IMG/VR virus record: IMGVR_UViG_3300036770_004547
DNA length: 22,223 nt
Source: an uncultured virus (IMG/VR IMGVR_UViG_3300036770_004547)
Taxonomy: Duplodnaviria; Heunggongvirae; Uroviricota; Caudoviricetes
Reading direction: 5' to 3' (one strand)
In this document: positions 1-22,223 of the stretch, piece by piece
Layout of the letters: each line of letters opens with the position of its first letter
Numbering within the stretch: the first letter of the stretch is position 1
Program-made: the position numbers and the translations under genes
Notes under the pieces: model-generated
The model's input: the letters and a program-made list of their open reading frames with translations, nothing else
Told to the model about the DNA's origin: nothing
Database searches by the model: none

Positions 1-122
1 ATTGTTCCAGTGACAGTTAGGTTTCCAGAAGTAGATGCAACAATTCCTGAAACTGTAATAGTCTGATCAACTCCACCATTGGTGAAGATAATGTTATCGA
101 CTTTTAAAGTACCGTACGCCAT
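1..122 (-). CDS. 5' part of a Thr/Gly-rich fibre-like structural protein (runs off the window)
   Basis: Not in the ORF track. ATG at 122 reads MAYGTLKVDNIIFTNGGVDQTITVSGIVASTSGNLTVTGT and stays open to the window edge; same T/G/S/V composition as the adjacent fibre gene; TAAAAT hexamer at 144-149. Confidence 0.7.
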   Translation of the reverse strand, partial: MAYGTLKVDNIIFTNGGVDQTITVSGIVASTSGNLTVTGT

Positions 123-159
123 AATCTTTGTTACTTTTTCTTTATTTTAACCGAAACAA

Positions 160-1938
160 TTAAGGCAGAATTGTAATTGTTCCTCGGATAATTAAACCTG
201 CATCACCAGAGATAACACCGGAAGAAATGAGAGCTGGTGTTGATCCAGATGGTGCGGTAAACACGCCTGACACACCGGTTAAATTTGTAAACTGACCAAT
301 GTTTCCTGTAACCGTAGCACCTGAAACACTAGTAGTTCCAACAACGGTTACACCCGTAATATCTGTTGCCCTAACTGCAGAACCTGTAATTGTTTGCCCT
401 GAGACGGTTCCGGTAACATTAATTCCAGAACTAAAGTAACCAGAACCAAGAACTGTTAAGTCACCACTGATTGTGGCACTGGTAAAAGTTTGGTTAGTTG
501 CATTTAAAAACTCAAAATTACCAGATGTTGCATTAACAATGTTTCCTGTAATTGTGGCACCGGAAATTTGTGCAGTAAATACACCGCTTACACCAGTAAT
601 TGTTGTTGCTTGAACTGTGTTACCAGTTATTGTTTGTCCAGATATCTGAGAGGTGAATACACCTGAGACACCCGTAAGCGTCGTGAACTGCCCGATATCA
701 CCGGTGACAGATGCTCCTGATACTTGGGTTGTAAAGACTCCTGATTGGAAATTAGCTGTGGTTCCTGTAACCGTTGTTCCAGTGACGGTTGTGAATCCTG
801 CGGTGTTTCCTGTAAGGGTTCCAAATTGTCCTGCATTGCCAGTAACAGTTGCTCCACTTAATTGAACAAAGTTTCCAGACGTGAAGTTTGCAGTTGTACC
901 AGTGGCAGTAACTCCACTCAATGTGCCACTGACATTGACTCCAGACGTAAAGAAACCGGAGCCAAGAACAGATAGATTTCCTGAGACAGTTAGATTATTT
1001 TGAACTGTGTGGCCACTGGTAACCAAGGTACCAAACGTGCCTGTTGTTGCATTAACCGTATTACCAGTAATGGTGGCACCAGAGAGCTGAGTTGTGAAAA
1101 CACCAGAAATTCCGGTAATTGTCGAAGCCTTTAACGTGTTACCCGTGATCGTTGCTCCGGAGATTTGATCAGTAAAGACACCAGAAACTCCGGTGATACT
1201 GGTAAATAAAGCTGTATCTCCGGTAACGGTTGCACCTGAAATGCGATCAGTGAAGACGCCGCTAACACCAGTAATGTTTGTAAATTTACCCGTGTTTCCC
1301 GTAATTACTGCACCCGACAATTGTGAAGTAAAAACCCCAGACGCGCCTGTGACAGTTGTAAAATTGGCTGTATTTCCTGTGACAGCAGCGCCAGAAATTT
1401 GACCAGTGAATACGCCTGACTGGAAATTAGCAGTTACCCCAGTAATCGTTGAACCTGTCAGGGTACCTGTTACAGTGACACCAGAGGAAAAGAAAGCATT
1501 ACCTAATTCCCTAAACGTGCCGCTAACCGTTAAATCACCTTGAGTAGTATGACCACTGGCCGTAAGATTTTGAAAAGTTGCGTTTGTAGCGTTGACGGTT
1601 GTACCAGTAATCGTTGTGCCGCTAAGGGTACCAGTGACATTCAAGCTGTTTTGAATGAAAACACCGCTGAAGTTAGCGACTCCAGTCGATGTAATGGCAT
1701 TAAAAGTTGCTTGGCCTGTAACCGTAAATGTACTGTTGATCAACAGAGGACCGGTCATGGTCCCACCGCTGAGAGTTAAATATTTTGTGTTAAGGTAATT
1801 GCTAAATTCGTTTAAGGTAATCTTCTTATTTTTTAACGTCGGGTCAACTTCGAAGACGCGAACAAGTGTCAGCAGATCTTGCTCTGCCAAGATTGCGCCT
1901 TGAATTGAAGGCAGTTCAGTAATCCTTCTATTGGCCAC
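160..1938 (-). CDS. Tail fibre/spike-like protein with Thr/Gly/Ser-rich beta-strand repeats (592 aa)
   Basis: GTG start; N-terminal MANRRITELP...KKIT anchor-like segment typical of phage fibre genes; YLTLSGGTMTGPL motif; ~26-aa repeats of SGVFTxQISGAxITGNTxxFTxITGV. Confidence 0.75.
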   Translation of the reverse strand: MANRRITELPSIQGAILAEQDLLTLVRVFEVDPTLKNKKITLNEFSNYLNTKYLTLSGGTMTGPLLINSTFTVTGQATFNAITSTGVANFSGVFIQNSLNVTGTLSGTTITGTTVNATNATFQNLTASGHTTQGDLTVSGTFRELGNAFFSSGVTVTGTLTGSTITGVTANFQSGVFTGQISGAAVTGNTANFTTVTGASGVFTSQLSGAVITGNTGKFTNITGVSGVFTDRISGATVTGDTALFTSITGVSGVFTDQISGATITGNTLKASTITGISGVFTTQLSGATITGNTVNATTGTFGTLVTSGHTVQNNLTVSGNLSVLGSGFFTSGVNVSGTLSGVTATGTTANFTSGNFVQLSGATVTGNAGQFGTLTGNTAGFTTVTGTTVTGTTANFQSGVFTTQVSGASVTGDIGQFTTLTGVSGVFTSQISGQTITGNTVQATTITGVSGVFTAQISGATITGNIVNATSGNFEFLNATNQTFTSATISGDLTVLGSGYFSSGINVTGTVSGQTITGSAVRATDITGVTVVGTTSVSGATVTGNIGQFTNLTGVSGVFTAPSGSTPALISSGVISGDAGLIIRGTITILP

Positions 1939-1980
1939 CTATATCAAAAACAAAGCCTATGTAATTGATTATAGGTGGCC
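1933..1980 (-). promoter_or_regulatory. TATAAT -10 element within an 11-bp hairpin that sequesters the GUG start of the fibre gene
   Basis: GGCCACCTATA (1933-1943) / TATAGGTGGCC (1970-1980) perfect inverted repeat; TATAAT on minus at 1973-1968; start codon at 1938-1936 lies in the 3' arm. Confidence 0.7.
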
Positions 1981-1995
1981 CTAGTTCGAAAGATC

Positions 1996-2352
1996 TTATT
2001 TCACCTGAATTTCAATACGCGGTAGATTCTGAGAAGCAAATCCCCAGATCCACTGCACTCCAGTAACGGCGCCAATAGACAGTGCAAAAACCACAATGAG
2101 TTCTGCAACTGTCAGATTACGCCTTACGTAAACAACTTTAGGTTGTTCAAAAGGAGATACGACTGGACCCTTGATTGGTTCGGAGATCTGATACACCTTC
2201 TTTTCTTGTGGTTGCTGCTGTTGTGCCATGTATTGAGCAACGGCAAGCTCCCTGGCTTGTTGCTTCATTTGCTCCAGGACTTCAGGCGTGATCTGCCCTG
2301 GGATCGATTGATTCATTTGAGGAGGAATACTGGAAGGAATTTGGTCTTCCAT
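1996..2352 (-). CDS. Hypothetical protein with a single C-terminal transmembrane helix (118 aa)
   Basis: Q/P-rich N-terminus; hydrophobic stretch LTVAELIVVFALSIGAVTGVQWIWGFA preceded by RR. Confidence 0.7.
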   Translation of the reverse strand: MEDQIPSSIPPQMNQSIPGQITPEVLEQMKQQARELAVAQYMAQQQQPQEKKVYQISEPIKGPVVSPFEQPKVVYVRRNLTVAELIVVFALSIGAVTGVQWIWGFASQNLPRIEIQVK

Positions 2353-2407
2353 AAAGCATGCAAAAGGTTTACAAAAAGACTAGCATCTAAACAGATTGAT
2401 TGTTGCA

Positions 2408-2896
2408 ATGAATTACGGATTGCGAAAAGGATTAGAGGACATTGCTTTTGAACTAAAAGGAATCAGGAATGTCCTTGCAACCATGTGGCATTCTCGTTAC
2501 AACGATGGCGAGACCGACATGATCAATCCAGAGGTCTACGCTGATGAGTACATCTCAACAGAAGAGTGCGCCAAGCGACTAGGCGTATCTGATCAGACGA
2601 TCAGAAATTGGATTCTTTCAGGAAAGAAAAGGCCAGAAAGTGGCTGGATCTATGGGATTCACTACATCAATATCAGTCCTGTCGGTGGAAACAAACAGAT
2701 TATTCGTATTCCGTGGAACCATTTGATCCAGAGTTTTACCAGGGATACCAAGCCAAGCTACAGAAGTTTTGTTGAAAGAGACGTGGTTAAATACTCTTCA
2801 GAAATGAGGGACTCAAAAGACTCTTACATTCCAAACCCATCCGTTCCGAAGACTCCTGATTTTGATGACCCGGAGATTACTGAGGAGTTGCGATGA
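2408..2896 (+). CDS. Helix-turn-helix (excisionase/HTH_17-like) DNA-binding protein
   Basis: Reads on + (track label is wrong); likely ATG at 2408 (track uses TTG at 2396); YISTEECAKRLGVSDQTIRNWI is a typical winged-HTH signature. Confidence 0.75.
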   Translation: MNYGLRKGLEDIAFELKGIRNVLATMWHSRYNDGETDMINPEVYADEYISTEECAKRLGVSDQTIRNWILSGKKRPESGWIYGIHYINISPVGGNKQIIRIPWNHLIQSFTRDTKPSYRSFVERDVVKYSSEMRDSKDSYIPNPSVPKTPDFDDPEITEELR

Positions 2897-3351
2897 CTCA
2901 TAGATTCGACGGCTGGTCCATAAGCGACGTAACATTAGAGAATTTTCCAGAGATTCTCCCTAAGTCACTCTGCCTTCAGATTGAAATTTTTTTGCCGCCA
3001 TCAGGATCTTTCGATACTCCAACCCTGCGCCGATACCTGGAAAACTTAAAAAATTATGAAGAAGAGGACCCGACTTTTGCAATGACGTTGGCGAACAGAT
3101 TGCGTGTTGCTTTCCAGGACATGGAGCCAGATACAATCTGTGGTAAGTTTCCCAATGCCGATCTGCCCTTAAAACGTAGGCTCCGTTGCGTTGCCGAATA
3201 CTTGATCAGAGCTGGAGAATTTGATAAACTCCGTGACGAAAATGGCAAGCTCATTAAGAAAAGAGGAGTTCTCGGTAAACTTGTCGTTATTTACCAACCG
3301 TTAGTTAAGATGCGTGAAACTCTAGTTCGTCAGGGATTGGTGAAAAAATGA
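2893..3351 (+). CDS. Hypothetical protein (152 aa)
   Basis: Reads on +; ATGA start/stop overlaps with both neighbours, suggesting translational coupling. Confidence 0.75.
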   Translation: MTHRFDGWSISDVTLENFPEILPKSLCLQIEIFLPPSGSFDTPTLRRYLENLKNYEEEDPTFAMTLANRLRVAFQDMEPDTICGKFPNADLPLKRRLRCVAEYLIRAGEFDKLRDENGKLIKKRGVLGKLVVIYQPLVKMRETLVRQGLVKK

Positions 3352-3734
3352 GCCGTCGTGAAAAATTAATTGCTTCTGTTATTGGTCCTGAGCTTGACCA
3401 AGAAAAAGCCAAGATGCTGGACTCAACTCTCAAGTTGATTCTTGGTGACATGGGCCAAATGTTCTCTAAGTTTTGGGAAGCTGAAGGTCCTGGTGTTATG
3501 TGCTTTCAGCCTGAGCAGGTCGAAAAATCAATGTTTTACTTGACGTTGAAAGAGCTACATGCGGCACAAGAGGAATGTGAACGAGAAGACAACGGTGATC
3601 TTGCCGAGACTTTTAGGCGCATTCTTCAAGCTGCACAAAAGATTGACCCGGAAGAAAGCGCTGGTTACATCTTGAATGACAAAGAAGGTATTCGCTTTGT
3701 CGCAGTTGACTACAACAAGGTTTCTGAAGACTAA
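3348..3734 (+). CDS. Hypothetical protein (128 aa)
   Basis: Reads on +; ATGA overlap upstream and TAATG overlap downstream. Confidence 0.75.
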   Translation: MSRREKLIASVIGPELDQEKAKMLDSTLKLILGDMGQMFSKFWEAEGPGVMCFQPEQVEKSMFYLTLKELHAAQEECEREDNGDLAETFRRILQAAQKIDPEESAGYILNDKEGIRFVAVDYNKVSED

Positions 3735-4327
3735 TGCCTGCTTTCGTTGGCAACAAAAAAGTTGAAGACTACGAATGGATCAGTAGTAAAGATATGATTG
3801 ATTCCGCTCATCTCGTTATGGGCGGCATTGATCTTGATCCTGCAAGTTCTGATAAAGCCAATGAGTTTGTCAATGCAAAGAAATATTACACACCTGTTGA
3901 TGACGGCTTAAATGAGATGGATTGGTTTGGAAACGTTTATGTGTTTCCACCACGCCACTCGTACTTCTGGCATCATGGCTCCCAACGGTGGAAGATGACC
4001 AGGGGATTGTCTCCTACTCTGACTTCCAGCTATGCACTTTGGTGGAAGACACTAAAAAGAAAATGGGTCAGCCGAGAGATTGAACAGGGCATTTACTTTG
4101 CCAATGCACCTGACATGTTCATGTACTGCCAGGATATTTTTGATCACCCTATATGCGTGTTCAGGACTAGACCAATATTGAATCAACACTTCTTTCATGA
4201 CGGAACGATAAAAAGTCGTAACACTTGCGTCTCATTTGCCGTATTTCTGCAACCGAGCAAGAATGTGTCGGACGCCACACAACACTTTGTTGACGTTTAT
4301 GGCGAAATGGGTCGCATTATTGTCTGA
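3734..4327 (+). CDS. Phage Dam-like DNA N6-adenine methyltransferase homologue with atypical catalytic motif
   Basis: Reads on +; EW near the N-terminus, GGIDLDPASS (SAM-binding motif), DDGL, and WFGNVYVFPPR in place of WxGxV(W/F)xNPPY. Confidence 0.7.
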   Translation: MPAFVGNKKVEDYEWISSKDMIDSAHLVMGGIDLDPASSDKANEFVNAKKYYTPVDDGLNEMDWFGNVYVFPPRHSYFWHHGSQRWKMTRGLSPTLTSSYALWWKTLKRKWVSREIEQGIYFANAPDMFMYCQDIFDHPICVFRTRPILNQHFFHDGTIKSRNTCVSFAVFLQPSKNVSDATQHFVDVYGEMGRIIV

Positions 4328-4360
4328 CTCAGTTAAAATCTAAAAGCTTCAGTTGAATTT

Positions 4361-5989
4361 ATGAGCATCCTGTCAGACCGCGAAATCAAAGAACTTTCAA
4401 TCGAGAAGGGTATGATCCAGCCCTTCCAGGATCGACTCATCAATGAAAGCAACGGCCGTAAATTGTTGAGCTATGGTCTTAGTTCTTACGGGTATGACAT
4501 TCGCTTGTCGCCTAAACAATGCTTGATCTTTGGGCGTACCCAGTCTGGTGATTGTGATCCCAAGGATTTTGATCAGAATATCCTGCGTCCGGCTGAATTA
4601 CTGGAAGATGAAAAAGGCCAATACTTTCTCCTTCCTCCTTTTGGTTACTGCCTTGGTGTTGCAGAAGAATATTTAGATCTTCCCAAGGACGTTACCGTGG
4701 TTGCCGTTGGGAAAAGTACGTATGCCCGATCGGGAATTTTGGTAAATATTACGCCTGCGGAAGCCTGTATGGCGGACGATACTGATATTCTTGCAAAGAC
4801 AGGGTGGAAAAAACTCAAGGATGTGATTATTGGGGAAGAAGTTTTAACTCTTAATCCCATTACAAAAGAAGCTGAATACAAACCTGTTCAAAAAAAACAA
4901 GCACATTATTACAATGGAAAACTGCTTCATTTCCACGGAAAGTATGTAGATCAACTTGTAACGCCTGATCATAAAATGTGGGCGGCAAAACGACTTGTTC
5001 GTGTTGAAGCAGAAGGAAATGGCTGGGCTAACAAACAAAAAGGTGTTCGTCGCGCACAAGAAAGCCACTGGAATTTTTCATTAATGCGTGCAGACCAAGT
5101 TTATGGTGAATGGAATCATTATTTAAGTCGAGACATTAAATGGTCTGGAAAAAAGCCTGAGCCTGTAACTCAAATCGGAAAGCATGCTTTTTCAACTGAT
5201 TTTTGGCTTCGTTTTTTAGGTGCCTGGATGGGAGATGGTTCTGCTTATGACAATGGACGCGGAAATTATGTAATTAAATTAGCTGTTGTTACCAAAGTTG
5301 AAAAGCGTTTGTATTTCAGGTGGATCTTGGAAAATCTTGGCGTCAATTTCCATGAGTCTGATTATGGCTTTTCTTTCCAATCTAAAGATGTCATGGAGTA
5401 TTTACTTCCCTACAAGTACGCTAAAAACAAACATCTGCCAAATGAAGTTAAGCAGCTTGATTCAGAAAGCTTAAAACTTATTATTGACGGAATGATGCAT
5501 TCAGACGGAAACATTGAAACGTCTACTTATGTCAGTGTGTCTGAAAAATTAATCGATGATTTTCAAGAGATCTGTTTAAAAGCAGGATATAACTGCACAA
5601 AGTGGTCGCAAGAAAAACCGATCATGACTGGGGTTCCTGTAAAAATGTTTAAAGCACGTTATTCAACTGCAAATGTAACTCCTTCAAAACTTACTCCCAA
5701 TAAGAATATGTCCAGCGTTGACTACACTGGCATGGTCTACGACATCACTGTTGAAAATCACATTTTCTATTCGAGACGAAATGGACGCGCTTCTTGGACT
5801 GGAAATTGCTGGGAAGGACATTTAACCCTGGAAATCAGTAATTGCACTGGTCTGTTTAATCGCATCTATGCCAACGAAGGGATCTGTCAGCTACTATTTT
5901 TCCGTGGCAAAGAATGCGAGACCGATTATCAAATGAGAAAAGGTAAATATCAAAATCAACCCAAAGAAGTGGTCTTTAGTCAGGTCTGA
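4361..5989 (+). CDS. dcd: dCTP deaminase precursor interrupted by an intein (spliced product 195 aa)
   Basis: Reads on +; MSILSDREI, SYGLSSYGYDIRL, GKSTYARSG, ITPAEA|...|CWEGHLTLEISN, IYANEGICQLLFF and KGKYQNQ are dCTP deaminase motifs. Confidence 0.93.
   Translation: MSILSDREIKELSIEKGMIQPFQDRLINESNGRKLLSYGLSSYGYDIRLSPKQCLIFGRTQSGDCDPKDFDQNILRPAELLEDEKGQYFLLPPFGYCLGVAEEYLDLPKDVTVVAVGKSTYARSGILVNITPAEACMADDTDILAKTGWKKLKDVIIGEEVLTLNPITKEAEYKPVQKKQAHYYNGKLLHFHGKYVDQLVTPDHKMWAAKRLVRVEAEGNGWANKQKGVRRAQESHWNFSLMRADQVYGEWNHYLSRDIKWSGKKPEPVTQIGKHAFSTDFWLRFLGAWMGDGSAYDNGRGNYVIKLAVVTKVEKRLYFRWILENLGVNFHESDYGFSFQSKDVMEYLLPYKYAKNKHLPNEVKQLDSESLKLIIDGMMHSDGNIETSTYVSVSEKLIDDFQEICLKAGYNCTKWSQEKPIMTGVPVKMFKARYSTANVTPSKLTPNKNMSSVDYTGMVYDITVENHIFYSRRNGRASWTGNCWEGHLTLEISNCTGLFNRIYANEGICQLLFFRGKECETDYQMRKGKYQNQPKEVVFSQV
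4766..5806 (+). mobile_element. Intein with LAGLIDADG homing endonuclease (347 aa, residues 136-482)
   Basis: Block A CMADDTDILAKTGWK; block B LVTPDHKMW; LAGLIDADG-like motifs FLGAWMGDG and IIDGMMHSDG; blocks F/G VYDITVENHIFYSRRNGRASWTGN followed by +1 Cys. Confidence 0.93.
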
Positions 5990-6379
5990 TTAAAAGCCTC
6001 TAAAGGTACCAGAGAATGGTTGGGGCTTACGTGCGTAACCAACGCCTCCTGTAGGCCCCATCTCATCGCCTTGGCTAGGAAGTACCACCCCATTCAAATT
6101 GGCTTCGTTCCTGGGCGTCCTACCCCTGATCTGGGGTTCATCGATTGAAGCTCTTTGTTTGTATGCACCAGCAGTCTTAGCCGCTGCCATGTACTTATTT
6201 ACACGCTCTTGTTGGCCTACATTACGTACGTCAACGGTATCTGCAATCTCTCTTTCTGTTTCATCCAAGCGTCTGACATCTGTGTCATAAGCTTGTCCTG
6301 GATTTAGGTCTGAAGTCTCGGCACCGGATGTACCAGAGAACTGCCGAGGATCGTAAGTGGGATCGAAAAATCTTGCCAT
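5990..6379 (-). CDS. Hypothetical protein (129 aa)
   Basis: ATG at 6379 with TAAAAT just upstream (6391-6386); stop abuts the dcd stop convergently. Confidence 0.7.
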   Translation of the reverse strand: MARFFDPTYDPRQFSGTSGAETSDLNPGQAYDTDVRRLDETEREIADTVDVRNVGQQERVNKYMAAAKTAGAYKQRASIDEPQIRGRTPRNEANLNGVVLPSQGDEMGPTGGVGYARKPQPFSGTFRGF

Positions 6380-6417
6380 GATATTATTTTAGATGAAGGA
6401 ATTCTGGTTAAAAAATA

Positions 6418-6777
6418 ATGATGCATGCAGCGATGACACCTGATGCATTCTTAAATCAATTTGTTATCAACGATGAAGTTATTAGTCGTTGTCTTAGTGA
6501 GTCTGATTTTGATCAGCCTTTGGACAACGAAAAGCACGACGTTCCTCTCCAGGACATGTACAATAGAGGTTTAGTGTTGACGCAACAAGGGCGTGAACGC
6601 ACCAACCTGCAACTGGAAGGAGGAGAACGATGCGGAATGACGGGTTATATTCCGAGTGCGGAACAGGGAATGGAGATGGGAGCATCACCCAAACCCAAAG
6701 CTTTAGTGCTGGAACTGGGGGAACCGAGCGAGGAGGAGAAAGAAATGTCGATGAAACGCCGTGGTTTAATCCGGTAG
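6418..6777 (+). CDS. Hypothetical protein (119 aa)
   Basis: ATG ATG start after an AT-rich divergent spacer; normal amino-acid composition. Confidence 0.65.
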   Translation: MMHAAMTPDAFLNQFVINDEVISRCLSESDFDQPLDNEKHDVPLQDMYNRGLVLTQQGRERTNLQLEGGERCGMTGYIPSAEQGMEMGASPKPKALVLELGEPSEEEKEMSMKRRGLIR

Positions 6778-7067
6778 ATGAGTGCAAGGACGGTTTTTGT
6801 CCTATGCCTGCACCAAAGCTGGTTGTTGCCAAGCCAAAGGTTGACATGGTGAATCACCCACCCCACTATGTCAACGAGAAAAAGAAAATTGAAACAATCG
6901 ACAAGATCGAAGATGCAGTTCAGTTTGCACCTGATGCAGTTCTTGGCGGCCTCCAGTGGCAAGTAATTAAGTATATTGACAGGATGTGGGATAAAGAAGA
7001 TCCTAAGAAAGATGCGAAGAAAGCAATGTGGTATTTAAAACGTCTTATTCAAAAATTAGAAGATTGA
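6630..7067 (+). CDS. DUF3310/SaV-like phage protein
   Basis: DMVNHPPHY...IETID.IE...IKY..R...K...D.KKA.WYL.RLI signature; ATG 6630 has AGGAGG 6 nt upstream; alternative start ATG 6804. Confidence 0.8.
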   Translation: MRNDGLYSECGTGNGDGSITQTQSFSAGTGGTERGGERNVDETPWFNPVDECKDGFCPMPAPKLVVAKPKVDMVNHPPHYVNEKKKIETIDKIEDAVQFAPDAVLGGLQWQVIKYIDRMWDKEDPKKDAKKAMWYLKRLIQKLED

Positions 7068-7355
7068 ATACTCTCGGTCATCATCGTCATCATCTTCTTC
7101 GTCATCCCCCTGGCACATCATTGCTAGCTCAACTAGCTCAAGCTGGGTCGGGTGATCAAATTCCAATTCAATATTTTCGTCAGCAAGAAGGTCTTTGATT
7201 GCGGCCCACTCGATTAAGCGCCGCTGGTACAGATTCAAAAGAGCAGCATACAGTTGATCCCAGGTCATCTCTTGGGCTTCCAGCTCTGCTTTACGCATTG
7301 CAAATTGCAGTTGAAGCGGGAGTTCTAATTCGCGGGGACGAACTGCGTCTTCCAT
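7056..7355 (-). CDS. nblA: NblA-like phycobilisome degradation adaptor with acidic C-terminal extension
   Basis: LPLQLQFAMRKAELEAQEMTWDQLYAALLNLYQRRLIEWAAIKDLL follows the NblA pattern LSLEQQF..R......MS.EQ....L..LY.Q.......LL as recalled. Confidence 0.7.
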   Translation of the reverse strand: MEDAVRPRELELPLQLQFAMRKAELEAQEMTWDQLYAALLNLYQRRLIEWAAIKDLLADENIELEFDHPTQLELVELAMMCQGDDEEDDDDDDREYSIF

Positions 7356-7380
7356 TTCTGTATGTCAATCTGAAAATATT

Positions 7381-8046
7381 CTAATCCCAAGAGATGGAGA
7401 TTGAATCGTTTTCTTCGTAGTCAGAGTCCAGTTCGAAAGAAGTCTCTGCTTCGAAGCTATTGACAAACTCAGCCAATACGTAAGGGTTTGTACTGGCCTC
7501 CAGGGATCGGATTGCTTGGATTTGATTGGGTTGCGCTGAATAATTCCTAAATGCGTCAAGGAGAATTTCCCCTCCCTTGTCAATTGGAGTCTTTACTTCA
7601 GCCAGAAAAAGATTGGACTCTTCTCTACGACGATCAACTAAACCACCAATGACTTTGTAGTAAGAATCAAAGATCCAGTGTGTGATTTCTTCTGCAGCAC
7701 CACCCCAGTACTCATTCTCAACAGCATCAATAATCTCACTGTACAGAAAAGGCTCCCAACCAATTGAATGGATGAATGAGATCAGAGCCTCTCGCATGGA
7801 AGCATCTAGACCCAAGTTCAGACGCGTTAGTTCATCATCAATCAGTTCTACCTCGTGGAACAGATATTCCAGGGCCTTGTGTTGAGTACAGCGATGTCCT
7901 TGTTTTACAGGAGAACCATCTGGATAATATTGGGTTCCGTATCCAATGGTATAAGGGGCACCGCCAGTACTGGGATCTGGGTAAGCCTTTTCGCTGTACC
8001 CCTCATACTTTTTGATTATGTTAATCGCACGCCGAAAGTCGGCCAT
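7381..8046 (-). CDS. GH24 phage lysozyme (endolysin) with C-terminal accessory domain
   Basis: IIKKYEGYSEKAYPDP...YTIGYGT catalytic E-D-T region, ALISF, GLVDRRREESNLF. Confidence 0.9.
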   Translation of the reverse strand: MADFRRAINIIKKYEGYSEKAYPDPSTGGAPYTIGYGTQYYPDGSPVKQGHRCTQHKALEYLFHEVELIDDELTRLNLGLDASMREALISFIHSIGWEPFLYSEIIDAVENEYWGGAAEEITHWIFDSYYKVIGGLVDRRREESNLFLAEVKTPIDKGGEILLDAFRNYSAQPNQIQAIRSLEASTNPYVLAEFVNSFEAETSFELDSDYEENDSISISWD

Positions 8047-8075
8047 GAAAAGTACAGCAATTACCTTCCATAATA
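8045..8075 (-). promoter_or_regulatory. TATTAT -10 element overlapping a 10-bp RNA hairpin that covers the endolysin AUG
   Basis: Minus transcript AUGGAAGGUA-(AUUGCUG)-UACUUUUCAU(G): 10/10 pairs including two G-U; TATTAT at 8075-8070. Confidence 0.65.
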
Positions 8076-8095
8076 GTGTTAATTAAATTTAAGTG

Positions 8096-8224
8096 TTAAC
8101 CTTTACCTTGCCCCCTGGACTTTTTACGTCCGTGAGAAGGTTTGGAATTCTGTCCTTGACCCTGCCTTGTCAGCTTAGGTTGTGATTCTTTTTTCTGAAT
8201 CGTATTGCCTTTTACTTTACCCAT
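8096..8224 (-). CDS. Small, very basic protein (42 aa)
   Basis: Not in the ORF track. MGKSKGNTIQKKESQPKLTRQGQGQNSKPSHGRKKSRGQGKG fills the gap, starting 5 nt after the upstream stop; resembles K/R/G-rich mini-proteins seen in cyanophages. Confidence 0.7.
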   Translation of the reverse strand: MGKVKGNTIQKKESQPKLTRQGQGQNSKPSHGRKKSRGQGKG

Positions 8225-8229
8225 TTAAA

Positions 8230-8517
8230 TCACCAGTTGTAATGACACGCCCACCAGCCAGGAGTAAGTTTATTTTTCTTTTCTGAACAATTGTGTCGCG
8301 CTTTAAAATTTGCCCTACGTTTTTCATCTTTATGCTGTAAATAGTCTTCGTAACCTCTTGCTCCAAATCTTACAATAGCTTCCTTACCTCCTTGACACGC
8401 TTTTACAACATATTTATGCTTGTCTCCTTTTGGAGCACGTTGTGGTTTATTGCAAGCCATTTCTGACTTTTGATAACGTTTAGCTGCCGTAGCAGCTTTT
8501 TTTCGTTTATCTGACAT
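8230..8517 (-). CDS. Basic conserved viral hypothetical protein (DUF5754-like)
   Basis: HKYVV...VRFGARGYEDYLQHKDEKRRANFKARH...TPGWW...W motif; ATG 8517 overlaps the upstream TGA. Confidence 0.75.
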   Translation of the reverse strand: MSDKRKKAATAAKRYQKSEMACNKPQRAPKGDKHKYVVKACQGGKEAIVRFGARGYEDYLQHKDEKRRANFKARHNCSEKKNKLTPGWWACHYNW

Positions 8518-11225
8518 CAACCAAACCCTTTAAATAAAGACGTGAACTCATCCAAGAAACCTTGACCAGCTTTTGATTTTGCAGGTAAGTCTTCATCTTC
8601 ATCAATTGTAAAATAACTTGATTTTGTAGGTGTTTGCGTTGTGGTTTTATCTTCACCAAAAAAGTTTTCAATTGTTCCAAGTGATGCAAATGGATCTGAA
8701 TAATCAAGTCCAGTAGCTTTAAATGATTGGCTTGTACCAGCTTTAGTGAGTGCGGCTTGTTCTGACCTGTCAAGGTCCGGGAAAAAGTTTTCGTAAAACT
8801 CATCCTCTGTCCCCTGGAACCCAGCAGATTGAAATGTTTTATAAAGCGCAGTTTCTTCCCCTGTGCTTTCAACCGGTTTGTAATCTTTTTCTCGTTGAAT
8901 GTAAGTAACACCAAGAAGTTCTTGCGTGGGTTTCTCTTTTCTTTCATTTAAAAATTTAATTTGCTCTCTAATATCTTGCGCAGAACTAGTCCTTATGGTT
9001 TCGGTAATTTCTTTTTTTAAATCAGTTATATCACCAGAAAAATCTTTTAGCTTATATCGATCTAAAACTTGATCCCATGTAGTTTTATCATTTGGATTTA
9101 AACCTTTGAGCATTTCATCTGCAAATTCTTCTGGTTTAATAAATTGACCAAAAATTGTTCCTTGTTTTAAAGCTTCTTCTTTAAGTGCAGGAAGAATTTT
9201 ACTGTAGATTTCATCACTTACTTTTGATGCGTTAAGGATGTCATCAGCAGCGTCGTAACCCTGTCCTTGTCCTTTGACTTGGAAATGCATGCGGGCAAAT
9301 GCATCTTTGTCGTTAATGTTGACACCAAACCGATAGGCTTGTGAAGTCCAGTACGGGTCACCTTTTTTTGCTGCTTCCCAGTCTGCGTTAACAGTTGACG
9401 CTTGATTAGCGTAACGCTCTTCACGAACTTTATCTCCAGTTGGATTGAAGTAAAACGCGGAGTCAAAGTATCGCTCTGGAGTTTGTTTAAGCTGGTCAAT
9501 GTATTGTTGAGCACGGAGATCAGCAACTAATTTAACAGCATTAAGAATGTCTTGCGTTTGAAATGGGTTTTGCTCTGATTTGCCAACGTCAATGTACTCA
9601 ATAAATTCATTCATTGACTTTGATTCATTAAATCTTGGAATCAAGTATTGATCGATAAAGTCTCTAGCAAATTGACCTTGAATTTTTACACGTTCTTCTG
9701 CTTCATCTTTTGTCAAGCCAAGCTCTAAATCTTCTTGGTATTTAGCTTTTAATCTATTATCAAACCATTGCTGCCAGTTATAGGTAACTGAATTATTAAT
9801 ACCAGTAATTTTTTGAAGAGATTTTTCCAGAGATTCTTGAGATTTTTTTCCTCCAGTAAAAGATAGTATTCCACCAACACCAGAATCTCCCAGAATTGAA
9901 TTAGCCAAATCTTTATTAATATTGGTAATTTCTCCCAGTGAATCAAAGTTAGAAAATAAAGCAAGTTCCTGTTCTTTTGCTTTAGCTTTTTTCATTTCAG
10001 CAATAGTTTGCTTTAATACATCTTGTGCCAAAGCGCCAAATCGTTTTACGTCAACGATTGCTTTTTCACCGACTGCTTGATTTAATGCGTCTTCCAGTTC
10101 AGTGATGCCATAATCAGCATTGATGTTGTACTGAAAAGAAATCGCTTTGTCTTCAGGACGATTAGACATCCTGAACAAAACAGCAAACTCATCTTCTTTA
10201 TTTGGATCAAGAAAATATTCTTTGCCTAGGTTTTTCCAATAAGTATCGCCTGCTTTTGCTTTTTCCCAAGCATCTGCAATTTCTGGAACTTTTAACAAGC
10301 GGTCTGTTTGCGTACCCGTATCAACTCCTAATTGAATATTTCTTACATCTTGAAGATCTTTATCTGTTGGTTTTTGCTCTACATATTGTTTAGAAGCGGC
10401 AAGCTCTTCTGCTTTATTACCACGAGCACCTGAAGGTTTTCCAATATTTGTGTAATGTTGCAGGTAAAAACTATTTTCATTTCCGTAACGCTGGGTAATA
10501 TCAATATCATCATTCGCAACAGCGGCTGCCCACTGCTGAGCCGCATTAGGGTTTTGGTTTTTGTAATAATCCCCATCAAAAGCACCATACGGAGGTTTGG
10601 CTCCCAGGTCAGCGCTCCAGGGTTGCAGTTTTTCAGTTGAATAATAAGCTTTGTAATAATTCTCTAAAGTTCCTTTTAGGGTGTCATCAATTCCTTGAAT
10701 CCCTCTAATTAACTCTCTTTGCTGGGTGTAATCTCCGCCACGAGTAGAATCTTTAACCTGCAAAACTCTGTTATAAGCATTATTTTTTTGTTGGTTTAAA
10801 AAATTTAATTCTTTTGATTTTTCATTTAATTCAATATTATTTTTAATATCTTCAAAAGCACTTGAGATTTTTTCTTTTTCTTTTGAAATCGGTGTCCATG
10901 AGATTCCAATTTCACGGGTACTGCCTGGCCCTTTTCCTGCTCCGATATATGTTGTATAACTAGACTCAAGAACACCCGAGCTTATTGCATTATTTATTGC
11001 CTTACTAATTGCATCATCTACTGAAGTGTTCGCATCAATAACAACATCAATTGTTTTATATTTTGGCGTTGTAAATTGTTGCCCCCTGGAGCCGATACTT
11101 ACATTCTGCTGACTGCTAAGTAATGTAATTTGAAAAGACTGTGTTTCTGGGCGTGTCGTATTGTAATCAGTTTTTTCGTAAGTAACATTCCACTTGCGTG
11201 CCGCCGGGTCATATGAAAGTCCCAT
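8517..11225 (-). CDS. Large hypothetical, probably virion/internal protein (902 aa)
   Basis: Long ORF of helical composition with an internal duplicated motif (WExAKxGDxYW); coupled to the HNH gene. Confidence 0.8.
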   Translation of the reverse strand: MGLSYDPAARKWNVTYEKTDYNTTRPETQSFQITLLSSQQNVSIGSRGQQFTTPKYKTIDVVIDANTSVDDAISKAINNAISSGVLESSYTTYIGAGKGPGSTREIGISWTPISKEKEKISSAFEDIKNNIELNEKSKELNFLNQQKNNAYNRVLQVKDSTRGGDYTQQRELIRGIQGIDDTLKGTLENYYKAYYSTEKLQPWSADLGAKPPYGAFDGDYYKNQNPNAAQQWAAAVANDDIDITQRYGNENSFYLQHYTNIGKPSGARGNKAEELAASKQYVEQKPTDKDLQDVRNIQLGVDTGTQTDRLLKVPEIADAWEKAKAGDTYWKNLGKEYFLDPNKEDEFAVLFRMSNRPEDKAISFQYNINADYGITELEDALNQAVGEKAIVDVKRFGALAQDVLKQTIAEMKKAKAKEQELALFSNFDSLGEITNINKDLANSILGDSGVGGILSFTGGKKSQESLEKSLQKITGINNSVTYNWQQWFDNRLKAKYQEDLELGLTKDEAEERVKIQGQFARDFIDQYLIPRFNESKSMNEFIEYIDVGKSEQNPFQTQDILNAVKLVADLRAQQYIDQLKQTPERYFDSAFYFNPTGDKVREERYANQASTVNADWEAAKKGDPYWTSQAYRFGVNINDKDAFARMHFQVKGQGQGYDAADDILNASKVSDEIYSKILPALKEEALKQGTIFGQFIKPEEFADEMLKGLNPNDKTTWDQVLDRYKLKDFSGDITDLKKEITETIRTSSAQDIREQIKFLNERKEKPTQELLGVTYIQREKDYKPVESTGEETALYKTFQSAGFQGTEDEFYENFFPDLDRSEQAALTKAGTSQSFKATGLDYSDPFASLGTIENFFGEDKTTTQTPTKSSYFTIDEDEDLPAKSKAGQGFLDEFTSLFKGFG

Positions 11226-11226
11226 G

Positions 11227-11589
11227 TCAAACTGCCGGTTTTAACTCTTGTAATGGATAAGAAAAAATGTCAACAACTTCCTGTGACATCCAAGCTTTGA
11301 TTCTTTCCATCTTAACCTGAGTAAAGAATTCTTGTTGTTGATACCATTGTTCTACAGCAGTACTGCCTTTGTTACTATTGCAACGGCGGCAGGCAGGAAT
11401 CAAATTATTTCTATTGCTAGAACCGGACTTAAACCTTGGGACAATGTGGTCAAGACTTGTAGCAACGTCTTCACAATAAGCACATTTGTAATCCCAGAAC
11501 TCGTAAATAGATTCTCTAAATTTCTTTTTTGCTAACTTTGGAGTTAATTCGACCAGAAGAGCAAGGGGTGCGTGCTCGTCATGGAACAT
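11227..11589 (-). CDS. HNH endonuclease
   Basis: CAYC...DHIVP...G...NLIPACRRCNSNKG zinc-binding HNH signature. Confidence 0.9.
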   Translation of the reverse strand: MFHDEHAPLALLVELTPKLAKKKFRESIYEFWDYKCAYCEDVATSLDHIVPRFKSGSSNRNNLIPACRRCNSNKGSTAVEQWYQQQEFFTQVKMERIKAWMSQEVVDIFSYPLQELKPAV

Positions 11590-11660
11590 ACTCTTTAGTT
11601 GCCGTTAATATATTTTAAGATTCCCAAGCCAATTTAAAGTTTTAAAATTTCGTAAAGAAC

Positions 11661-11690
11661 CCTTGACATGCCTTGTCATCAAGGTAGTGT
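11661..11690 (+). promoter_or_regulatory. Sigma70-type promoter (TTGACA-16-TAGTGT) overlapped by tandem and inverted repeats
   Basis: TTGACA 11663-11668; TAGTGT 11685-11690; CCTTGACATG/CCTTGTCATC tandem 10-mers; CCTTGA...TCAAGG inverted repeat. Confidence 0.6.
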
Positions 11691-11715
11691 ATATCTGAAC
11701 ACGCCCTTGTTTTTC

Positions 11716-11988
11716 ATGGCGGCCACAGCAGGTTGGGTTACAGCCAACAAAGCATGCGAGTCTCTGGGACTCGACAAGAAAACGCTCTTCAAAATGCGCG
11801 ACGATGGGACCCTTCGCCTGGGTCCCCATTACGCCGCATTTAAAGACACGTTTTCGCGTGACTCGTATCGTTGGAATCTTACTAGCGTGCGCAAGGAATT
11901 AAGGAAGAAAGGGATTCCTTTTGTTGATCCACTTTCTTTGGGAAGTACAACGACTTCCTCAACTGATATGCAAGTTGAAGGTCAGTGA
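11716..11988 (+). CDS. Excisionase-like HTH DNA-binding protein
   Basis: Likely ATG at 11716, downstream of the promoter; WVTANKACESLGLDKKTLFKMRDDG.L..GPHY...YRWN is a winged-HTH pattern. Confidence 0.7.
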   Translation: MAATAGWVTANKACESLGLDKKTLFKMRDDGTLRLGPHYAAFKDTFSRDSYRWNLTSVRKELRKKGIPFVDPLSLGSTTTSSTDMQVEGQ

Positions 11989-12319
11989 TGTTTAAAGAAA
12001 CTTTTTGAGTTTCAATTGCATTGCTAAGTTTACTTTTAATCTTATCAAAGCAGTCTTCAAGATTTGAAGGCTGCTTTTCTTTTAGTTGAAACAAGATAAT
12101 CCACTGTGGATGTAGTGGTTTGATTTTCTTTTTCTTTGTTGTAATTGAAATTGTGTTGTCTGAGTTCCAGGTAAAGCTTTTTAATTCTTTTGGGTGAACG
12201 CCATAGGTTGCTGACATTCCAAAGAGCCAGGCTGCAGCACCAAAACTTTTGATCCTAGATAGCTGAAAGTAATCGTCTACGATCGCCTGATCGGGCGGAG
12301 GGGGATGGATAGGTTTCAT
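11882..12319 (-). CDS. Truncated, catalytically degenerate tyrosine-recombinase-like protein (145 aa)
   Basis: WLFGMSATYGVHPKEL, PLHPQW and TDLQLAYQLR parallel the cyanobacterial integrase motifs GM.ATYGLRP.E, PL.PEW and YDLRHA.A.R. Confidence 0.55.
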   Translation of the reverse strand: MKPIHPPPPDQAIVDDYFQLSRIKSFGAAAWLFGMSATYGVHPKELKSFTWNSDNTISITTKKKKIKPLHPQWIILFQLKEKQPSNLEDCFDKIKSKLSNAIETQKVSLNITDLQLAYQLRKSLYFPKKVDQQKESLSSLIPCAR

Positions 12320-12390
12320 TGGTCTCTGGCGTGTAGGCCAACTAAACCTTAAACCTTACCAGGCCCAGGGACGCATGTAGGGGGAAATCT

Positions 12391-12414
12391 TATTGAGTCT
12401 TAATAGACTCAATA
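12391..12414. repeat. Perfect 10-bp inverted repeat
   Basis: TATTGAGTCT-TAAT-AGACTCAATA in the spacer between the SWIM gene stop and the integrase-like gene. Confidence 0.85.
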
Positions 12415-12424
12415 CAAGTATACA

Positions 12425-13951
12425 CTAATCCAACATTGTAAAGTTTTCTATCAATATTTTGTCTGTTGCAATGTTAAACAGCTTTTGAATTACGGGATAC
12501 AAAATTGGTGATTGCGCATTACGTGGTGGAACATCCATGACAGAAAGAGAACGCACTGTTTTAAAGTATTCTCTATCCTTTTGAATTTTAATTTCAGTTT
12601 GTTTTACAAGCCTTTGTTCCCATTCAACCATGCCTGTAATACCTACAGGAAAATCAGATGGTTCTGGCGGAAATAATTTGTCCCTGAATTTAAGTGCATA
12701 GATGTGTTTGCAATATCTCAACTCATCTAACAATGGAGTCCAGTTATCTGAAATCGAAAGAATAATGTCCTGAGGGATTGAGTTACCATCTGTTTCCAAG
12801 GAAAAAGTACTGTAATCGTCATAGCCTGGCATACCTTCTGCCGTGGAGCCAGGGATGGAGATGTTAGACGTGCTTCTTTTGTAGATCGCACCAAACTCTC
12901 TGTAGACACCAGGGTTGTCACGTGTTGCTTTTATATCAGTATTTGATGCATCGGTAACGGTGTAATCTAACTCAAATCCTTCAGGTGCGTATACATCCAA
13001 GCTGCGATTGACACCTGGTGCTGTCATTGCACTGTTGTTGACAACCCCATCTACTTGCGTAACTTCAAAACGACCAGGTTTAATAGCAGATACGTTTGTT
13101 CTTGGGAAAAACTTCTTGGTTGTATTTGCTCCTCCCATTACAAATGAATAATCTCTATGCGTAAAATCTTGGCAAGTGCAAGCATATCTCGATCCTGTAA
13201 TCAAGAATCTGCCAGGGGTAAAGCCAACAGGAGAAGGAGAAATAAATTGTTTATCTGGTGATACATAAACGGAACCTGATTTTTTGAATTTCAGTATACC
13301 AGTGTCTTGATTAATTGCAACAACAACAGCTTGAACGTAACCATATCTGGTTTGAGTATTGGGATTGATCGTATCACTTGTAATAATTGGCCCATCTTCA
13401 ACAAGAACACGATCTTCAAAAATTTCTGTATTGGCAGGTTTTAAGCCATTAGGTTGCCCTGGTACTGGAATATAAAATGGCGCTGGAAGTGGGTTGGCAG
13501 AGCTCCAAGTTCCAGTTAGTTTTACATACCAATAAAAAGAATCTTCTGTAACGCTTTCAACAGATAGTTTTTGAGTGCTAACCGGATCTGTTAATTGATC
13601 TGTGCGTACAGAACCTGCATAACGCCAAATGGCCCAATGCATCCCAAGCTCTTTGTTGCTTGTTGGGAAGCCAACAAATGCACCAGAAATTACAGTGTTT
13701 GCATTACCAGAACTTGCGCTATCTGGTGTTTCGTATCTGAACGAGAATGTATATTCATTACTGTATGTGTAGGCATTAGCAAGTTCATATCCTTTTCTCC
13801 ATCTTGACCAAGCTGATTCCCTATTGGCAGCGTAGATTGAATCTGGGACGCTGCCCTTAGAGAATTCTGTTGTGATTGGTTTAATGACGCCAGGGTTAAA
13901 TGGCTTTACTTCTTGGAAATTACCAAAGTTATTGCCACTTTTTTTGGCCAT
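12425..13951 (-). CDS. SWIM zinc-finger-containing protein (508 aa)
   Basis: RYACTCQDF (CxC at 13180-13172) and YCKHIYAL (CxH at 12712-12704) form the two halves of a SWIM motif. Confidence 0.7.
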   Translation of the reverse strand: MAKKSGNNFGNFQEVKPFNPGVIKPITTEFSKGSVPDSIYAANRESAWSRWRKGYELANAYTYSNEYTFSFRYETPDSASSGNANTVISGAFVGFPTSNKELGMHWAIWRYAGSVRTDQLTDPVSTQKLSVESVTEDSFYWYVKLTGTWSSANPLPAPFYIPVPGQPNGLKPANTEIFEDRVLVEDGPIITSDTINPNTQTRYGYVQAVVVAINQDTGILKFKKSGSVYVSPDKQFISPSPVGFTPGRFLITGSRYACTCQDFTHRDYSFVMGGANTTKKFFPRTNVSAIKPGRFEVTQVDGVVNNSAMTAPGVNRSLDVYAPEGFELDYTVTDASNTDIKATRDNPGVYREFGAIYKRSTSNISIPGSTAEGMPGYDDYSTFSLETDGNSIPQDIILSISDNWTPLLDELRYCKHIYALKFRDKLFPPEPSDFPVGITGMVEWEQRLVKQTEIKIQKDREYFKTVRSLSVMDVPPRNAQSPILYPVIQKLFNIATDKILIENFTMLD

Positions 13952-13954
13952 TTA

Positions 13955-14737
13955 TCAGAAGAAACCACCCTGTGCAATGACATGTGCGCCAGGGGTGTAG
14001 CCAGAGATGTTAGGACCATCCGGGAATACGCCAACGTACAGGCGATCACCACGCTCTAAGTACACTCCTTTATTGCGAAGAGGAGCAGTGCTGCCCAAGC
14101 CAGTGGTATTGCCAGCAGACATGACAGGAGCAGCAAGAGTCGGGAGGACATCTGAACAGTCAACCTCCTGTGTGTTAGCCGGAACGGTCTTGGCAAACAC
14201 AACACGGTAGTCCCCGGAAGCAGGGACGGGATTGGTTGTGCCGCGAGTATGGTACAACACAAAAGTCACGGCTGGTTGAGTGCCGTAGTTGGTTCCGTTG
14301 TACGTAAACCCTTGTGCAAGGCCCCCAGAGTAGTGGAGGGCGGTGTTGACGCCCGTCAGCGTGGTCGAACCAGTGTAGGTGTAGTAACCGACCCCACTGC
14401 CCGCTCCGCTGCCCGTGAGGATGCCTGTAGCGGTCACGTTAACGATCTGACCGCTAACAAAGGAAACAATAGTTCCAGACGTTGAGGCGCTTACTGTGTA
14501 ATCAGCAGCACGATAGAAATCATTACGAACAATCTTGACCGAATCAACGACACCACCGTTGTTATTGTCTTCACTCAACGTTGCGTCCATATCGACAAGA
14601 ATCGCCGGGACCTGGCCGCCCTGCACAAACAGGGTATTATTGGTCGCACTACCAGCAATCTGAGTAGTTACCCTGACGGCATCATAAAGCGGCCTGTCAA
14701 TAAAAACAGGGGACTTGTTTGTGGCGGTCGACGACAT
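13955..14737 (-). CDS. Putative virion structural protein (260 aa)
   Basis: T/G/V/S-rich beta-type composition; C-ending codon bias like the capsid genes; TATAAT upstream. Confidence 0.7.
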   Translation of the reverse strand: MSSTATNKSPVFIDRPLYDAVRVTTQIAGSATNNTLFVQGGQVPAILVDMDATLSEDNNNGGVVDSVKIVRNDFYRAADYTVSASTSGTIVSFVSGQIVNVTATGILTGSGAGSGVGYYTYTGSTTLTGVNTALHYSGGLAQGFTYNGTNYGTQPAVTFVLYHTRGTTNPVPASGDYRVVFAKTVPANTQEVDCSDVLPTLAAPVMSAGNTTGLGSTAPLRNKGVYLERGDRLYVGVFPDGPNISGYTPGAHVIAQGGFF

Positions 14738-14772
14738 GTAACTGTACCTAGGTTGTTTTTATTATAAATCAA

Positions 14773-15042
14773 TTAGACACCCATAGCCGTGTACTGAGCC
14801 ATGCTAAAAGGCTCACTAGGCATCTTTGCGGTTGAACTGAATAAGCGTTCGGGATTAGATTGGAGATTCAAAAAAGTCTGAAACAATTCTCCAACATCTG
14901 ATTTGGGTTGGAATTTAAATTGTTTTTTCCTAATGTAATCTGAGACTTGCTGCGGGTACTGACGATATTCATCCAAGCCCGCAAATCTGGCATCACTTGG
15001 AAGATAAGAATCGGAATCAACAACTTCGGAAAACCTAGCCAT
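14773..15042 (-). CDS. Hypothetical protein (89 aa)
   Basis: TAATG overlap with the upstream gene; fills the operon gap. Confidence 0.7.
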   Translation of the reverse strand: MARFSEVVDSDSYLPSDARFAGLDEYRQYPQQVSDYIRKKQFKFQPKSDVGELFQTFLNLQSNPERLFSSTAKMPSEPFSMAQYTAMGV

Positions 15043-15707
15043 TACACGAAATCCTCCTCGTCGCCAGCTCTTAGTCGATCTAAGAAATCTTGAAGATACA
15101 CATCTGCATTCATATTAACTTCAGGTAAAAAACTTTGTTGTCTTTGAAAATTTGGAATTACTCCCATGATAGTGCGAAGTAAATTGGCGCCAAGCCTATT
15201 GCCGTCTTGAACAGGTGTTGAGGCTACAGGAGCTGCAGGACTTTCAAGCGTTACAGGTAAATCACCAAGAACACGACGAGCATTTTCATATAAATCACCA
15301 CCTTTTTTAAACCTAGGAAGAGCGCTAGATACTGAAGTACCAAAAGAATCCTTGGCTTTTAATGATACGTTTGGATTACCACCAAGAACAGTTGCATAAG
15401 CGCGATCAATACCCATTTGACCGGGTTTAAAACCACGGTCTTCAAAGTATTTTAAAACAGCGGGCATCTGCCCGGCTCTTGTTTGAGGTCCAGAAATGCC
15501 ATAAAGCTTTTGTTCGTTTTGTCCGAACTGAATCAAGCCCTTATGTCGACCGCCCGCACCACCAACAATATTGGGATCCATGTTGGGGCCTGACTCCAAG
15601 GAAAGGAATCCGCCAAACTCATAAGGATCTAAACCTAATTTTTGCGCCCCACGGAAGATGGCCATCCGCTCTTCATGGGGGAGAGTACCAACGCGTGGAG
15701 TGGGCAT
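15042..15707 (-). CDS. Lytic transglycosylase-like (SLT/lysozyme-fold) protein
   Basis: LGLDP...LSLESG..DP...GLIQF motif with catalytic Glu-Ser, and a downstream AYATVLGGNP motif. Confidence 0.7.
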   Translation of the reverse strand: MPTPRVGTLPHEERMAIFRGAQKLGLDPYEFGGFLSLESGPNMDPNIVGGAGGRHKGLIQFGQNEQKLYGISGPQTRAGQMPAVLKYFEDRGFKPGQMGIDRAYATVLGGNPNVSLKAKDSFGTSVSSALPRFKKGGDLYENARRVLGDLPVTLESPAAPVASTPVQDGNRLGANLLRTIMGVIPNFQRQQSFLPEVNMNADVYLQDFLDRLRAGDEEDFV

Positions 15708-15720
15708 AATAACTGAATTT

Positions 15721-15837
15721 TTATTCTCCTACCCAATTTGAATTTGCCTTAAGACCAGGGACGAATACTGCTTGAAGAGCCACAACTAAACTCAGTTTGG
15801 CAGTGAGACGACGAAGGAAATTACGGCAAAGAATCAT
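15721..15837 (-). CDS. 38-aa signal-peptide-like small protein
   Basis: ATG 15837: MILCRNFLRRLTAKLSLVVALQAVFVPGLKANSNWVGE has a basic n-region, hydrophobic h-region, P-G-L-K-A c-region and short polar tail. Confidence 0.55.
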   Translation of the reverse strand: MILCRNFLRRLTAKLSLVVALQAVFVPGLKANSNWVGE

Positions 15838-15838
15838 T

Positions 15839-15945
15839 GGGTTACTGCAAGAACGCTGGTCTCCGTAGATCAAATGATCTGTTACCCAGCAGGTGGACTT
15901 ACCCACAGATGTGGCGCCAAGTAACCCTAGTTTACCAAAGGGTTA
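15839..15945 (-). other. Candidate structured RNA leader of the small ORF
   Basis: Closing stem GGGUUACU/AGUAACCC; inner stems GCUGG/CCAGC, AGAUC/GAUCU and GUGG/CCAC; competing hairpin UAACCCU/AGGGUUA; TAAACT hexamer at 15934-15929. Confidence 0.5.
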
Positions 15946-16851
15946 TTTTAAGCGTCCTTCAAACGCACGTTTAAGTAACGCAAGTTGCGTTTGAGTCAGA
16001 TTCTCAGAAGAAGGAACGTCAAATCCTTTCTTGAAGACGTTCTCGCCAATCATTGAAGGAGGAGTTTGCCCTGGTGCACTGACACCAAGCTGTTGTGCAT
16101 TCGCACCCATGCCAAAGGCATTCATGTTACCAGCTTGTGCTGAACCAGGGAATTGCACTCCCCCAGGCGCACCGACTTGTTCACTGGCCTGTTGATATAT
16201 GGTTTGCGTGACACCAGGGATGTCCTTGCCGAACACTTGGGATCCTGACATCGCTGCAGATGTCTGATAACCAACTTGTCCAGGCCTTACTTGTTTTGCG
16301 AGCGTGGGGTTAGTAGTTGCCCAAATCTGAAGACCAATCCGTTCTTTATCTTCCGGACTTGCTGCATTATATGCTTTAGTTAACTCGGCTACTTGATATT
16401 TTTTAACAAGAGGATCTTGTTCTGTAAGTTGAGCAATGCGAGAACGCTCTTGCATTTCAGCGCGTTCAATAGGAGTATCAATAGATGCAAACGTAGAGGC
16501 TTGTTGACCAGGGAAACCAGCACCTGGGCGAAATTGCTCTGCTGCTTGACCTGCTGCTAATTCTTCTCTTGCATAATCAGAAGTTAATCCAGGCATGCGA
16601 GGACGTTTTGCAGTATCCAAGTTGAATCGTCTGTTACCAGCTACTGCTACTGGATTAGAGCCGACATATGGCCGTTTTTGCCCAGGAGGTGCAAATTGAT
16701 TTTCAACTGCTGTGCCAAAATTTTGCAAAGCAGTAACAATATTATCTTTTGGATTTAAAATGCTTTGTACTCTTGGAACAATATCTGCTGCTGCGCCAAC
16801 TGCTCCTGCTAATCTTCCTAACAAAGCTGGTGCTGAAATATAACCAGGCAT
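15943..16851 (-). CDS. Hypothetical A/G/Q/P-rich protein, possibly an internal virion protein (302 aa)
   Basis: Long ORF in the structural block, starting 2 nt after the upstream stop. Confidence 0.75.
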   Translation of the reverse strand: MPGYISAPALLGRLAGAVGAAADIVPRVQSILNPKDNIVTALQNFGTAVENQFAPPGQKRPYVGSNPVAVAGNRRFNLDTAKRPRMPGLTSDYAREELAAGQAAEQFRPGAGFPGQQASTFASIDTPIERAEMQERSRIAQLTEQDPLVKKYQVAELTKAYNAASPEDKERIGLQIWATTNPTLAKQVRPGQVGYQTSAAMSGSQVFGKDIPGVTQTIYQQASEQVGAPGGVQFPGSAQAGNMNAFGMGANAQQLGVSAPGQTPPSMIGENVFKKGFDVPSSENLTQTQLALLKRAFEGRLK

Positions 16852-16853
16852 AA

Positions 16854-17315
16854 TTACCTCAAAGCCTCATGTAAATAAAGACGTGATCCAACACTGGTAT
16901 CAGCAGGGCCTGGAATTGCCTGAATAAATTCAGCACCAGACCTTTCGTAACGATAACGAGCTTGGAAAGGATCCTTGTAGTTAGGGACGTAAAGAATATG
17001 TGCTAGACGATTCGTTTCGTACAGATAAATTTCGTCCCAGACCTTTAATGCTTCTCTTGCATTACTGGAACGAATCGTACGATCAACGTCGCCAACAATA
17101 TTCTCAACGCGGGTGGAAGGCGTTAATGCAACTTCGGTTTTCTTTTCGGCCGTATCACAACGACCAATCTGAATAATGATCTTGTCGTAAAAGTAAGAGT
17201 CCGGAACAGTGTTAAGTGATTCCTCTAAGCGAGCGTAGTCACCAGCAGGAACCGACACCACATAGTAACCTAAGTGGTAACGAACTCTACTCTTATCAAA
17301 ATCACTGAGCTGCAC
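16854..17315 (-). CDS. Hypothetical protein, possible head completion/adaptor (153 aa)
   Basis: GTG start with TATAAT upstream; size and position downstream of the capsid genes; function inferred from position only. Confidence 0.7.
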   Translation of the reverse strand: MQLSDFDKSRVRYHLGYYVVSVPAGDYARLEESLNTVPDSYFYDKIIIQIGRCDTAEKKTEVALTPSTRVENIVGDVDRTIRSSNAREALKVWDEIYLYETNRLAHILYVPNYKDPFQARYRYERSGAEFIQAIPGPADTSVGSRLYLHEALR

Positions 17316-17355
17316 AGCTTGCGCCCTATTTAATCTTCATTATAAATTGAAGTAA

Positions 17356-18087
17356 TCAAGCAAAGAGTTGCATTGCCTGTTCAGGAGTAATGACTCCAGC
17401 TTGTAGAGGGGAAGGTACTTGCGTTGCTGCGTTGCGACGTGCTAAAGCAGTTTGTAAAACACTTTGAATTAAGTCTTCTTTTCCTAAAAGTTCGGCCAAT
17501 AATTTATCATTCCTTTGTTCATTTTGTTGCCTACTATCTCCAGGGAGCTGGGGAGCCTGAGGGATTGCCCCCAATACATTTACATCCCCTGCTTCAGGAC
17601 GATCAATATTGCCGTGACCAACACGTGCAATAACACGTCCACTTGGATCCAAGGACTCAGAGAAGTATCCATAACCCCCGCCGGAACCTCGCCTTACTTT
17701 TCCTCCAGCAACAGCAGGTATGTAGATAGATGCATCTTCTACTGCACCTTTATCAAATCTGCTTTTTCCTTTAAAAGGTAAGTAGTAGTCAAATGATTGC
17801 CACCCAGCATGTTGACTGTGTCCATGTGCAGCAGCGGCTTTTTCTAATAGATCTACTTTTTCAGATAATTCTGCATTCGGATTCCAACGCCTGCCAGAAA
17901 CTGCAGGATTGGAAAATTCAATTTCTCTGCCAATAGCTTGTTTTTGCCTAGCCAAGGCATCAAACATCTTTACCCTTTCAGCAACAGGTAAAGAAGATAA
18001 AAGTTTTAAGTCAACATGATAAGGAGTCCCTCTACCTCCTTTTCCTTGTGGAGCGGTAAATCCAGATCTTTCTGTATAATACGCCAT
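17356..18087 (-). CDS. Putative M23-peptidase-like virion protein (243 aa)
   Basis: H...FDY, then IPAVAGGKV...GGGYG...VGHG loosely follow the M23 pattern; assignment tentative. Confidence 0.5.
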   Translation of the reverse strand: MAYYTERSGFTAPQGKGGRGTPYHVDLKLLSSLPVAERVKMFDALARQKQAIGREIEFSNPAVSGRRWNPNAELSEKVDLLEKAAAAHGHSQHAGWQSFDYYLPFKGKSRFDKGAVEDASIYIPAVAGGKVRRGSGGGYGYFSESLDPSGRVIARVGHGNIDRPEAGDVNVLGAIPQAPQLPGDSRQQNEQRNDKLLAELLGKEDLIQSVLQTALARRNAATQVPSPLQAGVITPEQAMQLFA

Positions 18088-18110
18088 TATTGTTTTCTTT
18101 TTATTCTAAA

Positions 18111-18138
18111 ACTAAAAACCCCTGGTTTCCCAGGGGTT
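18111..18138 (-). terminator. Rho-independent terminator after the HhH gene
   Basis: AACCCCTGG-GAAA-CCAGGGGTT stem with a GNRA loop, running into a U-tract (TTTTTAGTTTT) on the minus strand. Confidence 0.85.
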
Positions 18139-18153
18139 GTAAGGAGATGTAGT

Positions 18154-18585
18154 TTAGATGCGGATCAGATCAGCGGCAAAAACGGAGTCCCAATCAACTC
18201 GACGAATTTGACGCAACTGGTCGAGATTACTGAATCTTTCACCGGAAAGTGACAGTTGTAAATCTTTAATCTCTCGAGCAGTCTTCAATCCAATTCCCTT
18301 GATGTGATCTGCAATCATCTGTGCCGTAGCACCGTTGATATTGAGACGTGTATCAGGAGGAAAGTTGCGGGGTTCTTCTTTAGCTGCTTTATCTTTTACC
18401 TGAAGAGTTTTTACTTTTTTCGTTGCAGGCTCATCAGGAGAGAGTTCGTTTTTGTAAGCGGTATAAAGGCGACCGTCCTGATCTTCGACCATGAACCAAT
18501 CGCCGTTATCCCATTCGCTAATGATTCGAACTCTTGCTCCTGTTTTGCAATGACGATGAAGAATCTCTTCAGAGAGAACAGACAT
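18154..18585 (-). CDS. Helix-hairpin-helix (ComEA-like) DNA-binding protein with small N-terminal beta domain
   Basis: RLNINGATAQMIADHIKGIGLKTAREI...FSNLDQLRQI is an HhH_3 signature. Confidence 0.8.
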   Translation of the reverse strand: MSVLSEEILHRHCKTGARVRIISEWDNGDWFMVEDQDGRLYTAYKNELSPDEPATKKVKTLQVKDKAAKEEPRNFPPDTRLNINGATAQMIADHIKGIGLKTAREIKDLQLSLSGERFSNLDQLRQIRRVDWDSVFAADLIRI

Positions 18586-18616
18586 AGGACCAGAAAATGT
18601 ATCTGGTCCTAGTTTA
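18585..18616 (-). promoter_or_regulatory. TAAACT -10 element abutting a 10-bp hairpin that includes the A of the HhH start codon
   Basis: TAGGACCAGA (18585-18594) / TCTGGTCCTA (18602-18611) perfect inverted repeat; TAAACT on minus at 18616-18611. Confidence 0.7.
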
Positions 18617-18622
18617 GCCTAA

Positions 18623-19417
18623 TCAGCTAACAACGCGACCCAGGAGGTAGCCATCAATATCTTCGTAGCCAGGGGCTTCATCTGGTTGGATGTAGCACAC
18701 TTCAACAACGAAGTAGCCAGTGCGGCCAGCAGCTTTATCTGCAGAAGAGATGTACCAACCTGCATCAATACCGCTGGTAACGGTGGAAGCAGTACGCGAG
18801 AACACTTTATAAGTGGCAGCGCTGGTCAGTTCCTTGTAGACGTTAGTGGCGGTGACACCAGCGGCGCCGGTAGCAGTCAGGAAAGGATTGGTGCTATAAG
18901 CAGCGGATCCACCAGCGAAGAAGATTTCGCCTTCTTGGCTACCGGAAACAGTGCTGGCGAGGTTGGCCTGAGCAACACCTTCACCAACGGCTGCGCTAGA
19001 AGCAAGGCCAGTAGCAAACGAGATCACGCGACCAGTGGTAGCATACACACCGGAAGCAACGCGGCCATCGCCCCAGCCGGAAGCAACGGAGATGGTAGCG
19101 CGATAAACGTAAGCAGGAAGGGTGCTGGAGCCACTGATCACCATGCCGGTGATGTCAGTACGGGTGTCATCGTTCCGGTAAGGGGAAGGAACAATAACGT
19201 TGCCCGACGAAACGGCACCATCGCCAGAAGCAGTGGTGACGGGCACATAGCCACGCTGTTGGAAATAACGATAGCCAGGAGTTGCCAACACCGAAGTGGG
19301 GCCGCCTTTCGAACCATCATTAGCACCGCTGTCATCGGTATCAATGTTTTTGTACCAACCGTTCAGCGGCTCTGCCCAGTTACCAGGGTAGATTTTTTTA
19401 GACGAGAGATAGGTCAT
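18623..19417 (-). CDS. Putative capsid decoration/minor structural protein (264 aa)
   Basis: Immediately downstream of the capsid gene; GGAG SD; highly expressed codon bias; A/G/S/T-rich. Confidence 0.7.
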   Translation of the reverse strand: MTYLSSKKIYPGNWAEPLNGWYKNIDTDDSGANDGSKGGPTSVLATPGYRYFQQRGYVPVTTASGDGAVSSGNVIVPSPYRNDDTRTDITGMVISGSSTLPAYVYRATISVASGWGDGRVASGVYATTGRVISFATGLASSAAVGEGVAQANLASTVSGSQEGEIFFAGGSAAYSTNPFLTATGAAGVTATNVYKELTSAATYKVFSRTASTVTSGIDAGWYISSADKAAGRTGYFVVEVCYIQPDEAPGYEDIDGYLLGRVVS

Positions 19418-19453
19418 TTATTTCTCCGTATGGTTTACTTATGTTTTTACTTA

Positions 19454-20617
19454 TCAGACGCTACCGTCATCGGAGACGAAGCTGTAAGCAGTGGTGATGA
19501 AGTCTTTGTTCAGGACTTCGAAACCAGCATACAGTTGCCAGATGAGGATGATGAAACGGCTGAAGTCGTCGTTGTTGTTGATCAGCACCTGAGCATTCGG
19601 GCCACCGATACCAACGCCAACGGCTTGAGGACCGAAGAAGAAACCTTGAGCAACTTCTTGGGCGCTGTACGAAGCAACGTCGGTGAAAGAAGCTTGAACA
19701 GTTTTGGAGGGGAAGTTGGTCGACTCGAAGAACTTCACACCTTCAAACTGAACACCAGTCGGCATAACGGGTTCACCAGCCAGGAAGTAAGCCTGACCAG
19801 CTTGGGGACCCATGTAGAAGCTGGCGTTGTTAGGCATCATGGGGTTACCCATGTACATGCCTTGACCAGGGTTGCCGCTGTAACGAGCGATCTCACGGAA
19901 GTCAGGATCACGACGCAGGTGCATCATGAAGGTGGGATCGCAAATGCAACGATACAGACCATCGGTGAAGGTCGGCACGTTACGCTTACGCATATCCTTG
20001 ACGACGGTCAGCAAGTCGGTACGAACCGAGAACTGCTGGATGTCGGCAGTGTATTGAGCAGCGGTGTAAGCAATTTGACCAGAAGAGTTTTTGGTCTTAC
20101 CACCAGGGAAGTAGTAACCACCTTGGCTGGTAGAAGCAGCACCATTGGCTTCAGCTTTGGCAAGTTCGTCAATGAAGACGCGGTCACGCCAACGGCGATA
20201 GTCGTCAAGCAGGGTCAAGCTGCCGATCGACTGGTGGAACATATTCAGGTTGCCGGTGTCCAGAAGCAGACGCTGGGCGGTAACCAGAGTTTCGCGAGCA
20301 ATCTTGAAGGTCGAAGGCTGAGTCGGATCGCCCGGGTCAGCAGGACCGGTGTATTCCTTAAGCACCACCAGGACTTTCTCCTTGGTGATGTTACGGCTGT
20401 TAGCAGTACCAATAGTCTGGTCAGCAATGCGCTCACGGCTGTCCTTAGTACCAGGGGTACCCCAGAACTTATAGCGGTCGAGCTGAACGGTTTGACCAGG
20501 TTGACGAGTGAAGTCGTGAACAACAACAGGCTCTACGGCCATTTCGCAGATGTACGCCGGGTGGGGGCGATACAGTTCTGCACCCAAAATCTTGGGGAAA
20601 TCGGTATCAAGAAACAC
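19454..20617 (-). CDS. Major capsid protein (N4-gp56-like, HK97 fold; 387 aa)
   Basis: GTG start with GGAGG SD; PGQTVQLDRY, VLKEY, CICDP, GVQFEGVKFFESTN, FFGPQAVG and DDFSR...W..YAGFEVLN motifs; strong codon bias; TGA TAA double stop. Confidence 0.85.
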   Translation of the reverse strand: MFLDTDFPKILGAELYRPHPAYICEMAVEPVVVHDFTRQPGQTVQLDRYKFWGTPGTKDSRERIADQTIGTANSRNITKEKVLVVLKEYTGPADPGDPTQPSTFKIARETLVTAQRLLLDTGNLNMFHQSIGSLTLLDDYRRWRDRVFIDELAKAEANGAASTSQGGYYFPGGKTKNSSGQIAYTAAQYTADIQQFSVRTDLLTVVKDMRKRNVPTFTDGLYRCICDPTFMMHLRRDPDFREIARYSGNPGQGMYMGNPMMPNNASFYMGPQAGQAYFLAGEPVMPTGVQFEGVKFFESTNFPSKTVQASFTDVASYSAQEVAQGFFFGPQAVGVGIGGPNAQVLINNNDDFSRFIILIWQLYAGFEVLNKDFITTAYSFVSDDGSV

Positions 20618-20663
20618 TTTAGTTTATCCTCCAGTACGCAGGACTTTGTCGGGTGAAAGATTC

Positions 20664-20696
20664 AGACAAGAAATGTCTTATCTAAAACAAATTTTA
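20664..20696 (-). promoter_or_regulatory. Capsid gene promoter (-10 TAAAAT) with a 5'-terminal RNA hairpin
   Basis: TAAAAT at 20696-20691; 7 nt downstream lies AGAUAAGA-CAUU-UCUUGUCU (8 bp, one G-U). Confidence 0.5.
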
Positions 20697-20711
20697 GCAG
20701 TTGATAATTTA

Positions 20712-21245
20712 TCAACTAATGTAGCGAAGAGTAGGGGTACTCGAACGTGCCCCTGGTGTATTACTAGAACCCGCAAGTTCGGGATCAGTAATTACATTTT
20801 GATTAATCATTGGAATCAAATTAGAAGCCAATTCAATTCCGCCAGCCGCACTACCTGCTCCGAGTGCTGCTGTACCAAGCTGATTCACAAGCATTTGATT
20901 TTTCAACATTTGCGAGGATCCAGGTTGGCCTGCATACATTCGAGCTCCAAGTCTTTCCATATTTGCCGAAAGATCTGGTGCAAGACTCTTTGTTCTTCCG
21001 GCTAATTTAGTAAGGCCTCGTGAACCAAGATTCTGTGCTCCTGTAAGATATTCTGCAAATTTACCTGCAATGGGACCAGAGGTTGGCGCAACCGCACGCC
21101 CAAATCCCATGCCCAACGCACCTAGACCTGCTCCTGCTGCAGCTCCACCAATAGCTCCTGTTAAGCCATCTTCCTGGGCACCCTTGGCGCCGCCAATAAC
21201 GGCACCAAGAGCAGCAGGAACGCCATAAAGGGCGAACCTATTCAT
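20712..21245 (-). CDS. Gly/Ala-rich hydrophobic protein (177 aa)
   Basis: Glycine-zipper-like segments GAVIGG, GAIGGAAAGAGLGALG and LGTAALGAG. Confidence 0.7.
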   Translation of the reverse strand: MNRFALYGVPAALGAVIGGAKGAQEDGLTGAIGGAAAGAGLGALGMGFGRAVAPTSGPIAGKFAEYLTGAQNLGSRGLTKLAGRTKSLAPDLSANMERLGARMYAGQPGSSQMLKNQMLVNQLGTAALGAGSAAGGIELASNLIPMINQNVITDPELAGSSNTPGARSSTPTLRYIS

Positions 21246-21246
21246 A

Positions 21247-22212
21247 TCACTCCATCACAAACAGTTTGTTGGCCAAGACTTGAGGCTGAGCTTGATTGAT
21301 GACGCGCCAGGCATTCTGGGGATCACGTGCCATCACATCGTTGAAGGTGCCCCAGAAGTTTTCAGGTTGCTGAGGAGCAGCGGCAGCAGGAGGAGCAGGA
21401 AGCTGACCATACTGAGGATTGACAGGCTCAGTGCGGTAACCAGGAGTTTCCAGTTGCTGCTCACTTTCGTACACAGGGTACGGACCTTCAGGACCAAAGA
21501 ACTTCAGCGTGTAATCGCTAAGGACATCAGGATTAGTCAAGATTTCGTTGTAAGCCAGGTTCTCCTGGTGCTCATTGACAGCGAACTGTGCGTAACCCTG
21601 AATGGTATTAGCGGCGCGATTTCCCCACGCGACGGCGCTGTCCAGCATTTGCTCCAGGTTCAGAGCGTAGTTGTTCAGGATTCCCGGTGCCTCGATCCCG
21701 AACGCGTCCATCACCTGACGGCTTTCCCCGCTCATTCCCAGGTAATCCGCGATCTGCTCCAAGGAGGGACCCGAGGAGGTTTGGGAAGAGCTGGGCGATG
21801 AGGCCGGGTTGGGCGACCAAGTCTGCGGAGCCGATTGTTGCGTAGCTGGGCTGTTGGGAATTCCGTAATTCGCCGGGGTATACGCTGTCGTCGGTGCGGA
21901 GGGTTGACCCTGGAACGGGGATTGGACTGGTGCGCTCAGCAGGTTCACCACCTTGTTGAACGCCGATTCCCATGGATTGCCCTGGGAGTCCGCCGGTTGG
22001 GATTGGGGGGCGTATTGAGACGGGGCTGATTGGTAATTGGGGCTCGCCTGAGGTACCGCTTGCGGGTAGCTGGTACCCACTTGGTAAGCTTGGGGCGCCA
22101 CCTGGTAGCTGACCGGTTGGCTGGACGGAGCCGGAGTCACGTAACTGCTGGGAGCTACGGCCACCTGTGCTTGGCTCGTCTGTGGGATCGATTGGACGGT
22201 AGCGTCCTGCAT
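21247..22212 (-). CDS. Putative capsid scaffolding/assembly protein (321 aa)
   Basis: GGAG SD 7 nt before ATG; Q/P/S/A-rich disordered N-half and helical C-half; position upstream of the capsid gene. Confidence 0.65.
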   Translation of the reverse strand: MQDATVQSIPQTSQAQVAVAPSSYVTPAPSSQPVSYQVAPQAYQVGTSYPQAVPQASPNYQSAPSQYAPQSQPADSQGNPWESAFNKVVNLLSAPVQSPFQGQPSAPTTAYTPANYGIPNSPATQQSAPQTWSPNPASSPSSSQTSSGPSLEQIADYLGMSGESRQVMDAFGIEAPGILNNYALNLEQMLDSAVAWGNRAANTIQGYAQFAVNEHQENLAYNEILTNPDVLSDYTLKFFGPEGPYPVYESEQQLETPGYRTEPVNPQYGQLPAPPAAAAPQQPENFWGTFNDVMARDPQNAWRVINQAQPQVLANKLFVME

Positions 22213-22223
22213 AACTCATCTCC
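21608..22223 (-). CDS. Possible C-terminal tail of the upstream gene (portal by synteny), overlapping the scaffold gene in another frame
   Basis: Frame EMSYAGRYRPIDPTDEP...RRRVGKSRR is open from the window edge to the stop at 21608. Confidence 0.4.
   Translation of the reverse strand, partial: EMSYAGRYRPIDPTDEPSTGGRSSQQLRDSGSVQPTGQLPGGAPSLPSGYQLPASGTSGEPQLPISPVSIRPPIPTGGLPGQSMGIGVQQGGEPAERTSPIPVPGSTLRTDDSVYPGELRNSQQPSYATIGSADLVAQPGLIAQLFPNLLGSLLGADRGLPGNERGKPSGDGRVRDRGTGNPEQLRSEPGANAGQRRRVGKSRR

Follow-up and report, generated by a model that had tools for sequence, protein, structure and literature searches.

Dead tyrosine recombinases have been found as phage regulators in a single family of Bacillus phages, which keeps both DNA-binding domains. 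MrpR (YopR) of an SPbeta-like Bacillus phage is reported to have a tyrosine-recombinase fold, to have lost catalysis and to be a repressor (PMC10516654), and SroF is a dead recombinase which serves as a repressor and whose catalytic domain holds most of the DNA (10.1101/2025.11.27.690993); both are ~320-aa proteins that combine a core-binding with a catalytic domain, recognise repeated operators and are required for lysogeny. The protein described here, which we call the mini-integrase, appears to be an independent example in which nothing but the catalytic core is left (~141 aa). Derived from a tyrosine integrase, it keeps only the catalytic domain, has lost catalysis and is conserved, and its gene is dispensable. 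We found no description of the family in the literature searched (subscription papers and preprint supplements lay outside its scope).

The gene lies in a 22,223-nt stretch of DNA from an uncultured virus (IMG/VR IMGVR_UViG_3300036770_004547), called the window below. The window belongs to an S-EIV1-like cyanophage. Its major capsid protein shares 86% identity with the counterpart in Synechococcus phage S-EIV1, the sole match among 50,697 phage records, and the S-EIV1 record has the same gene order. A Lake Biwa study reports S-EIV1 relatives in lakes and the sea, and its passages on them do not mention the mini gene (10.1101/655167). The features of the locus, with promoters predicted from conservation, are as follows.

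11227..11589, minus strand: HNH endonuclease gene, a conserved neighbour of the HTH/mini-integrase pair
11663..11690, plus strand: predicted promoter of sigma70 type for the HTH gene (TTGACA-16-TAGTGT), pointing away from the HNH gene (from conservation; a strict scan did not call it)
11716..11988, plus strand: Xis-like winged HTH gene, 90 aa with a folded core of ~65 aa, present with or without the mini gene (HTH_17, fold, homology to locus L233, described below)
11882..11988, unstranded: tail-to-tail overlap of 107 nt, where the C-terminal tail of each protein is poorly conserved (low pLDDT in both)
11882..12319, minus strand: mini-integrase, 145 aa, catalytic-domain core of a tyrosine integrase, basic with pI 9.6 (sequence, profile, fold)
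12047..12087, plus strand: intrinsic terminator for the HTH transcript, within the mini coding sequence at codons ~80-91, KEKQP...C (hairpin and U-tract scan)
12346..12351, minus strand: proximal -10-like hexamer TAAGGT, 43 nt after the dyad, predicted promoter of the mini gene
12395..12410, unstranded: dyad GAGTC-N6-GACTC, ~92 nt upstream of the mini ATG, also found upstream of the primase operon in relatives
12417..12422, minus strand: TATACT, a -10-like hexamer farther upstream that stops 6 nt short of the dyad, predicted promoter
12425..13951, minus strand: gene for a 508-aa protein that belongs to no known family and weakly matches the SWIM finger (Pfam E 0.31), a conserved upstream neighbour

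An earlier sequence-only reading had described the 145-aa frame as intact and of cyanobacterial-type integrase ancestry. The frame is indeed intact and contains both YGVHP and TDLQL, and its ancestry is borne out by phmmer, profile comparison and fold; Pfam, PHROGs and NCBIfam gave no integrase match. A full phmmer scan found 35 proteins, four of which have 360-390 aa (E 1.7e-4 to 7.2e-4) and weak PF00589 (Phage_integrase) matches, and the longer relatives include Nostoc proteins named integrase. When a profile of 106 mini-integrases (hand-chosen, with most near-copies and fragments left out) was compared with the four long proteins, they matched at 99.3% (E 6.9e-21), a result that is partly circular because the four had been found with the mini-integrase query.

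The fold evidence, which comes from an AF2 model (pLDDT 86.8), is independent of this circularity. In a search of 48,161 chains, the top 28 rows were all tyrosine recombinases, protelomerases or type IB topoisomerases (best row Z 9.4, rmsd 2.9, 121 aligned), and the next unrelated row scored Z 4.3. The modelled catalytic domain thus places the protein among the tyrosine recombinases, and the structural similarity whose absence would have told against the sequence-only reading was found. Foldseek returned nothing at E ≤ 0.001 for the same model (lambda Int ranked first, not significant), and ESM Atlas features fall in integrase-like clusters (0.95-0.96), which is a lead only.

Family members have 123-173 aa, and the arm- and core-binding domains are absent. 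No upstream half of a split integrase gene was seen at HTH-anchored loci, and we therefore rejected the idea that the mini gene is one half of a split gene. The protein shares the motifs PP.D..I, W..GM.A.YG..P, W...NTI, W...F.L and DL..AY..R with P-SS2 ACT65663, Nostoc 486-aa integrases and the integrase of L233. These intact cyanobacterial and cyanophage integrases, which we take to be XisA/XisC-like, have YGLRPHE and YDLRHA motifs; unlike them, the mini-integrase lacks the arm- and core-binding domains and the Arg/Arg/His/Tyr set.

Each element of that catalytic set was examined across the 106 members. The replacement of the catalytic Arg by His, as first read, is true of the window but particular to its clade, the position being Thr in 47 members, Lys in 32, His in 8, Ser in 6 and Arg in 4. 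The change from LRH to LQL was confirmed in the window, and the second Arg position is Leu in 75 members, Ile in 17, Gln in 8 and Arg in just 1. The region of the nucleophilic Tyr is missing as had been claimed: the His...Tyr segment occurs in 0/106 members, the motif GH..H...Y is found in none of the mini-integrases vs 59/68 intact-integrase ORFs, and the fold alignment with lambda Int stops at residue 323-325. Judged by these residues, the mini-integrase cannot recombine DNA by known chemistry and is not an active integrase.

Some active-site-like residues do persist, and one might imagine that K63, H70, R121, K122 and Y125 together form a rewired site for nicking or topoisomerase-like chemistry. 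K63 aligns with the catalytic Lys of KTD (in a gapped part of the alignment) and is Lys in 101 members and Arg in 5, i.e., basic in 106/106, and H70 and R121 are invariant. However, Y125 is Cys in 15 members and Phe in 2, which rules it out as a relocated nucleophile, and neither catalytic Arg position is conserved; with GH..H...Y also gone, we consider an enzymatic role very improbable.

The comparison with MrpR and SroF is closer in fold than in sequence. Against the MrpR/SroF entries (PDB 8A0A and 9RD5), the model aligns with SroF at Z 7.4 (rmsd 3.7, 123 aligned) and with MrpR at Z 6.5 (rmsd 3.8, 123 aligned), and the combination of a recombinase fold with lost catalysis is common to all three. 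Sequence identity to MrpR/SroF is 10-11%, and the protein is closer to the cyanobacterial integrases (~25-28% identity to the nearest intact ones). Because it has no core-binding domain, we do not count it as a member of the MrpR/SroF group.

The mini gene is widespread and under purifying selection. In IMG/VR, 315 of the 321 stretches that matched a pattern search encode a relative, and 1,567 candidates gave 133 mini-integrase clusters. Outside the overlap, dN/dS is 0.077 (22 pairs, dS 0.03-0.3) or 0.088 (41 pairs, dS 0.3-0.8), with pairs that are not independent of one another, and reaches 0.26 near saturation; the HTH and HNH genes give similar values. The ORF is 136-155 aa long in 87/88 loci. 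The neutral decay with frameshifts that would have undermined the sequence-only reading is therefore not what the homologues show.

It is also an accessory gene of S-EIV1-like cyanophages. A convergent HTH gene stands beside the mini gene in 80/80 of the IMG/VR loci kept, but the reverse does not hold: of the 80 best HTH loci out of 477, the mini gene is present in 47 and absent from 31, the other 2 are cut short, and 0 have an intact integrase. S-EIV1 keeps the HTH gene and has no mini gene anywhere in its genome, and the gene is absent from 5/5 other near-complete genomes tested (the same search detected 4/4 carriers). An obligate two-gene module is therefore not supported. Presence of the mini gene changes 9 times on the HTH+HNH tree (93 rows), with at least 6 changes forced by well-supported branches. 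The gene can also recombine internally: at locus L058, the first 60 aa are 93% identical to L101 and the next 60 aa 93% identical to L055. No cyanobacterial prophage with the mini gene was found in species-representative genomes, where the 4 matches were short contigs in non-cyanobacterial or unnamed MAGs; such contigs of the S-EIV1-like group (L208-L211) were probably binned there by contamination.

We read the HTH gene from ATG 11716 in place of an earlier start at 11668, since the conserved promoter lies at 11663-11690 and relatives begin at the equivalent ATG. HTH_17 matches are below cut-off in 21/24 HTH members. In the fold search RdfS and other excisionases came top at E 0.02-0.1, so the protein is an Xis-type winged HTH beside an integrase by E-values all above 0.001 and a model of pLDDT 74.6. 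It resembles RdfS, Pukovnik Xis and the P2 DNA-binding protein 4LHF, Xis/RDF winged-helix proteins with a second role in transcriptional regulation that are its top fold rows, also in its ancestral position beside an integrase; unlike them, it is kept in phages without any integrase match (S-EIV1), and its present job is therefore not excision of its own phage. No cognate active integrase for it was found in carrier genomes.

The HTH protein often ends in Ala-Ala (16/27 mini-less loci and 24/69 carriers, vs 7/584 background ORFs), a tail that presumably resembles ssrA tags. The HTH of L233 ends FALAA, and that of the window ends VEGQ, with no Ala-Ala tail. A partial parallel is the integration-dependent immunity of mycobacteriophage BPs, where a switch protein is reported to have a C-terminal ssrA-like tail (PMC4557955); here, however, there is no attP in the gene and no active integrase.

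The 107-nt overlap first reported is exact in the window but not typical. Over 88 loci it ranges from 35 to 110 nt, with 44 or 47 nt in 51 of them and a constant frame phase, and it occurs in 87/88 loci (60 distinct pairs), the exception having an internal stop.

Within the mini gene, on the opposite strand, lies the terminator of the HTH transcript. Its hairpin was found in 61/62 distinct sequences (one unscored) at -13.6 to -21.1 kcal/mol; compared with synonymous recodings, it has a mean z of -3.2 (below -2 in 54/61) and the gene has no other strong peak. Across 20 sequences, 97% of 240 cells are paired, 31 as G-U on the HTH strand, and 32 cells changed on both sides (0/500 shuffles); two other measures of the covariation test were not significant (62/500 and 264/500). 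A terminator directly after the HTH stop is present in 18/27 mini-less loci vs 8/69 carrier loci. The KEKQP...C motif is therefore shaped at least in part by the RNA, and it may be the antisense U-tract, not the function of the protein, that holds K80/K82 constant. An "invariant" protein motif can thus be the trace of a terminator on the other strand. The HTH transcript, with a predicted 3' end near 12085, should reach ~200 nt antisense into the mini gene, so the mutual antisense control proposed earlier has a real overlap at the sequence level but is bounded by this terminator.

The terminator raises the question of whether the ORF is a decaying pseudogene or is kept solely to carry terminator and antisense RNA. 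It does account for one conserved motif, 1/88 loci has an internal stop, and the 50% library contains several shorter or frameshifted-looking entries. However, the low dN/dS outside the overlap and the constant ORF length argue against a relic, as does the ordinary terminator that mini-less phages use directly after the HTH gene, and we regard this explanation as scarcely credible.

Upstream of the mini gene, the dyad (RAGTC-N6-GACTY) occurs in 40/51 distinct regions, preceded by TATACT, and a TAnnnT hexamer follows 43-47 nt downstream in 38 of those 40. It is unique in the window, differs between close alleles and was not seen among the mini-less loci listed. The same dyad with the same spacing precedes the primase operon in 5/7 genomes, 2 of them without the mini gene. 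From this layout, the mini gene, whose transcripts are predicted to start near 12340 and 12410, seems to share its regulation with the replication genes, and a protein other than the mini-integrase probably binds the dyad. A second HTH gene, at window positions 2396-2896 and with excisionase/MerR-like matches, is a candidate for that dyad-binding factor.

Several other readings of the upstream region were tried. Among the motifs examined, the dyad is the only candidate operator (no operator set like that of MrpR/SroF was found), but its role as the mini-integrase's own operator is weakened by its presence in non-carriers before the primase operon and by the lack of any genome-wide excess. It is not favoured as an RNA hairpin (mostly -3.6 to -6.5 kcal/mol; 5 A-C and 1 G-U, small numbers), and four further look-alikes are coding sequence. 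We take the upstream motif to resemble E. coli dif, but a dif/att reading was rejected: the part that is conserved varies in the manner of a -10 hexamer, and the left arm lacks conservation. No att-like site was recognised for the mini-integrase. At the HTH promoter, a dyad in the window is not conserved among relatives, and a TAA-n-TTAA element before the -35 also scores in 20/31 mini promoters.

This promoter layout bears on the suggestion that the protein is a late accessory factor of packaging or virion assembly, e.g., one that condenses DNA or binds its ends. The gene is on the strand of the capsid-to-lysozyme arm, its product is basic, its neighbourhood includes an HNH gene, and the HTH also resembles small-terminase DNA-binding domains (7lwr, 1j9i). 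The earlier description of the pair as inside a virion gene block is true only in a loose sense, with 7 kb to the major capsid gene, 4 kb to a lysozyme gene, and the HNH gene and the 508-aa protein as direct neighbours. A promoter of its own with a layout common to the primase operon speaks against a packaging role, as does absence from cultured S-EIV1 and the 5/5 other near-complete genomes, making it quite improbable.

What the slot may once have held is indicated by L233. Intact members of the integrase family occur in 140 viral stretches, and L233 alone of 80 examined loci has an intact integrase and a convergent HTH gene in the slot of the mini gene. Its order is 260-aa gene, 508-aa homologue, 74-aa gene, integrase, convergent HTH, HNH and 902-aa homologue. 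The 397-aa integrase has GLRPHE, KTD, YDLRH and GH..H...Y, the HTH is homologous to that of the window (97.6%, profile comparison), and the largest piece of the capsid protein is 77% identical to the window's. A convergent Xis-like gene also follows an intact integrase in L212, L224, L234, L265 and P-SS2.

Descent from an int/xis pair, as originally proposed, is supported by this intact pair, and the L233 cassette is likely the ancestral state. In a quick catalytic-domain tree with 29 sampled mini proteins, these form one group (SH-aLRT 100) beside L233, P0035 and P0036, a link with support of 16. L233 is a long outlying branch on the HTH+HNH tree, and follow-up searches found no more records like it. 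Truncation in place is therefore likely but not proven, as it depends on a single record and a weak tree link. Intact, truncated and deleted integrase states all persist in one slot of a widespread cyanophage group, a natural series for asking how a temperate phage integration cassette is recycled. Neither the window nor L233 has a tRNA. Upstream of the L233 integrase (3753-3995), three GGTC-type short repeats and an imperfect inverted repeat form a candidate attP. On the L233 contig (G008), the major capsid gene matches in three separated pieces at 78584-81105, which suggests introns or other insertions.

Intact relatives also matter for a proposal that the mini-integrase is a dominant-negative subunit or decoy, joining complexes of related intact integrases (host islands, prophages, satellites) and blocking excision during infection, since it has no nucleophile and no C-terminal oligomerisation helices. 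Possible targets are at hand in Nostoc genomes, cyanobacterial plasmids, P-SS2 and the 140 viral stretches, and the repeated gains or losses and within-gene recombination fit a host-dependent benefit. However, recombinase interfaces are usually cognate-specific, which counts against a protein with such low identity to the nearest intact integrases and a long stem on the tree, and there is no core-binding domain for loading on att sites. Nor does the mini gene track a second recombinase, which only 2/5 complete mini-bearing genomes have. We consider such interference unlikely. The second tyrosine recombinase is unrelated and sits amid tail-like genes in L028 (1174-2028, 284 aa), L027 (1477-2385, split into two ORFs) and L293.

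The explanation we tentatively favour, at a little less than even chances, is that the mini-integrase is a repurposed non-catalytic DNA-binding regulator, MrpR/SroF-like but of separate origin and without a core-binding domain. The lineage would have abandoned integration, the Xis-like HTH would have become a core regulator, and the integrase would have shrunk to a small basic domain that binds DNA and is probably expressed alongside the replication genes, from a promoter of its own. It could then tune transcription or DNA architecture at phage sites, perhaps with the HTH, whose transcript would end at the terminator built into the mini gene; with ~200 nt of antisense overlap, the two genes could come to be expressed reciprocally.

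This regulator reading is favoured by fold and profile, low dN/dS, conserved basic positions (62-64, 67, 119, 121-122) and a recognition-helix region (H87-103) that the model suggests is retained. The pI is above 8.5 in 105/106 members, and median net charge is +8 vs +4 in the matching stretch of intact integrases. The SroF/MrpR precedent, syntenic intact cassette, primase-like promoter layout and terminator also speak for it. Several points weaken it: we could assign no binding site to the protein; MrpR and SroF have retained a core-binding domain, and weak DNA binding is to be expected of a catalytic domain by itself; K80/K82 are possibly fixed by the U-tract; the ancestral state rests on one record and a weak tree link; and the gene is dispensable, so a conditional conflict gene fits equally well.

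A broader and rather doubtful version is that lytic cyanophages turned the whole int/xis cassette into a control circuit, with Xis as a short-lived core regulator and the integrase as a stand-alone catalytic-domain unit that binds DNA or blocks recombinases, wired by overlapping transcripts and an overprinted terminator. In its boldest form, host islands or satellites would be kept from excising during infection. A direct test system exists, as S-EIV1 is cultured and lacks the mini gene.

The neighbourhood has further features of its own. The 508-aa protein has CxC and CxH motifs ~150 residues apart, like a split SWIM zinc finger. The slot between its gene and the HTH gene often receives cargo (L170, L173, L175, L176, L183, L192, L208), labelled from motifs as a 183-aa HEXXH protein, glycosyltransferase-like, methyltransferase-like and 427-aa genes. 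Elsewhere in the window, an NblA-like phycobilisome degradation protein (7056-7355; E 0.007, below cut-off) adjoins the lysozyme gene, and a 656-aa open frame antisense to the capsid gene (18686-20656, plus strand), with no family match, is probably a shadow ORF. At 4361-5989, a 542-aa dCTP deaminase carries a long insertion, possibly an intein, that begins with weak matches to profiles of other phage enzymes.

Follow-up and report, generated by a model that had tools for sequence, protein, structure and literature searches.

A signal-peptide-shaped leader ORF, conserved in S-EIV1-like cyanophages with exchangeable peptidoglycan hydrolases locked in its +1 frame, as a probable case of +1 recoding

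The stretch of DNA analysed here, referred to as the window, comprises 22,223 nucleotides of an uncultured virus (IMG/VR IMGVR_UViG_3300036770_004547), which by its sequence is an S-EIV1-like cyanophage. An ORF of 38 aa (15837-15721, ATG start, TAA stop), named the leader, separates a 302-aa gene, gene U below, from the gene of a 221-aa enzyme; a major head protein gene belongs to the same block. The leader is 92% identical to an unannotated stretch of the Synechococcus phage S-EIV1. The locus is laid out as follows.

15943..16851, minus strand: gene U, 302 aa, low complexity, no family match
15847..15918, minus strand: two-hairpin RNA-like element ending CCRG-YGY-YNYYGC, 9-11 nt before the leader ATG
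15721..15837, minus strand: 38-codon leader ORF; residues 1-33, putative Sec-type signal peptide; residues 34-36, Asn-Trp-Val, running into the shift site; residues after 36, non-shifted tail
15729..15738, minus strand: putative +1 shift site, AAY TGG GTA R
15708..15728, minus strand: linker of 7 codons, open in the +1 (hydrolase) frame, from just after a TAG to the hydrolase ATG
15042..15707, minus strand: enzyme with lytic-transglycosylase fold (about residues 1-150, plus a C-terminal tail) and its own ATG

Some neighbouring features were recorded on the way. A 656-codon open frame (18686-20656, plus strand), antisense to the major capsid gene and the next gene, is probably a shadow frame. 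At the position of that capsid gene, as deduced from synteny, S-EIV1 has a 383-aa plus-strand ORF (L447:20859-22010), annotated merely as a shorter piece plus an opposite-strand ORF. The dCTP deaminase of the window (4361-5989, plus strand) is 542 aa long versus 195 aa in S-EIV1, and Pfam DCD matches it in two stretches; the insert, bounded by Cys...Asn-Cys, is one that we take to be intein-like.

An earlier reading of this DNA, made from the sequence only, had described the leader as shaped like a secreted-peptide precursor, and both its shape and its conservation support a signal peptide. It has a basic N-region, a Kyte-Doolittle maximum of 2.41 over 11 residues and a short tail, and its modelled helix spans residues 2-25 (mean pLDDT 71). 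A crude signal-peptide rule was passed by one of the 52 ATG ORFs of 30-45 aa in the window, the leader itself, and by 6 of 7704 ORFs in 100 shuffles, a control that is lenient because the rule was drawn up with the leader in view. Conservation accompanied by many synonymous changes, which are abundant in codons 1-32, is stronger evidence than this rule. Pfam, PHROGs and NCBIfam gave no family for the 38-mer, and a search of the ESM Atlas with it returned unnamed clusters only, under 0.9. Two other kinds of signal were discarded, a Tat signal, Arg5 being Pro in 101 of 171 sequences, and a lipoprotein signal, Cys4 being without a lipobox and missing from the overprinted clade described below.

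In motif-led scans, relatives of the leader were encoded by 359 of 382 pattern matches among viral sequences and by 435 of 531 among metagenomes; these scans are biased to the tail motif, and 80 viral and 80 metagenome loci were fetched from them. Three locus searches were run without the leader as query. With the enzyme as anchor, 41 of 43 loci had the whole leader ORF and the other two contigs start too late. With a flanking 153-aa gene as anchor, the leader was present in 70 of 80 loci, the other 10 ending less than 1500 nt past the anchor. A distant homologue of this flanking gene gave 58 new loci with a leader out of 69; two were cut inside the leader, seven were too short, and two (L448, L497) are truly without it, a leaderless enzyme directly following gene U. 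Pooling yielded 281 distinct contexts from 497 of 515 loci; these contexts are related to one another, so that all counts over them overstate independence. On this comparison the leader is a real, signal-peptide-shaped ORF, conserved in S-EIV1-like cyanophages. One match came from a prokaryote genome, a Bacteroidota metagenome bin in which the cassette lies on a 5.9-kb contig (L365); this contig is probably phage DNA binned in error.

The enzyme model has a lysozyme-like fold, with a phage lytic transglycosidase, 9udh, as top Foldseek match (E 3.7e-5), and the sequence resembles internal virion and tape-measure proteins. Clustering of 211 complete enzymes gave eight sequence families, most pairs of which have no detectable similarity: a lambda-R-like family, that of the window, PF18013, PF01464, three related families with at most weak cell-wall-hydrolase matches, and an unassigned one. 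The families interchange while leader and frame stay. The last 55 residues (15042-15200 in the window, minus strand) are common to unrelated families, with up to 100% identity, which means that catalytic cassettes are exchanged with a constant leader in front and a common tail behind; this tail is possibly a capsid-packaging or ejection tag. A W-x-x-x-N-P-x-L motif recurs in gene U products, including that of the window, and at the N-terminus of some lambda-R-like enzymes (L052, L080). No holin family match was obtained with 30 window ORFs and 116 S-EIV1 ORFs. S-EIV1 has other candidate lysins (glucosaminidase plus C39, and PF00959), so that lysis need not depend on the leader-linked enzyme, an exported form of which may be auxiliary. 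Next to the PF00959 lysozyme of the window lies a 99-aa ORF (7056-7355, minus strand) with a weak NblA match (E 0.0074, below the curated cut-off).

The leader is out of frame with the transglycosylase, as had been noticed from the window, and the offset itself turned out to be conserved: the hydrolase is always +1 relative to the leader. Counted from the base after GTW-R, the +1 frame has no stop for at least 150 codons in 251 contexts out of 281; in 28 it stays open as far as the end of the contig, and in two (L045, L459) it is closed. Frames 0 and +2 never reached 150 codons. In the two closed cases leader and linker are intact, and the hydrolase is broken by a frame change within the catalytic domain, which is an assembly error or marks a pseudogene. 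Linker length ranges from 4 to about 54 codons among relatives. When the enzyme start was chosen regardless of frame in the 251 contexts, its distance from the Trp codon took 15 values, from 19 to 169 nt, and was 1 mod 3 in all 251; a spacing of 28 nt occurred in 125.

Stop codons are avoided in the linkers. In the clade of the window, where the leader is free-standing, none of 91 linkers had a stop in the enzyme frame versus 20.1 expected from shuffles, nor had any of 38 dissimilar ones (8.6 expected). In a second, overprinted clade, the 3' end of gene U overlaps both leader and linker, and the linkers, about 50 codons long, have a median nucleotide identity of 0.62 (minimum 0.49). For 42 of them, T was found at none of the 268 synonymous gene U sites where it would stop the enzyme frame, versus 394 of 956 (41%) safe synonymous sites; at equivalent would-be-stop synonymous positions in the body of gene U, T was present in 223 of 510. 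Selection thus maintains an open enzyme frame that extends well beyond the enzyme's ATG in the upstream direction and reaches back precisely to the site. Taken as a whole, these sequence patterns make it highly probable that leader and hydrolase are fused by +1 recoding. A natural in-frame fusion of the two was not found, the three matches of one search being 40-79 aa long, and when a 52-aa homologue served as query for longer forms fused in frame, a weak search, none turned up among 6 candidates.

A stand-alone small membrane protein, or a leader or arrest peptide that merely couples or regulates initiation at the hydrolase ATG, might also sit at this place. The frequent 28-nt spacing, the Shine-Dalgarno look of UAGGAG and the RNA element upstream would all suit such a role. 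Translational coupling, however, is not known to need a fixed frame; in addition, the spacing reaches 169 nt, linkers of about 50 codons are purged of stops, and UAGGAG is lost in several lineages. We give this explanation hardly any credence.

Three arrangements of leader and gene U were seen: leader and linker inside gene U (L452/L456, with the site at L452:5132), leader inside gene U, which ends just past the site (the L018-type clade), and the free-standing leader of the window clade. They may record the birth of the leader by overprinting and its later separation, and the module may have arisen by overprinting on the neighbouring virion gene. In the overprinted clade an enzyme ATG or GTG overlaps or closely follows the gene U stop. 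An internal start is thereby retained, from which a short form of the enzyme is probably also made, and this position together with the two leaderless relatives indicates that the leaderless enzyme is viable.

In 199 of 200 distinct upstream regions, a CYGG/CCRG stem with YGY-YNYYGC after it precedes the leader ATG by 9-11 nt. This motif is kept inside the gene U coding sequence in 42 of 42 overprinted regions, where synonymous codons are frozen. An alignment of 29 free-clade sequences shows two hairpins, with pairing in 95.9% of cells, a figure favoured by deriving the structure from the alignment that scores it and by leaving out 5 of 34 representatives whose first hairpin is different or absent. 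Both partners vary in seven of the 10 pairs, and neither shuffles nor slid registers approach these values. The element of the window alone folds no better than shuffles (z 0.05), the support coming from covariation only. When the motif was scanned for under relaxed settings, 8 matches appeared in the window, only one of them exact, versus 1.65 expected. Rfam gave no match at gathering score in the window, only two weak matches on the wrong strand, and none in L015; no promoter- or terminator-like site was found in the 15707-15943 gap. Upstream of three leaders (L100, L370, L374) the first hairpin is swapped for a different one and the second stem is kept, one sequence among them showing a compensatory CTGA/TCAG change. 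The element is absent from L033, which keeps the frame lock. We read it, from this pattern of conservation, as a candidate initiation or regulatory element for the leader.

Nucleotide conservation at the shift site exceeds the need of the protein. Val36 is encoded by GTA in 279 of 281 contexts (171 of 171 free-clade sequences) and by GTT in 2, and all four codons are used for Val24. Codon 37 is GGA in 270 of 281, and AGA, GCA, AGT or GGG in the others. In the window a +1-frame TAG occupies 15731-15729, and the first codon read in the new frame would be 15728-15726 with Val36 in the P site, or the next one with codon 37 there. In the GTA lineages a +1-frame TAG or TAA overlaps Val36, which bars an earlier shift, and in L465/L468 a zero-frame stop right after codon 37 bars a later one. 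If one mechanism holds throughout, the P site would thus be occupied by Val36 or codon 37 at the shift; Val36 is the likelier, because it alone is invariant.

Judged by its sequence, the site is not of the prfB/PSA type. Re-pairing of the P-site tRNA from GUA to UAR would leave little pairing, the stop follows Val at a distance of 1-12 codons, and the site is without a slippery run or a conserved 3' structure, the 3' sequence not being conserved. In-frame TGG GTA is present in six other S-EIV1 ORFs and is thus insufficient for a shift; this, together with the unconserved 3' sequence, implies that a stimulator must lie 5'. Our candidate for this stimulator is the nascent peptide itself (Phe25, Pro27, Ala31, Ser33-Val36); the bases UCA AAY and AGGAG, which are near-constant, may assist. 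ARAGORN detected no tRNA in S-EIV1.

Several other devices were considered and rejected. UAGGAG is not an essential Shine-Dalgarno sequence, as it is lost in several lineages and its spacing varies from 9 to over 150 nt. A -2 slip from codon 38 is at odds with the variation of this codon, which is a stop in L465/L468. A -1 shift from gene U into the enzyme fails in the free-standing clade, where gene U has no overlap with the site. Initiation at a non-AUG codon after the +1 stop would have to use GAG, GAA, CAA, GTG, GAT or GGC, the first codons found there.

The linker might also be translated by another route, namely a short ribosomal hop, slippage at Trp with read-through of the +1-frame stop, or loss of one base from the RNA. 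Re-pairing at the site is poor, UGG-G could slip to GGG, and known bypass and +1 sites are flanked by Trp codons, as far as the accessible part of PMC5009743 tells. Against these routes, the homopolymer run required for polymerase slippage is absent, the +1-frame codon after GGG is TAG, TAA or TTA according to lineage, which argues against read-through, and the stop right after codon 37 in one lineage excludes the -2 slip. We hold them, together, to be quite improbable, and retain a +1 shift at Trp-Val.

What the leader would do for the fused enzyme can be judged from its composition. In all 125 distinct leaders, Asp and Glu are absent from residues 1-31 and the net charge of residues 1-14 is +1 to +4. 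The h-region is moderately hydrophobic (median 2.03) and more conserved than usual for signal peptides. Signal peptidase I follows the -3/-1 rule, for which Ala-x-Ser/Ala is a typical pattern. Asn-Trp-Val is preceded by Ala-x-Ser in 280 of 281 contexts and by Ala-Ser-Ala in one. By this rule cleavage is likelier after Ala31-x-Ser33 than after LKA, the site proposed in the sequence-only reading, where the -3 residue is Leu, Met, Phe or Trp. Given the fusion, a cleaved export signal appears to us more likely than not. The leader may instead be an uncleaved anchor of the SAR type, or a membrane-inserting helix on the virion-packaged form that would aid envelope crossing at DNA entry. In favour of this, the gene is surrounded by capsid genes and putative internal-virion genes, the matches of the enzyme include internal virion and tape-measure proteins, and Gln22, Phe25 and Pro27 are conserved beyond the need of an export signal. 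Against it speak the strongly basic n-region and the -3/-1 residues, which are Ala and Ser/Ala in 281 of 281 contexts while the residue between them varies; this version of the fusion seems unlikely.

The sequence-only reading had favoured a phage signalling peptide, similar to arbitrium AimP or Phr, with the tail of an exported 38-mer acting as the signal. The layout, a signal followed by a short tail, is indeed that of AimP and Phr (about 40 aa), and exactly two residues follow Val in 225 of 281 contexts. That reading had named conservation of the C-terminal residues among its checks and a variable tail among the findings that would refute it, and the tail proved variable: after Val36, 50 distinct tails of 1-12 residues were found. 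The arbitrium system needs a TPR-HTH receptor, according to the available part of PMC12472986. None had been evident in the window, and 30 window ORFs indeed gave no TPR/RRNPP-like Pfam match; the search proposed for the rest of the genome, with the complete S-EIV1 genome as stand-in for the window phage, gave none in 116 ORFs either, although a divergent receptor could escape Pfam. Integrase was likewise without a Pfam match in the 116 S-EIV1 ORFs (of at least 70 aa) and the 30 window ORFs. The leader thus differs from AimP and Phr in that a fixed mature peptide, an AimR-like receptor and an integrase were not found, and in its neighbours, gene U and the hydrolase. Signalling would also leave frame lock and stop avoidance unexplained, and we find it very improbable; by its sequence, the leader is probably not an arbitrium-like precursor. 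The leader is frame-locked to a downstream peptidoglycan hydrolase, and a lysis-related role, listed earlier as an alternative (lysis regulator), comes closer.

The recoded fusion can be assembled into the following model. Late transcripts would be read in two ways. Ribosomes initiating at the leader ATG would in part shift +1 at Trp-Val (UGG GUA/GUU R), probably aided by a nascent-peptide pause, and continue through the short linker into the peptidoglycan hydrolase. The resulting pre-protein would carry a Sec-type signal peptide, and cleavage, probably after Ala-x-Ser, would free the enzyme in the periplasm, where its likeliest use is as a lysin or wall-weakening enzyme late in infection, at release. 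Unshifted ribosomes would release the 38-aa peptide as a by-product. Initiation at the hydrolase's own ATG would give a leaderless cytoplasmic form, probably packaged in the virion for DNA entry. As a whole, a recoded fusion yielding an exported hydrolase beside a leaderless form, with the exact role left open, is in our judgement a likely account.

A bolder version can be formulated, which we put forward tentatively, giving it a little less than an even chance. A new bacterial +1 recoding signal would act as a localisation switch: a self-pausing signal peptide would drive a UGG-GUA shift without tRNA re-pairing, the upstream RNA would set translation, and Sec export would be bolted onto at least eight interchangeable virion hydrolases, so that one gene serves both entry and exit.

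If true, the model would define a new class of bacterial +1 shift site, and a new use of frameshifting, in which the destination of an enzyme is chosen via an N-terminal signal. It points to a way in which an abundant lineage of freshwater cyanophages, for which no holin match was obtained, could get a lysin to the wall, and suggests that gene callers miss such leaders. With S-EIV1 and its host available in culture and a cassette of about 250 nt, the model lends itself to direct testing.

Programmed +1 frameshifts are described for cps and tsh of the Listeria phages PSA, A118 and A500, at CCC sites (PMC5009743, accessible part), and for prfB (CUU UGA C), where the shift was shown in Synechocystis (bioRxiv 10.64898/2025.12.20.695498, accessible part). 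The cyanophage locus is like them in its short first ORF, +1 shift and two products per locus. In the sections of these sources that were available, their sites combine a slippery codon with an adjacent stop or a pseudoknot, and the phage cases extend C-termini. In contrast, at the cyanophage site the adjacent stop is dispensable and the slippery codon absent, and the shift would equip an enzyme already possessing a start of its own with a targeting signal at the N-terminus.

A closer likeness is offered by the yeast Ty3 +1 site, GCG AGU U, where little or no P-site re-pairing takes place (PMC5009743, in part). Recoding stimulated by the nascent peptide, as in T4 gene 60, the rhizobial ICE +1 site and the terminase bypass of Streptomyces phage Hau3, forms the comparison set, and a conserved Trp just upstream is common to sites influenced by the nascent peptide and to the cyanophage site (PMC5009743, PMC10732093, accessible parts). 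The latter differs from these systems in codons and organism and in its variable A-site codon (GGA, AGA, GCA, AGT, GGG), and has neither a 50-nt gap nor a matched landing codon.

With regard to the products, the proposed enzyme would be made in a long and a short form with one stop, and so are two-polypeptide endolysins, without a frameshift. The short product of the latter is a binding module, not the whole enzyme. Their genes use an internal in-frame start, long and short products having a common stop, according to the accessible part of PMC9430671. Muralytic enzymes with an N-terminal export signal, as proposed for the cyanophage fusion, include Lys44 of fOg44, with a cleaved Sec signal, and the SAR proteins P1 Lyz and phage 21 R; virion lysins can also be inner capsid proteins, ejected on opening (PMC6116005, accessible part). 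The cyanophage enzymes share with Lys44 a muralytic catalytic domain (9udh fold; PF18013, PF01464 and lambda-R-like relatives). In Lys44 and the SAR lysins, as far as that source describes them, the signal is in frame and on every copy, whereas the cyanophage signal is in the other frame; in place of a lysis cassette with holin, the cyanophage enzyme sits in a virion gene block, and a leaderless form would also be made.

In the literature searched, which included few subscription papers, no report was found of the leader, of the shift site or of any phage hydrolase that gains a signal peptide by frameshifting. Each ingredient is known singly, from +1 shifts in phage structural genes, from the prfB shift of cyanobacteria and from exported lysins, in so far as the accessible parts of the sources describe them; their combination, and the site itself, are new within that literature.

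Follow-up and report, generated by a model that had tools for sequence, protein, structure and literature searches.

A Covarying RNA Motif of S-EIV1-like Cyanophages Probably Heads a Variant of Programmed +1 Recoding

Results and Discussion

Genomic Setting of the Element

The window analyzed in this study, a stretch of 22,223 nucleotides from an uncultured virus (IMG/VR record IMGVR_UViG_3300036770_004547), is part of a phage genome, as a major head protein was found in it. On its minus strand, a virion-module gene for a protein of 302 amino acids (15943..16851), which has no Pfam or PHROG family, is followed by the RNA element, by an unannotated 38-codon ORF starting at 15837 (15721..15837) and by a gene for a 221-aa protein with its own ATG at 15707 (15042..15707). 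The stop codon of the 302-aa gene lies 21 nt before the predicted start of the RNA. As judged by sequence comparison, the element is an RNA motif of ~80 nt of the S-EIV1-like cyanophages, a family of viruses of freshwater cyanobacteria. The original prediction had correctly placed a structured RNA upstream of the small ORF, whereas the locking of this ORF's frame to the downstream lysin gene described below had escaped it.

The Synechococcus phage S-EIV1 was the sole annotated phage record matching positions 15000-16900 (83.5% over 224 nt). This match spans only the RNA and the small ORF and falls between two annotated genes; the whole cassette is present in this isolated phage, inside an unannotated gap. 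Homologs were gathered via the downstream protein (43 loci), via the coding pattern of the peptide and via the RNA pattern, and since all counts given in this study refer to related sequences, they do not represent independent events. In the first set, the ORF was found in 288 of 306 entries. A held-out metagenome set was picked by the peptide alone, using a pattern that ended at the Trp codon. The full RNA was present in 105 of its 120 loci, 14 were cut short, and the remaining one carried a variant that the covariance model scored with 80 bits, RNA and ORF occurring together in 106/106 untruncated loci. Strong matches of the covariance model were obtained for the genomes G002, G003 and S-EIV1, while the best match in G004, a genome of the overprinted clade discussed below, reached only an E-value of 0.18. 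Four of five records searched contained one strong RNA copy per genome, the fifth being an 8.8-kb fragment.

A search of 185,579 genomes with a strict pattern yielded no bacterial copy of the RNA; one of the six matches was real, and it resides on a phage-type contig in a metagenome bin. A complete cassette was seen on a 5.9-kb contig binned as Bacteroidota (L285:817-917), probably a mis-binned phage contig. No published description of the RNA, the ORF or the frameshift was found, with subscription papers, among them the S-EIV1 genome paper, lying outside the scope of this search. The tables of a study reporting 8,495 candidate RNAs from IMG/VR (PMC10690425) contained no match, its alignments being outside the comparison, and the RNA may be listed among these candidates. 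The accessible part of a further study (10.1101/325100) names S-EIV1 only as a relative.

Elsewhere in the window, a dCTP deaminase (PF22769; 4361-5989, plus strand) is split by ~350 amino acids beginning with CM and ending with GNC, which resembles an intein with a homing endonuclease. An open frame of 656 codons (18686-20656, plus strand), antisense to the major head protein and the next gene, is probably a shadow of codon bias.

Conserved RNA Fold and Covariation

The RNA fold was derived from an anchor-based alignment of 128 distinct rows with 110 distinct RNA cores. The parser used, which demanded an invariant CC and GG, covered 283 of 288 loci, and one more was left out as truncated. From 5′ to 3′, the RNA consists of a 5′ hairpin (P1 with UGG/CCA, P2 and an invariant UAAG), a CC linker, a core hairpin, a mini-hairpin and 9-10 nt leading to the AUG. 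For the 5′ domain, in which UAAG forms a loop strand (15894..15919, minus strand), independent double changes were counted for the P2 pairs (5, 7, 5, and 3) and the outer P1 pair (3). The CC linker (15892..15893) is present in 128/128 rows, as required, like the GG, by the parser. It could pair with the invariant GG of the P3/P4 loop to form a pseudoknot, a pairing that offers no covariation to judge by. The core hairpin (15855..15890) comprises P3 (5 bp), an isolated Y-R pair, an AYGG bulge and P4 (5 bp). P3 is paired in all 110 distinct cores and P4 in 104-110 of them, and independent double changes amount to 9 for the Y-R pair and to 9, 7, 1, and 5 for pairs of P4. Directly downstream, GU-NNNN-GC (15847..15854), located 9-10 nt before the AUG, probably forms a 2-bp mini-hairpin with a free 4-nt loop, its ends being GU..GC in 114 of 115 cases and GC..GC in one, with 12 different loop sequences.

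Among all pairs of the 201 alignment columns, which cover RNA and ORF, the six top corrected G-scores all belong to predicted base pairs. These pairs lie in P4, P2 and the Y-R pair and show 5-9 independent double changes each. The expected number of false pairs was 0-0.33 under a tree-based null, for which a purpose-built, R-scape-like simulation and not R-scape itself was used. RNAalifold applied to a MAFFT alignment missed P3, as two subtypes are offset by one column, and the P3 counts were therefore taken from the anchor-based alignment. When the sequence of the window was folded alone, P3 and P4 were near certain, P1 and P2 had low probability and the outer closing stem reached ~0.08; this single-sequence fold is not beyond chance (z -1.25; 23 of 200 shuffles were equally good). 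In three loci (L070, L073, L150), the 5′ domain is swapped for a plain hairpin right after a -10 box and the core hairpin is kept.

Searches against Rfam yielded no match at the gathering score in the window, and an E-value search of the window region together with eight homologous loci yielded chance matches only. That the original prediction could match the element to no known riboswitch class agrees with the Rfam result, and the inner stems are, in line with its suggestion of a new RNA, conserved and covarying. Neither a tRNA nor a tmRNA was found in the window or in positions 1-50000 of S-EIV1. Taken together, the comparison supports a new, conserved and covarying cis-located structure, which we regard as a well-supported candidate motif absent from Rfam.

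Outer Stem, Alternative Pairings, and Promoter-Like Box

The remaining parts of the predicted architecture were found in the window as described, namely an outer closing stem formed by GGGUUACU (15927-15920) and AGUAACCC (15846-15839), which ends 1 nt before the AUG at 15837, the inner pairings GCUGG/CCAGC and AGAUC/GAUCU, a GUGG lying between two CCAC and an upstream UAACCCU that takes in the stop codon at 15945-15943, all on the minus strand. The 3′ arm of the outer stem (15839..15846) falls into the unconserved spacer before the AUG, and the 5′ arm (15920..15927) is lineage-restricted. Among 110 homologs, the outer stem pairs in 38% of cells and the alternative between GUGG and the 3′ CCAC in 28%, in both cases no better than in shuffles, and the eight outer-stem pairs together show two independent double changes. 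Of 36 promoter-bearing variants, 7 have an outer helix of at least 5 bp (cross-pair rate 11%; P 0.017 by permutation, uncorrected for relatedness), as do 11 of the 126 remaining variants (cross-pair rate 14%). For the upstream alternative arm, -7 kcal/mol was attained in 4 of 35 cases (P 0.009, again uncorrected for relatedness). The outer stem and the alternative pairings were therefore rejected as family-wide features; they are restricted to a few promoter-bearing variants. No conserved expression platform or alternative pairing was found, and a simple scan detected no terminator-like site after the element. Hence, the part of the original prediction that concerned a new cis-located RNA structure is supported, whereas a switch between mutually exclusive pairings is not, since these pairings belong to the sub-lineage of the window and are not conserved in the family.

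Upstream of the RNA, TG-n-TAAACT (15929..15937, minus strand) is best read as an extended -10 promoter box. TAAACT stands six bases before the A opening the RNA motif, and the box was found at this fixed spacing in 35/35 type-B and 2/93 type-A rows of the alignment (37/128 overall). A transcript starting at the site predicted from it (15922) would begin inside the 5′ arm of the outer stem, so that most of this arm would be missing from the RNA. The effect of the internal promoter in the lineage of the window would thus be that the extra stem, which closes directly ahead of the AUG, loses its 5′ arm.

The predicted recurrence of TAAACTAGG in front of the HhH gene was confirmed; the window contains two exact sites of this sequence and three with at most one mismatch, compared with 4.4 expected. 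The HhH leader (18585-18616, minus strand) consists of a TAAACT box followed by a 10-bp hairpin closing over the start codon, and the same layout was observed in S-EIV1 (L044) and L033 with a compensatory change from G-C to A-U. Judged by this layout, the leader looks like promoter-plus-hairpin control of the T4 gene e type, and the shared design of box and hairpin explains the likeness between the element and the HhH leader. Between the HhH gene and a gene for a 243-aa protein, a terminator-like hairpin (18117-18138, minus strand) followed by a TAGAAT box was also noted.

The Small ORF and the Downstream Hydrolase

The 38-codon ORF encodes a basic N-region, an uncharged hydrophobic region, P-x-L-K/R-A and x-S-N-W-V. 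The distance from ATG to Trp is 34 codons in 288/288 cases, and invariant residues use several codons (four each for Pro27, Leu29 and Ala31). Since invariant residues vary synonymously and this length is fixed, the ORF is coding. Each of the 131 distinct peptides carries a net positive N-region and is free of charged residues at positions 15-26, and their best 12-residue hydropathy is 1.6-2.6. Sec signal peptides consist of a basic N-region and an uncharged hydrophobic stretch, followed by a region ending in Ala, and by its composition the small ORF product looks like such a signal peptide. Nine residues, including Gln22, Phe25, Pro27, Ala31 and SNWV, are invariant across 31 diverse peptides, which is more than export alone needs. 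No protein family was found for the peptide, and the ESM Atlas gave only unnamed clusters under 0.9. Its AUG has no nearby Shine-Dalgarno site, and the residues following Val in the zero frame number between 1 and 12. In two loci (L033, L042), which have the ORF and the phase but not the RNA, 15 nt separate the upstream stop from the start of the ORF.

The 221-aa protein is lytic-transglycosylase-like (profile match to PDB 9udh, E 2.6e-5), with its domain at residues 1-150, an invariant Glu38-Ser39 and a disordered C-terminal part. Foldseek likewise returned 9udh (E 5.3e-5), followed by goose-type lysozymes and MltE/MltF. Relatives at the same position match tail lysozyme (PF18013), SLT (PF01464), phrog_90, phrog_12490 or phrog_4928, so that the downstream gene encodes a cell-wall hydrolase of at least five families. 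A Pfam match was obtained for 13 of the 37 downstream proteins tested, and several have no family in Pfam or PHROG. A separate phage lysozyme gene (PF00959; 7381-8046, minus strand) represents a second, conventional lysin candidate in the window. Furthermore, a helix motif W-x-x-x-N-P-x-L-A is shared by the 302-aa protein (15946-16851, minus strand; around residues 175-190), by the product of the host gene in the overprinted clade and by some hydrolases, in which it is N-terminal; it may be a virion targeting signal.

The Hydrolase Is Locked to the +1 Frame of the Small ORF

In the first set, the distance from the Trp codon to the ATG of the hydrolase was 1 mod 3 in 97/97 distinct segments, and in the held-out set in 84/85. 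The exception is L396, where the first ATG belongs to a second overlapping ORF and no stop interrupts the +1 frame over 54 codons, reaching into the next gene. With L396 set apart, all 146 distinct junctions, 19-85 nt long, are in the +1 frame. They contain not a single stop in 1054 +1 codons, compared with 42 stops in 285 and 27 in 381 codons of the other frames after the small-ORF stop, and at least eleven linker lengths occur, which differ by multiples of three. When 40 dissimilar spacers were shuffled 20000 times, zero stops were never reached. As a control, the distance from the upstream stop to the ATG of the small ORF was distributed over the three phases as 37/37/29, and for spacers of S-EIV1 the phases were 9/9/10, with stops in 13 of 28 spacers (19 stops in 366 codons). 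Two neighboring junctions also hold one phase (17/17 and 6/6), although only at coupling distances of -4 to +2 nt. In the window, the linker has seven +1 codons (15708..15728) and is open into the start of the lysin; a four-base step at Val36 reads the small ORF into the hydrolase, which shows an open frame only.

The putative recoding site of the window is UCA AAU UGG GUA G (15729..15741, minus strand), with 15729 as the base to be skipped. Just after Val36, several loci (L380, L310, L360, L420, L393, L307) carry changes that are silent in the +1 frame, yet modify or eliminate the stop of the zero frame; the switch is thereby placed at codons 35-36. Val36 is encoded only by GUA or GUU and always precedes a purine, whereas for Val24 each of the four codons occurs. 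Behind the Trp codon, the next four bases read GUAG in 130, GUUA in 10 and GUAA in 6 of the 146 junctions, and in 136 of these a UAG or UAA stands in the +1 frame directly before the open stretch. Re-pairing from GUA/GUU to UAR/UUA fails; from UGG to GGG it gives two of three pairs and meets a stop in 136/146. At codon 37, GGA occurs 83 times and AGA 9 times among 102 cases.

Several other ways of joining the two frames were considered. Splicing and a recoded TAG were rejected, as no constant boundary bases exist, and matched-codon hopping was rejected since the first +1 codons vary among eight residues and there is no landing codon. An AGGAG at the site fits as a Shine-Dalgarno sequence only in the 19-nt class, with no start codon after it elsewhere, and a fixed 13-nt spacer was likewise discarded. 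No natural in-frame fusion was found among 1.84 billion representatives, where the profile gave three matches of 40, 52 and 79 aa; ten other candidates, a weak test, included no fused protein either. In no case is the putative signal peptide in frame with the catalytic domain; it is always +1. Neither the ORF nor the shift site covaries with the RNA. Overall, comparison of the homologs firmly supports the predicted RNA fold, the coding nature of the small ORF and a selection keeping the +1 frame open from the base after Val36 into the hydrolase, and it is very likely that the linker is translated as a continuation of the small ORF.

Overprinting in a Divergent Clade

In L018 and its relatives, the cassette is overlapped along its entire length by a different upstream gene, which is read in the third frame. 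This clade has a divergent small ORF with an ATG in 13/13 cases, and its peptide lacks Cys4, a residue that is invariant elsewhere. Four-fold sites of the host gene are the same in 237 and different in 17 cases over the small ORF, compared with 120 and 92 in the tail. The +1 frame is open for 47-54 codons in 13/13, counted on a partly different set of loci than the ATG. A synonymous T that would create a +1 stop was used at 0 of 61 sites vs. 65 of 178 elsewhere in the tail (P 2e-10), a gap not seen in the controls (73/181 upstream, 111/277 in the hydrolase). Inside the host gene, the 3′ half of the RNA has been kept at a distance of 11 nt upstream of the ATG, with 105 four-fold sites unchanged and 10 changed, and this remnant is not detected by the covariance model. 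The host gene ends -4 to +5 nt from the start of the hydrolase. In L427:1501-2142 and relatives (L018, L428-L448), ~270 nt are seemingly read in three frames, as host gene, small ORF and +1 linker. In L396 (140-304, minus strand), the host gene has kept its C-terminal tail, in the +2 frame, downstream of a normal RNA and small ORF, and this locus would, by this arrangement, be an intermediate form between overprinted and ordinary loci. Most economically, ORF and RNA would have originated by overprinting and become independent of the host gene later.

Proposed Function and Alternative Explanations

Based on these comparisons, it appears fairly likely that the RNA is the 5′ leader of a lysin cassette, in which it precedes a signal-peptide-like ORF, followed by a +1 recoding site and by a linker that leads to a peptidoglycan hydrolase. 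After translating ...S-N-W-V, some ribosomes would step one base forward and go on into the hydrolase, and the fused product would be a Sec-exportable lysin, while the hydrolase's own ATG would give a shorter, probably virion-associated form. The shift is probably promoted by the conserved C-terminal part of the peptide (Q, F, P, L/M, K/R, A, SNWV), acting within the ribosome tunnel. In the simplest case, the purine after GUA/GUU would be skipped without re-pairing, as in one interpretation of Ty3 (PMC5009743). Alternatively, tRNA-Trp might slip from UGG to GGG, followed by read-through of the +1 UAG, which would lead to a product of the same length. As no covariation links the RNA to the site and L033 and L042 do without the RNA, a role of the RNA in initiation is favored; most likely it sets initiation at the AUG of the small ORF, probably as a protein-binding operator. 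In its widest form, which we put forward only tentatively, the proposal is a +1 recoding on bacterial ribosomes for which a slippery codon is dispensable, the driving force being a conserved nascent peptide that also serves as signal peptide. This export module, interchangeable and derived by overprinting on a virion gene, would turn any of several virion-type peptidoglycan hydrolases into a secreted lysin, with the new structured RNA, possibly a ligand-sensing one, setting the timing.

A rather unlikely alternative, itself compatible with a recoding cassette, is that the RNA is a metabolite- or ion-sensing riboswitch timing lysis, in which P3/P4, CC-GG and the mini-hairpin form a pocket altering access to the AUG. 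The invariant unpaired UAAG, CC, GG and GU..GC beside covarying stems would suit an aptamer-like fold, as would the fixed spacing of 9-10 nt to the AUG and the H-type pseudoknot order that a CC-GG pairing would create, but there is no conserved alternative fold, the 5′ domain is replaceable (L070, L073, L150), the strict pattern found no bacterial copy among 185,579 genomes, and neither the downstream genes, which suggest no ligand, nor Rfam, which gave no match, point to a known type. Self-cleavage or another processing signal generating the 5′ end of the cassette mRNA where the internal promoter is absent might account for the invariant bulged bases and for the type-A copies (93/128), which begin few bases after the upstream stop and of which only two have a -10 box; as promoter-bearing copies keep the same invariant bases and no Rfam ribozyme matches, we judge it very improbable. 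That the element is an independent small RNA acting in trans, the other reading offered by the original prediction, is hardly credible: the promoter box found in 35/35 type-B rows would fit it, whereas 91 of 93 type-A rows, and thus most copies, have no box, the simple scan revealed no terminator-like site, and the RNA always lies at a fixed distance before the same ORF.

Other explanations concern the recoding itself. Without any fusion, the small ORF could encode a stand-alone membrane or secreted peptide that is translationally coupled to the hydrolase, the phase being inherited from an ancestral stop-start overlap. Such a peptide could be holin-like or a signaling peptide released after P-x-L-K-A, with a tail of 6-7 residues that recalls arbitrium peptides; the hydrolase always has its own start, an in-frame fusion was not found, neighboring junctions keep their phase too, and the host gene of the overprinted clade ends -4 to +5 nt from the hydrolase start. 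We nevertheless consider it unlikely, because it leaves unexplained the absence of stops in 1054 codons, the eleven or more lengths differing by multiples of three, the +1-silent changes abolishing the zero-frame stop and the avoidance of T, and because the length of the zero-frame tail is not constant (1-12 residues after Val). It is slightly less plausible still that the RNA takes part in recoding instead of controlling initiation, by pairing with the shift site, by mimicking a tRNA or by editing or splicing the message. The shift site does contain YUGGG, which copies the 5′ strand of P1 and might base-pair with the HCCAR strand; this pairing is possible in 88 of 128 rows, C never replaces U there in a way forced by covariation, and RNA and ORF co-occur in 106/106 untruncated held-out loci. 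Against this stand the lack of any double change at the shift-site pair and of significant covariation between RNA and ORF, the phase held by L033 without the RNA, the missing tRNA or tmRNA call together with a CCA-like end that is not invariant, and the lack of a constant splice-site base at the skipped position. The reading as a leader of a recoded lysin cassette accordingly remains the preferred one, and the new RNA motif probably heads a variant of programmed +1 recoding.

Comparison With Known Systems

The endolysin Lys44 of phage fOg44 is reportedly secreted by means of a Sec signal peptide encoded in a single in-frame ORF. The cassette resembles endolysins of this type in having a basic, hydrophobic leader ending in Ala before a muralytic domain, but here none of the cases seen has the leader in frame. 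The Downstream-peptide and glnA glutamine riboswitches are cyanobacterial structured RNAs located before a small ORF. Position and cyanobacterial context are shared with the element, which in contrast to them has no Rfam match even by E-value.

With respect to the outer stem, the closest parallel is the leader of the T4 lysozyme gene e, in which, according to PMC3014915, a stem hides the start of the lysis gene in read-through transcripts and the promoter lies in the 5′ strand of the stem. The outer stem of the window and the HhH leader would fit this layout of a promoter within a stem, as would the element of L001, if transcription begins at the predicted site. Differing from gene e as described there, the stem here is lineage-restricted, encloses a larger covarying RNA and would regulate the start of the small ORF.

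PepNL, a nascent peptide hindering release, which is resolved by read-through of the stop, provides a precedent for the route via a Trp slip (PMC11890864); it differs in showing no frameshift and an arrest at a zero-frame UGA. T4 gene 60 bypassing is also a phage recoding event that depends on the nascent peptide at a fixed distance from the P site, but it is distinguished by matching codons for take-off and landing, by a zero-frame stop following take-off and by a gap of 50 nt, features of which no counterpart was found here (PMC5009743). Skipping of a base after a codon whose tRNA cannot pair in the +1 frame is known from yeast Ty3 and from the GCG type of antizyme frameshifting, which are, however, eukaryotic, use other codons and involve no fusion to a signal peptide (PMC5009743). 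As with prfB and the Listeria phages, the downstream ORF is conserved in the +1 frame and open from the shift site.

The Listeria phages PSA, A118 and A500 use programmed +1 frameshifting at CCC_UGA and share with the cassette two products from one start region, a second ORF in the +1 frame and a structural-module context; they have a re-pairable CCC and a stop in the A site, whereas there is no re-pairable codon here and the position of the zero-frame stop varies (PMC5009743). The bacterial +1 frameshifts described so far depend on re-pairing of a tRNA at a suitable codon. If the proposed reading is true, a widespread phage site without such a codon would offer a new handle on the control of the reading frame by nascent peptides, the cassette would show a signal peptide and an RNA element arising by overprinting, and a lysis route would be at hand for an abundant lineage of cyanophages that includes the isolate S-EIV1.
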